Shown piece after piece: positions 1 through 64,000 of a stretch of 64,000 nucleotides of DNA. The position numbers and the translations under genes are program-made. Under the pieces are notes generated by a model that saw only the letters and a list, made by a program, of their open reading frames with translations, searched no databases and was not told the DNA's origin. Each line of letters begins with the position of its first letter. The stretch's first letter is position 1. The stretch comes from Tortispora ganteri (Eukaryota). The stretch lies in contig PPNB01000002.1 of assembly GCA_003707115.1 (NCBI GenBank), positions 434,001 to 498,000 of the forward strand, written 5' to 3'.

Positions 1-1
1 T

Positions 2-361
2 GGCTGCTCCACAACTCCTCCCATCAGCGTCGATCTACCTCCACACCCAAAAGGTAAGCAATGGGATTACGATGACTTCTACTACGATTCCGACCAATGT
101 GAGAAGTGTTTACAGTCTGGTAACAAAAGGCGGTGTCGTCATTCCATTCGTTTCGTTCCTCCGGCGTCACCTGAAGGCCTGTGGAGAACGGGGTTTGCAA
201 ACTCTCAAGAAAAGCGCCAAGATCGCGCCAATACTGAGCACACGAAACATTTAGAGCTAAGACGACGGTTTGAACAGGCAATAAAGCCTAATGGAGCTTA
301 TAGATTCAGCGATAAAGATGTTGAAGCAAAATTGACGAAAAAGAGTGTTACACAGGTATAA
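2..361 (+). CDS. SAE2: Sae2/Ctp1/CtIP family DNA end-resection factor, C-terminal part (5' truncated by window edge)
   Basis: Open frame 2..361, absent from the ORF track. It translates to ...DQCEKCLQSGNKRRCRHSIRFVPPASPEGLWRTGFANSQEKRQD...*, with CxxC, an RH motif, the (S/T)P-x-G-x-W motif and S/TQE typical of the CtIP/Sae2 C-terminal domain. Confidence 0.8.
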   Translation, partial: GCSTTPPISVDLPPHPKGKQWDYDDFYYDSDQCEKCLQSGNKRRCRHSIRFVPPASPEGLWRTGFANSQEKRQDRANTEHTKHLELRRRFEQAIKPNGAYRFSDKDVEAKLTKKSVTQV

Positions 362-432
362 TAGACAATAGTCATGAGATATAATTCCAGTTAATTTAGA
401 TAGTTGATTTAATTGGTGGGCTAGTCAACCGC

Positions 433-954
433 TTATTCGTCTTCCTCACCGGGCAAAGGTCCGCGAGAAGGAGACTGGATGGCATTAATGCCAGAAAATG
501 GCTCAGAGCGCTGTTGCTTGTAAATTTCATTGGTCTTCTCTTCCCATTCACGAGACATAGTAAAAGGCTTGTCAGCAATGAGGAAGTACCTGATGGTATA
601 GAATAAACTAATCGAAGCAACAAGACCAGTAATGATTCCTAAACCAATTTTAAGCCCATCACCCGGTTGATGAACGGGGCGACGAGGACCCCAGGGTCCA
701 TATGCAATATACCAGGCAGCGCGTTTCTCAGCAGTAGTCAACTCTGTCCATGGGAGCTTCATGCGCTCTTCCAATTGAGAGATAACGTCTTGCTGTTCAT
801 CGCGGCTCATTACTTCCCAGCGGGACTCTAAATCAACGAGCGTAGGAGCAGAAACAGGGTGTTGTGCTACAGCTGACGCTAGACCGCGTACGCTGTTCTG
901 GATGGTGCGGGCTCTTAATTGCTTTGAGGCACTCAAAAGAGAAGTTCTTAGCAT
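433..954 (-). CDS. COX5: Cytochrome c oxidase subunit V (COX4 family)
   Basis: Mitochondrial presequence, LESRWE..., PWTELTTAEKRAAWYIAYGPWGPR motif, single TM helix, TMSREWEE. Confidence 0.95.
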   Translation of the reverse strand: MLRTSLLSASKQLRARTIQNSVRGLASAVAQHPVSAPTLVDLESRWEVMSRDEQQDVISQLEERMKLPWTELTTAEKRAAWYIAYGPWGPRRPVHQPGDGLKIGLGIITGLVASISLFYTIRYFLIADKPFTMSREWEEKTNEIYKQQRSEPFSGINAIQSPSRGPLPGEEDE

Positions 955-1067
955 CTATTAAAAACTGTTAGTAACTGATTCAACTGGAAAAAAAAGGGGG
1001 GAATACAGGTTGTCTGTCGGTACATATTCCGTTCTATCGTAAGAATTGCTGTTGTAGAGAAACCTAG

Positions 1068-1074
1068 CCAATCA
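1068..1074. promoter_or_regulatory. CCAAT box (putative Hap2/3/5 site) upstream of COX5
   Basis: CCAATCA about 115 bp upstream of the COX5 ATG. HAP control of respiratory genes is established in yeasts. Confidence 0.45.
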
Positions 1075-1687
1075 TGAAGTACATAATTAGAGTTTCAGCA
1101 GCTTCCCGAATCGCCGTAAGTGAATGGGAACGCCGAACAGCGTCGTTCAAGCAGAAACGGACAAATTGCAATTAAAAGAAAGCCTTCCAGTTTATTAATC
1201 TCTGTTTAATGCGTTGAGATGCAGGACATCTCCGCCGAGTCCCAGTGAGTCCCAGCATGGGTGGCTAATTGCCCATGTTTGTGAGTCATTCATCGCACCA
1301 AATCAGGAAAAGAAGCTGGCCGGTGGAAGAAGGGGAGTCCATAAAGGTGCGCGAGAATTCCACAACAGCAGTCATAAAGAGATAATAAGTGGATAAATTA
1401 GTCTTTCTATGGTAATACCAACATGATATTGCAATAATTGCACGTTTTTAGCGCATAAAATACCCTCAATATACCCCCTAAAGCATCTACTCACCTTTTC
1501 TGTAGTATAGGCAAAAGTTTGGGTAGTGGAGAGGAATTCAATGTCGGCTGATTTGCGAAAAAAAAAAAGTTTCGTTGCTATGCCAACTGTTCACACAATT
1601 ACTACTACGAGAATGTAGGCATAATATAGAATGAGCGTTAAATAATGATTGTCATTGGTACATTAAATGATATCGTTAATCGGTAGG

Positions 1688-3157
<1,470 letters not shown>

Positions 3158-3208
3158 TCACACCTTGGCTTGGCTTTCGACCACGTCTACAATCGCTACA
3201 GCATTTAA

Positions 3209-3538
3209 ATGGATCAAACTGAAGCAGAAGTAAGTACAATTATCTTTGTGTGTTTTTATCTTTGGCTTAAACACTGTTATCATTTGTAAGATATAGTATT
3301 CTAACAACAGTCGCTCTGGTCGAGCTCTTCTAGTTCGCCATACCGTCCACTTGTTGCGGTCTCTGATCACCCTCGTCTAGCGCTATTGTTCATGGGCATC
3401 GGACTTATCTCTTTAGTATTATTTGCCTTAAATGACAGTAAATATTTTTCTAGAGCTGTCACTTATGCTTCTCTTTCGGCTGCGTCGTTTAGCGTGGGCC
3501 TTGTGTACCTTTTATGCGCCGCTAACGTTTATGTCTAA
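3209..3538 (+). CDS. OST5: Oligosaccharyltransferase subunit 5 (OST5/TMEM258 family), 82 aa, two exons: 3209-3229 and 3311-3538
   Basis: Intron 3230-3310 (GTAAGT...TCTAAC AACAG). Spliced protein MDQTEAESLWSSSSSSPYRPLVAVSDHPRLALLFMGIGLISLVLF...FSVGLVYLLCAANVYV has two TM helices and the family's C-terminal VYV. Not in the ORF track. Confidence 0.88.
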
Positions 3539-3728
3539 CGTGCCCTATATATAGAGCCAGTCAATATTCACGACCACACTATATATTCATTGTCTCTAGT
3601 ACCCCCACTCAATTTCTCATGTAAATTTGTAAATTCTTTTTTTTATATTACAATAGTTAATGCGCTCTTGGTGTCAGACTTTGTAATGTCGATGCCCCCC
3701 GTTACTATACTTGACTTTCGATCGATCT

Positions 3729-4718
3729 ATGATTCAGGCAACTTCTTCCAGAATCGGCTACATATATAAACTATTACACGCATTGGAATTAATATCTACT
3801 AATGCCACCGTCCAGACTTCTAACGAGGGTATTAGATTTTCCGTCGACAACTCAAAGGTCTGCCAGGCGCACGCATTTTTCACCCTTGACCTCTTCTCAT
3901 TCTATGAATGCTCAGACATCCACATATTCGGCTTCTCTCTCTCCTCTTTTCTCAAATCTCTCGCCTTTGTAGCAGATGGCTATAATCTCATGGCCCCACC
4001 TCAGGATAAAACTCCTACAAATACACCTGCAACAGTTAACCCACCTCCTGGCCTTTACGCTATTATAGTGCCCACCTGCGATATCTCGTATGAGGGCTAC
4101 GGCTCACAACTCATTCTCAATATTAAACATGTTCGCAGTCATATGACTACTAGCTGCAAGTTTTCCACTTTTGAACCTGAAGTTTTCGTACCGAGTCGTC
4201 TCTTTGTCGATCAGAATGACGGCGAAGTTTCTGAAAACGACCAAATAGACTCTGTCTCTACTGGCGAGATAGTACTTGATTCATCTCAAATATTACTTAA
4301 CTGTATAATGGATTCTGATCCAATCTTATCTGCACTAAAAACTTTGGAGATTGTCGCAGGCGATTTTATCACCTTCTCCGCGGTCGCAACTGCCTCCGAT
4401 CACTCACAGAGCGATCCTTACAGGACTGGCACTCTAAACCTATCTTCGTCAGGTGCATTAGGCTCCGCCACCGTTACTTTCGAATGTCCTCGTCTAGAAT
4501 CAATAGACAGCTTTACTTTACGCACTGAAAATGCATCCTTCCAATATAGTGCTGCCCTTTTAGGCAAATGTCAAGAAACGTTGAAACTTGCAGACAAGGC
4601 TTCAATACGTTTCGATGAAAACGGTACTCTTTCCATACAAGCTCGAATACCTGGATCTGATGAGAATTCTCCTAAGACATTCATAGATTTCAGACTCCTC
4701 GCACAACAAACCTTTTAA
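3729..4718 (+). CDS. RAD17: 9-1-1 checkpoint clamp subunit (Rad17/Rad1/Rec1 family)
   Basis: First in-frame ATG is at 3729 (the track starts at TTG 3711). Motifs EGIRFSVDNSKVCQAHAF..LF, YEGYGSQLIL, LSSSGALGSATVTF, ADKASIRFDENGTLSIQ and FIDFRL match the Rad1 family. Confidence 0.85.
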   Translation: MIQATSSRIGYIYKLLHALELISTNATVQTSNEGIRFSVDNSKVCQAHAFFTLDLFSFYECSDIHIFGFSLSSFLKSLAFVADGYNLMAPPQDKTPTNTPATVNPPPGLYAIIVPTCDISYEGYGSQLILNIKHVRSHMTTSCKFSTFEPEVFVPSRLFVDQNDGEVSENDQIDSVSTGEIVLDSSQILLNCIMDSDPILSALKTLEIVAGDFITFSAVATASDHSQSDPYRTGTLNLSSSGALGSATVTFECPRLESIDSFTLRTENASFQYSAALLGKCQETLKLADKASIRFDENGTLSIQARIPGSDENSPKTFIDFRLLAQQTF

Positions 4719-4769
4719 ACCTTCATAACATACCTATAATTGCTTCAAGGGTTTCTAGCAGAAACTCAT

Positions 4770-6408
4770 CTAATGTTCTCCCCGATCTTCTCCTTCGTAT
4801 TTCTCACTGCAAATTGGTGCAAACACGTCAGTATCAATGTTAGCAAGAAATCCGCTGGGTCCTGCCGACGCAAGTAATAAACTAGCAAGCTTGGCAATTT
4901 GAACCACAGTCTTCAGTGGCGACACTTTGCTTTTACCCAGTGACATCATTATAGATGAATTCAACTCTTCTGCGACCTCTGCTCGTCCAGCAGGGTCAAG
5001 CATAGGTGCCAGCACCGAATTTAAAGGATCTTGATATGCCATTATAGCAAAGGTTTGTTCTAAATGGCTTCGCGCTTGCGGATCTTGACCAAACTCTTCT
5101 TCTATCTCTCTGCCATATTCAATTGCATGCAGCAGAATTTCATCATTATCCATAGCAGATAGAGTCTTGAAAAGGTCTTCCTCCACGTCTTTCCCATTAC
5201 CGTTAACTCCATTACTTTGCCCATTAGCAGCAGCAGAGCAGTCATCGGCGGAACAAAGATCAGAGCTGCGCAATGCCAAAAATCGGATGATTTCTATAAA
5301 TCTGCGAAGTTCTAGCTGCAATTTTACAGCCGGATTTTGAGCTAGCAGATCAGGATAGAACAAGTTTGTGAGCGAAATCGCTCTGTCAATGTTGCCCGAC
5401 AAAACAGCAGCTCTGATCTTCTGACGATTGTGGTTGTGTGCGTTATCTGTCTCTTCTTCAGTGTGAGCGCCAATTACTTTTAGCTCTTTGGCAAACTCGT
5501 GGGCTGAATCACCATATCCCTCGTGCACAAGGTATGAATATACTAAAGACTCTACCATGGCATTAGAGAAAATTTCTGGAGTAATATCAGAAGATGGTGG
5601 TTTGATAGACTTTTCCAAGCTAGCCATCTGCTTATACAAAATTGTTTTGCAGTTTTGGACGTAAGCATTAATATCGTATAGGAAAGGCTTGCCAAACCCG
5701 AAGTTAGCGGCGATATGTTCGCCCGGCTTAAGGCCAACCGTAGGGTATAATTTGTCTTTGAGGTCTTTAAAAGCAGTAGAGAAAGCGAGACCGTTTTTTG
5801 TGTAGAATGCGGAGCGCGATTGTGTATTAACGCAAAGACCGATAGTATCACCAGTCTGAAAAGAAGGACCGTAGGCCTTGCCAGAGCCTTGACATACGTA
5901 TATGTGGCCATCGTCCCCATGGTATCCCCAGGAATCGGTATCGCAGCCGGCAAGACGAGACAACGGTGTCTTAGATCCAGATAAACCTAAAGAAACACAA
6001 CCATCTGGAGGTTTAGCAACTACTGTGATCTCGAAATAGAAGACGCCGCACTGCGGGGGGATCGGATCGGTAGTGCGAATTGCCGCTGGCTCTAGCTCGT
6101 TCTTTGAGTTAGGCGGAGGAATTCCAAGTTTTGCTTCTAGACCATCGGCAGATACAGAAACAAGAGTGGCTATATCATTTGTGGACCATCTGTGGGGCAA
6201 TATAGGGGCAGAAGGCATAGCAGAGAGCATTGCAAATGAAGTAGGCTTTAGGTAATCAGGTATAAGTCTAGTTGTTAGTGGTATGTTAAGTGACGAAACA
6301 ACAGTTATAAAAGAATATTACTTACTTATGTGTAGTTTTCACTATATCAGAGCTCTCAGAAGTATCTCCAGTAGCAGCAACAGCTGCATAGGAAGGTAGC
6401 TGGAACAT
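4770..6408 (-). CDS. VID30: RanBP9/10-like GID/CTLH complex scaffold (SPRY-LisH-CTLH-CRA), two exons: 6408-6326 and 6267-4770
   Basis: SPRY (YFEITV, SWGYHGDDG, YGPSF..GDTIG, LYPTVGL, ANFG), LisH (LVYSYLVHEGY) and CTLH/CRA segments. Intron 6325-6268 (GTAAGT...CACTAAC AACTAG) joins the ATG at 6408 in frame. Confidence 0.85.
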
Positions 6409-6724
6409 CTATTTGACAAGAGTGGGGGGGATTGTAGAGTGGTTCACTGATGATTTAAGTAGGTCCCAGCATGTGAGGAAAGGGGACGATCACTACAGCC
6501 ATAACTGCTATCACATCTCTAATTCTAAAGTATATTGTTGTTATTATGGTGTGTCGATCAATTATTTTATAATTATATGTGTATACTGTATATTATTTCA
6601 AATTTACGACAAGTATATTCGCAAAACAGCCAATTTTTATGACATTTTGTACTTTCATAATTTAATTAAAGTTTATTTAGTAATAGCTATATTATTACTT
6701 AGATACCAATGTATAGTAAGGTTT

Positions 6725-6815
6725 GGTCCCTTGGCCCAGTTGGTTAAGGCATCGTGCTAATAACAACTCCTTGTTTGTAACGCGAGGATCGGCGGTTCGA
6801 TCCCGCCAGGGACCA
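6725..6815 (+). tRNA. tRNA-Ile (anticodon AAT) with a 17-nt intron (6763-6779)
   Basis: Acceptor stem GGTCCCT/AGGGACC-A, A box TGGCCCAGTTGG, anticodon stem TCGTG/CGCGA, AAT at 6759-6761, T-loop GTTCGATCC, followed by T-runs (Pol III terminator). Confidence 0.93.
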
Positions 6816-6900
6816 TTTTCTTTTTCTTCTTTTTATTCTATTTTTAGTTTTACCTTATTATCACTTAATAAACTATTAGCTTTTTATAAAATCATTTATG

Positions 6901-9651
6901 TCATAATGATAATGTGATAGTTGCATCCGCTAAGCCCACTCCAAGAACTTTAGTACATTCAATCACTTGAGAAGGCTTGAGTTCAACATTACTCGTAGTC
7001 GAAATTATAGCTTCTAAACCATAATCAATTAGTACTCCGCGATTGATATCCACATCAGTCCCAAGTACAAAACATTTTAGCGAAAATGGCTTTTGCTGTA
7101 AAAATGACTCGAGGTAGTCCATAACAAACTTCTTCACTTTGTAGAACGAATCAACCTGCCGTTGCTTTTCAATTCCAATCGCTTCTTGTAAATTCAATTT
7201 CTCAATCTCTTCTTTCATCTCTGCTTCAGATAGTCCAGAAAACGCTTCAGACTTGGCTTCCTTTAGTAATTGAGCCTGAATCTGCCAGTGCACCAGCATA
7301 TCGCAGTATCGTCTAAGCGGAGAAGTCACTCGTGTGTATCCGTCCTCTATGCCCATAAGGAAATGCCTTTTCGGTACTAATCCATTTCTAGCCGGTCCTA
7401 TATTAGAAGTGATCTGTCTCAAAAGAAAATATCCCTCCGCACTATTGGTCGCCTTCTCTGTTGACAGTTTTTTGAATGTACTGATATCACTCATTAGTTT
7501 TTCCTTCTGCATTTCGTTCAATGTGTCATTGGACTCATAATCCTGGTATCTAAACGGCAAACTTATACCACGAGTTTGACCCCATTCTGCTGCAGCCCTG
7601 CCTGCCATGATCATGATCTCTTCAACTACCTGTCGACTTTCAGATTCACTCGTGTTTCTCGAAACAAGGACAGCTTTGGTATCTGTCTCTTTGAAAAGAG
7701 TTGGATGATCTGTCCATTCATTCGGATCAATTGAAACGGACTGTGCATCATCTCGTTGTAGAGCCACCTCGAAATTGGATATGAATGAAGATCCTTCAAT
7801 CATACCACTATCGCGCCTATTGCTGCGCAGCTTTTTTGTCACTTCACTAAGAACCTTTAAGTCCTTCCAAGTCTGCTCTAATCCATTGGCTAAGTCAGAT
7901 TTAATCAGGGCATCTGCCTTCATATATGTCAGCGTCTGTATGTTGTTAACTATTCCGCATCTAATCTTGCGGTCAATGACATTTCCTGTAGGCACATCTA
8001 ATAACACTGAAACTGTCAGGGTCTCCCTAGGTACGCCTGGAGACAAATTGCACCTTTCAACCAATGATTTAGGCAGCATTGGCCAGGTCTTATCAGGGAA
8101 ATAAAAAGTTGACGCTTGTTTAGCGGCTCTGCGAGAAATAGGATGCTCAAGGCCAATAAACGCAGTAGGGTTGGCGACATGAATATGTACCCAGACCTCA
8201 GAATCATTGTCGGTAGGTTCAACGGATATGCCGTCATCAATTTCATCGGGATTTTCATTATCTATACAGTATACAGGTATATCTCCAAAGTCATGGCGTA
8301 TACATGTCAATGAATCACTGTAATTTGCGGGATTTTGACTTATATCCTCAAAAGAATCGAGTCCGACAGCAGTTCTCCATCTTGCTTCTCTTGAAGGAAC
8401 ATTCTCCCAGGGTGTATATACGCCCATTTCAGTGAGAAATAAAATGAATGTGTTTCGAGCAAACATTTCTGCTTCAGGATATCGGTCTAGTTGCTTCAAT
8501 GCTGCAGGTAAAAGTGAATATAGTGGTGACGAACTCATCTGGGATGACAAAACATGGGTCTCGGTGTATTCTTTAACTGAATTAATTAGATCCACAGTAT
8601 TCTTGCTGAGAAGATGATCAATTTTTGTAAAGGCCTTATTATTTGCCTGAAATGACCTGTATGTATCAATTCTTGTCGATAGTTCATGAAAAATTGTTTT
8701 CAAGCCTTTACTTTTTGACCCTGCACGTATTACTTTTGTTGTATTCTCCGAAGCACATAAATGATCGTACGATCTGATTGCATAGAGCTGATAGTGATAA
8801 GAAGAAGGAAAGAATAAAGGTAAGTAAAGATCGCCAGATCTCTGCAAACGAGAATGAAGAGCATACAGATTATGAGCATTCGCCTGAAGTCCGTGTTCTG
8901 TGTTTAGCGCTGAAAATATTTCCGACAAAGACATTATTCTATCCTGATCCTTGCGAGCCAGAAATGCATGTAGAGTTGACATACGTGGAGCGATTTCTCT
9001 CAAAGAACTTGCGGAAAGACGGGAGAAGTGACGTAATTGTATGGATGCAGCCTGCATGATATCTGGAGAGAGAGAAACAATAGAATCAGAGCTGTCACCA
9101 TTCATTTCGATATGTGTTTTTATGAATTCTCTGTTCATAAAATTTGAACATGCGAAAGTGATACTTCTCAAAGATACTTTTAGTATTTCGCGTTGAATCG
9201 TGACGACATCAAATTGTGCTGAACCGCGGTTATTAGTGGCCACAATGACTCCAATAATGAAAGTAGATCCAGATAGGAACTCAACAAGGTCGCCTGGTCC
9301 TAAACAGCCGGGTTCAGGAGGTGAATAGAGGTAGTGTTGTAGATCATTCCAGTCAAATGGATTATCACCCTTAGGGCCCTTTGCCGCCTTCCACTTGTGA
9401 AATGAGCTCTTAAGCTGTCCAATATCTTTTTCTTGCTTATCTATACTTTGTCTAATGCGCAAGTAGAGTTGTTTGACGTCCCGATGTTCTATTTGCTTCA
9501 GTTCATTGACGCGATCTTTAGCCATAGATACCTGGGCGGCTTCCTCGGGAGACAAACGACTTGAACGTGACAAATCAATTTTGAATAGTGGATCATTCCA
9601 TTTAGTAGCTGTACTCCGCAGGGACTGCCAGTGAAGTTTCCGCGTGAGCAT
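6901..9651 (-). CDS. DSS1: Mitochondrial RNase II-family 3'-5' exoribonuclease (degradosome subunit)
   Basis: RNB catalytic motif IDNENPDEIDDGIS, HIHVANPT and YTRVTSPLRRYCDMLVHWQI; basic N-terminal presequence. Confidence 0.85.
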   Translation of the reverse strand: MLTRKLHWQSLRSTATKWNDPLFKIDLSRSSRLSPEEAAQVSMAKDRVNELKQIEHRDVKQLYLRIRQSIDKQEKDIGQLKSSFHKWKAAKGPKGDNPFDWNDLQHYLYSPPEPGCLGPGDLVEFLSGSTFIIGVIVATNNRGSAQFDVVTIQREILKVSLRSITFACSNFMNREFIKTHIEMNGDSSDSIVSLSPDIMQAASIQLRHFSRLSASSLREIAPRMSTLHAFLARKDQDRIMSLSEIFSALNTEHGLQANAHNLYALHSRLQRSGDLYLPLFFPSSYHYQLYAIRSYDHLCASENTTKVIRAGSKSKGLKTIFHELSTRIDTYRSFQANNKAFTKIDHLLSKNTVDLINSVKEYTETHVLSSQMSSSPLYSLLPAALKQLDRYPEAEMFARNTFILFLTEMGVYTPWENVPSREARWRTAVGLDSFEDISQNPANYSDSLTCIRHDFGDIPVYCIDNENPDEIDDGISVEPTDNDSEVWVHIHVANPTAFIGLEHPISRRAAKQASTFYFPDKTWPMLPKSLVERCNLSPGVPRETLTVSVLLDVPTGNVIDRKIRCGIVNNIQTLTYMKADALIKSDLANGLEQTWKDLKVLSEVTKKLRSNRRDSGMIEGSSFISNFEVALQRDDAQSVSIDPNEWTDHPTLFKETDTKAVLVSRNTSESESRQVVEEIMIMAGRAAAEWGQTRGISLPFRYQDYESNDTLNEMQKEKLMSDISTFKKLSTEKATNSAEGYFLLRQITSNIGPARNGLVPKRHFLMGIEDGYTRVTSPLRRYCDMLVHWQIQAQLLKEAKSEAFSGLSEAEMKEEIEKLNLQEAIGIEKQRQVDSFYKVKKFVMDYLESFLQQKPFSLKCFVLGTDVDINRGVLIDYGLEAIISTTSNVELKPSQVIECTKVLGVGLADATITLSL

Positions 9652-9807
9652 TTGCTTGTTAGAAAAAAGACAAGTTAGACTATGTGTTAGCAGTCAAGGT
9701 GGAAAAGTCGACTCGGGGGTTGATGTCCCAAATAGGAAAGTCATTGTGCTGTTTAGGCGAGACAGCAATCAATATTTGATCTGATAAAATTCCGGCAAAC
9801 ACTAGGT

Positions 9808-11031
9808 CTACGGCCTTGAAGTTAAAGAATTTTGACGCCAGCCTATCCATGAACCAATCCAGAGGCCTATACTGAGAACTGAAGATATAGAGGTGATGTA
9901 GAACATGAATGTGGTGGAAAGGGTTTCGGAGTCAAAGAGCCAGCCATAAAGAAGACTATAAATGACAGAAGCGATGGCTACCACGGATGCAAACATACCC
10001 CATACTGTGCCAAAAGACTCTACTCCCCATACTATAACGACAATTGCTGGACAGAGTGTGAATATTCCGCCGTAAGCTAACCCCATCATGGAAGCGATAA
10101 TAGCAGGGTACTCGGGACCTAAGTTTTCAGAAAGTAGCATATGGCCTGTGAGTGCGGTGAACGCAAATAATAAAACTAGCCACATCCTACTGATAGACCA
10201 GCTGAAAAGAATATCGGAAAAAAGACCGGTTATGAGACGCGTTATAGTGGAGACTGTCGCAAACATAGACACGGCTTCTGTTGGTGCGATAGAACCGCCT
10301 TCAAGAATTGCCGACATGTTGTTGAGGAACATTTCTAGCGGACCAAGAGTAAACAAAATAGCAAATCCAAATAGGTATGCTCTCCAGTCCATTCCTAATC
10401 GAATCAAAGGATGTCGCGCCATGTCTGTTTGTGTCAGTAGTCGATCTTCCTCCGGGAGCGCAGAAGGCTCAGGGATACGTAGCAATATACCGCCAAGCGA
10501 GCCTACAGCTAGTAGTAAAAACGAAAAAAAGAAGAATAGCTTGGAGAGATAAAGAAGCCCATCGTCGTTACGGAAATAGTGCAGTTCACTGATTCTGGAA
10601 AGTAGCACTGCTGACAGTCCAAAGCAGGCCGTTGGAATAGACAGCGCAAATCCACGGTACTTTGATCTATAGTGTGCGTACCTTCTTGCGAAAGTGATGA
10701 CGCCAGAAAGGTAGAGCGAAGTGGTAGCTGCGCCCACGCTGAAGAAGGCGAAGAGAAGTACGAGCTGATTATAGGGCCAGAGGGCTGCGAAAAGGTAGCC
10801 GACAAAGAAGAGCACGCCACCAAGCCAGGAGAGCATTGCGGGGCCAAAATGGTCACCAACAATACCGAAAGCAGGTACAGTGAAATACATTCCGAGCTCG
10901 CCAGCAGTTGAAATGCTATTGATCTGAAGACCTGTAAGTCCTTGGTGTCTGAATGCAGGAATATAAACAGAAAACAATAGAATTGAGCCTGCAAACAAAC
11001 AGTTCAGTACAGCACTAGTAGCTACTTGCAT
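9808..11031 (-). CDS. MFS transporter, MCH1/nodulin-like
   Basis: About 12 TM helices; AGSILLFSVY, GELGMY, GDHFGP, WGVESFGTVWG. Confidence 0.8.
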   Translation of the reverse strand: MQVATSAVLNCLFAGSILLFSVYIPAFRHQGLTGLQINSISTAGELGMYFTVPAFGIVGDHFGPAMLSWLGGVLFFVGYLFAALWPYNQLVLLFAFFSVGAATTSLYLSGVITFARRYAHYRSKYRGFALSIPTACFGLSAVLLSRISELHYFRNDDGLLYLSKLFFFFSFLLLAVGSLGGILLRIPEPSALPEEDRLLTQTDMARHPLIRLGMDWRAYLFGFAILFTLGPLEMFLNNMSAILEGGSIAPTEAVSMFATVSTITRLITGLFSDILFSWSISRMWLVLLFAFTALTGHMLLSENLGPEYPAIIASMMGLAYGGIFTLCPAIVVIVWGVESFGTVWGMFASVVAIASVIYSLLYGWLFDSETLSTTFMFYITSISSVLSIGLWIGSWIGWRQNSLTSRP

Positions 11032-11251
11032 ATCTATAATGAGTGAAGAAAAAATGGAGGCGTTTTTTAGTGATTCTCGGTATGGTCAAAGAGACTTGTC
11101 GGGCTCGGGCTGCCTAGGGCACTGAACGGATTGGAGCAAAGTATCACGTGACTAAATACGACCCGCTAAGGATAACGCGGTTGAGAGTGGTAAAATAAGA
11201 AATGGAATTATGGGAATGATATAGAAGAGAAAAAAAAATATGCAGATGGTA

Positions 11252-14200
11252 TTACTGGGGCGATCCTCGTTCGACAATACCGTGACTCTCTGCAACACCG
11301 TCGTCGACATCGTGTACGCTGACTGATCCTGATTCAATCTGTCCTAGTCCGAGCCCAATGTTGTGAGTGTTGCCTATTCCCTGAGCAAACGTGATTCGGA
11401 TCTGGTCTTCACTCACAGTTTGTTCAGCTGGGGCCATTTCAGTGCCGGTATAGAGTGCTCCGGTCGGTTCAGGGATATTACTGACGTTGTGCCCCGCTTC
11501 AAAACTGGATGAACCAAAGTAGTCGGCCTCCTCACGACCAGTCGGTTTTGCTTCCGTCGATGTGTCTCTGTATATGCCTTCTACATTACCATATCCCTTT
11601 GGACAGCTACTGCTTCGACTCCTGTTCCCGCCAATGTCATACGCACGCGTAGGAATCAATGGTGGCGTCGGCAGAGGGCCATCTTCCTTGCTGGCATTAC
11701 CGCTTCCGTTTTGGTAAAACGACAATCCGCTAGGAGATTTGGTTCCACTCAAAGCTAAGCCGGAAATACTCTTCATATCGATACCATGCGTATCCAGCAA
11801 AGATGCAAACCTTGCACGGCCTCTAGGTATGTGTTCTTCGCGAGAAATGTCGCTAGATCCAGCCGCTAAGCTGGACCGTTTAGAGCCGGCGTTCTGCATG
11901 AGACCAAAATTTGTAGGTGCAGAGCTGCCAGCATCGTCGAGAACATCTTCTGGGTCTTCTTTGAAAACAGGCGCACGTACGGGTTTGCTTCGCACAACTT
12001 CAAATCCTTTCTGATTCCCCTGTCCGGGAATATGCCGTCCAATCCAGTTCTTGACATTTGTCGAAAGTGAAGTCGGATTAGCGGGTCCAGTGACAAACTT
12101 CCTAGTACGGTTCGCGGCCGACAGTGGTTCTCGGCTTCGTCGATAATACACATCGGCTTCTCGTACAGCGTAATCTCTACCCTCGCTGTCATCGTTAATG
12201 GACGGAGGTTTGCTGTTGGTCGAAGAACGTGATAGAGGAGCCCTCGGTGATGAGGAATGTGAATAGTCAAAATCATCATCAGAGCCTTCAATAGGAGTCT
12301 CAAAAAAGCTAGTATCACGCGGTCGAGTTACTGTACTTCTTCGTGGCTGGCGGTAGAACACAGAGTGCAACTCTGAAGCTCCAGGCACCATTCCTGCAGC
12401 TGCTGCTGCTGCCATGTCTCTGGAGTAGTTGTCAGCCTGAGAAATGCTAGACAAACCGCCATTAGCGTCGATCGAACCTGAGGTAGAAAAAGAAGCAGAG
12501 TTGTGGCTGAATGGAAAGTGCGAGCGTTCTTCTGAGGAACTCGATTTAGGAGAGCTTGCCAGTGGCTTTTCCTTAGTAGTTTGGTCCGGATCGCGGGGCT
12601 TAAATCGAGCAAATCCGTATGCAAATGGTGTCATTTCAGATTTACTTAATGTACCAATAGTCCGGAGAATGATCTCAACCAAAGTGAAAATAATTTGCAA
12701 TGCAAAGACAAATAGAATGACAATACCGTGCACGAAAAGAATAGCATATCCGATCCATGATTTTATATAGGAAGCAACATTATCTGCCACAAATCCTATA
12801 CACAACATGATGACGCAGAACCTGGCAATGGATACTGCGGCGTAGTAAGTGTTCATATTGGTTATTCTGTCATATGGACGCAAGAAATATATGGAGGCGC
12901 AGTATAGAGCTTCAATTACAGCCAGTATTGCAATCTGTGCAATACCTGATTCTTGGGCACCACCGAAGACTATTCCTCTGGCGAGTGTAGTGGAAAATAG
13001 TACGACGTTAAATGAAGCGGCCCTTCTTGGGGTTAATGTGTTGAAGACAGGACCAATTGCAAGGACTACCTGCAGGTCAGTGTAGAGTTCTTGTTTAGGG
13101 TGAGTGGTGTAGAGCTTGTAGAATATGACAGCCCATATGCAAAGATATAAAATGAGGAAAATAGCGGCGAATGCAGTAATGACGCGGGGAGAAGATGAAG
13201 CTACTAGAAAAGCAAAGCAGCAATAGGTGACGAGAGGAAGAGCAAATAAGTTGCAAAAAGTGCGGGTACACATGCCCAGCATTGTAGGAATATATTTATG
13301 TCGAAGGTCAGTGATGTTTCCCGGGAACATGCGGAAGTATAGGCGCCGTATAAGGAAGCCGACTTGCACCACCACCAGCAAAGCTGCAAGGACGACAGCC
13401 ATATAGACTGCAAAAGATGCCCAGACGTCTGCGTCAGATCCAAGCCCGACTAGAGAGCGTAGTCTGGAGAGGCCGTATGCATTCTGGTCGATGACGTAAA
13501 TGTTGTCCTGCTCTGAGATGCTGTGCTGGTGCGAGGAGAACGGCGTGTTTATCAGTCCTGTAACCCAGCTGATACAGACCATTATCGGCTGAAAGAACGT
13601 CGGATAATCTATAGATAGGGATGCAGCAAATATAGCAAATTGGATGTACTGTAAAAGGTCAGTGAGACCCGGGGTGAGGAGTCTAATAGCTTCAGGCTCA
13701 AAGTTGAACATGGAAGACCATATGAGTGGGTCTGTAGATCCGGACCAAGGATTTAGCATCGATGCAAGCACAACGGCGATGATCATCATTATGGCCAATG
13801 CTAAGACGACGTAGGTGAACACGTGAGAGACGTCGCTAGAGAAAGTAGGAGTAAACTCGGCCTGGACACAACCGACAACGTAGCCTGAGGGGTTTACAAT
13901 GCGGAACTGGGTAACAAGGCTAACAAGCTGATAGCTGGAGGATAGGTCGTGCATGAAATTGAGCATTGTGTAGCCTTCGAGTGGGCAAGGGGCAGAAGAG
14001 TAGGAGCAAAGCGGGACAAACGTTGTCGGTATAACACTGTAGTCAAGAAGACGAGTCTGGATTTCAAGTGAGGACTGGAACCCGTTCTCAACATTCTGAA
14101 TGACTCCCGAGACATTACCCGAAATAATAAATGATAAGTTGTCGGTATCCTTGTCGTAAGAGACGTTGTATCCTAACGGAAGGAAGAAGACAGAATTCTG

Positions 14201-14314
14201 TGTAGTTAGCGGTTCAAGACAATCTGTGAAAGGCACTGATACCGCAAATACTAGCGTTATCAGATGTACTAGCAGCAGCATCTGTGTCCCTCGAGCCAGG
14301 CTAACTAGCTGCAT
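11252..14314 (-). CDS. TRP-like/flavin carrier (FLC) family membrane protein with N-terminal ML-like domain
   Basis: Signal peptide, Cys-containing lumenal domain (LC...CP, GCVQAEFTP), TPGLTDLLQYIQF, LSIDYPTFFQP, multiple TMs, long disordered C-tail. Confidence 0.85.
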   Translation of the reverse strand: MQLVSLARGTQMLLLVHLITLVFAVSVPFTDCLEPLTTQNSVFFLPLGYNVSYDKDTDNLSFIISGNVSGVIQNVENGFQSSLEIQTRLLDYSVIPTTFVPLCSYSSAPCPLEGYTMLNFMHDLSSSYQLVSLVTQFRIVNPSGYVVGCVQAEFTPTFSSDVSHVFTYVVLALAIMMIIAVVLASMLNPWSGSTDPLIWSSMFNFEPEAIRLLTPGLTDLLQYIQFAIFAASLSIDYPTFFQPIMVCISWVTGLINTPFSSHQHSISEQDNIYVIDQNAYGLSRLRSLVGLGSDADVWASFAVYMAVVLAALLVVVQVGFLIRRLYFRMFPGNITDLRHKYIPTMLGMCTRTFCNLFALPLVTYCCFAFLVASSSPRVITAFAAIFLILYLCIWAVIFYKLYTTHPKQELYTDLQVVLAIGPVFNTLTPRRAASFNVVLFSTTLARGIVFGGAQESGIAQIAILAVIEALYCASIYFLRPYDRITNMNTYYAAVSIARFCVIMLCIGFVADNVASYIKSWIGYAILFVHGIVILFVFALQIIFTLVEIILRTIGTLSKSEMTPFAYGFARFKPRDPDQTTKEKPLASSPKSSSSEERSHFPFSHNSASFSTSGSIDANGGLSSISQADNYSRDMAAAAAAGMVPGASELHSVFYRQPRRSTVTRPRDTSFFETPIEGSDDDFDYSHSSSPRAPLSRSSTNSKPPSINDDSEGRDYAVREADVYYRRSREPLSAANRTRKFVTGPANPTSLSTNVKNWIGRHIPGQGNQKGFEVVRSKPVRAPVFKEDPEDVLDDAGSSAPTNFGLMQNAGSKRSSLAAGSSDISREEHIPRGRARFASLLDTHGIDMKSISGLALSGTKSPSGLSFYQNGSGNASKEDGPLPTPPLIPTRAYDIGGNRSRSSSCPKGYGNVEGIYRDTSTEAKPTGREEADYFGSSSFEAGHNVSNIPEPTGALYTGTEMAPAEQTVSEDQIRITFAQGIGNTHNIGLGLGQIESGSVSVHDVDDGVAESHGIVERGSPQ

Positions 14315-15012
14315 GAGGCGAAACGAAACGAAATGAGAGCGAATAGTGTGCCACAGATCAAAGTGAGTTTGGATGATATTCAGTTACCCTACACAAGGGA
14401 AATTTTCGCGGGTCAGCAGCTAAGCAATCACTGCAAAATGCTTTTTCAAGCAGAATAGGCGCAGATGAATATTTCAGACAAACTGACGAATGAGTTTAGC
14501 TAAGGTCTGCGTCTTGAAAATTCGGTTCAGGGCTTACTTGCAGCGAAATGAAGGAGAAAGTGTACTGGGAGAGAAGTAAGCATTGCTATTGGTTCCATGT
14601 GTTTCGGTAACCAATTTGTGGCTGAGCAGGGACCCCACCCGAGCCTGCCTAGCAGTATAACACGAAGACAGTAAACTGTGTATTACCTATTTGATATAAA
14701 AGAATCGTTTTAAGACAACTTTCAATATTACTGGATTGTCTGTGAATGTTGGCCTAGAACTATTACAAGATCTAACGATCGCAGTTTAGTAAAACTCTAA
14801 TGTAATTAAAGTTTTGCACTAAAATTAAACGGGATGGTATCCAGCACCACATGTTACCACCACTGCTTTTGACTAACCTACCCAGAAAGCCCCACAATAA
14901 GAACAGCACATTCTCTTAATAAAACCATTTACAAAAACCTCTATCACAGTCACGTACTACTTACTACCTTTATTAAACAGTTACAGATTGTACTATCCTG
15001 TAATATACTACA

Positions 15013-16515
15013 ATGTCGGACAACAGGAAACATCTGAAGTCTCAATCTACTTTCGCCTTTGAGAACAAGCAAATCTCTGTTGCCGCGTCTCAAATGAGAA
15101 ACGCTCTTAACAAGCTCACCGACACTGTCGAGGACCCAATCACCAAAGCAAATTTTCAGACGGAAATGGATAACTTTTTTGCCCTGTATTCGCGCTTCTT
15201 AGCCGATAAAGCAAAAGGATCTACGCTCGAATGGGACAGCATTAGACCCCCTAAGCCTGACCAGGTCGTCGAGTACTCCTCTATACCCGAACCTGATGTT
15301 GCTCCCACGGAGTTCCTCAGCAAGTTGGCCGTATTGAAACTCAATGGTGGCCTTGGTACATCCATGGGATGCGTCGGACCTAAATCTGTCATTGAGGTTC
15401 GCGAAGGCCAGTCTTTCCTCGATCTCTCCGTTAGACAGGTTGAACAGCTTAACAGAACCTACAACGTCAATGTTCCTTTTTTGCTCATGAATTCATTCAA
15501 TACTGACGAAGACACTCAAGCAATTATTAAAAAATACGAAGGTCATAATGTACAGATTATCACCTTTAACCAATCTCGCTTCCCACGAATCGAAAAGGAC
15601 TCGCAGCTCCCCGTCCCTAAGTCCTACGACAGCTCAATCGAGTCATGGTATCCTCCTGGCCATGGTGACTTGTTCGAGGCTCTCGCTAACTCGGGTGTCC
15701 TTGATAAGTTGATTGAGGAAGGCAAGGAGTACATTTTTGTATCCAACATCGATAATCTTGGCGCCGTCGTCGATCTCAATATACTCAGGCACATGGACAA
15801 AACCCGCGCCGAGTACATCATGGAGTTGACCGACAAAACCCGCGCAGATGTCAAGGGAGGAACAATCATTGATTACGATGGCTCTGTGCGCCTCCTAGAA
15901 ATTGCTCAAGTCCCCAAGGAACATACTGAGGAGTTCAAGAGTATCAAAAAGTTCAAGTACTTCAACACTAACAACATTTGGCTTAACCTCAAAGCCATTC
16001 GCCGTGTCGTTGATAACAACGAACTACAATTGGAAATAATCCCTAACCAAAAATCCATCAAGGTTGGCGGAAAGGAAACAAGCGTCTTGCAACTTGAGAC
16101 TGCCGTTGGTGCCGCTATCCGTCATTTCAAAGGTGCTCATGGTGTGAATGTGCCCCGTCGCCGATTCCTTCCTGTGAAGACTTGCTCGGATCTACTGCTT
16201 GTAAAATCCGATCTGTATACTTTGAAATCTGGTCGTCTCGAAATGGATCCTGCTAGATACGGCCCTGCTCCCTTAGTGAAGCTTGGAGGTCATTTCAAAA
16301 AAGTTAAAGATTTCCAAGAACGCATTCCTCACATGCCCCGCATTGTTGAACTTGATCATCTTACAATAACTGGCAATGTCATGCTCGGAAAGGGCGTTCA
16401 GCTAAAGGGCACAGTCATTATCGTATGTTCTGATGGACACGAGATTGACATTCCTAATGGAAGCATCCTTGAGAATGTTGTCATTACCGGTAACCTTAGT
16501 ATTCTAGAGCATTAG
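15013..16515 (+). CDS. UGP1: UTP-glucose-1-phosphate uridylyltransferase
   Basis: [34 protein letters not shown]-terminal LSILEH. Confidence 0.98.
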
Positions 16516-16579
16516 TTATATATATATATATCAATATACCTTTCGCATTACTGTATGATTTTTATTTTTTGTGGAACAA

Positions 16580-17575
16580 CTACAACTTGGAGTCATTAGC
16601 AACGCGGATTACTACTTTACCCCATGTCTTACGTGTAGAGAGGTCTGAAAGGGCTTGTGGAACTGATTGTAGGCCTTGATAAATCGTGTCAAAGTTCGCA
16701 GATCTGATTAAGCCTTTCGCAATCAAACGTTCGATTCCGTCCCACATGACGTCCAATCCTTTGGTATCTTGGACAAAGTACGCACCCCAGTGTACGCCAA
16801 CTAGGGAGCATTGTTTAAGTAGGAACTTGTTGGTTCTTACGGATTCAATTTGACCAGCAGCAAATCCAACGACCAATATGCGAGAGTTCCATCCGACTAC
16901 CTTCAGAGATTTGTCGACCATGCCCACAGGGTCGTATACGACATCTACTCCTTTGCGATTGAGAGACTTAGAAATTTTCTTAACCTCTTCTATCCAGTCA
17001 GCTGTAGAATAGTTGATTCCGTAGTCAGCACCGAATTTCTTGCAAATGTCAAGTTTGCTATCGGATCCAGCGGTAGCAATTACCTTAGCGCCTAGGGCCT
17101 TGGCGATCTGTATAGCGTAAATACCAACACCGCCTGCACCGGCGTGCACGAGGACCAATTCGTCAGGTTGGAGGTTGGCGCGCATGGCAAGAGCACAATA
17201 AGATGTCGGGAGTGTAACGAAAATTCCTGCAGCGTCTTTAGTAGTCCAACCTTTATGAACTTTGCGGATATTCAAAGGATTGGCGAGGCAGTATTCACCA
17301 TAGGAGCCCTGAGTTGATCCGAACACTTTGTCGCCTGGTTTGAAGGCAGGGTTGTTCGATTCGACAACAGACCCACTAAACTCTGCTCCCAGGACGTATG
17401 GAAAAGGTGGTTGGTTTTGGTACTTGCCTTGCATTTGTAAGGTGTCGAAGAAGTTGGCGCCAGCGTATTCTACTTTTACGAGTACTTGGTTTTTGCCCGG
17501 TTTGGGAACATCGACGTCGGCAACCTTGAGATCGAAAGGGGAGGAAACGTATTTCGTGATAGATATGGCTTTCAT
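16580..17575 (-). CDS. NADPH:quinone oxidoreductase (zeta-crystallin, MDR family), PTS1-bearing
   Basis: GANFFD...GKYQ..PPFPYVLGAEFSG, VHAGAGGVG, GVDVVYDPVG; ends in SKL. Confidence 0.9.
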   Translation of the reverse strand: MKAISITKYVSSPFDLKVADVDVPKPGKNQVLVKVEYAGANFFDTLQMQGKYQNQPPFPYVLGAEFSGSVVESNNPAFKPGDKVFGSTQGSYGEYCLANPLNIRKVHKGWTTKDAAGIFVTLPTSYCALAMRANLQPDELVLVHAGAGGVGIYAIQIAKALGAKVIATAGSDSKLDICKKFGADYGINYSTADWIEEVKKISKSLNRKGVDVVYDPVGMVDKSLKVVGWNSRILVVGFAAGQIESVRTNKFLLKQCSLVGVHWGAYFVQDTKGLDVMWDGIERLIAKGLIRSANFDTIYQGLQSVPQALSDLSTRKTWGKVVIRVANDSKL

Positions 17576-17823
17576 TAGAGTCGTAAGTAGTGCAGCGGGG
17601 AGCAGTGGCAGCCGATTGCGCGGGGTAAAGGCGCAAGTTTATATAGGGGTGGTGGAGCTGGAGCGATCGCCAAAGTGGGGGGGGTAAAAGCGCAACGCTA
17701 ACCTAAAACCGACGAACCGAGGTGCTGTCTGCATAGCAACGGGCTAATGAGTACAGGATCAAGGACGCGAAAAGTTGGTGCTGGTGTGGTGGTATAGATG
17801 TGTGTCCAGTAGTAAAATACGGG

Positions 17824-18297
17824 TCAAAGGATGGTGGCCATATTCTGATAAGAAGTTGCCACGATGAAGAGCACCTGTATGACGGCCCAGACGAGCGGTA
17901 TCCAGGTGGACATAGGAAAGGAGCCGGTGTTGTAGACGGCGGCGAGCAGGAAACCTATAACTGATCCGGAGAAAAAAGCCTCAACAATGCCTATTACGAG
18001 GTATGTAGCGACTAAGACCAGACCCCACTTGATATTTTTCAGGCAGTATGCGGCATAGCATGAGGCTGCAAGATGAAAGGCTGTGAAAAGGATTATTGTC
18101 CAATAGACGGTGAACAGCCATATGTCCTTGGTGTAGTAGAGGTAATAGCTGACATCGATATTGGAGCTCATAGGCCATATCAGCGAAGGGAACTTCGGAG
18201 TGACATATGCTTCAATTTCTAGCGATCTATTTGTTAGTTCATGCCATTTATTTTGGTATTTTCAGATTGTTTACAGATTCACTTACATGTCACTCAT
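17824..18297 (-). CDS. TMEM170-family integral membrane protein, two exons: 18297-18287 and 18226-17824
   Basis: Intron 18286-18227 (GTAAGT...AACTAAC AAATAG) gives MSDISLEIEAYVTPKFPSLIWP-MSS...YLYYTKDIWLFTVYWT...AAVYNTGSFPMSTWIPLVWA, with three TMs. Confidence 0.82.
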
Positions 18298-18309
18298 TCC
18301 AGAACGTTC
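18297..18309. promoter_or_regulatory. Perfect heat-shock element upstream of STI1
   Basis: TTCcaGAAcgTTC (three alternating nGAAn units), followed by TATATATA at 18343-18350 and the STI1 ATG at 18416. Confidence 0.8.
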
Positions 18310-18415
18310 TCCTTTGATCCAATTGGGAGTTCTATAGCAGTCTATATATATGGCGCCAGGTCCCCCCTAATAAGGATTAAAGGCTTTAAGCGCCATTATT
18401 TGACAAGTAATAACA

Positions 18416-20125
18416 ATGTCAGCTGACGAACTAAAAGCACAAGGAAATGCTGCTTTTGCGGCTAAAGATTTTCCGAAAGCTGTTGAGCTGTTTACACAGG
18501 CGATCAATGCCTCTGAATCTCCAAACCACGTCCTGTACTCTAACCGTGCAGGTGCTTTTGCGAGCATGCGAGAATTCGAGAAATCTCTTCAAGACGCCGA
18601 AGAATGCATTCGTTTGGCACCTGAATGGGTCAAGGGACACACTCGTAAAGCAGCCGCTCTTCATGGAAAAGGTGATCTCATTGGCGCCCTCGATGAATAC
18701 GATCTCGCACTCTCAAAGGACCCCAACAATGCGCAGGCTATCAGCGGAAAGAAAGCTGTCGAAGATGCTATCGCCAAGGAAGCTGCTGAAGATGGGCAAT
18801 CTCCTGATATGGGCATAAATAAGATTCTTTCAGATCCTAGTATTTGGAGCAAACTCGCAGCTAACCCGAAAACTGCGCCGTTCCTTGCCGATCCGTCGTT
18901 TGTCGAGAAATTAAAGGGCGTACAAGCCGACCCATCTACATTCTTCACGGCTATGCAAAGTGATCCACGTCTAATGCATATTGTCGCTGCACTCATGGGA
19001 ATCGACATGACATCTGGTGCGCCCACAGAAAGTTCTGACAATTCTGCGTCTGCCGCTACCTCTAACACCTCTGCGCAGACTCAGGTTCCTAAATCTGAAC
19101 CGAAACCGGAACCTAAAGTCGAATCTGAGCCTGTAGACCCAGAGAAGTCCGCTGCTGACGAGCATAAGGCTAAGGGAAATGCTGCCTATAAGGCACGCGA
19201 ATTCGATACCGCTATTGAGCATTACAAGGCCGCCTGGGATACATACAAGGATATCACGTACTTGAATAACCTTGCTGCAGCTTATTACGAAAAAGGCGAT
19301 TACGAAACTTGTATAAGCACATGCAAGGAAGCTATTGAAAAAGGTCGTGAGATGCACGCTGATTATAAACTAGTTGCTAAATCGTTTGCCAGGATCGGAA
19401 CCGCGTATAGCAAGCTAGGAAATTTGGCTGAAGCAATTGAAAATTACTCCAAGTCTCTGACGGAACATCGTACTCCTGATACACTGAACAAACTCCGTGC
19501 TGCTGAGAAAGAGCTGAAAAAGCAACAAGAGTTGGCGTATATTGATCCTGTTAAAGCTGAAGAGGCTCGCGAACAAGGTAACGACTTGTTTAAGAAGGCA
19601 GACTGGCCTGGTGCAGTCAAGGCGTACACTGAGATGATAAAGAGAAACCCTGATGATGTTCGAGGTTATACTAATCGAGCTGCTGCACTTTCTAAGCTGA
19701 TGTCGTTCCCCGATGCTGTAAAAGACTGTGATACGGCAATTGCTAAAGATCCTACCTTTGTGAAAGCATATATTCGCAAAGCTAATTGTTTCTTGGCCAT
19801 GAGAGAGTACTCTAAGCTTCTAGAGACACTTAACGATGCTACTGATCATGATGCCGATGGTTCACACGCAAACGAGATTGCGCAGCTTAAGCAGAAGGCA
19901 TTATCTGCGCGATTCTCAGCTATTGATGGTGAGACCGAAGAGCAAACTATGGAAAGAATATCTAAAGACCCTGAAGTTGTCAGTATTCTTCAAGATCCAG
20001 TTATGAACTCGATTTTAAGCCAAGCTCGCGACAACCCAGCTGCACTGCAAGATCATTTACGCAATCCTGATATCAGACGCAAATTTGAGATCCTAACAGC
20101 TGCAGGTGTTATTAGGATGAGATAA
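18416..20125 (+). CDS. STI1: Hsp70/Hsp90 organising co-chaperone Sti1/HOP
   Basis: TPR1-DP1-TPR2A-TPR2B-DP2 layout; KAQGNAAF, KSLTEHRTPDTL, DPVMNSILSQARDNPAAL. Confidence 0.97.
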   Translation: MSADELKAQGNAAFAAKDFPKAVELFTQAINASESPNHVLYSNRAGAFASMREFEKSLQDAEECIRLAPEWVKGHTRKAAALHGKGDLIGALDEYDLALSKDPNNAQAISGKKAVEDAIAKEAAEDGQSPDMGINKILSDPSIWSKLAANPKTAPFLADPSFVEKLKGVQADPSTFFTAMQSDPRLMHIVAALMGIDMTSGAPTESSDNSASAATSNTSAQTQVPKSEPKPEPKVESEPVDPEKSAADEHKAKGNAAYKAREFDTAIEHYKAAWDTYKDITYLNNLAAAYYEKGDYETCISTCKEAIEKGREMHADYKLVAKSFARIGTAYSKLGNLAEAIENYSKSLTEHRTPDTLNKLRAAEKELKKQQELAYIDPVKAEEAREQGNDLFKKADWPGAVKAYTEMIKRNPDDVRGYTNRAAALSKLMSFPDAVKDCDTAIAKDPTFVKAYIRKANCFLAMREYSKLLETLNDATDHDADGSHANEIAQLKQKALSARFSAIDGETEEQTMERISKDPEVVSILQDPVMNSILSQARDNPAALQDHLRNPDIRRKFEILTAAGVIRMR

Positions 20126-20741
20126 TTTGCTAATAAGCAAGTAATAATAGTATGGATACGAATACGCATAATTTATTTGCTTATCTTTCAAGCGATTCAT
20201 ATATTGTAGAGAGGTCTAGTATTAATAAAGTTTGACGTAACCTTATTAAGGATTCAGTGTTTGAGTGTCAGCGGCAAAACAAATGAAAAGTTCACCTTTA
20301 TAAGTGAAAGTGGTGCAAATTTCAGTAATTACTACAGGGTTTTTGGAAGTATTTAAGCAGAATAGTTGGAGTTTATTATGTTGCCGGTACTGATATTAGT
20401 AAGCCGATGATCTTCGTGTGCGGCTTTAGTTCAGTATGCAGATCTAGCGAACGATATCATGGTATGATAGGTGCCATCGGGTTGTTTATTCTGTGGGGTA
20501 GCTTAATTTAGCCAAATATTTAAAACCGAATATAGCTTATCAAAGTTACCGACGGTTCGAACTAAACGAAAGAAAAAGTATACCTCGGGAAGAATCCAAT
20601 AAGGTAATCGCAGCTTAACAACCGTAGGGTTTTTTTTACCCCACATCTCGAGGGGTAAAAATATATAGCCGCGGTCTTCTTATATATAAAGGGCCAAGAA
20701 ATGGTGAAATGGTCACGTAACATTTTCTATAAAATACTTCT

Positions 20742-22811
20742 ATGTCGCTAAACTTGATTGAAAACCCTCGAAAGCTGTGGTCACCTGATCCTAGCAATAA
20801 TGATACGAACACCCACAGGTTGATCAAACTCATTAATGCGAAATGCAATTTGAATTTGAATGGGTTTAAGGAATTAAAGGAATGGTCCGATAACAATATC
20901 GCAAAGTTCTGGGAAATAAATTTTCTATTCTGTGACCTCATTTATGAAGGTCAAGTGCAATCGCCAGTTGTTGACGAATCTGCGAGAATGGACTCTATCC
21001 CAAAATGGTTCCCGGGTGTCAAGATCAACTTTGGTGAGAATGTACTATTTTCTGCAAACCCCGCAGCCAAGCCCGCGGATAAGATTGCTTGCATTGAAGT
21101 TCGTGAAGGCGGAGTAGAAACGTGGCGTGTTACTTATGGTGAACTACGAGAACTTGTTGGCCGTTATGCTAATTGCATGAAAGCGCTAGGTATAAAAAAA
21201 GGAGATCGCGTCGGAGTAATAGCTGCTAACAGCATTAAAACTCTAGCTCTTGTAACTGCAGCTTCTACAATTGGTGCAATTTTTAGCACCGCATCTCCTG
21301 ATACAGGTGCTACTGGTATTCTTGACAGAATGGTGCAGATAGAGCCTACGGCTGTGTTCTTCGATGATGCCGCCATATACAATGGCAAGTTATGGGAACT
21401 AGTCGATAAGATGAAACAAGTAGGAAGTGTTCTTGCTAAGCAATCTAACTTGAAAGCGATGATTTCAATTCCGCGATTTGATGATGCACCGAGGGATATT
21501 TCAAGCATTCCCAAGTGCATTTCTTTAGACGATTTCCTGCTTGGCAGCTTCGACACCAGTTTGGTCTTTGAGAGAGTAGAATTCTCTACCCCGTGTGCTA
21601 TTGTATTTTCCTCTGGAACCAGCGGTGCTCCTAAGTGCATTGTACATTCGCATGGAGGTTTCTTGCTAGTTGGGTTCTCGAGCTATAAACTGGACGCTAA
21701 CTGGGGTTACAGTTCTATCTGTATGCAGTACACTACAACTGGATGGATTATGTACTTGGCTGTTGTGCAATCTGTTATTCAAGGAGCCACGACTGTGATG
21801 TACGATGGATCTCCGTTCCAACGCAGTATACACGTACTGCTTGAGCTTCTAGAGCGATACAAGATAACGTACTTAGGTACCTCACCGCGGTACCTAGGCG
21901 AGCTCATGCAGAATCGCATTCGCCCGCGCGAATACTATGATCTATCAGAATTGAATTGTGTGACGATCACCGGTATGGTCTGTCCTGCTCCTGTTTTTGA
22001 ATGGTTTTTTGACGAAGGGTTCCCACCGAATGTGCGTCTAAATAACATCACCGGCGGTACTGACTTAGCAGCTACAATCGGCAGTTCCAACCCACTATTG
22101 CCTATATACTCTGGAGAAGTTCAAACTTTTACACTTGGGTTTGTAGGAGGTATACGCAAGGGAACATCTGAGACAGAGCCATGCCCCTCTGTGGAATGTG
22201 CTCCTGGTGAGCCTGGCGAGTTGGTAGTAACAAAGGTATTTCCATCTATGCCCTGTATGTTTTGGGGCAAAGACGGCGCCAAGAAATATTATGACTCATA
22301 TTTCAGCAAGTTTGACAACGTTTGGTGTCAGCAGGACCTTGCCGTTGTCCACCCAAAGACTGGTGGGTTCATTATGATAGGACGGTCTGATGGTGTTTTG
22401 AACCCTTCTGGAGTGCGTTTTGGATCTGCTGAGATTTATACAGTAATTGAAAAGATCCCGGATATTTTGGATTCGGTTTGTGTGGGTCAACGTCGCGTAC
22501 AAGATAAAGACGAATCCGTATTTCTATTTGTGAAGATGCGTCCCGGGTACAATTTCACAAAAGACCTTGTTGCGCGTATTCGCTCAGCTATTCGAAATGA
22601 TCTTAGCGTTCGACATGTACCTAAATACATTTTTGAAACACCTGATATCCCTACGACTGTCAACATGAAGAAGGTTGAAGTACCTATCAAGAAGATCCTT
22701 TGCGGAGAGAAAGTCAAACCATCTGGAACGCTCGCCAACCCTGAATCTTTAGAGTTCTACTACCAATTTGTCGATATTGAGAAATTGGTTCAGGACCAGT
22801 CTAAGCTTTAA
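20742..22811 (+). CDS. Acetoacetyl-CoA synthetase (ANL family), PTS1-bearing
   Basis: WFPGVKINFGEN, FSSGTSGAPKCIVH, YTTTGWIMY, GRSDGVLNPSGVRFGSAEIY, KKVEVPIK; ends in SKL. TATATAAA at 20683-20690. Confidence 0.92.
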   Translation: MSLNLIENPRKLWSPDPSNNDTNTHRLIKLINAKCNLNLNGFKELKEWSDNNIAKFWEINFLFCDLIYEGQVQSPVVDESARMDSIPKWFPGVKINFGENVLFSANPAAKPADKIACIEVREGGVETWRVTYGELRELVGRYANCMKALGIKKGDRVGVIAANSIKTLALVTAASTIGAIFSTASPDTGATGILDRMVQIEPTAVFFDDAAIYNGKLWELVDKMKQVGSVLAKQSNLKAMISIPRFDDAPRDISSIPKCISLDDFLLGSFDTSLVFERVEFSTPCAIVFSSGTSGAPKCIVHSHGGFLLVGFSSYKLDANWGYSSICMQYTTTGWIMYLAVVQSVIQGATTVMYDGSPFQRSIHVLLELLERYKITYLGTSPRYLGELMQNRIRPREYYDLSELNCVTITGMVCPAPVFEWFFDEGFPPNVRLNNITGGTDLAATIGSSNPLLPIYSGEVQTFTLGFVGGIRKGTSETEPCPSVECAPGEPGELVVTKVFPSMPCMFWGKDGAKKYYDSYFSKFDNVWCQQDLAVVHPKTGGFIMIGRSDGVLNPSGVRFGSAEIYTVIEKIPDILDSVCVGQRRVQDKDESVFLFVKMRPGYNFTKDLVARIRSAIRNDLSVRHVPKYIFETPDIPTTVNMKKVEVPIKKILCGEKVKPSGTLANPESLEFYYQFVDIEKLVQDQSKL

Positions 22812-22968
22812 GAAAATTATCTACTATTAGCCCATTTTCTTTTTTTTAATCTTTAATTGTAGTAATCATTGATTCGATGTCACTTAACATTGCCCAGTAC
22901 CCTCTCTGTAGCCTGTTAACATTTCCCCCCTCCTCCATAAGCCCTCAATAACGCGACTACGCCCAAAT

Positions 22969-24240
22969 ATGTCTTTGCTGTCGGAGAACCAGACAAAAGA
23001 CCTCAATGCAGCAATTATAAGCTATTTATCTTTATCTGGCAAAGTTGATCCACAGCTCGTAAACAGCCTACAGGATCAGCTGGACTGTTCAGCCATAGAC
23101 GAGTTTTCGGGGATCCTTGAAAGAAAGTGGATCAGCGTCATCCGACTCCAGAAGCGCGTAATGGGTTTAGAAGAGCAAATAAAACAACTAGAAACACAAA
23201 TACAGCTTACAAGTATAAATTCTAAATCAGTCAAAGATGTGTCCGAGTGGCTACCGCGATCTCAACGGTTCAGACTCCAAGGCCATCGCGGTCAAGTCAA
23301 CTCCGTGGCCTTCCATCCGCAAATCTTACAACTTGCCAGTTGTTCTGACGACTGTACAATTAAAATATGGGACTATGAGTCTGGTCTACTAGAACAGACA
23401 CTTCGAGGCCATTCTCGGAGCGTAATCGATATTGCTTATGGTTCTGACCCGATTCTACTCGCCTCTTGCTCCTCCGACCTCACTATACGACTATGGGACG
23501 CAACAACATACAATAATATACGAACTCTCAGGGGACATGAACACACCGTATCCTCAGTCCGGTTTCTCCCCGACAACAAGACACTAGCTTCCGCCTCGCG
23601 TGACACAACTATAAAGCTCTGGGATGTGGTCAGCGGCTACTGTACTAGAACAATACGTTCGCACTCGCAATGGGTTAAATCAATCAGCCCTTCCCCAGAC
23701 GGCTCACTTCTCGCATCAGGCGGACTCGACCATTTAGTCACAATAACAACTTTCTCTGGCGACACTAAAGCCGTACTCAGAGGCCACTCTCATGTCATTG
23801 AAAAGGTGTTGTTCGCTCCAGAATCGTCACACGCTTTCTTGAATAAGATATCCGGTATCGCACATTCAAACGGTTCATCCGGGTCAGATGGATCCGTAAC
23901 AGGCTTTGTTGTATCTGTCTCCCGCGACATGTCTATAAAAGTATGGGATATCCGCGGAAAGCTTGTAGCTACCCTTGTCGGTCATGAAAACTGGGTTAGA
24001 GATCTCGCTTTCCATCCGAGTGGTCGTTACATTCTTTCTGTGGCAGATGACAAGTCTATACGATGCTGGGATCTTGCAGAGAACCCGCCGAAACTTGTCA
24101 GAACAATCACACAGGCCCACGATCACTTTATTTCTAGCATTAAGTGGGCCCCTAATGACTACAGTCAATTGGACAATCCGCGGATACGGTGTGCAATCGC
24201 TACAGGTTCGATAGCTAGTGACGTAAAGGTATGGTCATGA
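22969..24240 (+). CDS. PAC1: LIS1/NudF dynein regulator (LisH, coiled coil, WD40)
   Basis: [29 protein letters not shown], seven WD40 repeats ([17 protein letters not shown]). Confidence 0.93.
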
Positions 24241-24283
24241 GCATAAATTGCATACATTTATCATGCGTCAATAGAGATTATCT

Positions 24284-25447
24284 TTATGCAGGTTTACCCG
24301 ACAATGAGGCCTTTCTGAACACAAGCTTAGCAGCTTTCAGCCTATCTTTGCTGAGTCTGTGTCTCTCTTTCCTATACTGCGGGCTCAGTAGATCTGTTGT
24401 AATTTTAGCAATGTCATTCGAGTCGTTGACTACGGAGTCTGATTCCTTGGCTATGAAAGCAAGCCACGATATAAATATACCATCGAGAACCCGCATTCCT
24501 TGTGTTATCTTGCGGTGCAGTTTTGACGATTTGTGAGTGTATATGTATATGGTGGACTTTTCTATGATAAACTTGGTGGTACTTTTTGGAATAGTACCGA
24601 CAGTGTATATTTGCGTCGGAGTGCGACAAGATTCCCACTTACAAACGACATTACCGTTCTCTTCAGTAACGAGCGCACTGGAATGGTCTGCAGATAAAGT
24701 GATTTTCCAATACTTGTTATGAAGGCCGTCTTCTTCACTCGAAGAAATACTTGATGCGTCGTCGATGCACGACTGGCATTTCTTTGGAGAAGTTTTTTTG
24801 CCAGCGGGAAGGAAAGTAAGCTTAGATGAGAACTCGTCAATTAGTTTGACAGTGGCTATTACTGAAGGTTTCTTGTCTGAGTGATTATCATTGATCTGCG
24901 CAATACAAAGGCCTGGCTTGTTCCTTCCGTAGCCCGCTAGTATCGGGGTAACCACTTTGCCAGCAACTTGTTGGATCTGGAATATTGGTTCGGATTTGCT
25001 CTGTTTTGCCTTCGATGCAGCAGGCGGTATAGCGAATCTCATGATCTCGGACGGTGTTTTCTTACGTAGAAGCCTGTCTATGATTTCTTCATTTTCGATC
25101 TGCATTAAAGATATTTTCGATGACGAGCTGGCGTCTGAAGAGGAAGAGTTCGTGTCGGCATCGGTCAAAGAAGGTGTTTTACACGCCTCGAGCGACGATG
25201 ACGAGTAATCTTTAAGTTGTGCGGTGCTGATCTTGCTTTTGTTAATGATGGTCTTTGATTGCGCGCTCCGCTGTAGGCCTGATGAGTCTTTACTGTGTTG
25301 TGAGGGATTGTGTTGCTTACTAGACCTCTTGCGATAAGCAATGTCCATGTAGAACAAGCCGGCTGCGCACAGCGTTGCGAGCAGAAGAGCGAGCATCACT
25401 GCTATTTCTGAGTAGTGATAATTAACGTCTGAGAATTGAAAACTCAT
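24284..25447 (-). CDS. Hypothetical membrane-anchored protein
   Basis: Long ORF. The likely start is ATG 25447 (alternative 25519). N-terminal TM helix (IAVMLALLLATLCAAGLFY), Ser-rich linker, beta-rich C-terminal domain. Confidence 0.65.
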   Translation of the reverse strand: MSFQFSDVNYHYSEIAVMLALLLATLCAAGLFYMDIAYRKRSSKQHNPSQHSKDSSGLQRSAQSKTIINKSKISTAQLKDYSSSSLEACKTPSLTDADTNSSSSDASSSSKISLMQIENEEIIDRLLRKKTPSEIMRFAIPPAASKAKQSKSEPIFQIQQVAGKVVTPILAGYGRNKPGLCIAQINDNHSDKKPSVIATVKLIDEFSSKLTFLPAGKKTSPKKCQSCIDDASSISSSEEDGLHNKYWKITLSADHSSALVTEENGNVVCKWESCRTPTQIYTVGTIPKSTTKFIIEKSTIYIYTHKSSKLHRKITQGMRVLDGIFISWLAFIAKESDSVVNDSNDIAKITTDLLSPQYRKERHRLSKDRLKAAKLVFRKASLSGKPA

Positions 25448-26002
25448 TTTTGGATATATATATAGTTCCTTTTGGGGTGACAGATGAGTTATATACCGAA
25501 AGCAGGTTCGTAGTAACATTTAGGGAAACAATGAAAACAGGGTGCGAGCAGATAAACGGCTTCTGGAATGGTGATACAGAATAGCAGGGCGTAGAACACT
25601 GGATTGCCGTCAGCGAGTATCAAATGAAGTTTTTAGAAAGATTTCTTTAGATAAGTAACCGTTCGAGATTGGGCAACTGCAGTAGAAGAGGTGTGCGTGC
25701 GGACTATACTATAATTGGCTTTTGAGAGCGAAATGAGCAAAATAAGGTCTTGTGGATGCGTTGATAAGAAAAAGGATGACGAAATGTTGTTCGTGAGTAG
25801 AGTAGAATATATAATCTGTGTGGGTTTGCGCTCAGACGTTTGCTTGCCTTTTACAATCGTCTTTGGAATCTTCTTTGGAAGTGTTTGGCGGGCGGTGGTC
25901 GTGCGCAAACTTAGAGACTCTAAATACTCTTTGATAGTTGTCAAACGTTTCAACTTAACGTACCGACTCTATGTAGCTTTAAATAAAATAGGCTTTAATC
26001 TC

Positions 26003-26230
26003 AGTCACACTTTTCGAGCTAAGTCGGAACCGCGGTGGGATGATGACGTGTGCAGTCAAAGTAGACAAGTAATTATCACACAAGTTTCGAGTTCGCACGG
26101 AAGCGAGGTGGGGATGATGACGTGTGCAGTCTAAAGAGACAAAATAGTGACACGAATTTCAAATTTTCTCGAAATGGAGGTGAAGATAATGACGTATGCA
26201 GTCGAATGAGACAAGATAGTCACACAGATT
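26003..26230. repeat. Degenerate tandem repeat, about 73 bp x3, each unit with an ATGACGT-(G/A)-TGCAGTC core
   Basis: TGACGT at 26044, 26118 and 26190 (periods 74 and 72), with flanking GGTG..GAT, AGACAA and (T/G)CACAC-like blocks. Confidence 0.85.
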
Positions 26231-26513
26231 TAAATATAAGAAAAAGTCGCATTTGGGGAGGCGTATACTTATAATCACGCGGATCGCTGCGAAGTAAGGC
26301 GATCGATGACTAAATTAATTATTTGTTTAAACTTTTCATCTGCGGATCTTTATGCGGTTTAATGCCCGACACCAGACGCCGCGGATTAGAATCGGGAAAT
26401 CAGAATCCGAAAAGTTTAATTCTATTAGATAGGAGATGTTTATGCTGAGCGCTGTGAGAGAGATCTGAACGACGTTTCATTGACGTGTAGATGGCATTAA
26501 CATGTAAACGGCG

Positions 26514-26615
26514 TTTATCTAGATTCATTGTGTATAAATCGTTCATCTAGATTCATTGTATAAAGTGCTTATCTAGATTCATTGCATATATAGCATTTAT
26601 CTAGATTCAGTGTGT
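26514..26615. repeat. Tandem repeat, about 27 bp x4, with palindromic ATCTAGAT core (ATCTAGATTCA)
   Basis: ATCTAGATTCA at 26517, 26545, 26571 and 26599. Confidence 0.9.
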
Positions 26616-26840
26616 AGTAATGTAATAATAACAATGTAACATGTATCTAATGATAGTACTGTATCTAACCAAGAAAGAAAAGTAGCGGGTATTGTACAGT
26701 GTATATTTTATAACAGTTGATAATTGTAAATATCTTGATTAAAATTTATTGTTTTGTTCTGCTCTTTCGTGAGGTGGCAAACAGAGATCAAATTTGACGA
26801 TGTTGTATATGAAATAGCTATAAAGTGTCCCAATTTCCTC

Positions 26841-27516
26841 ATGAACAATAGTCTTGAACTCTTACCCTCTTCTATGAACCCGAAATTAGTTGTATTTGAT
26901 CTCGATTATACACTATGGCGTAAGTTAAATTTTTAATCTAAAATATTTGATATTAACAACAAAGCTGTAAGTATAGATATTTTTGTTTATAATGGAACGT
27001 GATCTAACAAACAGTTATGGTGTGACACTCATATTGACCCACCAATCAAAGGAATCAACAATGGCAGCGCCGTACAAGGCAGGCATGGCGTGATTGCTAA
27101 ATTCTACCCTGAAGTACCAGAGGTTCTGAAATCGCTGAAAGCTAGTGGTATAAAAATTGTAGCTGCATCACGCACACATACTCCAGAAACTGCCCGCCAG
27201 ATGCTACGCGAGCTTCGCGTAGACGGCCAGCGCGCTCTCGATTATTTCGATGCACTCGAGTTCGGCACTGGTAAGTATCTCGTTTTTTGCACTGTTCATT
27301 TGCTCGAACTAACAACAGGCAGGCTCGAAAATATCACACTTTGAACGAATTAAAAAGAAATTCGATGTCGATTACTCACAAATGATCTTCTACGACGACG
27401 AGGAACGCAACAGGGACGTCCAGAGACAATTAGGTGTGCTCTTCGTTTATGTGCGTAACGGAGTAGACAAAATGCTAATCGCTGATTCATTTGAGAAATG
27501 GCGAACTAAGCAATAA
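26841..27516 (+). CDS. MDP1: Magnesium-dependent phosphatase 1 (HAD class IIIC), four exons: 26841-26919, 26965-26966, 27015-27270, 27323-27516
   Basis: The spliced protein has [36 protein letters not shown] and MIFYDDEERN, the MDP-1 motifs. All three introns are GTAAGT...(C/T)TAAC...AG. Confidence 0.88.
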
Positions 27517-27694
27517 ACAACATTCAAAACATCCCTTCTAGCGGCTTACGGTGCCTTTTCAATCTGGCCCTGGCCGTTGGCCTTCCTGGTCAGCCCCTTA
27601 CCCACCTTCCCCCGCTTACTAACCAACAGTCCCAAAAACGCTTCCTTTCTCGCTTCATGCGCATCGCTGGATCCTCTAAACCGCTACATTAAAT

Positions 27695-30600
27695 ATGAAC
27701 GGATCACAGTCGAGCAACCCGATTAGAACGTACCCATATACTCAGGTCCTCCCCTACATTATAGAGCCCGAACCAACATCAGCCGCCCTCCTGGACACAA
27801 TTATTGATGGCCTCTATGTAGCGCTCAAAGCTGGCGATTATGATGGCGACCCAGCGCTCTTCTGGCTTAAAGAACTTAACACCTGGCTCACTTTGAAGTA
27901 CGACCTACCTATACAGAAACGAGCTGACCTTCTGCGTGTCCTCTATGACGTAATTCAGGTCCATGGTCTCGCCACCACTGTATCAGACCGCTACTGTTCC
28001 TTATTCAACACCCTCTTTCACCACCGCGATCTCCTAGAAAACACAGACCTCGTTCTGGACCATACTCATCTGCTCAAGGAATACATAAACCATGCGTTCC
28101 CTTCACTACATGCGTACATACCGCCATACGAAAGAGATTTGCCCTCCATCACCCGTGTCGTTATGAACGCTCGCCATTTCTTTCCCGATCGATCTAGACA
28201 GGACATCCTTGAAGCAGTAACTACGCGGTTCTCTACTAACAAGCAGGTCACTGCAACTGCTTCTGTTGGTATCCTTGTTACTTTTTTCCCCACGCGTCCT
28301 TCATCATCATTCCCTCCTGAAACGTTCCTCCCCACTTTCTTTCATATCTGGACATTGTGTGCCAGATCGTACCAAAGCGATTTCCTCTTTCTCGACTTCA
28401 TGTCCCGCCTCGCCCAGGAATGTCTTACTGAACAGTCAGTACCTATGAGTCACTCTGGAATATTCACCCAGCACCAGTCTGCTTTTATAGTCTCCGCATG
28501 CTTACGTGTCCTAGAGATTCCCGTAGGTTCCTCGCGATCCCCATATGCCAACACCGGCCTGCCCGTGATCCTCAAAGATAACAAAAAGAACAAAACTATA
28601 CGTGCAGTTTCCAGATGGTTTATTTATAGCATCGTTCCTGCTGCTGATTCTACCTCTTCGACTGTCCTCGACGCGCTCGAAGATTTCCTGGGCGCTTTCA
28701 AGGCTTTTTTCCATCCTTCAAACGCAGGAAGTTGGAACAGAGCAATAGGTATACTTCTCTGCTCTCTAGTCCAATTCTTTGTATCTCGCTGGAACCGTGA
28801 AAATTCAGGTGATCTCAATGTCCCTGAAAGCCGCAGAATTTCACTACACATGAAGGAAAGATTCGTTGATATCCTCAGTATACCCATTTTTTTCGCAATA
28901 TACTCCAAGAATTCCACTACCACTAACCTAGCTCAAGGTGCTCTGCGAGGTATAATATATTTATCCCCAGCGAAAGTGTTGACACAAGTGCTGCAACAGG
29001 CGTACCCTGCTCTTCAAGGCCAACTCGAAACACATAGAACTAATACTGCAATCAGGGCATTATCAATTGCAGCTAGAACATTCTCTCGAACTCCTACACT
29101 AAGAAACCATATAACCACGATACTATCACTCATACTTCCCGGTATAGATGCCAATGATCTCACCAAATCTACGCAATCCCTGCAGCTGTTTGAGCATTTC
29201 GCGAACAATGTGCCGTTTATAAATGTCTCAGGAGAACATACCGACGCCTCGCTTGCAATGAACTGGATCTCTCAGGAAGTCATGGAACTAACTGAGTTCG
29301 ATTTCTCAACTTCCAACGGAGAAGTCAAACCTGAGCTGACCGCTGAAGAAAACTCTATGGTTCTCGAATCATCCACCGCTGCATTCGATGAGATAGTTAC
29401 GTCTTTGCTGGATAGAATGTTTGTGCTACTTGAAAATATGCCTGACACGCGTCTGACATCCAGTTCTGCCTCTCCTGAACATAAATTTATTCAGACTATT
29501 CCCACTGCCTTTATGGCAATATTCTCAGCGCTCTCGCCTGAAATGTACGAGACAGTCTTGAACAAGCTATTCCACTTTGTTTCAGATCATGCCATATACG
29601 AAGCTAGTACTCCTATGGCATACCTTTGCACTGCAATTGCGCGGATTATGCCTCAAAAAGCGCTTGATCTATTTGTTCCTGCACTTATTATTAATATTAA
29701 GGCCGAAATACAAATGTCTGCCGGAACCTCTAGATCAAACGAAATTATGCCTTCAGACAGAGTACTAGCGTGGAACCTTTTTATTTTGAAGACTGTTATC
29801 ATAGATTCTGGCACAGCCTTAACTCATTTATGCGAGGACCTATTTGACGTAATGCGCGTTGTTCGGAGAAACTGCAAAGGGTATATTGCGAAGCTGAACC
29901 AGGAGATGCTGCATAATGTGCTATACGCACTCTCTGCGACTTATGTCATTCATCCTTCTGTCGGAAGAGTCGTTGACTTCTCCATTGACGCATGGGGACG
30001 AAAGGTTGACCCACAGAACCTGAAGGTCAACTGGTACACGCCGACTCCAGAAGCAATCGCTTTAGCTACTGCTTTATTTAAGGAGCACGTCGATTGGTCC
30101 CAAAAAGATCTCGAAGAAAGTATGAATGAGGAAAGCGCGAATTCAAAAGACGCAATTGACAAAATGGCTATAACGCTCGGATATCTGCTGCGGGCATATT
30201 CTGGAACTGCACAGATCCAAGATGCTGAAGGGTTCATGCATTGCGACACAGATTCAAACTCTTACGACTCGGATCAGAATATTCTGGACGGCAGCTACAA
30301 AAGCTTTCTACCCGCGCCTCCTAGTGAATTTCGTATGTCTACTCGCAGCGGTTACTACTTCGACTCGCACCCAGAAGACAAAGCGCGACATGTAATCCAA
30401 CAAACGAGAACTACTGTTGGTCGCTTGTTACATTCGCTATGCGAGTTTTGTAAACAACATGAGATCGAAGATATCAGCATTATGAAAGCGTTGATCTCTG
30501 CTATCGAAGTGTACCTCACAGATGCAAGAATCGATAGGAGCTCAAAAACGCTAGAAATGGTCGGAAACAGTTACTCCTCCCGCGTCAAACCATACCAGAT

Positions 30601-33367
30601 CCCAGGATTGAAGAAAGATTATCCAGAAAATTTGCTAGTTCTTAGAGCATATCTATACTTTCTAAGGAGACTGAGGTACGCATACGGCGCTAGAGTGTGT
30701 ACGAGTGCCGACAGGGTTCTGCTAGAAGACTTAATATATCTGGCAGTCTCGTCATACTCAGAAGTTCGTATACAAGCGCAGCATTCATTAGAAAAAACTA
30801 GCCAGGTGTTTTTTGATATCAAACCGGAAATAGCAAGACAGGCCTCAAAAGTGCTAATTGAATCTGCTGATACAATTGGCCATGTCAGCAATGCCAAGCT
30901 TAAAGGTGCGATTTACGTGCTTCAAACTGGCGCGTTTCAGCGAGCTCTTATTCGAACTGCGACGCCTTTGCCAAAATGTATATATGCTCTGGTAGCTTCT
31001 GGCTCGGTTTCCTCGCACGAACTTGCTACTATTGAAGCAGCGAAGAGTCTCATTAACAAAATCACAGAAAATTACAGGCTTCCCATAGCCAGACTCTCTT
31101 TATTATCCGATAATATTGACTTTATCAGCCCAAAAAGCCGCAACATCGTGAACGAAGTAAAGCGGTTGCAGGATACACGCCAGAGAAAGCTGGAGCTGCT
31201 GAATAAAGTGCACGATGAAGTTGAGAGAATTATCGTTGAACTCTTCAATAAAGATTTCACTAATTGGAGCATGAAACTAGTTTGTGCGAACATGTTAAAT
31301 TCAGCGTTTATCCATCCAGAGAAAACGTTGTCGCTAGAGTCGTTTCAAGTTGTTCTTACTGGTGTAATCGACTCTCACCCTGAAATTCGACTTGTTTTTA
31401 TGCATGTTTTCATGAAACACGTTTCTTTGTTGTTCATGCGTGCTGCGACTGGTTACGATTATACCAAAATGTTGTACGAACGTGTATACATATGCAAGAG
31501 GCAGGCAGTAGAGTTTAGTGCGACCGAATATTCTGAGAAAGAGGCTCAGCTATTGAATAGTCTTGCCGATCCAGATCGTCAATTCGTGTTATCGCCGGAA
31601 TTTGTGCCCGGATGGCTGGTCTGGCCTACTCATCTTTTATACGAGCGCAGGTACACAGAAGAGGACTCAGAGCTGTCCCTGAAGGCTGCGGAAATGGCAC
31701 ACCTGGAATTGTGTAAAGAAGTCATAACGTTTGAATGGCTGACAGCGTTGGGCAGTCTCACATGTGAGGAACCGTCACAGATTGAGGGCGATTACTTTAA
31801 TATGCTCTATGTTTTCCTGGAAATCCATCTGTTCACCATATACGGCAAAGGATACACTTCTTTAAGCAAATTGGATATCCTCAAATTTATGAATAATATA
31901 TATGGAGATGGAAAGGACAAGAACCAAAGTCGAGGATGTGCAGAACTGTGCGGCGGAATTGCTGGATCAATGAGATGGCAGAAGAAACCGAACCAGGAGA
32001 TGTACCTCAATTTAATACTGCAGTTTTTTTCGAAGGTGTACGACGCAGATTTGCAGCCTGAAAACTGCTTATACTGGAACAGACTGATATCATTTCTTAC
32101 ATCTGAACAAGACCTTGTGCGATTCGAGCCTCTTGTGAAGAAGATCAAAAGTTTCAGACTAGACAGAAATTCCAACACAGCATTCCTTGACGCTTCGAGA
32201 CTAGGATTTGTTCACAGAATGTACAGTGGGCTCAGCTGGACTACAACTGTAGAGGAAAACACTCTGCAGAACATGTTAGATAACCTTGACTATCCTTACA
32301 AGGCTGTGCGCGAATCTATTGGAAATGTTTTGAGCGCTATATTCAGAAACAGATACCACGAAGGACACCCTTCTCTAGCGAAACTCATAGAAGCCAACTC
32401 CAGTAAAGGTTCTTTAGGACTTGGTGGATACTATGCATCTGATGGTCTTACTGACTGTATCTGTGAAGCTTTCAAAAAACTCAGCAAATGGCGTTTGTCG
32501 TCAGAAGGTCAACCTGCTGCAACTAGTCCTTATTATTGTGCTAGCAAGACCGTTCTTATATGGCTACATGATTGGCTTTCATACCCCAGTGGTGCGATTA
32601 TTGCCCCAATTGTACCCTCGGTGATAATTCCTGAGCTTTTGTATCTTCTTGATATAAAAGAAGATCACGAATTGATCACGCTAGCAGAGCAGTGTATTGA
32701 GCAGATCAGCAACATTCCGTACGAGGAACAGGATATATTGAAGTTCATTAATTCGGCAATAAATGCATGCGACAGCAACCGTCCTTGGAGACATAGACTT
32801 ATGGCTATGAAGGTTGTGCAGGTTGTTTTTTTCCGAAACTTGTTTCTGTTGGCACTCGAAGACAAAATACGTATCCTGCATCGAGTTGTTGGCTTACTGT
32901 TTGATCATCAAGCTGAGGTGCAGCAAGCTGTCTCGGCCACTGTTTCGGGCATCATAAGATGTCTGCCTGCAAGTGCGCAAGAGAGTGAGATCAGTAATTT
33001 GCAGAAGAAGTTTGTGAATATTCTGAAAAAGGAGAAGCTGCCCGCACGGAATTCTACAAGTTCAGCTACTTCATTGCCAGAATACCAGTCTGTTTTCAAT
33101 AGAAGACACGCTGCTGTCCTAGGAATCGGTGCTATAGTTTCTGCGTTCCCATACGAGTCCCCTCCTCCACGATGGGTTCCTAATCTTTTGTCTGTACTGG
33201 CAGCATATGCCAGTGGAAATCCCGGAAATATAGGAAAGAGCGCCAAGCTGGTACTTGGAGACTTCAAGAAAGCACGACAAGACACATGGAGTAAAGACAT
33301 GAAGATATTCACGTTAGAGCAGCTAGAAGACCTTGAAGGTGTTTTCTGGAAGAGTTATTTTGCATGA
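27695..33367 (+). CDS. BLM10: Proteasome activator Blm10/PA200
   Basis: 1890 aa HEAT-like protein; RTYPY, FFHPSNAGSW, LPGIDANDLTKS, RHAAVLGIGAIVSAFPY..PPRW, C-terminal FWKSYFA (HbYX-type tail). Confidence 0.95.
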   Translation: MNGSQSSNPIRTYPYTQVLPYIIEPEPTSAALLDTIIDGLYVALKAGDYDGDPALFWLKELNTWLTLKYDLPIQKRADLLRVLYDVIQVHGLATTVSDRYCSLFNTLFHHRDLLENTDLVLDHTHLLKEYINHAFPSLHAYIPPYERDLPSITRVVMNARHFFPDRSRQDILEAVTTRFSTNKQVTATASVGILVTFFPTRPSSSFPPETFLPTFFHIWTLCARSYQSDFLFLDFMSRLAQECLTEQSVPMSHSGIFTQHQSAFIVSACLRVLEIPVGSSRSPYANTGLPVILKDNKKNKTIRAVSRWFIYSIVPAADSTSSTVLDALEDFLGAFKAFFHPSNAGSWNRAIGILLCSLVQFFVSRWNRENSGDLNVPESRRISLHMKERFVDILSIPIFFAIYSKNSTTTNLAQGALRGIIYLSPAKVLTQVLQQAYPALQGQLETHRTNTAIRALSIAARTFSRTPTLRNHITTILSLILPGIDANDLTKSTQSLQLFEHFANNVPFINVSGEHTDASLAMNWISQEVMELTEFDFSTSNGEVKPELTAEENSMVLESSTAAFDEIVTSLLDRMFVLLENMPDTRLTSSSASPEHKFIQTIPTAFMAIFSALSPEMYETVLNKLFHFVSDHAIYEASTPMAYLCTAIARIMPQKALDLFVPALIINIKAEIQMSAGTSRSNEIMPSDRVLAWNLFILKTVIIDSGTALTHLCEDLFDVMRVVRRNCKGYIAKLNQEMLHNVLYALSATYVIHPSVGRVVDFSIDAWGRKVDPQNLKVNWYTPTPEAIALATALFKEHVDWSQKDLEESMNEESANSKDAIDKMAITLGYLLRAYSGTAQIQDAEGFMHCDTDSNSYDSDQNILDGSYKSFLPAPPSEFRMSTRSGYYFDSHPEDKARHVIQQTRTTVGRLLHSLCEFCKQHEIEDISIMKALISAIEVYLTDARIDRSSKTLEMVGNSYSSRVKPYQIPGLKKDYPENLLVLRAYLYFLRRLRYAYGARVCTSADRVLLEDLIYLAVSSYSEVRIQAQHSLEKTSQVFFDIKPEIARQASKVLIESADTIGHVSNAKLKGAIYVLQTGAFQRALIRTATPLPKCIYALVASGSVSSHELATIEAAKSLINKITENYRLPIARLSLLSDNIDFISPKSRNIVNEVKRLQDTRQRKLELLNKVHDEVERIIVELFNKDFTNWSMKLVCANMLNSAFIHPEKTLSLESFQVVLTGVIDSHPEIRLVFMHVFMKHVSLLFMRAATGYDYTKMLYERVYICKRQAVEFSATEYSEKEAQLLNSLADPDRQFVLSPEFVPGWLVWPTHLLYERRYTEEDSELSLKAAEMAHLELCKEVITFEWLTALGSLTCEEPSQIEGDYFNMLYVFLEIHLFTIYGKGYTSLSKLDILKFMNNIYGDGKDKNQSRGCAELCGGIAGSMRWQKKPNQEMYLNLILQFFSKVYDADLQPENCLYWNRLISFLTSEQDLVRFEPLVKKIKSFRLDRNSNTAFLDASRLGFVHRMYSGLSWTTTVEENTLQNMLDNLDYPYKAVRESIGNVLSAIFRNRYHEGHPSLAKLIEANSSKGSLGLGGYYASDGLTDCICEAFKKLSKWRLSSEGQPAATSPYYCASKTVLIWLHDWLSYPSGAIIAPIVPSVIIPELLYLLDIKEDHELITLAEQCIEQISNIPYEEQDILKFINSAINACDSNRPWRHRLMAMKVVQVVFFRNLFLLALEDKIRILHRVVGLLFDHQAEVQQAVSATVSGIIRCLPASAQESEISNLQKKFVNILKKEKLPARNSTSSATSLPEYQSVFNRRHAAVLGIGAIVSAFPYESPPPRWVPNLLSVLAAYASGNPGNIGKSAKLVLGDFKKARQDTWSKDMKIFTLEQLEDLEGVFWKSYFA

Positions 33368-33420
33368 AAAGATATGATATGTATAATATGATGACATTAT
33401 TGTGTTATTAATAATAAAGA

Positions 33421-35631
33421 TTATTTGAAAGGAGCTTTAAGTGGGTCTATAACAAGACCAGGTTTAACAATTACTCTCGGTTTAATGCTCTTCTGATGAA
33501 CAGTGATCGCAGAAGCTTCTTTAATCAAAGGAATGCGTAAAGATCGTTCATACTGTTCCCTTGTTTCAAATGGGAATGGAACTTCAGATGAATTATACCT
33601 TAAATTCTTCTTGTTAATCCGTTCATTTATAATGACACCCTTCAGATCCCTATCTTCTCTCCTTTTCGGGTTCACAATACCCTTTTTCGTAACAATGCGC
33701 GGTTTGGTAGCAAGACCGTCGCCAGCCCACGATCCCCATCCTGGAACAGCTGTATCCACTCGTTTATCAGCATCTTCTTCTACCAGTTGTCGTTTCTCTT
33801 CCTCGAACTCTCGTACAACGTCATCACCAGCAAACGCTTTCTTTACCAACTCCTTCTGAGACATGTAGATCCTATTCGAAGCACGTACGCCATCGGTCTC
33901 TTGGGAAGACATGTGTAGCTGGTTCGATGTCTGAACAATAGAGCCGCTATCAGAATCTTTGCTCTCTCTGGCAACCTTGCGTTTGTGTACAACAGCTTTA
34001 CTCGTCTCTGACGAAGAAATTGTAAGCCAAGGGTTACCAGAGGTTTCAGGAATATCTGGTTTGGTTTCTTCATCATCAAAGCCTGTGAACTCTTCATCTG
34101 ATATATTGTCAATGGCTGTTGACTCAGAAGGCTGAGTTAGCTTGCGTTTGAGGGTATTAGCAGCATTGCCGTATTTCCGTATACCCTCAGTCACTAAAAT
34201 CTCATCATCAGAGGCATCAGTTGGAGATGCGCCATTCTGCATATGCTCTAATTCGCGGCGCGCTTTCGCATTTGCTTCCTTTTCGCGCTCACGTGCATTA
34301 ACCATAAACTTCATATTCATAAGACTTTTGTCTGAACCAGTCTGTTCTTCGGTTTCGTCATCTGAAATATCACTGAGGTTTTCGTCACTAGAATCTGGTT
34401 CATCATTGCCTAGTATGCGAGTTTTCAGTTGCTCACCCTTCAAAAGCATCTCTTCATATTCTTTCCTTGATTCAGAATCCTTTGTAATGCCCTGAGAGAC
34501 CATCCTCTTAGCCCAATTAGAATTTTTGTGTCGTAATGTCATGCGTTCCTTAGCACGCTCAGCTAATCTTGCTTCATCATCGCTGCCAGATTCATCGTCC
34601 ATTGCGTTTATCTCTTCTTGACGAAGACGCTCCTTTTTGCGTATACGTCGGTACGCCTTTGACTTGATTTTAGCCAGTCTTTTTGCTTTCCTTTCTTCGC
34701 GAAACATAAGATCGCGCATTATTCGAAGTTTATTTCTACGTTCAATGAGTTCTTCATGAGACAAATTCTTCTGGGCAAGTTGCTCAAACGTAGCTTCTTT
34801 CTCTTCATAGAGTTGCGATCGTTCCAGCACATCGGTCACCTCTTTCTCGAGGCCACTAGCCGGGATGTCTCGCGGGGCAGTGAGATCCGGCAGACTGGGA
34901 AGCGATTCAGGATTTATAGGAAACATGAGATGTTCCGCAGATCTATTTTGTCGAATTGTGTCGTCCCATTGACTCAACTCGTCTCTAGTGACTTGGTAAG
35001 CAGCAGCACGATTTCGTTCTTGACGAATCGACTTTACTTCAGGCGCTTTAAGTACTTTTGTTTTTGTTGACCCTCTGATCTTGTCTAGTCGTGAAAGTGA
35101 GTCTCTAAGTGTGGAGTCAGCTACATTTGCGAATAGATCATCGATAGACAGTTTGGTAGGGTCAGTAGTCAGAGTGTCGTTTTGTATTTTAGAAAGCCCC
35201 GAAAACGAAGAAATCGCATCCATAAGCTTATTTCCAGCCTCATCATCTGTAGCAGACTCTGAATCATGATTGTCAGATAATTCGGCTGTTTCATTGTCGC
35301 TAGACTCTGAAGCCATATCAAAAGCTGTAGTCAAATCAACATAAGAGTCTAGTTCTTCCTGATCAGTTTCCTCTTCGGCCTCATTAGCGAGTTTCTTCGA
35401 AGAAGATCCGCGAAACGTCCAATCTGCAAATTGTGCTTCATCTTCAGAATCAAATGCTTCATCACTATCAATCTCTGAATCATCATCGGCTTCTGAATGC
35501 TCAAACTCAGACCCATTCAAGACCATATCGGTTGAGTGGATTTGGCCGTCGCTATCACTGTTTCCACCACCAGATTGCATCTCGGCTAAACTCAGAGCGT
35601 CTAGAACTTGTGAAGATTTCTTCTTAGCCAT
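33421..35631 (-). CDS. UTP14: SSU processome component Utp14
   Basis: KAKRLAKIKSKAYRRI, RAKERMTLRHK..WAK, AFAGDDVV, PGWGSW, PFPFETREQYERSLR. Confidence 0.95.
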   Translation of the reverse strand: MAKKKSSQVLDALSLAEMQSGGGNSDSDGQIHSTDMVLNGSEFEHSEADDDSEIDSDEAFDSEDEAQFADWTFRGSSSKKLANEAEEETDQEELDSYVDLTTAFDMASESSDNETAELSDNHDSESATDDEAGNKLMDAISSFSGLSKIQNDTLTTDPTKLSIDDLFANVADSTLRDSLSRLDKIRGSTKTKVLKAPEVKSIRQERNRAAAYQVTRDELSQWDDTIRQNRSAEHLMFPINPESLPSLPDLTAPRDIPASGLEKEVTDVLERSQLYEEKEATFEQLAQKNLSHEELIERRNKLRIMRDLMFREERKAKRLAKIKSKAYRRIRKKERLRQEEINAMDDESGSDDEARLAERAKERMTLRHKNSNWAKRMVSQGITKDSESRKEYEEMLLKGEQLKTRILGNDEPDSSDENLSDISDDETEEQTGSDKSLMNMKFMVNAREREKEANAKARRELEHMQNGASPTDASDDEILVTEGIRKYGNAANTLKRKLTQPSESTAIDNISDEEFTGFDDEETKPDIPETSGNPWLTISSSETSKAVVHKRKVARESKDSDSGSIVQTSNQLHMSSQETDGVRASNRIYMSQKELVKKAFAGDDVVREFEEEKRQLVEEDADKRVDTAVPGWGSWAGDGLATKPRIVTKKGIVNPKRREDRDLKGVIINERINKKNLRYNSSEVPFPFETREQYERSLRIPLIKEASAITVHQKSIKPRVIVKPGLVIDPLKAPFK

Positions 35632-35699
35632 TTGGTCTGTCTAATTACAAGTCTTTTAAGGAGAAATCAGTGTTATAAGAAAAAATCACTACTAGGTAA

Positions 35700-35707
35700 G
35701 AGATGAG
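35700..35707. promoter_or_regulatory. PAC motif (ribosome-biogenesis regulon) upstream of UTP14
   Basis: GAGATGAG about 70 bp upstream of the UTP14 ATG. Confidence 0.5.
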
Positions 35708-35819
35708 GTTTCGCTATTGGTCAGTTGTTGGGTCAAAATTTACGTGAACGTTACCCGGCTGCGAACGCTACTCGCCTGGCACAGTAGGCAACTCATGATT
35801 CACTATACCATCTACGACT

Positions 35820-36908
35820 ATGCCTGAAGCACCGTCTGCGGCTGTTCAGAGTGTAGAAGAGAGTCCTGTACGGACACCCAATGGGTTGTACACAGGTGTG
35901 ATTGAGTTTGCTGATGTTCTTGAAGCCGTTCCTGCAGAGACGGTGCCGCACATTAGCCTCCTGCGCGAGATAGAAGCTAAGAGCCTGCACCTTTATGACT
36001 CAGTGAAAAAGGCAATAAAACGATCAGACTGGAGGAATGGTAACAGGATTGGAACTAAAGAGTTTTCAGAGCTACAGACATTGATTGGTGAATTGATCCC
36101 GACACTCGAAGAGAAAATCCACGTTGCGGACGCCGCTTTTACCACTATGCAGAAGGTAGAGGAACGGCTCAACTCAGTGTTCAAAGCAGCAGAACTAGAA
36201 GTTCCCGAGGTGATTCGATATGGCGACTTGAATCATCCTGCTATTGTACAGGAGAAACCAGACGCGGTGACGAAGTCTGCGCATTCGGGCAGATCCGAGG
36301 CTCGACGGGAAGCACTTGCTGCGCGGCGAGCTACTGCTGGCCAAACGAATGACGGTAATGACACATCTAGGGGCAATACACCCGTTTTGACTACAAATTC
36401 AAATTCAAGGAACCGGAGTGCCAACGAATCTAGTGGCGCTGCTGCCAAAAGGCGGAGAGCAGGCGGTACCGCCGGCGCTGCTTCAACAGGTAGCAACAAC
36501 AGTGCCGCATCAGGAGCCGGTGACACATGGACTCAGCAGCATACGCCTAACAGTAGAGCTGCTGGTGGTAACGGGGCGAGCGAACTGTACGGTTCGACAG
36601 AAAAGAGGCCGGGTAATAGTCAAGGGTCGCGACCGGCTGCTGCACAGCAGGCGCCAGAGAACTGGAACAGAACTGGTGGGTACAAAGGAGGACGCAACAG
36701 CAATGGCGCTATACGAGCGCCGGCTGTTAATGAGCCTGTATACTGCTACTGTCAACAAGTTTCGTATGGCGAGATGGTAGGATGCGATGGACCAGAGTGT
36801 GAGCGCGAATGGTTCCATTTACCGTGCGTGGGTCTATCGGCACCGCCGAAAGGTCAGTGGTTCTGCGACGATTGCAGCGCTAAGATGAAAGGGCGCAAAG
36901 TTAGGTAG
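35820..36908 (+). CDS. PHO23: ING-family PHD finger protein (Pho23-like)
   Basis: N-terminal ING domain ([25 protein letters not shown]); C-terminal [30 protein letters not shown]. The Pho23 versus Yng1/Yng2 assignment is tentative. Confidence 0.8.
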
Positions 36909-37119
36909 GTGAGCCAGACCAAAAAAAGAAAAGAAAAAAACAAAGAAAAGAAAAAAAGAAAAATTGTTAATCTATGACTATATAATAATTGATTTTATTG
37001 ATTATAGAGCATTGTTTTGCATTTATAGACTGAGTTTTTGACAGTTTGACTGGACTACATATACCGAGCACTTAGAGACACATCCTTTTTAGGGTTCATT
37101 CAACCTTTTGACACCCACA

Positions 37120-38769
37120 ATGGAAGAATCTATGACGGATATATCAATGCAAGATGTGAGTGACGAAAACAATTCACCGCCGGCATTTCAGTTTCGCACA
37201 ATAAACCACTTAGATGACACTCACGACAGCGTTGTGACTACCGATGAAGAGGAAGAGGAGGATGAGATCGAGGATGAAGAAGATATGGAGGAAGAAGAGG
37301 AAGTAGATGATGACACTGAGACTATCAATGGCAAATCGCCGACAACTTCGTCATTGAAATCAAAACCTGAACGTATAGCATCAATTACCAAGAGACAAGT
37401 AAATCTTCATCTCTCTGGTATGCCTAGACTCAAGAAAGACGACGGTCAACCACTATGGAGGCGTGACCTCCAATACGATTTCTTACAATGCCTATTTGGA
37501 GATAAAACCAAAGCTTTTACACTTTTTCGGGACGGTACAGAACTTGTTTCTTTCCGTGAACTTTACATGGAAGCATTACTTGACTCTCCGCGTATCTCTA
37601 ATATACTCAAGACCAAGTTACGCAAGGATGAAGATATGGCTACATCCATGCTGTACATGTGTGTATTAGTAAATATAGGTCGCATGAACACCACTTTCAA
37701 CTTTTTTCCTGCAATGAAAGCCCAGTTTCGCACTTACCATCCGGTACCCGCGCTTCAGTGGAAGAGCAAAGGTGACTACAAGTCACTTCAGGACGCCCCC
37801 AGAGTTAAATCTATATTAAAAGCCACATGTGAAAACTCAGAAGAGCCTGCAACACTCGATGAAGTTAAAGAAAAACCTCCGCATGAGAGAACTAACCCCA
37901 TAAATCTACTGTTCTTGCTAGTCACTCATGCTAAACAAGTAACAGAGGACTATTTTCCATCTGAATATAAGTTCCAGGATCTAATCGTCGATGCCAGCCT
38001 CTCTTCTGAATCGCGTGCTCGTGCCCTGCTTTGGCTATTCTGGACATATCTCGAATCAGATTTCGAGATTGAGACCTTGAAGAAAAACCCATTCGCAGTT
38101 TCTGGTCAAGACTATAACCTCATACCACCTTTCAATTCTCTATCTAAAGCAGAGGAGGAAAAGGAAAACATCGACTCGCCAGAAGAATTAGCTTTTGCTG
38201 AGGATATGCGCGTCCTTCGCTATGAGCTTATACCTGACTCCAGTGTAACGCCCATGGCTCGTCCTCGACCTTCGACTCCTTCGAAGAAGAAGATCGATCA
38301 CAAAGAGACACCGAAAACTTCTACAGAATCACTAAAAATATCTGTTTTAAAGAATTACAAAATTGATCTTGATGCATCACTCAGTGAGAACGGGCCTAAA
38401 ATCCGTGAGTTGTTTGATTCCAACGGCAATATCTACCCCCTTCATGTCAGAGCATATACGGAGGCCATGGGGTACATTAAGCGGAAGTGGAAGAGTGAAT
38501 ACCGATCCAGAGTGACTAAAGGTCCTTTAAAGTCTGAATGGACATACTTGAAGAGTATACTGCAATCAAAATCGAATCAGACAGAAACTTCAACCAGTTC
38601 TCTGCCGATCGAGAAGTTGATTATTCCACCTAAGGAATTGACTTCTGATTTCCTTAATCCAGAATACTCATCAACGGGAGAATATTCTGGACATATAGCT
38701 GCAGCACTAAAGACGAGTCTAAAGCGAACAGAAAGATGGGGTTGCAATAAATTTGAGGCGACTCCGTAA
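37120..38769 (+). CDS. IES1: INO80 complex subunit Ies1
   Basis: First ATG at 37120; LKKDDGQPLWRRDLQYDFL, LVNIGRMNTT, RTYHPVPALQ, LQDAPRVKSILKA, SRARALLWLFWTYLE. Confidence 0.92.
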   Translation: MEESMTDISMQDVSDENNSPPAFQFRTINHLDDTHDSVVTTDEEEEEDEIEDEEDMEEEEEVDDDTETINGKSPTTSSLKSKPERIASITKRQVNLHLSGMPRLKKDDGQPLWRRDLQYDFLQCLFGDKTKAFTLFRDGTELVSFRELYMEALLDSPRISNILKTKLRKDEDMATSMLYMCVLVNIGRMNTTFNFFPAMKAQFRTYHPVPALQWKSKGDYKSLQDAPRVKSILKATCENSEEPATLDEVKEKPPHERTNPINLLFLLVTHAKQVTEDYFPSEYKFQDLIVDASLSSESRARALLWLFWTYLESDFEIETLKKNPFAVSGQDYNLIPPFNSLSKAEEEKENIDSPEELAFAEDMRVLRYELIPDSSVTPMARPRPSTPSKKKIDHKETPKTSTESLKISVLKNYKIDLDASLSENGPKIRELFDSNGNIYPLHVRAYTEAMGYIKRKWKSEYRSRVTKGPLKSEWTYLKSILQSKSNQTETSTSSLPIEKLIIPPKELTSDFLNPEYSSTGEYSGHIAAALKTSLKRTERWGCNKFEATP

Positions 38770-38853
38770 TTGAGAAAACTAGGGATTATTCAACCTTTTA
38801 CTTTCTTACTCCCATCTTACAAACTTTTTCTCCTTAGTTTGCGAGACACAATA

Positions 38854-39936
38854 ATGAGCACTAAAAGAGAATTATCTAAAGAACCGTTCAGGGTAATTGT
38901 AGGATCATATGAGCATCATCTTGCTTGTTTTGCAGTTGATTCAACATTCATACCGATCTTTTATTTTGCCCCTCACACTAGCGCAATAAGATGCATGGCT
39001 CAATCTAAACGATACCTCGTTTCTGGATCAAATGACGAACATATTCGACTATACGATTTACAAAAACGTAAAGAATTAGGATCTTTAATTTTTCATGATG
39101 GATCCATCACTTCTCTTAAGTTTTATGGCTCTAAATGGCTTATGAGTGCTAGCGATGAAGGTCTCATACTACTATGGAGAACTAAGGACTGGGAAGTAAT
39201 GGCTCAACTAAAAGGCCATAAAGGTCGTGTAAACGATATAGCTATTCATAATTCAGGCAAAGTTGCCGTATCTGTTGGAGTAGATCGCTCAATCCGTCTA
39301 TGGAATCTCATGACCGCCAAAAAGGCCGCTATGCTTAAACTGGGCAAAGACGAACCCCTAAAAGTCGATTTCAACCCACAGGGCACCACCATAGCTATAG
39401 GCTTTGACAGATATATCCAAATTTTCGATCCTACTACTATGACTTCCACTAAAGAACTGAAATTCACCTCACCTTTACAGCATTTAACTCATGTGTCCTA
39501 CCCAGATACACATGCCTTCTCAGACCTACTTCTAATCGCGTTTTCGAACGGCGACATTATCGCATACGACCCCGTCTCGCTGGACCACGTATACACAATA
39601 TCTACAGGCGCAAATAGAATTAAGCATTTCTTTGTCAACACCATAGATGATGTGATGTGGCTTGCAGCTGTTTCTTCAGACGGTTGGATTCTTGTCTACG
39701 ACTTATCATCAGCCAAAGAGCCGTCGTTATTTGCTAAACATCAGGTCTCTGAGCGACTTACATGTTGCGTTCTTGTGCCCGAAAATGTAGAGAAGGCCGA
39801 AACTATGAAAAAACGTAAAATTGAAGGCGCTGAAAGTGACATATCGGCTACAGAGCCTGAAGAAGATTCAGAAGAAGAAGAGAATTCAGAAGAAGAAGAA
39901 GAAAAAGAAGAAGAAAATAAAGAAGAAACTATTTAA
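38854..39936 (+). CDS. MAK11: 60S ribosome biogenesis WD40 protein Mak11/PAK1IP1
   Basis: First ATG at 38854; FRVIVGSYEH, LVSGSNDEHIRLYDLQKRKELGSL, RLWNLMTAKKA; acidic tail. Confidence 0.93.
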   Translation: MSTKRELSKEPFRVIVGSYEHHLACFAVDSTFIPIFYFAPHTSAIRCMAQSKRYLVSGSNDEHIRLYDLQKRKELGSLIFHDGSITSLKFYGSKWLMSASDEGLILLWRTKDWEVMAQLKGHKGRVNDIAIHNSGKVAVSVGVDRSIRLWNLMTAKKAAMLKLGKDEPLKVDFNPQGTTIAIGFDRYIQIFDPTTMTSTKELKFTSPLQHLTHVSYPDTHAFSDLLLIAFSNGDIIAYDPVSLDHVYTISTGANRIKHFFVNTIDDVMWLAAVSSDGWILVYDLSSAKEPSLFAKHQVSERLTCCVLVPENVEKAETMKKRKIEGAESDISATEPEEDSEEEENSEEEEEKEEENKEETI

Positions 39937-40719
39937 TAAATCGACTTTGGTCTACAATATCTAATCACAATATAGATAAATTAAAACAAACTTATAATAT
40001 TTCTCTATTGCAATCTCTAGGCAATCAATGGTTCTATCATCAAACAAAAACATACCCAATTCATCGTCCATAACGCGAGGAGTTTAATTATCATAAACGA
40101 GGAAAGTATCAACCTTCCTCAACATCAAAAGAAAAAATATAGGAGTCCTAAAAACTTACTCCTAATTTTATAATCATCAACGCGTGATCCAAGTTGAGAT
40201 ACAGATATCACATAGTAATCCGCAATATCCCCCAATCCCTTAAAACGCATCTCGTTCATCGTCGTAAGTAAAAAAAAATCGCCCTACCGTCATTATATAA
40301 ACTCATGTAAACCATTCAAATCATAAAAGAAAGTAAGACGTCATGTCAGTTCCCAGAAGATAGAGGCAACTGCAGCAACAGCAAACGAGACAATTAATGT
40401 TTTGCAAAGCCGATCAAAATAAAAAATTCTAAAGAGAGATGCATCAAGCAAAGCTATTTCCACTCAGCTAAATTTTTTCTTTCGAACAAGCAAAAGCAAA
40501 ACACAGTCAAAACATAATGCAACAAAGCAAAAACTCCACATCGCGCAATAAGCAAACCATCTAATAATCGCCATATAAAATAATCCACGTACAAATTCCA
40601 CTGATTCCAAAGCCAATAAATTTTTAAAAAGAAAAAGCATCATAGTCGAAGCTCATCATGTGTCATAAAGGAAAATATGGAAAAAACAATAATGACACTT
40701 TCAGTACGAAGTGGTCAGT

Positions 40720-42756
<2,037 letters not shown>

Positions 42757-43012
42757 TTAATAAGGAGTTAACAGGTTCAAAAAGAATCTCTTGTTAAGGT
42801 GGGAATAGAAAGAAAAAAAATTTCTAAGGCAAAAAGTAAATAAAGTTAAGGAATAATCAAGGGCAGCCAATAAGAAATCATATATAACCCCAACCCAGAG
42901 ATGTAGCTCAGATCTGCTTCAAGAATGTGATTTACGTGATAGTTTTTCGAATTTTGTTAAAAATATCTAATAACTAGTACAAGAAGTCATTGTGATTACT
43001 GAATGAAAAGAT

Positions 43013-45991
43013 CTAGTATTGAAGGGCATCCTTTAAGAAAGCATCCTCTTCTTCCTGGTGCATCTTCTTGTTGCCTGCAGCAACTGAAGCGCTAGGATCG
43101 CGTCCCGCATAACGTATCGGCAGGTCCTTGCCGATCTCCTGCAGAACAGTGTGCATGCGCGGCTCGATATACGACCATGCTCCGGCATTCAATGGCTCCT
43201 CTTGACACCATACAATGTCTGTTGCATTCTCGTATTTCAAGAGCTCATCACGTACCTGCTGGAATGGGAATGGATGTAGCTGTTCAATCTTGATAAATGC
43301 TGTGTCCTTGATGCCGTTCAGCTCACGAGCTTTATAAAGAGCAGTCCAGACTTGTCCACTACAGAAAATGACACGCTTCGTCTCTGCAGGGGTACCAATA
43401 ATACTACCGTGACCGCTTTCGGGAATAATCCAGTCAAATGACGTCTCACCAGTAAAGTCTTCCAAATTCGATCTTGCCAATGGGTGTCTCAACAACGATT
43501 TAGAGAAAAACAATATCAATGGCTTGCGGAACTGGCGGTGCATCTGTCGACGCATAAGATGGAACAGATTGGCGGGAGTGGTAGGATACGCAATCTGTAT
43601 ATTGCAGTCTTGATGCTGACGGTCAAGCTTGTCCGCAGACGGGAACGTTCGCGGATCTTCGTTAGCAAGTTGTAGGTATCGTTCAAGACGTCCTGAAGAG
43701 TGCTCAGGTCCTTGTCCATCATATCCATGAGGAAGAGACATCACAAGGCCTGATCGTTGCATCCATTTAGACTCTCCAGCAGCAATGAACTGATCAATAA
43801 TACACTGAGCATTGTTAGCAAAATCACCAAACTGAGCCTCCCACATGACGTATGCATCAGGACTCGTCAAAGAGTATCCGTATTCAAAGCCAAGAGCTCC
43901 AAATTCAGATAATGATGAGTTGGAAATAACAAAAGATCCTTGTTTCTCATCAAGATGTTGTAAAGGCGTGTAAATGGCTTCACTCTCTTGATCATGAAGA
44001 ACAGCATGGCGTTGTGAGAAAGTTCCACGCTCAACATCCTGTCCACTAACGCGAACATGGTATCCTTCCAAGGCCATGCTTCCAAATGCAAGCGCCTCAC
44101 CAGTTGACCAGTCGATGTTCTTTCCTTCCTCAATTGATTTCTTGCGATTCTTTAAGATACGGTTGAGGTTGCGGTGTACACTAAATCCTTCAGGAGCAGT
44201 AGAAATTACCTCACCAATGTGCTGCAAAGTCTTTTCTTCCACACCAGTAGGCAAATGAGGAAGAATTTCAGTTTCGAGTTCCTTGGGGGTCTTGAATCCT
44301 TCCCAAGCATGGGCAACCCATTCGTGCTGATTCTCGGTTTTGTGAGTCTTAGACTTCTGGAAGCTCTCTTCAAGAATTCCCCAAACCCATTTCTTGTGCT
44401 CATCAATATCGCTCTTGGTGAAAGAACCCTCTTTGATCAGGGAGTCAGAATACTTGTCAATGACCGATTTCTGACGAGCAATTTCACGGTACATGAGAGG
44501 CTGAGTAAATGCAGGTTGATCAGTTTCATTGTGGCCGTGCTTTCTGTAGCAGACAATATCGATAACTACATCAGTATGGAATGTAGCACGCCAGTCAGCA
44601 GCAACTTGGAATATGTAGTTGACAGCTTCGGTATCATCACCATTAACATGGAAAACGGGTGCATCAATGGACTTAGCAATATCAGATGGATATTTAGTGG
44701 AACGAGCAAAGCGAGGGTCGGTAGTGAAACCAATCTGGTTGTTGACAATAACGTGGACGGTACCGCCTGTGCTGTAAGCAGGGAGATGCGTGAATCCAAG
44801 AGTCTCGTATACAACACCTTGCGCAGCGAAAGCAGCGTCACCGTGTAACAAGATTCCCATAGCAGCACTTTTATCATCATTCTTGTAATGCTGAATAGAT
44901 CTAGTTTGTCCAAGGACCACGGGATCTTCAGCTTCAAGATGAGAGGGGTTAGCGACTAAAGAAAGATTGACGCGCTTTCCGGAGGGAGTGGGACGTTGGT
45001 AGTTCATTCCCAAGTGATATTTGACATCACCAGAGCCGGTATCAAAAGAAGAAGAGCCAGAGAATTCTGAGAAGATAGATTCGTTGGGTTTTCGAACAAC
45101 GTTAGAAAGCATATTTAGACGACCACGATGAGGCATTCCAATGACAATGTCACTAACACCTAGATCAACAGAGCGATCTATAAGAGCTTTCATACCAGGA
45201 ATCATACTTTCACCTCCTTCGAGGCCGAAGCGTTTATCGGAGGGAAATTTAGCGCTCAAGAAAGCTTCAAAAGAAGTAGCCCATATTAGACGATCGAGGA
45301 TTCGACGTTTTTCGTCAATTGAGTACTTAAACGGTTGAGGGATTTCAATACGATCTCTTATCCAATCACATTGCTCTCTGCTTGGGATGTGAATGTACTC
45401 TACACCATATGAGCTGCAGTAGGTTTTCTCGAGGGCCTCGACAATCTCGCGGAGAGTAGCAGTACTTTTTCCATTACGAGCAAAGCGAGGCAGGATGCCC
45501 GGACCAAGAGTAATTTCTTGGTCTAGATCCTTTTCGGTAAATCCATACGTTTCTAACTTCAATTCCGGAGGTAACTTGTCTTCCGGAAGCTGGTTAATAC
45601 CAAGAGGATCGAGATGAGCTTTCAAATGACCACGCACTTGATAAGCGCGAACAAGAAGCTGGACCTTCATATGAATATCAATGGCAGAGGAGCCACCAAG
45701 CTCAGCGATCGGCATGACACCACCATCAGGAGGAGGGACAAGCGTAGGAGGAGGCTGAAAAGCTTGAGAAGGGGCTACCCCGGAGTCTAAGTTTTTGAAG
45801 TAACTTTGCCAGGATATGTGGACACTTGTGGGATCTTGCTTCCAGGCGTGATACATTTCATCGATGTAGTTAGCGGAGTTACTCTGAAGAAAAGTGTCAT
45901 TCGCGCTAGATGCGAGACCGCGAATAGTCAAAGCGGGCACGAATCTTTGTATCGGCTTAACCGCCGACCGACTGAAGGATCTAGACAACAT
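43013..45991 (-). CDS. KGD1: 2-oxoglutarate dehydrogenase E1, mitochondrial
   Basis: [61 protein letters not shown]. Confidence 0.98.
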
Positions 45992-46843
45992 GGCGAACTC
46001 AGCAAGGAAAAATTACAGAAATGAAAATAACAACTTTACTCTTTCGACAGCGTATACGAAGAGACAATGCTTTTCTCTGAATTAATTCTTGAAGATTTTA
46101 AACCTCTAAAGAGATTTTAAGCAGTTTATAAGCAAATAAACGTCAATGTTGGCACTTTTCGGCTCGCCCGTTAGTATTTATATAAAAAGGTGCATGTCAT
46201 AGGCTCCCGGCCATTCCGTGTACTAGGGTAGGTCTGAGGGTTTATGCCGTTTCGGGTAAAGATCGGTCTCCTCGGTACGTGAGGCTGCCTGCTTCTGTTA
46301 CTGCTTCGGCACTTCGCCTTAACCGAACCACTTGCCCGTACTCTTTTTCAGTATATTTAACATAGAAGGTCTATTATTTTGCTTTGATATAATATTATAA
46401 GCGAGTATCCAACTTGTTTTACTGCTGCATCGACGCCTACTTCCGACGTTTTCGGAAGCTCTACAGAGCCCTTTCATAAACTTTAATTATGATGTAGCTG
46501 TAGTACCCCATGTGCGCAAGCGTGGCAAGCGTGCTATGGTTTGGTACGCTTCATATTGTCATCCACACTAAAATTAATACAATAAAACATGTAGTGGTTA
46601 ACTATACACACTATAATACACAGTTAACTAAGGTGAAATTGCTTTAGGAGGCGTCAGGCAAGACAGTTACGAACTCGACAAGCCATTCGACTCCTCCCTC
46701 TACCCCCACGGATAGAAGGCAGGGTAATAAATTTGCAACTATAATTAACTCTTTCAGTTGCACGCTATAGTTTATCGATTTATCAAGTTATGCATGTCAT
46801 TAGTAAACGTAAGTTCATAAATACGTATTATAGCAGCATCATG

Positions 46844-46991
46844 TCAAGCTCCAGACGAGTCGTTTGTTTCCTGGTCAACTGCAGGGCTGTTGGAACCACT
46901 TAAATTACCTTGTGATGGTTGTTTCTGCATGTGCATTAGTTGCTGCTGTCGTTGTGCCCTGAGGGCTTGTTGTAATCGTAGTTGATGTTGC

Positions 46992-47023
<32 letters not shown>

Positions 47024-49929
47024 CTGCTGCTGGGTCTGCTGTTGGTGCTGGATACCGATCGCATTCGACGCTATTGTTACGTTCCCAGAACCGCCACCAC
47101 TAGAGCCTTTGAGACCATTCGTACCAGCTTTAATGCCTTGCTGTTGCTGTTGTTGCAACGCAGCAATGTATCTTTGTAGTTGAACATGGGCAATCTTTGT
47201 CACCTGTTCTGGCAACAGTGTGGGGTTTTGATTGCCTATTTGCGTAGCTACAGCTATCAGCTGCGGTGATGCGCGAACTTGTTGCAAGTGCGCTAAAAGT
47301 GCTGCAGAAGGTGTGGCTTTGCCAGATTGTGCTGCCGTTGGCCGTGCACTAACATTAGCAGACATACCCGAAGAAGAACTAGAACTTCCAGGATCCTTGG
47401 GGTCAACATTGTCAGCATTACGATGAATCATTCTCTCTCTTTCAAGGATCATAGTCTGCTGGAGTTGTTCAGCGGTCAATCGTGCACCTTGTCCATGTGA
47501 CATTACTGCTCTGTTTGATCCTATTGGTGTAACTGCGCCAGATCCGCTGGAACCGAGCGAGCCAGTGCTCGTAACATTATTTTTAGCTCCTAAAGAGGTC
47601 ACTGCGCCATTTTCAGCACCAGGGGTTCGCGTACCGCTAGATGATAAAGCAGGGCTAGATCGAGGTATACCATTCGCCTTCCCAACAGAGCGTTGTTGGT
47701 TCACAGTCAGCGGAACAAGTTTTTCTGCGGCCGCGCGATCATGCTCGGCTTTCATTCGTCCCAATTCAGCAGGCGTTGGAACTGGAGCCTTGATATCTGA
47801 ATCCTGATTAGACCGGCGAGGTTGGAGATTCGGCTTAGGTAGGTTCTCGCGTTTACGCATGCTCTTGCGAATACCTTCAAGTACACTTCCCCATCGAATC
47901 CGGCGTTGCCCTCTCTGTAAGTTGTCGGGGCCAATGCCAATCGGCATTAGACGCCTTTTAAGAGAGTACTGAGATTTAGCTGCAGTCTCAAGCCATACAT
48001 GGGCCACTCGAGCAAACGGACCCCGAAGATCTTGAAGTTGGAAATTAGGCTGCAATTGCAGCCATCGTTCAAAGCACTGCCAGGGAGTACGTCGTTCAAT
48101 ACCGGAAATAAATTGAGTACCTCGAGGATTAGCACCAAGGTGAGCAGAAATGATATCCCAGTTGTGTTGAAATCGTTCTGCTAACTTTAACAGTTCCTGA
48201 TCGTCAGAAGGATGCCATAAAGTAGGAATGCGGCCATCCAAGTATCGTGTGCTCGGTGGTTGTGGCGGCCATATCGGCGACTTATATTCACTTGCCGGCA
48301 TGAATATACCACCCATATAATAGTCTTGCTCATTATCAAAATATTCCGTATCGGCCACTTCGTAGCGTTTCCAGCATGGGTTATACTCGTCAGAGGAACT
48401 ATAATCGTAAGGTGGCCGCGTTAAGAAACGCGAGAATGGTACTTGCTGATCCTGAGAAATCGGATCAATAGCCAATTTAGTTTCTTCAAAGCTATTAATC
48501 GTTGGTAGGGCTTTAATTTGATCCAGCAAATCGCTGCTGAGGGAATCTTCACAAACAACTGTCTCTAAAGAAGAGAGCTCAAAAAAGCTATTTTTTACTT
48601 TTGAGCGTGGAATAGTTTCTGTGACTTTAGTTGAAACATGCAGACTATCACTCGGAGATATAGTTGTAGGAAGGTTAGCGTCGTTGTCTTTCTTATCCTT
48701 AACATCATCTATCACATCATTGGCAGAGGTGTCCGGCATCTCTACATCAGCAGAATGATAACCATTTTGAGATTCTTCGGCAGCTGTATCCTTTTCATCT
48801 AGAAGCTCTTCCGTAATTTTTGATAAATGGATTATAGGTTTGGTAACAATGCAACACTGCTCTTTTCCATACTTCCAAAAATCTTTAATAGCAAGAGACA
48901 ATTGCAGACATTGAACTTTCTTGAACTTCAATTCTTCTCTAAAGTCTGTGCTCATCCATTTCATTTCGTGCAACAAGTGATCCCAATGCGTTTGAGACCT
49001 TGATGGAGGTAAGTAGGCTTTCGGTTGATACAAGCTCCATTTTTTCTCTCTTTTTAATTCCTCCATACGATTGACAACAACTCCAAGTTCACCTTCCGTG
49101 ATGTAGGTGTAAAAATTAGTAGTAAACAGCACTTTTGGAGCTGTAGGTACCAATTTCGTCAGAGATAAAGCTTGAGTGATAAAATACATCTTTTGCAATG
49201 ATGTAAAATCCCATGTGACGCTGTTATCTAATGGATGAATCGCACCTGATTTGGCCATACTAGTAGCATACTTATTTGCGTTGTGAGAATTAATGCGGGC
49301 CAGCAGATTTTGCAGATTCACACTTTCCTCGCTATTATATAATTCAGAGAAAGTTGCTGACGTCTTGGAAGATTTGTGGCCTATAGGTTTAGAGAGCGCA
49401 TGGTTGGTAGACTGAGAGGGAGTGATTGGACTAGCATGTGCGCTAGATGAAGAATCATGTGCGGCACGCTTTTGACGTTTGCTATAGGGTTCGCCGAGAA
49501 TTTCAGATACGGATCGATGGCGAAGTGCGCCAGACGAAACTCGAGTAGTCATTCTCTCGGATTGTGAAGGAGTTCTTGAATGGTGAGCGCTAGAAATGGG
49601 AGTTGACGGAACTGATTGAGCTAATACTGGTAGGGCATTAACTACACCTACCGGTATGATTTCTGGATCAAAGGGTTCAGCTATGCTTTGGTAATCACTC
49701 AGAATCCGCTGCAGCTCGGGAGAGTCTTCAGGTACTTCTTCCAAGTCCGCAAGAGTCCAGAGATGCGTAGCAACCATGAATGCCTGTTCTATTTTGCGCT
49801 TTCTGCTTTCCGCAAGAAAAGCGATCGCATTCTCGCATGATTCTATTGTGTAAGAACTATCTGACGACTATTAGTTGGTACGTTAGTACGAGTGATCGAA
49901 GAGACAAAGATGGGAAAGTCGGTAACCAT
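46844..49929 (-). CDS. EAF1: NuA4 scaffold Eaf1/Vid21 (HSA, SANT, Gln-rich tail). Probable exon 1 is the ATG alone (49929-49927); exon 2 is 49867-46844
   Basis: HSA (WSLYQP...HWDHLLHEMKWMSTDFREE) and SANT (WHPSDDQEL...ERRTPWQCFERW). The frame extends upstream of the track start to 49867, includes SRKRKIE, and is preceded by TACTAAC...TAG. The 5' exon is tentative. Confidence 0.9.
46979..47050 (-). repeat. CAG/CAA polyglutamine-coding repeat in EAF1
   Basis: (TGC/TGT)n on the + strand; QQQQTQQQQQQQQQQQQQQQH in the protein. Confidence 0.9.
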
Positions 49930-50555
49930 AGAGACACTGAGAAGGTGGCGTGACCAAGGAGAGCTAAGCCATTGTATTAGAGCAAACGCAACATTTGAGC
50001 TGGCACAAAACATATAAATCAATTGAATTCTTTCTGGGCTAACAATTTCAAATGCAGTAGCTTGAAAACCAGCCAAAAACATGAGAGAAAAAAGTGAAAT
50101 TGCTGTGCCCGGGTGGCCGGGCTGGGAACGGCTGCCGGACACGATTGCTGAGCGGCAAGAGTCCAAAGAACAGGGTCAGGACGGCAATGATTAAACTTAC
50201 ATTTATTATTTCAGACACTAGGTCCTCATTTAGAGTGGAATCCACCATGAATGATGGAGAAGTTGTTCACGCGGGAGACACTTTCGTTTTGCTGACGGTT
50301 CTAACTAGTGGCGACAATGTGCGAAAAATTTGCGTTGCTACGGTAACAATCACTAACGATAAACGTATGGAACTGCTTGCGATCGGCATAGCGTCGAGTA
50401 TCAGGAATAGGTCATTGGTGGTTAGTTTAATATTGTATTACGAATTATCAAACAAATCATATGAATGTGTATGTATAAGAATACCCGAAGGCAATAAGGT
50501 ATAAGTGTCATATGTGTATGCTCGAGAGGCAAAATGCTATATTGAGGGCTGAGGA

Positions 50556-51725
50556 TCAATTGGCAAAGATAACAGGTTCCTCATGACTGTTAGAGAAATG
50601 ATCAGCATTGGGATCACCACCTGTGAAGTCGACAAAGTCGAGGCACGGTACTTGTGTATCAGGGGCAACATCATCGGCTTGGCCAAGGAATGACGCAGTC
50701 ACGTCATTTGAGGCCTCGTGGTCTTCCATGGAGCGTATCTGAGATGATATTATAGATGTCGAAATGTCTAGAATATCGTTAGAGATGTGATTGTTGTTTG
50801 TCAAAGAGGGGCTATCAGATTTTGAAGAGGAACTTGTGCTTTGAGAGGCACTGTCACGGCGCGCAGATGCGAAAAGATGAGAGTTTCCTGATTCGGTGGT
50901 AGGCGCTGAGGCATCGGTAAGAGGAGCTGGTGACTTCGTGTATTGTGGTATACTTTGAGGGCTGCTATCAGAAGAAGCTGTTGAGCGATCAGAGTTGTTT
51001 CTATTTGTTGAGGAGAAAAATGGCGAAGAAGAAGTATCGACGGTAGAGTTTGTAGCGGCCAGCGCAGGTAGCACGGGGGCGTCGGCAGTAGATTTGTTAC
51101 AGGCAGTGGTAGTGAAGGGATAAGGCGATTTATGGCTTTTCAGATAGTTCGAGACAGTCTGTTTAATGTTTGCGATAAATAAAGCTGTGTCACCGAACGG
51201 ACGGAAAAGACGACCCGAGTCAAGGTTAACGATTTCTAGATAACCATAGATGGCAGTCATAGTCGGATAAATCTGGTCCCATGTTTCCCAGAAGACGAAG
51301 CTAGTGACAGCAGGGATTTTATCACAGAGTTCTTCTAAGACGGAGAGGCACTGTCTCATTGAAGACAAGATCTTATCTGGGTTATAAGGAGGTTCTTTAA
51401 GGATTTTCGGGAGGGCGACTGTTCCATTTATAACATTTCGCACAGCCTGAACACATCGGATTCTAGCTTGGCGATCGCAGTCAGGAACAATGATTAGTCT
51501 GATAGTAGGATTGTTTAGAATGATTTCAGAGATGCGCTTCTGTGAAAGCCTTGTCGAAAGAACCGGATGAAGATCTTTTGACACACCAGAGGACGTTGAA
51601 GACCGTGAAGAAGACGATGCCGAACGCAGTTTCTTTCGTGATTGTTGGCATTGCGAGGAGTTCATATCCTGGCCGATCAGGGATATTTGCGAAGAGTCGA
51701 GCAATTCATTAATGATGCTGCCCAT
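50556..51725 (-). CDS. Uncharacterised protein, ARxRC/FWxxW family member 1, with Ser-rich C-tail
   Basis: 389 aa ORF; DRQARIRC...LEELCD...FWETWD...LDSGR. Confidence 0.75.
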   Translation of the reverse strand: MGSIINELLDSSQISLIGQDMNSSQCQQSRKKLRSASSSSRSSTSSGVSKDLHPVLSTRLSQKRISEIILNNPTIRLIIVPDCDRQARIRCVQAVRNVINGTVALPKILKEPPYNPDKILSSMRQCLSVLEELCDKIPAVTSFVFWETWDQIYPTMTAIYGYLEIVNLDSGRLFRPFGDTALFIANIKQTVSNYLKSHKSPYPFTTTACNKSTADAPVLPALAATNSTVDTSSSPFFSSTNRNNSDRSTASSDSSPQSIPQYTKSPAPLTDASAPTTESGNSHLFASARRDSASQSTSSSSKSDSPSLTNNNHISNDILDISTSIISSQIRSMEDHEASNDVTASFLGQADDVAPDTQVPCLDFVDFTGGDPNADHFSNSHEEPVIFAN

Positions 51726-52769
51726 TTTTATAAGTTCTTTGCAGAAGAAAATAACAAGAAGAGTGGGGGTGGGGGAACCAAGCAGGTTCGTGTATTTATA
51801 CTATATTGAGCAATAAAAAGGTTTTCTGTTATTTAAGGTAAGAGGGGTTCGATACTCGAAAGATTAGATCTTCCGGAAAATAGCTTAAAAGGAGCAATTC
51901 CGGTGGGGATTTAACACTTGAAACTTTTAGGGAACAAGTCGAGCGGAGTATAATGGAGATACAGATTGAGGAAATTAAATTTTTACCCCTGTAAAATAGT
52001 CATATCAGTTGGATATTTTGTCTTTAATATGTCAGTGTTTCGGTAAAAATTGCAATCCTGTTGTAGCTAGGGCGAACCTTAATGTCGGTTGAAGTCCTGG
52101 AAATCTTTATCCGGTGGAAGTTAAATTACTAGTATGGGGATTAAAAACCGGTGGTGCTGCCGGTTTGTTGTCGATAGGGTCAGTATGGCTGAAACCCGTT
52201 TCAAAAGTTGCTATATTCTTCGCATGTTTGAGTATTTGGCATGCATCATCAATCTTTTGATATCGAAGTTCTAAATACAAATGGAAGGCGGGGCTACGGG
52301 TACTGACTAAGGAACTCTATCGCAGAGTAGTTCAGCACTATTCACATGTTCGCTATACCTCTCAAATACTTTAAACAGAAAAAATGATATGTTCCCATAA
52401 AAATGCTCTCCTGTCAATTAAAAGGTTTTTATCTCTGCGCAGATCAGTTTTATATTGGTAATTTTGGCCTGCTAATCGATCGGAAAACACTCAATCTGGC
52501 AGCCCATGCGACCCTACCCCGCATTTTCCTGGATAGAAGGGGAAAAACCCTAAATGGGCAACTTCACCATACCCTAGATCTTGACTACTCCATTATCTCG
52601 GATTCTTATCTTTTGCAATACACAGCCACATAGCTTCTAGTCTGCGCTGAATTGTTTACCCTAATATTAAGAATACCCCTGTACTTCTGCTTTCATTTTA
52701 GCTCGAATTCACCCACCAACCTTAGCTGTACCTGCGCAGAAAGTACTCTTCAATTTGAAGAACCCAGTT

Positions 52770-53192
52770 ATGCATGCACTATTTGCTATATTCTTGGCCT
52801 ACGTATCCGCAGCTGCAACCCAACTGCACAATTCGCCTTCCTCTAACAGGACACTACTCAGCAGCTCAACAGTACCTGTTCTACACCCTTCTGCTGCTGC
52901 ACTGGCCACAGCTGCATCTACCCTATATGCTTCTGCTTCTTTCTCCCAATCACTCTCCTCTGCAGTCCACACTACCTATACCAATGCCCCTTCGGTCACT
53001 ACTATAACCCTTCTTCATCCCAATACAAATACCAATACAACTGTATCGTCTTCGAAACACCATGCTAGATTGGACAATGTACCATGGGGCTGGTGGTGGC
53101 ACAGAAATAGCTTACCGGTGAGCACACTGGTATCCACCGTTAGCACTCTGGGCACCGCTCGCGCTACAAATAGTCAACCACAAATTAGCTAA
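52770..53192 (+). CDS. Small secreted Ser/Thr-rich protein
   Basis: ATG at 52770; signal peptide MHALFAIFLAYVSAA; Ser/Thr-rich body with NxT sequons; unusual PWGWWWH motif. Confidence 0.6.
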   Translation: MHALFAIFLAYVSAAATQLHNSPSSNRTLLSSSTVPVLHPSAAALATAASTLYASASFSQSLSSAVHTTYTNAPSVTTITLLHPNTNTNTTVSSSKHHARLDNVPWGWWWHRNSLPVSTLVSTVSTLGTARATNSQPQIS

Positions 53193-53390
53193 AAAGAACC
53201 CGCAACTAAAAGGCAGCACTCAATGATTAAAGCTAATTTTTTTTTCGAATTCTAGAAAAAATCATACGTGCCACCGCTTTATTATGTAGAGCTTATAAAC
53301 CGCGGGTTTACCGGGGAAATGACGTATGGCTCTGTAACCGGATTTCGAACCGCCTTAATCTTGTACCCTCGTCTATAGCGTTATCATTCC

Positions 53391-53439
53391 GCCTTCGACC
53401 AAGGTACAGCCTTAGACGAAGGTACAGCCTTAGACCAAA
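53391..53439. repeat. 18-bp direct repeat, about 2.5 copies (GCCTTAGACSAAGGTACA)
   Basis: gccttcgaccaaggtaca gccttagacgaaggtaca gccttagaccaa. Confidence 0.8.
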
Positions 53440-53856
53440 TTATCCGATAATTGATGGCCGTCGGGCACCCTTTGAGAGCGCTATAGATAATCGTTCGATA
53501 TATATGCGAACCAACGATAACTCACTTAGGTACCGTGCTGGCCTCTCAGAGTACTCTCATTCGCTCGGCATTCTCCGGCAGGAGCGTGACTCACCCCTGT
53601 TTCCATAATTAGCTAAACCAAGGCGACAATGACTAACGCCCAGTTCCATTAACGGCAATATGATTTGTGCCATAAACTTTATAATAATCGTCTTGCCCAC
53701 ATTTGCACCTTAAGTGCTTTATTATTGGTTCGCATCTTTTACGTCTGCATGTTATATTATAAACTTTATTACGCGTCGGAATTCGCCCACTGAAATGCTT
53801 CAAACCTATAAATATGTTAACAATTTGCCCCTGACTTTGTGATTAAACATAAAAAA

Positions 53857-54441
53857 ATGACTACGCTAGCTGATTCATATGCAAATCATATGCCTTTCCA
53901 AAAGCTAGTTCACTTTTATGGCCGTGTATCTGGGGACACTGTTCCGTACTCTGACTGTAGGGCACGCCAGAGATGCTACAATTTCCTCATCGATATTCTA
54001 AATGCTATCGAATCCACTTACAAGAAAACACGCCAGCCGCCAATCGCCGCATCGATCATTTCAAGTAGCATTAACGGTACGAACAGCGCGGACTCTACTA
54101 GATCGACTTCTACAGCTTTCTCGCAAACATCCCTCACAACAGACTCTGTCGTTTTTGATACCCCTTACCAGCTGTTAGACCGCCTTGCCGATTTCCAATA
54201 CGTCAAACAACAACTCTTCGCGCTTAAGTCCAGCGACAGAGTAGCGGATTCGGAAGAGTTCTGGGAGATATGGGATTCTTCAAAGATAGAAATGGTAGAC
54301 TACATGTTAAAACATTTACCTCTCCCTGACACTGTTCGAGACGAGGTCGAACAGTCACAAAACTACTATCACAACTACTCTGTTCAGGAATCTCTCATAA
54401 GATATCTCGAATACGGCCGGAGAGCGGCTTCACTTTCATGA
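53857..54441 (+). CDS. Uncharacterised protein, ARxRC/FWxxW family member 2
   Basis: ATG at 53857 (MTTLADSY); DCRARQRCYNFL...FWEIWD...YLEYGRR. Confidence 0.75.
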   Translation: MTTLADSYANHMPFQKLVHFYGRVSGDTVPYSDCRARQRCYNFLIDILNAIESTYKKTRQPPIAASIISSSINGTNSADSTRSTSTAFSQTSLTTDSVVFDTPYQLLDRLADFQYVKQQLFALKSSDRVADSEEFWEIWDSSKIEMVDYMLKHLPLPDTVRDEVEQSQNYYHNYSVQESLIRYLEYGRRAASLS

Positions 54442-54992
54442 TTCATCTCTCTATCATCTCACGATCTATCAACAACAGTCACGACTTTGCTTACTAAATA
54501 ATTACTATTCATATTGTATTCTATGTATATTCTACTGAACTGCGCTCATGTCCGTATGCTTAGGTTTGTTTTAGTGTAGACCTGCCATTGTTATCGATAA
54601 TTCCGTTATTTCCTTGATGAACCCGCCTTCTATCACGTGCACTGTCTGGACCCAGAAAGAACGCTGAAGAACCATTTTTTTGATTATATTACCATGGCAA
54701 CACATATCTTGTTACATTCCTCAAAAAAAACTTCTCTCCCTCCCTCAGGTGGCGGTACACATTCCAACTAAATCTTTGCCTCCCGCGGCACTTTCTATCT
54801 CGCGTATCTCGACAGAGGAGCATTCGAACTGCACGATAATTTGCCAATAAACATATTGTCACTTTATCTATTTGCTCAAAAAAATTTCACCGAATTTGGT
54901 CCATTTTTGCACAGTTCTTGACTGTCTTTGTTCGATTTTCCTATTTTTTTTTCCCTTTCCCCTCTTTTTCTTGTCTAAAGTGGCTGGTTACC

Positions 54993-55850
54993 ATGACGAC
55001 TTTAATATCATCTCACAATACGGTCACCACGCGAGAAAATGTCGCAACGGCCAGCGCTAAAACTGCTAAATCTTTACCAGAGCTGTCGTATAATGACATT
55101 GATCGTGCTGGTACGAAATGCCGCAAACGATGTTCATACGTCGCATTAGAATATTCTTTACCAAGCCCTCCAGAGTACTCGGGATCTGATGCTGAAGAAG
55201 AGGATCCAGACAGCGCCGATGTTATTCATGAGACGAATGATAAGCCAGATGGATTGCTGTCTAAGGTTAAGCGACCGTGCTTGCGTAGAAATTTCTCAAT
55301 TCGCGATCGCAGATTAAGCAAGTCCTCAAGGGGTGCGCCAAAGTGCGATCTTGCAGCTCGCCACAGATGCCTCGAGTACCTCGTAGAGGCCGTTGACGAA
55401 GCTTGGGCTCGCTATTATGACTCTACTTCTAATGCTGAGTTGGAAATATATACAGAAGATGCTATGAGTGGCAGTGGCGAGCTTACTAGGGCGGCTAAGA
55501 TATACTATTCTGAGTCTGAAGCTGACTTGAGTGATTCTAGTACTGCGAGCTATGATTCAGCTGCATCTGCCACTAGCGCCAACACCGCTGTTACTTCTGA
55601 AAGCTGCATTGCATCCACTTTGCCGAAGAATGTTAGGCTTCAGAATATAAAAGACAGGCTCTTATCAGCGAAGTATGAACTCGAAGAACTGGTCGACGAC
55701 GATAGCCGGAAAGCTGCTGCACTGTTTTGGTCTCGCTGGGACAAAGTTAAGTACACGGCTCTTGATCTTTGCGAAGAAGACGAGGAAGATTCTGATCAGA
55801 AACTTGAACAGCTTGAAGATGGTCGCTGGAATTGTGACTATAATAACTAA
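54993..55850 (+). CDS. Uncharacterised protein, ARxRC/FWxxW family member 3
   Basis: ATG at 54993 (MTTLISSH); DLAARHRCLEYLVEAVDEAWARY...LEELVD...FWSRWD...LEDGRW. Confidence 0.82.
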   Translation: MTTLISSHNTVTTRENVATASAKTAKSLPELSYNDIDRAGTKCRKRCSYVALEYSLPSPPEYSGSDAEEEDPDSADVIHETNDKPDGLLSKVKRPCLRRNFSIRDRRLSKSSRGAPKCDLAARHRCLEYLVEAVDEAWARYYDSTSNAELEIYTEDAMSGSGELTRAAKIYYSESEADLSDSSTASYDSAASATSANTAVTSESCIASTLPKNVRLQNIKDRLLSAKYELEELVDDDSRKAAALFWSRWDKVKYTALDLCEEDEEDSDQKLEQLEDGRWNCDYNN

Positions 55851-56569
55851 GGTACAGGAAAACTCGTGACTGAGTGTGACTGACCTATGTTGTTCGCAGC
55901 TTTTATTCCTCTGTGCATTTGCACATCCACTTACACACTTATACATTCAGACACCACACACACACAAATACGAAATGAACATACGAATGATGATCTTGAT
56001 TGATTTTTCTTTGCTTTTGTTCTACGAAAAACATAATATGGGGTCCCTGTTTTCGCTGGGTTACGTTTGCGAAATAGAGACAATTTTTGCTATGATCTTG
56101 TACACTACTTGTGACCATTACATGTACGTCACGAAACAGAAGAAAAAAACTTTTTATAATGATATATTCACACATATGACTCGCATTAACGTAGTTTGCT
56201 AGTCCAATGAGTACCTAATACATACCTAATGATACCGAAAAGTACAAAAACCCCAATGAGTCCATTATGCGGAAGAGCGATGAGGATACTCAATGCTCTA
56301 AGTCTGCGCCGTAAACGGTCACGACACCCGAAATTCTCGAAGAAGCGTGACCTTAACAATTTTCTTTTATACTGCCGGCTTGCAGAGATGCGTTTTCGTC
56401 TCAGTTACAATGTACATACGATTCAATCCAAAACTAGCGAAAGAACGATAATAGCCTATTGTGTTAGATTTATAAACCGTTAGTGAAAACAAAACAACTT
56501 ACTATAAACACAATATACTGCTTAACTTACTATGGGGGACACATTCCGATCCACTGATTCACCAACTGC

Positions 56570-57640
56570 TCAAATACCCCGGATCTACTGAACAGCAGCT
56601 ATCACGTCGATATCCGCCTGGAACGCCAAACTAAGCTGCTGAGTATTGTCAGGCCAAACAGACGGAGAGACTAAAACACGTATCGGATACCACATGTCGC
56701 TCTGAACAAAAGCGTGGTTAATATTCCAGGTATCGCTTCCGGCAGGTGCAGATGCACTGTACCCTTCGGTGCCTATTTGGACGATATTCGTACATGTCAT
56801 GGCATTAGTTCCGACAAAGACATAGAGCATACTTTCCGTTATAGTTCCGTTAGGCTGTGATATGCTTTCCAATACGTTCGGGCCTTTTATGTAAAACATC
56901 ACTTCGAGTATAGCTGGTTCTCCTGATCTTAGAGCTATTATCTGCCCTTCGCTGACTACAAGCCGTTTTCCAGAGTTAACGCGGGTTCTGTAGGCTGCCT
57001 CAGCAATCTCCTCTGCTGAATATTCTTCGGTATCGCGGAAGTAGTACTCTGCAAAAAGAATTCTACCGGGAGTTCCTAATGGTTGTTCAGCGCAATAAAC
57101 CCCGGCATCCTAGGAAGAGCTAGACACGCTAGATGAGCTGGAAGAGCTTTCAGAACTAGAAACATCTGAACTTTCAGAGCTAGATGAGATCTTTGAATAA
57201 GAAGAACTCAATACCTCTGAGCTAACAGAACTTGTGAGACTAAGCGAAATAGTATGAGTAACCAAGCTGCTTGATTTAGTCGAGTTCACATAGATAGATG
57301 AGTCCGTTGAACTTGATATAGAATGAGAACTAACATGACTAAAGGAGCTAAATGAAGTTTCAGGGTTCACTGAGCTAACTGAGCTTGTAGAACTCTGTGC
57401 TAATTCACCAACGATATCATATTAGCCAGTTATATCAACAAATAGTGGTCCAACTTGTCGTTTTCTACCATTCTCAATAGTATGTAGAACAACTATTCTT
57501 ATCGGATACCATTGACCGGTGAAATTCAGGTTAATATTCCAACCGCCGTCCAAGTATCCTTGATATACTTGCCCTCCAGAACCAATCTCTTTTATATCAT
57601 TGCATGACATTGCAGACTGGCCATTAAAAATATATATCAC
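56570..57640 (-). pseudogene. Stop-interrupted flocculin/adhesin-like gene: two PA14/GLEYA-like segments separated by a Ser-rich linker
   Basis: One continuous reading frame broken by TAA (57424-57422), TAG (57112-57110) and TAG (56587-56585). The repeated motif Y(I/V)F.G..AM.C..I..IG...WNIN..F...WYPIR occurs twice. Confidence 0.7.
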
Positions 57641-58054
57641 TTAAAACTATCAAGCTTTTAGTATAAAAGAAAGTAAGGAAAAACTTAAAAAACCAAAACA
57701 CAGAAGGATTAGTTATATTAGAAAGGTGATGGTACAGGTCCTGTATAAAGATTGCTATTCAATTATATAGATTAGCAGTCTAGTTGGACTCATATGAAAG
57801 GGACTGATTGCAACATGTGTAAGTTTGGTGTACCTGTAAAATGATGAAAGTATAACTTTATGTTAAATAATTCATAACTTTATTAAAGGATCTATAATTT
57901 TGTAGGAGCAAAAATTACAATAAGCAGACTGGATACTGAAAATAAAGGCCTCAGATATCTGCAAATGGTAATTATATATCTTGATATGGAAATAAAATTA
58001 CAATGACATGATTTAAGCAACACTCTTTGCTAATGTGTAATATTTAAGCTCCAA

Positions 58055-58456
58055 TTAACAGACCCTGCGACCACTTTCCAAATCGTAACGCTTATTTTGA
58101 ATTTGTTCCTTACTCAATTGACTACCTGTAGCAAGTGATTCGCCTAAAGATACAATATCAGCACTTCTACGACTCCACTCCTTCCAGAACTTATCAGATG
58201 TAGCGATCTTTGTATCGCTGACTGATGACAGTAGGATGTCGTAGGTGCTTTGAAGAATTTTGTGATGGTTCTTGTAATTTTGCAATTCGTCGCTGGACAT
58301 TTCAGAAGATTTTTTGGGGTCATCGATTGTCTTTGCAATAGTGCGCATAACGTTTGTCAAATATGCAAAACATCTTGCACGAGCATCGATATCGTCGTCG
58401 TTTGTGTATCCTGCTTTTTCCCAGAACTTATCTGAATTTATCGAAAATGCGCCCAT
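58055..58456 (-). CDS. Uncharacterised protein, ARxRC/FWxxW family member 4 (minimal domain, 133 aa)
   Basis: DIDARARCFAYL...FWKEWS...YDLESGRR. Confidence 0.75.
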   Translation of the reverse strand: MGAFSINSDKFWEKAGYTNDDDIDARARCFAYLTNVMRTIAKTIDDPKKSSEMSSDELQNYKNHHKILQSTYDILLSSVSDTKIATSDKFWKEWSRRSADIVSLGESLATGSQLSKEQIQNKRYDLESGRRVC

Positions 58457-58770
58457 TGCTAATCAAAAATAAAGCCGCTTATAATTTTAGCAATAGTGAA
58501 TAAGGGCAATTTGGACTCTTATTAAATGATTATGACGAAAGCAGGGAGGGGGCTTGGCCGTTAGCGATATCGGCTTTAAAGGGCTATGTTTTAGTAGTAT
58601 AATATGTTGGTATAGCAACTTAACTGTTTTAAGTTAAAGAAGGACGGTATAATTGGTTGAATTAGCACTTAAAGTTCGGTAGAAACAACGTTAAGCCTCT
58701 TTTGTGTAAATATAGTGTCATTTCGTCGTAACATAATCGTAATATATCCATATAAATCAGTAGTTCGTAA

Positions 58771-59970
58771 TCATTGCCTTCGTCTATTGGTCATATCTGA
58801 GGTGCGGAGCTTAAATTCTCTCAGTTCACCAGTCTGATCAAGTGCTCTGTTCCAATTGCCCCAACCCGGTAGTCTAACGACCATGCATGTAGCATTGTCG
58901 TCGCCGCCGATTGCTTCTATATACTTCACTATATCCTGTGCCGCACGCTGCGGTGTACCTTGACGAGCACCAAGCTGTTCGTATGTGGAATAGACAATGT
59001 CTACAATTTCCTGATCAGAAGCCATCCCAGTAACGCCGTCGCTCACTAACACGAGAAATGCATTTTTGTTCTCGTTCGGCGAAATAGTCATTTGCGTGAT
59101 TTCTGGTTCCGCAGAAACGCCCATACGTTTCATACGTTTGTCGCCAAACGCCCTTGTGACCGCAACTATTCCGAACCTTTCTTCTCCGAACGAATCCGTG
59201 AAGATGTTTGTTGCGTATCGTCGAATGCGATGGCTCTCATCAGGAGAGGAAGGATGATGATCGCGAGTCAGCGCATGAGCGTTTCCTTCGCGATCAGCAA
59301 TGATACAGCGTGTGTCGCCAACATGACCTACAACGAGGCTAGATGTGGCTTCCGGACTCCAATAGGGGATTTCCGGGTTATGCGAATACAGGTAGGCAGC
59401 AGTGCATGTAGATCCACATGGCTTGCTTTGCTCTATAGTGTATTGGTAGTCTGCCGTCAGGTAAGAAAGTGGAAGTCTATACGCGAGATCGTCAGTCGCA
59501 GATACGTCCTGGTAGCATTTCTGTAAGGCACCAATTCTACGGCGCCAGTATCCGCCTACAGAATCGGCGTACTTTTGTTCTAAGTCAGCCGCCGAACCGA
59601 GATCACAGTTCTCTACGTACTCGGCAAGATGATTCGCAAGGAACTCTGAGCACTGGTCGCCACCGTGCCCATCATATACTGCAAAACAAAAGACATTATT
59701 TGTACCAGGATGACCTTGACGCTGCTTTTTGGGCAGGAAAGAGGTCATTGCTGGTAGCGTCAATAGCGATGCACTATAGCGATCTTCGTTCCGTGGGCGA
59801 TCCATGCGAGAGGTGAAATGGCCAATATAGCTGGGTACTTGCAATAAATTCAGTCGTAAAGTCACAGAAGCGCCAGATTTAGGCACACTCGAAGTAACAT
59901 AGTAAGAACTCACGCTTCTGCGGGCCGTATTGAAAGAAATATGACTTAGTGGTTTTCTAATGTGTACCAT
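58771..59970 (-). CDS. PTC6: Mitochondrial PP2C phosphatase (Ptc6-like)
   Basis: RPRNEDRY, VYDGHGG, GST, HVGDTR, LTRDHHP, DSFGEERF..TRAFGD, LVSDG, DNAT; N-terminal presequence. Confidence 0.88.
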   Translation of the reverse strand: MVHIRKPLSHISFNTARRSVSSYYVTSSVPKSGASVTLRLNLLQVPSYIGHFTSRMDRPRNEDRYSASLLTLPAMTSFLPKKQRQGHPGTNNVFCFAVYDGHGGDQCSEFLANHLAEYVENCDLGSAADLEQKYADSVGGYWRRRIGALQKCYQDVSATDDLAYRLPLSYLTADYQYTIEQSKPCGSTCTAAYLYSHNPEIPYWSPEATSSLVVGHVGDTRCIIADREGNAHALTRDHHPSSPDESHRIRRYATNIFTDSFGEERFGIVAVTRAFGDKRMKRMGVSAEPEITQMTISPNENKNAFLVLVSDGVTGMASDQEIVDIVYSTYEQLGARQGTPQRAAQDIVKYIEAIGGDDNATCMVVRLPGWGNWNRALDQTGELREFKLRTSDMTNRRRQ

Positions 59971-60389
59971 GTCCGTAGTGTATTAAGCAGCTCTTTTTGG
60001 CCCAAAAATAAAAAAAAAAGCGCACTAACATACACTATACACTAAAGCAAGCTATTTTTTATAATACAGAAGCGCACTTTCCGACAATAAAACCACAAGA
60101 ACAGACGCTCTGGAACGAGCCAGAAGAATAAAAGAAAATGAGGTGTTGAAAGGGTGGGGTTTAATGGGTGGGTTTAAAAGCGTGAACGCTCGGAATACCC
60201 AACAGTATCAATGAAGCTCTATTATTGGTTAATGACTGGGAACGCTCTGAATTAAATAAGGCTTGCGGGGGAGGGGGAGATCCAGCTTTCACCATTTACA
60301 CCTATTTGGCGGCTATTTTAACTACATTCAAGAATAAGCAACTAAAGCAATTGGCAATTTCCTTTTAAATCTCTAGATACAAGGTTATA

Positions 60390-63300
60390 ATGCTTGAAGG
60401 ATTAGTAGCATCGATCTTGAATAACGTGTTGGTAAGTTTGATCGCAATTGTGCAAATGACCTCAGTGTGGCTAACATAACTTTAGGGCGCCTACGTCAAG
60501 AACTTCGACCCAAAACTTCTCAACATTGGAATATGGGGCGGAGATGTGTCGTTGAAGAGACTTGAGTTAAAAAAGGAGGCTCTAGATGAATTAAGACTAC
60601 CTCTAGATGTTGTTGAGGGTTATCTCGGCTCTCTTACGCTCCAGATACCCTGGTCGAGTCTCAAGACGAAACCTGTACGCATCAACATTAAGGATGTATA
60701 TTTGCTTGCTCTACCTAGAGTTAACTTGCCATATGACGCAGAAGAAGAAGAGAAGCGTGCACAAAAGTTGAAACTTGACAAGCTGAATACGTATGAACTT
60801 TTGCATGCACAGCAAGATCATTCTGCTGACATGTCAAAGGAAGAGCAACGCAAAAACGAAAGCTTTTTACAGTCTTTAACAAACAAAATTATTGACAATT
60901 TGCAGGTGTCTATTGAGAATATTCATATCAGATACGAAGATGACATATCCGCGCCAGACCATCCTTTCTCAATTGGTGTTTCCCTGTCAGAATTATCAGC
61001 TGTAACTACTGACCGCAATTGGATCCCGAACACTGCACAGACACTCACAGATATTACTTACAAACTCTCAAAACTAAAGCATTTAAGCATATATTGGAAC
61101 ACAGATACGCAGTTTATAAAACGCGGTTCCTTTGAAGAATTCACTTCCAATTTCGCCTCTCTCATCAGCTCAGATTCCAACGCTCCTGAGGGATTAGATT
61201 ATATCCTCAAACCCGTCTCAGGAGTAGCTAGAATCATTCTTGATAAATCAAATGGCACAAATCGTCCCAAAGCACGAGTAAGACTCTTGTTCGAAGACAT
61301 CAGTATTGTCCTCGACGAATACCAGTACAGGGACAGTCTTTTGCTAGCTGATTTGTTCCATGTATTCATGAGAACCCAAAAATTCCGCAAACTCCGACCA
61401 AAAGCTTCCAAAACTGAAGATCCTAAGGCGTGGTTTGCGTATGCTGCTAAAGCCGTGTATAATGAAATCCACGCGCGAAATGAAGTTTGGACCTGGGAGT
61501 ATATGCAAGCTCGACGAGAAAAACGAAAGACGTACGTAAAACTATTTCAAGGCAAACTCCTTGAAAATTTAACTTCTGAAGACTCGGTTAAATTAGATCA
61601 GTTGGAGTTTGAACTTTCATATGATGACATTCGACTCTACAGAACTCTTGCAAGAAATCAGCTTAAACAACAACAAATTTCTATAAAACCGACAGAACAA
61701 AAGAAACAAACTGCTGCAACCTCTTGGTCTTCTTGGCTCTGGGGATCAAGTTCTAGCGAAACTCCTGGACAGAAGTCTGCCGATTCTGAAGCAGGTCAAA
61801 TCGTTGTGGGCGATACCGTTATTACTGAAGAGCAACGGAAAGAATTTTATGAAGCAATCGAATGGGATGAAAGAAAGGCTATGGCTGACATTGAACATAT
61901 TCCAAGAGATTATGTACGCTATCAGCTACATTTGGAGCTTACTGCCGGAGGATTTACCTTATTAGCCGACCCACATAATGCCAGACAGGAAGTTGCCTCA
62001 ATATCCTTTGATACTTTCAAATCTACAATATTAGTTCGCCCCGATTCCTTTTTGTTTGGAATGAGTTTAAAGGAGTTTACTATTATGGATGGAACTACAC
62101 CAAATTCTCTATATTCGAAGATGGTTCGGTTGAACAAGTCTTATGAATCTGGAACGTCGTCTCACGAGGTCGAATCTCGTTTATCTTCTGTCCGTGAAAC
62201 TGCCTATTTTGATGAAGAAGAGGACGAAGAAGACGTGAAAGATCCATTAGATGAGGATGACTTACTGGAAAATGAACCTTTCTTTCAATTCTCCTTAGAG
62301 CAAAACCCTCTCGATGAGTTATCTGATTCTAAAATTGCTGCAAAAATCCGGAGCGTCGAACTGTTTTATAATCCCCATTTTGTTGAGGAAATTGTGCACT
62401 TTTTCAAGCCCCCAAAGAAGCATATGGAGACCATTGGAGCTCTCTTACATGCTGCTTCTGCTACAGTAGAAGGCATTACTAACCAGACAAGAGCAGGTCT
62501 CGAATATGCTTTACAAGAACATAAAACTGTAAGTGCAAAACTGGATATCCAAGCTCCGGTGATATATATTCCTCAGGATATCACAGACAAAAACTCTTCT
62601 TGTTTAGTATTCAATATTGGCCATGTTTATGTTGGAAGCTCGTTAGCGAATAAAGAAACATTGAAAACTATTCAGGCTAAACAAAACAAGCAATATAATG
62701 AACAAGATTGGAAGCTGCTGGAAGAGGCAATGTACGATCGGTTTAATTTACTGCTGAATTCTACAGAAATTCTCATTGCCCCTAGCCACGAACTTGCTAT
62801 TGCTAGCCTGTCAGAATTGCAGTCTAAATACAGTTTGCTGGATAAAATATCTATTAATTTGCTTTTGGCAGTTTCAATTATGCCATCTGCTGCCAACCTC
62901 ACTCGCGTTAAGATGTCCGCGAACCTTCCTGAACTGAAAGTAAGATTCTCGGATTGGAAGTATCATGCCCTAATGGAAATTATCAACGCATCAATTCCTC
63001 AGTTTGCTGATGAAAGTACTCCAAACGAATTACTCGCGGTTACAGAGGCTAACACGCCCAATGAACTTATTGATGATGATTTACAAACACCTTTTGACTT
63101 TGCTACGAATGATTCCACTGCGCTTGGTGATGCTATGCTTGCAAAACTACGTGGGGAAGACGTCTCAAGTGAAGTTGTTCCTGAAAGCAATGCCATTGTA
63201 TCGTCAGCCGACTTATACAAGCAAGGACAATTTGAATTTAGTTTCATTGTTGAGAAAGTGTCATGCATTGTTTCTCGTGAGTCTTTTGCTCCTGAAGAGA

Positions 63301-64000
63301 AGCACCATTTGCTTGCAAGCTTAGAACTGTCAAGGTTTGAGCTTTTATTTACGAAGAGGCAATTTGATATGAGTGCGAATGTAACACTGAGATCACTGGT
63401 TGTATTTGACCATCAGAATGGATCTGTTGATAACCGATCACACACACTTATTAGCTCATATGATACTAATGGAACCGATAACAGTGATGAAGCATTATTC
63501 ACTGTTAGTTACACTAAAATCGAAAAGGATCATCCAGAATATATATCTGGATATTCTGGTTTTGACCAAATCGTGGATTTATCACTGTCCACACTAAACT
63601 TTACGATAACAAGAAGCAGTGTTATTGAACTTTTCTCATTTCTTTTAGCTACGTTTGTTGATGGCAACAAACCGCCTGAAAATGATGAGCCTAAAAATGA
63701 GCTCACGAATACGGATGTTTCTGTCGAACCAAGTGAAGCAGAAGAAGAATCACGACTAAAACTTGAGCTGCAACTTTCGGGTATTAGCATAGTATTTGAC
63801 GACGATGGTAACAAACTTGCTACTTTGTCTCTTTCTAAGGCGGGTGTAAGTGTAACATTGGCCGGTGATGCTATGCGAGTCGAAGCAAAGCTTGGAAGGT
63901 TTTATCTTGAAGACAATTCTTTTTCGAACTTAACGAAAGAGAACCAGGATTTAAGAAAGTTGATTTTTATCGATGGTGATCAGTTAGCTGATTTTAAGTA
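60390..64000 (+). CDS. VPS13: Vps13 lipid-transfer protein, N-terminal part (exon 1 60390-60431, exon 2 from 60486; runs off the window)
   Basis: Intron 60432-60485 (GTAAGT...GCTAAC...TTTAG) gives [43 protein letters not shown], the chorein-N motif, followed later by IIDNLQVSIENIHIRYED. Confidence 0.97.

Follow-up and report, generated by a model that had tools for sequence, protein, structure and literature searches.

The window, by which we mean the whole 64,000-nucleotide stretch of Tortispora ganteri DNA analysed here, carries on its + strand a gene that we assign from its sequence to the MDP1-type HAD phosphatases, with phosphatase activity being predicted. The translation of positions 27015–27269 matches the Pfam family Acid_PPase (PF12689) over profile positions 17–105 at 72.4 bits, and the frame running from 27313 matches it over the contiguous profile positions 106–169 at 70.3 bits (cut-off 27 in each case). 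Among solved structures, human and mouse MDP-1 chains in the PDB match the protein segment encoded by exon 3 (2wm8_A, 1u7o_A; E = 3e-12, 1e-11). Immediately downstream lies a proteasome-activator gene, PSME4/BLM10 (27695–33367), which is intron-less, encodes 1,890 residues and has the Pfam domains HEAT_PSME4_mid, PSME4_C and BLM10_N. The adjacency and order of MDP1 and BLM10 are the same in Tortispora caseinolytica, where BLM10 is 89% identical.

MDP1 is very probably a four-exon gene whose second exon is the dinucleotide CT, set between two introns that would be removed separately. In this model, exon 1 (26874–26919) begins with the ATG at 26874, in agreement with the start of the T. caseinolytica protein P0002, and comprises 15 codons, including HAD motif I (DLDYT), plus the C of a proline codon (phase 1). 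Intron 1 (26920–26964; 45 nt) starts with GTAAGT, has a branch-like TTAAC at 26953–26957 and ends in the AG at 26963–26964. The micro-exon CT (26965–26966) supplies the second and third bases of the proline codon, and intron 2 (26967–27014; 48 nt) follows with GTAAGT, CTAAC at 27004–27008 and a CAG acceptor (AG at 27013–27014). Exon 3 (27015–27270; 256 nt, ending in phase 1) encodes LWCDTH to EFGTG and includes motif II (AASRT), intron 3 (27271–27322; 52 nt) runs from GTAAGT through CTAAC to CAGGCAG, and exon 4 (27323–27516) carries motifs III (GSK) and IV (YDDE) and the stop codon TAA at 27514–27516. Spliced with CT kept, the four exons give 498 nt and 165 residues, with DLDYT at residue 9, AASRT at 66, GSK at 102 and YDDE at 125; these correspond to HAD motifs I–IV (DxDxT, S/T, K and DD), all of which are then present.

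An earlier note on this DNA had described two introns flanking nothing but CT, and every coordinate of that layout is borne out in the sequence. TGG C is followed by GTAAGT at 26920 and an AG, then by CT, then by a second GTAAGT at 26967 and an AG, and finally by TTA TGG TGT GAC from 27015. The presumed branch A lies 8 nt from the acceptor G in intron 1 and 7 nt from it in intron 2. The frame of exon 1 ends at a TAA six codons into intron 1, and an in-frame TGA at 27000–27002 in intron 2 closes the frame upstream of 27015, so that retention of intron 2 would truncate the protein. The same note had stated that removal of 26920–27014 in one piece breaks the frame, and taking out these 95 nt does shift it, leaving an 18-residue product. 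Its main claim, that the CT exon is required for the conserved N-terminal MDP1 motif, likewise withstood a systematic enumeration of splice paths, which used all GT/GC donors (24 sites) and AG acceptors (12 sites) from exon 1 to 27130. Twelve one-intron paths are open, and each loses at least one of DxDxT and DTH; a single one of the 252 open two-intron paths gives D.D.T.W..W.DTH, namely 26920–26964 / CT / 26967–27014. Consensus donors at both introns occur in only two paths, the second of which also uses CT, with a far-downstream acceptor.

Family conservation points the same way. Among 158 stored homologous proteins, 117 carry D.D.T.W (the set includes seven near-duplicate cluster members), and the residue after this Trp is Pro in 95 of the 117, which agrees with the earlier suggestion that the Pro built from C plus CT fits the family; the others have Asp (12), Leu (4), Ser (2) or Arg, Gly, Asn or His (1 each). 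The spacing W-x-x-W-x-D-T-H is kept in 108 of the 117. When scored with a family HMM trained on 77 full-length homologs, the model that keeps CT comes first with 226.7 bits, ahead of alternatives with larger ‘exons’ (215.1 and 214.3 bits), the public T. caseinolytica model (194.4 bits), single-intron alternatives (179.2 and 172.5 bits) and the CT-skipped product (28.9 bits). The two bases are thus needed both for the frame and for the conserved Pro, with no ordinary alternative among the enumerated paths. We also considered and rejected non-canonical single-intron solutions that leave AG, GG or GT behind, which need AA-AG or GT-AC borders; Ascomycota are described as having neither a U12 spliceosome nor U12 introns in the account given in PMC5499181. 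In the protein collections, we found no full-length, correctly spliced MDP1 of this species or a close relative, and a word-based search of longer proteins with exon 3 returned one N-terminally truncated match only.

How ordinary are the introns around CT? For reference, we scanned the window for GTRWGT...YTAAC...AG and then checked frames and Pfam domains, which gave five other introns. These lie in VPS13 (60432–60485; 54 nt, 11 nt from branch A to acceptor G), a TMEM170-like gene (donor 18286, − strand; 60 nt, 7 nt), a SPRY/LisH/CTLH gene (donor 6325, − strand; 58 nt, 7 nt), Ost5 (3230–3310; 81 nt, 6 nt) and, as intron 3, MDP1 itself (10 nt). All five combine GTAAGT with CTAAC, at lengths of 52–81 nt and branch-to-acceptor distances of 6–11 nt. 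Both introns flanking CT have canonical GT...AG borders, with GTAAGT twice, and place a branch motif at the usual distance within a length in keeping with the others. As counterpoints, they are the shortest of the seven introns surveyed (45 and 48 nt vs 52–81 nt), intron 1 has the weaker branch motif TTAAC where the other introns have CTAAC, and an AG 6 nt past the branch A is passed over in intron 3 of MDP1, which indicates that very short distances are not always used. We estimated by composition-preserving shuffling of the gap interior how often such a layout arises by chance. AG-NN-GTRWGT inside the 95-nt gap, with both sub-introns at least 35 nt long, appeared in 202 of 300,000 shuffles, and only seven shuffles also had the Pro-restoring C and a branch-like motif. 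The likelihood of a chance look-alike is low.

Intron 3 of MDP1 ends in CTAACAACAGGCAG, with a first AG at 27317–27318, 6 nt past the branch A, and a second AG 4 nt further on, at 27321–27322. Use of the first AG shifts the frame; in our model the second must be used, and P0002 reads GTGSKISHF over this junction, as it would with the second AG. The Ost5 intron appears to use an AG at the 6-nt distance that is skipped in MDP1 intron 3. Either the minimum distance depends on context or some MDP1 transcripts are mis-spliced.

Comparison with T. caseinolytica sheds light on the history of the two bases. An exhaustive HMMER search found a sole close match, P0002 (ODV90189.1, T. caseinolytica NRRL Y-17796; 91% identity over exon 3), the rest being at most 59% identical. 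MDP1 as a whole is 89% identical between the two species, the same value as for BLM10. P0002 reads DLDYTLW-LSDTNSTA-LWCDTH, with eight residues where a Pro is expected, and is 2,067 residues long, with MDP1 fused to the downstream BLM10/PSME4. Back-translated with codon degeneracy, the insert LSDTNSTA fits window positions 26943–26966 with mismatches at 5 of 24 positions; this segment covers the 3′ end of intron 1 together with CT and translates as IFDINNKA. Equally good fits occur at 39 of 127,952 window positions, and a comparison with the 3′ end of intron 2 gives 15 mismatches in 24. Because the insert fits the end of intron 1 together with CT, the counterpart of CT would be exon sequence in T. 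caseinolytica. The fit suggests that the counterpart of AG CT directly precedes LW in the modelled T. caseinolytica mRNA and that CT is ancestral exon sequence.

Two readings of the T. caseinolytica gene are compatible with these data. In one, there is a single intron, for which the predictor took an AG 21 nt too early, and intron 2 would then be a recent gain in the lineage of the window. In the other, the same micro-exon is present and the predictor made a 23-nt exon instead. At least one intron at the phase-1 site is implied for T. caseinolytica, and the public P0002 model is wrong here under either reading. Together, the fusion and the insert suggest that the intron structure misled the annotation. 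The earlier note had anticipated that gene finders overlook such exons, as the public model, with its eight-residue insert and its fusion to the next gene, appears to exemplify. T. caseinolytica is intron-rich for a yeast, and budding-yeast introns in general have standardised signals and short branch-to-acceptor distances, at least as summarised in PMC5499181.

Metagenome contigs were scanned with a pattern in which the exon-1 motif leads into C and the beginning of an intron, and this brought up two further loci, L001 and L002; a scan of genome contigs with the motif-plus-intron pattern gave no matches. L001 has the layout seen in the window: TGG C, a 69-nt intron (GTAAGT...CTGAC...TTAG), CG, a 57-nt intron (GTATGT...CTAAG...TTAG) and then GTA TGG TGC GAT ACC CAC. 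Splicing via the 2-nt exon CG gives W-P-V-W-C-D-T-H. None of 10 open one-intron paths at L001 keeps both motifs, and 2 of 406 open two-intron paths give the motif, one by way of CG and the other by way of TT, for which the GTTGCT donor is poor; by chance, 26 of 300,000 shuffles produce such a layout. The L001 protein is 44% identical to that of the window and shows no special affinity to Tortispora over other fungi, and alignment detected no similarity between the L001 introns and those of the window. What the two loci have in common is therefore the design: AG, C plus any base, and GT. The same design is thus present in an ortholog with diverged introns, L001 being the only further locus of this kind.

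Other relatives have a simpler structure at this position. In the Brettanomyces-like L002 (58% identity to B. naardenensis), a single ordinary intron occupies the phase-1 site of intron 1, and its acceptor AG runs on into CG TGC TGG. The ORF-called relatives P0174 and P0175 begin inside the intron at the L002 site and read ...A-CWCDTH, as expected for AG/CN. The Lipomyces tetrasporus model P0028 reads W-RK...NLLTA-CWCDTH, with 22 extra residues from read-through; from the protein we infer a 66-nt in-frame intron, which would run from C/GTAAG to ...ACAG/CN. Intron phases across fungal MDP1 genes, a comparison that the earlier note had proposed, therefore place an intron at the phase-1 site in L001 and L002 as well and, by extension from the protein, in Lipomyces. 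The position of intron 1 is on this evidence old in budding yeasts. The position of intron 2 (phase 0, 2 nt downstream of the intron 1 site) is found, among the loci compared, only in the window and in L001. Several other proteins (P0020, P0026 and P0031, together with P0174 and P0175) start with M-L-T-P or a similar sequence just ahead of the conserved motif, and these starts are ORF calls made from within an intron, at ATG-CTAAC. It seems that fungal genes commonly carry introns in or close to the MDP1 motif and that gene models often break there.

Frame logic, signal quality, family conservation and the second locus together make the CT exon well supported, and competing explanations have to be weighed against this combination. 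If the gene were broken, whether by a recent 2-nt loss that made it a pseudogene or by an assembly error, the 95 nt would be one intron and AG-CT-GTAAGT a look-alike that arose by chance. The single ordinary intron at this site in L002, the read-through protein models that imply a single intron in Lipomyces and the T. caseinolytica model, which is compatible with one intron or two, are all in keeping with that idea. We nevertheless consider a broken gene unlikely: signals this good are found in 7 of 300,000 shuffles, L001 has the same design independently, CT aligns with exon sequence of T. caseinolytica, the other exons are intact and give four HAD motifs, and identity to T. caseinolytica is 89%, like that of the neighbouring gene. 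It is barely credible, in turn, that one canonical intron is removed to give an in-frame but shortened protein, for example with an intron that runs from 26920 to 27051 or from 26892 to 27014 (the latter with loss of the DxDxT nucleophile). Such paths are indeed open reading frames, but each of the 12 removes a motif that 108 of 117 homologs retain, and the shortened proteins score 47–54 bits below the CT model on the family HMM. They also require a poor donor (GTATTT or GTTGTA) or the skipping of an AG 7 nt past a perfect CTAAC, and the stretch they delete is conserved as coding in T. caseinolytica.

A further proposal concerns mechanism rather than gene structure. The earlier note is supported on the need for a 2-nt exon and on gene finders missing it, but its description of the arrangement as ‘stwintron-like’ does not hold, as all six splice signals are intact in genomic DNA and the 2 nt stay in the predicted mRNA. 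As described in PMC7138796, a stwintron has an internal intron that breaks up one of the splice elements (donor, branch or acceptor) of an external intron, and the two come out in a set order, together clearing one contiguous stretch. In the window, the donor, branch and acceptor elements are all contiguous, with none interrupted; CT is retained, and contiguous removal of the 95 nt shifts the frame. Nor does the site resemble a ratchet point of recursive splicing, given the two coding bases between AG and GT. The stwintrons described from Lipomyces (PMC7138796) are similar in that two close U2 units are removed in consecutive reactions in early-branching yeasts, but they differ from the window, where both introns are complete and 2 nt remain. 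We regard it as very improbable that the two introns form a true stwintron or recursive unit with a fixed order of removal that serves as a regulated on/off switch. The strictly ordered splicing and the off-switch by skipping that the note also put forward find no support in the sequence either. The introns may well be too close for simultaneous spliceosome assembly, and skipping of CT would truncate the product, as such a switch would require. By contrast, neither intron splits an element of the other, either order of removal leads to the same mRNA, the 2 nt are retained, unlike in a stwintron or at a zero-length ratchet point, and the fold of 26900–27034 is not beyond that of shuffles. Predicted RNA folding of this segment was no more stable than that of shuffled sequences (z = −0.42; 59 of 200 shuffles as good), and an RNA structure that brings the exons together is accordingly unsupported.

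We propose instead that the 45-nt and 48-nt introns are ordinary U2-type introns, that intron definition picks out each of them as a unit, and that each is spliced out in a reaction of its own. Joining exon 1, which ends in C, to CT and exon 3 would place Trp-Pro-Leu-Trp right after DxDxT; joining the outer donor to the outer acceptor, with CT skipped, would give the 18-residue product. The putative branch A of intron 1 (26956) lies 11 nt upstream of the intron 2 donor (26967). At this spacing two spliceosomes could probably not assemble together, and splicing of the two introns would have to be successive. The sequence forces no particular order: after either first step, the remaining intron has a full donor, branch and acceptor. 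Both introns are presumably spliced in the cell, constitutively and sequentially. A pair of 45–48-nt introns around 2 nt could serve as a compact natural substrate for questions of spliceosome proximity and removal order.

Where intron 2 came from is a separate matter. It appears to be an extra intron that isolates two bases beside the old position of intron 1. An origin by duplication of intron 1 was considered and rejected, as the alignment score was reached by 2,581 of 3,000 shuffles for the window and by 1,590 of 3,000 for L001; similarity among the window introns is confined to the shared CTAAC-AG consensus. A tentative possibility, which we think somewhat doubtful, is that intron 2 is a young gain that postdates the split from T. 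caseinolytica and that a distant fungus, represented by L001, gained an intron independently at the same codon boundary. If so, the site would be a recurrent target of intron insertion and a 2-nt exon would have been tolerated at once, next to an ancient intron 2 nt away and in a subphylum known for intron loss. Alternatively, the 2-nt exon could be old, shared by descent between the lineages of the window and L001 and long kept, which would also be notable. Comparing relatives that have one intron here with forms that have two provides a small-scale test of intron gain beside a pre-existing intron.

Exons this short have precedents. A long-read annotation of Coprinopsis cinerea reports 13 exons of 1 nt, 57 of 2 nt and 27 of 3 nt (PMC12230235). 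These resemble the MDP1 case in being nuclear spliceosomal 2-nt exons in a fungus (57 exons in 50 genes), and their omission is reported to produce premature stops and automatic annotation to miss them (PMC12230235). The Coprinopsis examples, however, are transcript-supported and come from an intron-rich basidiomycete mushroom, whereas the exon described here is predicted from genomic sequence and lies in a budding-yeast MDP1 gene. CYP621A P450 genes of Fusarium contain a 1-nt exon supported by SRA reads (PMC12940212). As in the window, the exons on either side are in phases that do not match, the tiny exon sits between canonical introns inside a conserved motif, and the design is conserved across orthologs; the differences are in size (1 nt vs 2 nt), lineage (Pezizomycotina) and gene (a P450), according to the same source (PMC12940212). 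The Fusarium authors propose rescue after base loss, whereas the comparison with T. caseinolytica suggests that in the window original exon bases were cut off by an extra intron. Exons of 2–5 bp are known in Arabidopsis, Drosophila and humans, as stated in PMC12940212. In Arabidopsis APC11, an ultra-short exon, there a constitutive one of 1 nt, likewise lies between two U2 introns and is mis-annotated in databases, but in a plant gene with longer introns and with proof from reporter constructs (PMC4674806).

Under the phrases tried, and within the literature collection searched, we found no published 2-nt exon in a yeast or in MDP1. Among the matches listed for micro-exons and yeast taxa none combined both, and searches on Tortispora introns returned general genome papers only. 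Ultra-short exons are already known in fungi, and the CT of MDP1 is probably an early example from the budding-yeast subphylum. It would provide a motif-anchored 2-nt exon in a subphylum with few, standardised introns and the best-understood splicing machinery. It would also account for the wrong public model of T. caseinolytica, with its eight-residue insert and BLM10 fusion. More generally, genes of such structure can be lost or mangled by yeast annotation pipelines.

Several other features of the window deserve mention. A 28-nt tandem repeat (26511–26616; 3.9 copies, 76% matches) precedes the MDP1 start codon by about 260 nt; it could be an element of the promoter or simply a minisatellite. 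The VPS13 gene begins at 60390 with a first exon of 14 codons and runs off the window; its intron was confirmed by the Pfam match, as exon 2 picks up VPS13_N from profile position 15, in keeping with a 14-residue exon 1. Finally, the − strand has two GTAAGT donors 28 nt apart, at 56530 and 56502. Two CTAAC motifs and a single AG come after them, beyond which no clear coding frame opens; the two donors could serve a UTR intron as alternatives or have arisen by chance.

What the first reader, a model, noticed from the sequence alone, without database searches (positions are those of the whole stretch)
50556..58456. Accessory island with four highly diverged paralogs of an uncharacterised ARxRC / FWxxW / L[ED]xGR domain
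Seen: four ORFs that look unrelated overall share three ordered motifs: DRQARIRC..FWETWD..LDSGR (50556-51725, -), DCRARQRC..FWEIWD..LEYGR (53857-54441, +), DLAARHRC..FWSRWD..LEDGR (54993-55850, +) and DIDARARC..FWKEWS..LESGR (58055-58456, -). Members 2 and 3 both begin MTTL; members 1 and 3 share LEEL(C/V)D. The motifs are separated by Ser/Thr-rich linkers of variable length, and the 133-aa member defines a minimal, probably helical domain. The island has larger intergenic regions than most of the flanking housekeeping DNA and also holds secreted and adhesin-like genes. Inference: an old local expansion of a family I cannot name, with an invariant Cys and an aromatic pair, possibly a redox-sensitive or protein-interaction module. 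Member 3 may be the ancestral copy, with the others neofunctionalised or acting as dominant-negative or partner subunits.
Basis: partly seen in the sequence, partly recalled or inferred. Interest (0 to 1): 0.78.

Follow-up and report, generated by a model that had tools for sequence, protein, structure and literature searches.

The report
Unnamed yeast helical-domain family, four genes
Four neighbouring genes in this Tortispora-like yeast are real but very old relatives of one another, and they belong to a widespread budding-yeast protein family that has no name, no solved structure and no known function.

Summary
The ordered motifs AR.RC / FW..W / L[ED].GR occur in exactly 4 of 284 six-frame segments. 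Profiles built only from other yeasts rank these four ORFs first among 1108 segments.

The window comes from a close relative of Tortispora caseinolytica.

A profile of the four found 125 proteins among 1.84 billion. Every one that carries a name is called "hypothetical". None has a Pfam family or a relative in the PDB.

This is not a recent local expansion. Three members fall into three old subfamilies:
- m3 is the widespread "main" type (Ogataea, Komagataella, Debaryomyces, C. auris, Hanseniaspora, Yarrowia).
- m4 is a domain-only "small" type (Yarrowia, Magnusiomyces).
- m1 has the domain at the N-terminus plus a long tail (Trichomonascus).
- m2 fits no subfamily and is closest to m3.

In Yarrowia sp. 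B02 the small and main genes carry consecutive locus tags.

The predicted fold is an antiparallel three-helix bundle plus a short C-terminal helix, with a disordered loop after helix 1. Function is inferred only: a non-enzymatic interaction module. The redox idea is unsupported. The "accessory island" reading is not supported.

The parts
50556..51725 (-). m1, 389 aa, 'tail' subfamily: Ser-rich N-terminus, helical domain at about residues 70-190, and a long disordered Ser/Thr-rich tail.
   Evidence: The ORF is. It scores 109.7 bits against the tail-type HMM built from 5 non-Tortispora proteins, against 12.7 (main) and 7.9 (small). It groups with tail-type rows with SH-aLRT 95-97. It is 86.6% identical to the 389-aa T. 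caseinolytica protein P0004.
51156..51518 (-). Conserved domain of m1 (residues 70-190), carrying ARIRC, FWETW and LDSGR.
   Evidence: Only 1 of 121 positions differs from the T. caseinolytica ortholog, against 51 of 268 outside the domain.
53857..54441 (+). m2, 194 aa, a family member that fits no subfamily. It is the domain only, with a loop of about 50 residues after helix 1.
   Evidence: The ORF is. HMM scores are 30.4 bits (small), 23.2 (main) and 11.9 (tail). The tree does not place it. Its best pairwise partner is m3 (Smith-Waterman 81, Z 8.4). It is 83.0% identical to the 194-aa P0003.
54993..55850 (+). m3, 285 aa, 'main' subfamily: a disordered N-terminal arm (1 to about 115) and a C-terminal domain.
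   Evidence: It scores 172.5 bits against the main-type HMM built from 97 non-Tortispora proteins. In the AF2 model, helices 117-158, 212-234, 239-260 and 264-274 lie in 10-residue blocks with mean pLDDT 73-98, and residues 1-115 score low. It is 89.8% identical to P0002.
55326..55847 (+). Conserved domain of m3 (residues 112-285), carrying ARHRC, FWSRW and LEDGR.
   Evidence: 6 of 174 positions differ from the T. caseinolytica ortholog, against 23 of 111 outside the domain.
58055..58456 (-). m4, 133 aa, 'small' subfamily: the bare domain.
   Evidence: It scores 74.6 bits against the small-type HMM built from 10 non-Tortispora proteins. It groups with all 10 small-type rows at SH-aLRT 99. The AF2 model has mean pLDDT 81.2, with helices 19-45, 55-79, 84-110 and 116-126. 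It is 93% identical to the T. caseinolytica protein CANCADRAFT_102912.

Best explanation
What is shown. The four ORFs are real, selectively maintained genes of one protein superfamily. The superfamily is spread through budding yeasts (Saccharomycotina) and has no name and no characterised member that I could find.

Its hallmark is a domain of about 100 ordered residues:
- Helix 1 starts with D..AR.RC.
- A disordered loop of very variable length follows.
- Helix 2 follows the loop.
- Helix 3 starts with FW..W(D).
- A short acidic or Gly-containing turn follows.
- A short helix 4 ends in (E)L[ED].GR, close to the C-terminus of the domain.

The four genes are not a recent Tortispora expansion. 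m3, m4 and m1 belong to three old subfamilies (main, small and tail). Each of these has closer relatives in other yeast orders than in its own neighbours here. Only m2 may be a later copy of the m3 type.

What is inferred about the arrangement. The cluster is best read as a retained old tandem array. In Yarrowia sp. B02 a small-type and a main-type gene also carry consecutive locus tags. In later-branching yeasts only a single main-type gene was seen at the loci I fetched.

How it works (inferred, about 0.3). The domain is a non-enzymatic antiparallel three-helix bundle. By helix geometry, the three motifs lie near one end of the bundle. They would form either its core cap or one conserved binding site. 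The bundle would act as a protein-interaction module. The disordered arms of the main type carry conserved short motifs: KR.C, RR.[ST], acidic Ser runs, SQYSD-like and, in a third of members, an R[VI].F-like motif. These arms would bring in regulation by kinases or phosphatases. The invariant Cys is most likely a small packing residue and not a redox switch.
For: Family and significance:
- Motifs occur in 4 of 284 segments only.
- The four ORFs are the top four of 1108 segments for each of three HMMs built without Tortispora sequences.
- A profile of the four found 125 proteins at E <= 1e-3, of which 66 at <= 1e-10, among 1,835,955,588 representatives.
- Of these 125, 124 carry FW..[WFY], 119 carry [LIVM][EDQN].G[RK] and 98 carry [AS][RK].[RK]C.

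Subfamilies:
- HMM scores assign m3 to main (172.5 bits), m4 to small (74.6) and m1 to tail (109.7).
- The tree gives SH-aLRT 99 for m4 with small and 95-97 for m1 with tail.
- Profile-profile comparison of sets without Tortispora sequences gives: small against main, probability 99.3, E 1.3e-20, over the whole domain; tail against main, 96.8, E 2.2e-10; tail against small, 93.9, E 1.6e-7.

Selection:
- All four ORFs are intact, with the same length (or one residue different) in T. caseinolytica.
- Differences in the domains are 0.8% (m1) and 3.4% (m3), against 19-21% outside them.

Fold:
- The m4 model has pLDDT 81.2.
- The m3 domain helices lie in 10-residue blocks with mean pLDDT 73-98.
- Both models have the same helix order and share the same top generic three-helix-bundle match, 9rgv_A (Z 9.1 and 9.0).

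Neighbour pairing:
- Yarrowia sp. B02 CJU89_1464 (small) and CJU89_1465 (main) sit on one contig.

Arm motifs in 205 main-type proteins, against shuffled means:
- KR.C in 133 (shuffled 7.8).
- RR.[ST] in 166 (57.9).
- SQYSD-like in 127 (1.0).
- Acidic Ser run in 84 (1.8).
- R[VI].F-like in 66 (9.2).
Against: - No direct evidence of function, partner, localisation or expression was obtained.
- The fold matches are generic. Z of 9 is below the roughly 13 that the tool gives as needed for helical bundles.
- The m4 model rests on only 4 sequences.
- That the motifs converge at one end of the bundle is my inference from helix order. It was not measured on coordinates.
- The motif enrichments in the arms are counted over related sequences, so inheritance inflates them. 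m3 itself has no R[VI].F motif (read from its sequence).
- The Yarrowia adjacency rests on consecutive locus tags and accession numbers. I did not read the DNA.
- Only some subfamily members carry organism names, so the statement that small and tail types are confined to early-branching orders rests on 2 named small clusters of 7 looked up and 1 named tail cluster of 5 looked up, plus Tortispora.
- In 15 of 15 metagenome loci with a main-type gene, no second family gene lies in the flanks. Clustering is therefore not general.
A named, more diverged relative (for example in Saccharomycetaceae) may exist.
Confidence: 0.75

Rival explanations
1. This is a recent, lineage-specific tandem expansion in Tortispora, forming an 'accessory island'. 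m3 is the parent and the other three are fast-evolving daughters.
For: The four genes lie within 8 kb between conserved housekeeping genes. m2 and m3 are adjacent, on the same strand, both start with MTTL, and are the best-scoring pair (Z 8.4). m2 fits no outside subfamily well.
Against: m1 scores 109.7 bits against a Trichomonascus-type profile and only 12.7 against main. m4 scores 74.6 bits against a Yarrowia/Magnusiomyces-type profile and only 12.8 against main. The tree supports both placements at 95-99. G+C is ordinary and the difference in intergenic gaps is not significant (p = 0.11).
Confidence: 0.08
2. The domain is a strongly diverged form of an already characterised family, for example one with a named Saccharomyces or Candida albicans member. 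It looks orphan only because the tools used here are not sensitive enough.
For: Hanseniaspora members have already lost the AR.RC and L.E.GR motifs (P0109), so Saccharomycetaceae copies could be unrecognisable. My searches used HMMER against Pfam and PDB sequences, not profile-profile searches against those libraries.
Against: None of the 4 members and none of 101 relatives reaches a Pfam threshold. The commonest weak match is Rap1a, in 6 of 101. PDB profile searches gave nothing better than E 0.066. The Atlas cluster 'DEHA2E15730p' has 284 members and no common Pfam family. All names seen are 'hypothetical'. A text search for six locus tags found 0 papers.
Confidence: 0.15
3. The main-type proteins are regulatory or targeting subunits of protein phosphatase 1 (Glc7). 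They would dock through an R[VI].F motif in the disordered arm, and a neighbouring RR.S kinase site would gate the docking.
For: A strict [RK][VI][^PDE][FW] motif occurs in 66 of 205 main-type arms, against a shuffled mean of 9.2 and a maximum of 18. Most lie 90-100 residues before the domain. In members read it directly follows an AKRRAS-type site, for example in P0015, P0038, P0072 and P0097.
Against: Two thirds of members lack the motif, including m3 in this window. The sequences are related, so the enrichment is not independent. Short RVxF-like strings are common in disordered regions. No PP1 interaction was tested.
Confidence: 0.1
4. The domain is a redox-sensitive module that works through the invariant Cys.
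For: The Cys of AR.RC is invariant in A3 (101 sequences), in the small set and in the four members.
Against: Only one Cys is conserved across all three subfamilies. The second main-type Cys (WARYC) is absent from m3, from m4 and from the small type. There is no CxxC or His/Cys cluster. The Cys sits in the i, i+3/4 hydrophobic stripe of helix 1 (A122, C126, Y129, I134, W138, Y141), as expected for a buried packing residue (inference).
Confidence: 0.05
5. The shared motifs are a chance or compositional coincidence between unrelated ORFs.
For: BLASTP between single pairs is weak (E from 0.003 to 1.8).
Against: The motifs occur in these 4 ORFs alone, independent outside profiles pick exactly these four, and 0 of 300 shuffles reach any observed pair score.
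Confidence: 0.01

Closest known systems
Unnamed main-type family of 'hypothetical proteins': Debaryomyces hansenii DEHA2E15730p, Yarrowia lipolytica YALI0E01518p, Komagataella phaffii PAS_chr4_0469, Ogataea parapolymorpha HPODL_02940
   Same: m3 has the same architecture, with a disordered arm and a C-terminal domain. It shares the same motifs (D..AR.RC, IDE.WA.Y, L..LK.RL..AK, FW.RWD..KY, an acidic turn and ELE.GR). It scores 172.5 bits against their profile.
   Different: m3 lacks the second Cys (WARYY instead of WARYC). It also lacks the SQYSD and R[VI].F arm motifs seen in many members. None of these proteins has a described function.
Unnamed small-type proteins: Yarrowia sp. B02 CJU89_1464 (KAG5367014.1) and Magnusiomyces paraingens SAPINGB_P003365
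   Same: m4 is the bare domain of 116-162 aa, with the same motif order. It scores 74.6 bits and groups with them at SH-aLRT 99. In both Yarrowia sp. B02 and this window it neighbours a main-type gene.
   Different: m4 has AR.RC where the 10 outside small-type proteins have AQ.RC. It has FWKEWS where they have FW.[YHN]WD.
Unnamed tail-type proteins: Trichomonascus vanleenenianus TRVA0_037S01134
   Same: m1 has the domain at the N-terminus (IVP.CD..AR.RC ... VFWE.WD..Y ... GR.FRP.G.AA). It also has a long disordered tail with an acidic (R/S)MEE-like motif. It scores 109.7 bits.
   Different: m1 ends in ...VIFAN, whereas 4 of the 5 outside members end in I[IV]W. Its domain is shorter because it lacks the RFW..H insert.
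Generic antiparallel three-helix bundles, for example the designed bundle 9rgv_A and the EzrA repeat 4uy3_A
   Same: The predicted topology is the same. The matches are Z 9.1 (rmsd 2.9, 91 aligned) and Z 9.4 (rmsd 3.4, 98 aligned) for m4, and Z 9.0 (rmsd 2.5, 88 aligned) for m3.
   Different: Sequence identity is 4-14% and the Z values are in the range the tool calls a common arrangement for helical proteins. This says nothing about function or ancestry.

Membership tests
Main-type unnamed family (DEHA2E15730p / YALI0E01518p) | Significant match to a profile built from members outside Tortispora | tested here: met
   m3 scores 172.5 bits (E 1e-54 at Z=1) and E 1.3e-51 among 1108 window segments. 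m2 scores 23.2 bits, m4 12.8 and m1 12.7, which is superfamily level only.
Main-type unnamed family (DEHA2E15730p / YALI0E01518p) | Architecture: a disordered N-terminal arm followed by the domain at the extreme C-terminus, ending in ELE.GR plus a few residues | tested here: met
   In m3, residues 1-115 have low pLDDT, the helices span 117-274, and LEDGR lies at 274-278 of 285.
Small-type unnamed family (CJU89_1464 / SAPINGB_P003365) | Domain-only protein of about 115-160 aa that matches the small-type profile and groups with it in a tree | tested here: met
   m4 is 133 aa, scores 74.6 bits, and groups with the 10 small-type rows at SH-aLRT 99.
Tail-type unnamed family (TRVA0_037S01134) | N-terminal domain with VP.CD..AR.RC and VFWE.WD, followed by GR.FRP and a long tail | tested here: met
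   m1 scores 109.7 bits and groups at SH-aLRT 95-97. The motifs can be read. The C-terminal I[IV]W of 4 of 5 outside members is not present in m1.
One superfamily joining the main, small and tail types | Significant profile-profile matches between subfamily alignments that contain no window or Tortispora sequence | tested here: met
   hhalign gives probability 99.3 with E 1.3e-20, probability 96.8 with E 2.2e-10, and probability 93.9 with E 1.6e-7. The two matches involving the tail type each cover only one block of the domain.
Any Pfam-A family (24,736 models) | Score at or above the family's gathering threshold | tested here: not met
   None of the 4 members reaches a threshold. The best match is TorS_sensor_domain at 13.7 bits against a cut-off of 27. 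Among 101 relatives no family recurs beyond 6 weak Rap1a matches.
Any protein of known structure (PDB), by sequence or by fold | A significant sequence-profile match, or a fold match that stands clear of the background | tested here: inconclusive
   Sequence profiles give a best E of 0.066 and 0.68. Foldseek finds no match at E <= 0.001. VIA-align gives a best Z of 9.0-9.4, within the generic range for helical models.
PP1 (Glc7) regulatory subunits | An RVxF-type docking motif in a disordered region | tested here: inconclusive
   The motif is present in 66 of 205 main-type arms. It is absent from m3 in this window (read from the sequence). Binding was not tested.
Thiol-based redox switches | A pair of conserved Cys (CxxC or similar), or an exposed reactive Cys | tested here: not met
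   One Cys is invariant across the subfamilies and there is no conserved second Cys. Whether the Cys is exposed could not be measured with these tools.

The most novel reading that the evidence does not exclude
The Tortispora cluster is a surviving piece of an ancestral budding-yeast tandem array of a lineage-specific regulatory module. The bare-domain small protein and the long main protein work as a pair, which would explain why they are neighbours in both Trigonopsidales and Dipodascales. The main protein's arm would recruit a phosphatase or kinase through R[VI].F and RR.S motifs. The genes would be switched on together under stress: AGGGG elements lie upstream of all four, at 3.1 per kb against 0.98 per kb in other intergenic DNA. 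Later yeasts would have kept only the main form.
Probability: 0.1. Interest if true: 0.6.

Novelty: categorically new. Interest (0 to 1): 0.42.

Why it matters
The domain defines a protein superfamily that runs through much of the budding-yeast subphylum. That range includes industrial yeasts (Komagataella, Ogataea, Yarrowia) and the pathogen Candidozyma auris. Yet the family has no Pfam entry, no structure and no name.

Showing that three differently built protein types share one domain gives a handle for naming the family. It also points to tractable species for study. Yarrowia carries a small-type and a main-type gene side by side. Komagataella and Ogataea each yielded one main-type protein cluster.

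The importance is moderate. This is one of many orphan fungal families, and nothing here yet ties it to a process.

I chose the label 'categorically new' only because no known family could be matched. The sequences themselves are already public as hypothetical proteins.

Tried and rejected
- The whole genome of the window is not held, so other copies elsewhere in this genome could not be sought.
- ESM Atlas with m4 gave no usable hit. With DEHA2E15730p it returned only its own unnamed cluster. Further rows scored 0.75-0.77 (UAF_Rrn10 in 16% of one cluster, Scm3 in another), which is below the level of a lead.
- Foldseek against the PDB for both models found nothing at E <= 0.001.
- Complex prediction on the m3 domain with m4 returned 'no answer' (score 0.00, alignments not used). 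This says nothing either way.
- The look-up of sequencing runs listed no RNA holder. The two holders are DNA runs, so expression was not tested and read laying was not run.
- A search for named Saccharomycetaceae relatives, using a Hanseniaspora-like alignment, returned 9 proteins. All were unnamed or 'hypothetical', and the only new named taxon was Hanseniaspora.
- A text search for six locus tags found 0 papers. Supplementary tables are not covered by that search and might list these genes in omics data.
- A second literature search on Tortispora gene families returned only irrelevant listings (listing only).
- Earlier notes of this scan held nothing for this place or this sequence.
- Synteny: 45 neighbouring ORFs in 7 metagenome loci were scanned. 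I left out 13 of the 58 listed ORFs: the 8 family genes, all of L012 (a near copy of L011) and 2 end fragments. None of the 45 is EAF1-like (HSA/Myb) or PP2C. An MT-A70 (KAR4-like) gene lies nearby in 2 loci, L003 and L015. I take this as ordinary local synteny.
- Promoter motifs: of 16 tested, only AGGGG stood out (8 in 2573 bp against 2.5 expected, Poisson P = 0.0045). After correction for 16 tests this is about 0.07, so it is a lead only.
- The tree rests on 87 motif-anchored columns and many of its forks are unresolved. 13 of 122 candidate rows were dropped for lack of an anchor motif.
- P0114 (689 aa), one of the 125 profile hits, has none of the motifs and does not match the larger profile. 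I treat it as a false hit.
- P0096 carries a CDC48_N piece in front of the domain. This probably reflects a fused gene model.

Full report
**Where we are.** The window is ordinary yeast chromosomal DNA. The 133-aa ORF is 93% identical to the hypothetical protein CANCADRAFT_102912 of Tortispora caseinolytica. The source is therefore a close relative in that genus (Trigonopsidales). The region of the finding lies between an EAF1-like gene (HSA + Myb, 46844-49777) and a PP2C gene (58771-59970), followed by a VPS13-like gene. G+C in the region is 0.39-0.44, inside the window's range.

**The observation.** Four ORFs lie at the stated coordinates: m1 at 50556-51725 (-), m2 at 53857-54441 (+), m3 at 54993-55850 (+) and m4 at 58055-58456 (-). 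They carry AR.RC, FW..W and L[ED].GR in that order. Among 284 stop-to-stop segments of at least 60 aa in six frames, no other segment carries AR.RC or FW..W.

Single BLASTP pairs are weak, with E from 0.003 to 1.8. All six domain pairs nevertheless exceed 300 of 300 shuffles, with Z from 4.0 to 8.4.

The strongest control uses three HMMs built only from proteins of other yeasts. Each ranks these four ORFs as the top four of 1108 window segments, with a clear gap to the noise.

**The family outside this genome.** A profile of the four domains was searched against 1.84 billion representative proteins. It found 125 at E <= 1e-3 and 66 at E <= 1e-10. Of the 125, 124 have FW..[WFY] and 119 have [LIVM][EDQN].G[RK]. 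One, P0114, looks like a false hit.

A second search with 101 aligned members returned 175 proteins. Named members come from Ogataea, Komagataella, Kuraishia, Wickerhamomyces, Debaryomyces (DEHA2E15730p), Candidozyma auris and relatives, Scheffersomyces, Metschnikowia, Brettanomyces, Pichia, Saccharomycopsis, Hanseniaspora and Yarrowia (YALI0E01518p). Every name is 'hypothetical', 'uncharacterized' or 'unnamed'.

There is no link to a described family:
- No Pfam family reaches threshold for the four members, for 25 selected hits (apart from two odd ones), or recurrently among 101 members.
- PDB sequence-profile searches are empty.
- The Atlas cluster of DEHA2E15730p has 284 members and no common Pfam family.
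- Six locus tags occur in no searched paper text. Supplements were not searched.

**Three old subfamilies.** The hits fall into three architectures.
- The 'main' type has 200-500 aa, with a disordered arm followed by the domain at the very C-terminus. Its consensus is D..AR.RCFDYLV.AIDEAWARYCD ... LQ.LK.RL.KAKY.L.D.VDS...FW.RWD.IKY..IELVEDDDDDE...IEELE.GR.
- The 'small' type has 116-162 aa and consists of the bare domain. Named members are from Yarrowia sp. B02 and Magnusiomyces.
- The 'tail' type has about 400-510 aa, with the domain at the N-terminus and a long tail that usually ends in I[IV]W. The one named member is from Trichomonascus.

HMMs without Tortispora sequences assign m3 to main (172.5 bits), m4 to small (74.6) and m1 to tail (109.7). 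m2 is weak against all three, at 30.4, 23.2 and 11.9 bits. A tree on 87 motif-anchored columns agrees: m4 groups with small at 99, m1 with tail at 95-97, and m2 is unplaced. It has few columns and many open forks.

Profile-profile comparison of the three outside alignments shows that they are one superfamily, with probabilities 99.3, 96.8 and 93.9. The duplications that gave m1, m3 and m4 are therefore older than the split between the yeast orders concerned.

m2 is nearest to its same-strand neighbour m3. It may be a younger copy.

**Are they genes?** The T. caseinolytica counterparts have 389, 194, 284 and 133 aa. They are 86.6, 83.0, 89.8 and 93.2% identical to m1-m4. Changes avoid the domain: 1 of 121 positions inside against 51 of 268 outside in m1, and 6 of 174 against 23 of 111 in m3. 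This is the pattern of purifying selection on a folded domain flanked by free-evolving disordered parts.

**Arrangement.** In Yarrowia sp. B02 the small-type protein (CJU89_1464, KAG5367014.1) and a main-type protein (CJU89_1465, KAG5367015.1) have consecutive tags on one contig. In this window, only decayed DNA separates m3 and m4. I infer an old tandem array, kept in part in these two early-branching orders.

Each of 15 metagenome loci found with the main-type alignment holds a single main-type gene. None holds a small or tail gene in the flanks, including the 8 loci with flanks of roughly 9-10 kb. Their neighbours are unrelated to EAF1 or PTC6.

The 'island' idea itself is weak. Intergenic gaps are not significantly larger (p = 0.11) and composition is ordinary.

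**Fold.** AlphaFold2 models give the same plan for m4 and for the m3 domain.
- m4 has mean pLDDT 81.2, from a 4-sequence alignment, with helices 19-45, 55-79, 84-110 and 116-126.
- m3 was modelled from 50 sequences, with helices 117-158, 212-234, 239-260 and 264-274 in 10-residue blocks of mean pLDDT 73-98. Its arm 1-115 and loop 159-211 score low.

Both models match generic antiparallel three-helix bundles best. 9rgv_A scores Z 9.1 and 9.0, and EzrA scores Z 9.4 for m4. These values do not stand out for helical proteins, and Foldseek finds nothing significant.

AR.RC opens helix 1, FW..W opens helix 3, and L.E.GR closes helix 4. In an up-down-up bundle with a returning fourth helix, these three would lie near the same end. 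This is my inference and was not measured.

**Function.** Nothing here shows function. I commit to a non-enzymatic interaction or regulatory module, at about 0.3.
- The domain has no catalytic-type pattern.
- The invariant residues are either a hydrophobic stripe (A, C, Y, I, W, Y on helix 1; F, W, W on helix 3) or charged pairs (D/R/R, K/R, D/K, E/R).
- The main-type arms carry conserved short motifs typical of regulated disordered regions. These are KR.C in 133 of 205, RR.[ST] in 166, SQYSD-like in 127, acidic Ser runs in 84 and an R[VI].F-like motif in 66, all far above shuffles. The sequences are related, so these counts are inflated.

The R[VI].F motif next to an AKRRAS site is a lead to protein phosphatase 1. 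It is absent from m3 and from two thirds of members.

The single invariant Cys looks like a packing residue. A redox role is not supported.

AGGGG elements lie upstream of all four genes at three times the local intergenic rate. This does not survive correction for the 16 motifs tried.

**Verdict.** The evolutionary reading changes: these are three ancient subfamilies plus one unplaced member, kept side by side, and not a local expansion in an accessory island. Interest is moderate. This is a clean, testable orphan domain across budding yeasts, with no link yet to any process.

Noticed in passing
window 56585-57640 (-): Three consecutive stretches lie in one reading frame and are separated by in-frame stops (TAA at 57422-57424, TAG at 57110-57112). 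The first is a 72-aa piece, the second a Ser-rich 103-aa piece and the third a 174-aa piece. The first and third pieces are related to each other (36% identity, E 6e-13) and share WNIN...WYPIR. The 72-aa piece has a sub-threshold GLEYA match (E 0.056, 14.2 bits against a cut-off of 26.2). This looks like a decayed adhesin-type gene with a duplicated lectin-like domain.
   Followed up: partly
window 52770-53192 (+): A 140-aa ORF with a hydrophobic N-terminus (signal-peptide-like by eye) and a Ser/Thr-rich body. It has no Pfam match. Whether it is a real secreted protein was not tested.
   Followed up: partly
window 51726-52769, 53193-53856, 54442-54992, 58457-58770: AGGGG/CCCCT (STRE-like) pentamers lie upstream of all four family genes: 8 in 2573 bp, against 11 in 11206 bp of other intergenic DNA. 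Poisson P is 0.0045 before correction for the 16 motifs tried.
   Followed up: partly
L003:11464-12603 (-) and L015:14856-15764 (+): An MT-A70 (KAR4/IME4-like) gene lies close to the main-type family gene in 2 of the 7 metagenome loci whose neighbours were scanned. In L015 the order is KRR1-like, peptidase M3, family gene, CLC channel, MT-A70, SPB1-like, PIG-X. This is probably plain synteny.
   Followed up: no
P0096 (175 aa): A family domain preceded by a 47-residue CDC48_N match (E 1.1e-12). This is probably a chimeric gene model or assembly and not a true fusion.
   Followed up: no
window 25520-27694: This is the largest stretch of the window without an ATG ORF of at least 150 aa (2175 bp). 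It lies outside the finding and was not examined.
   Followed up: no
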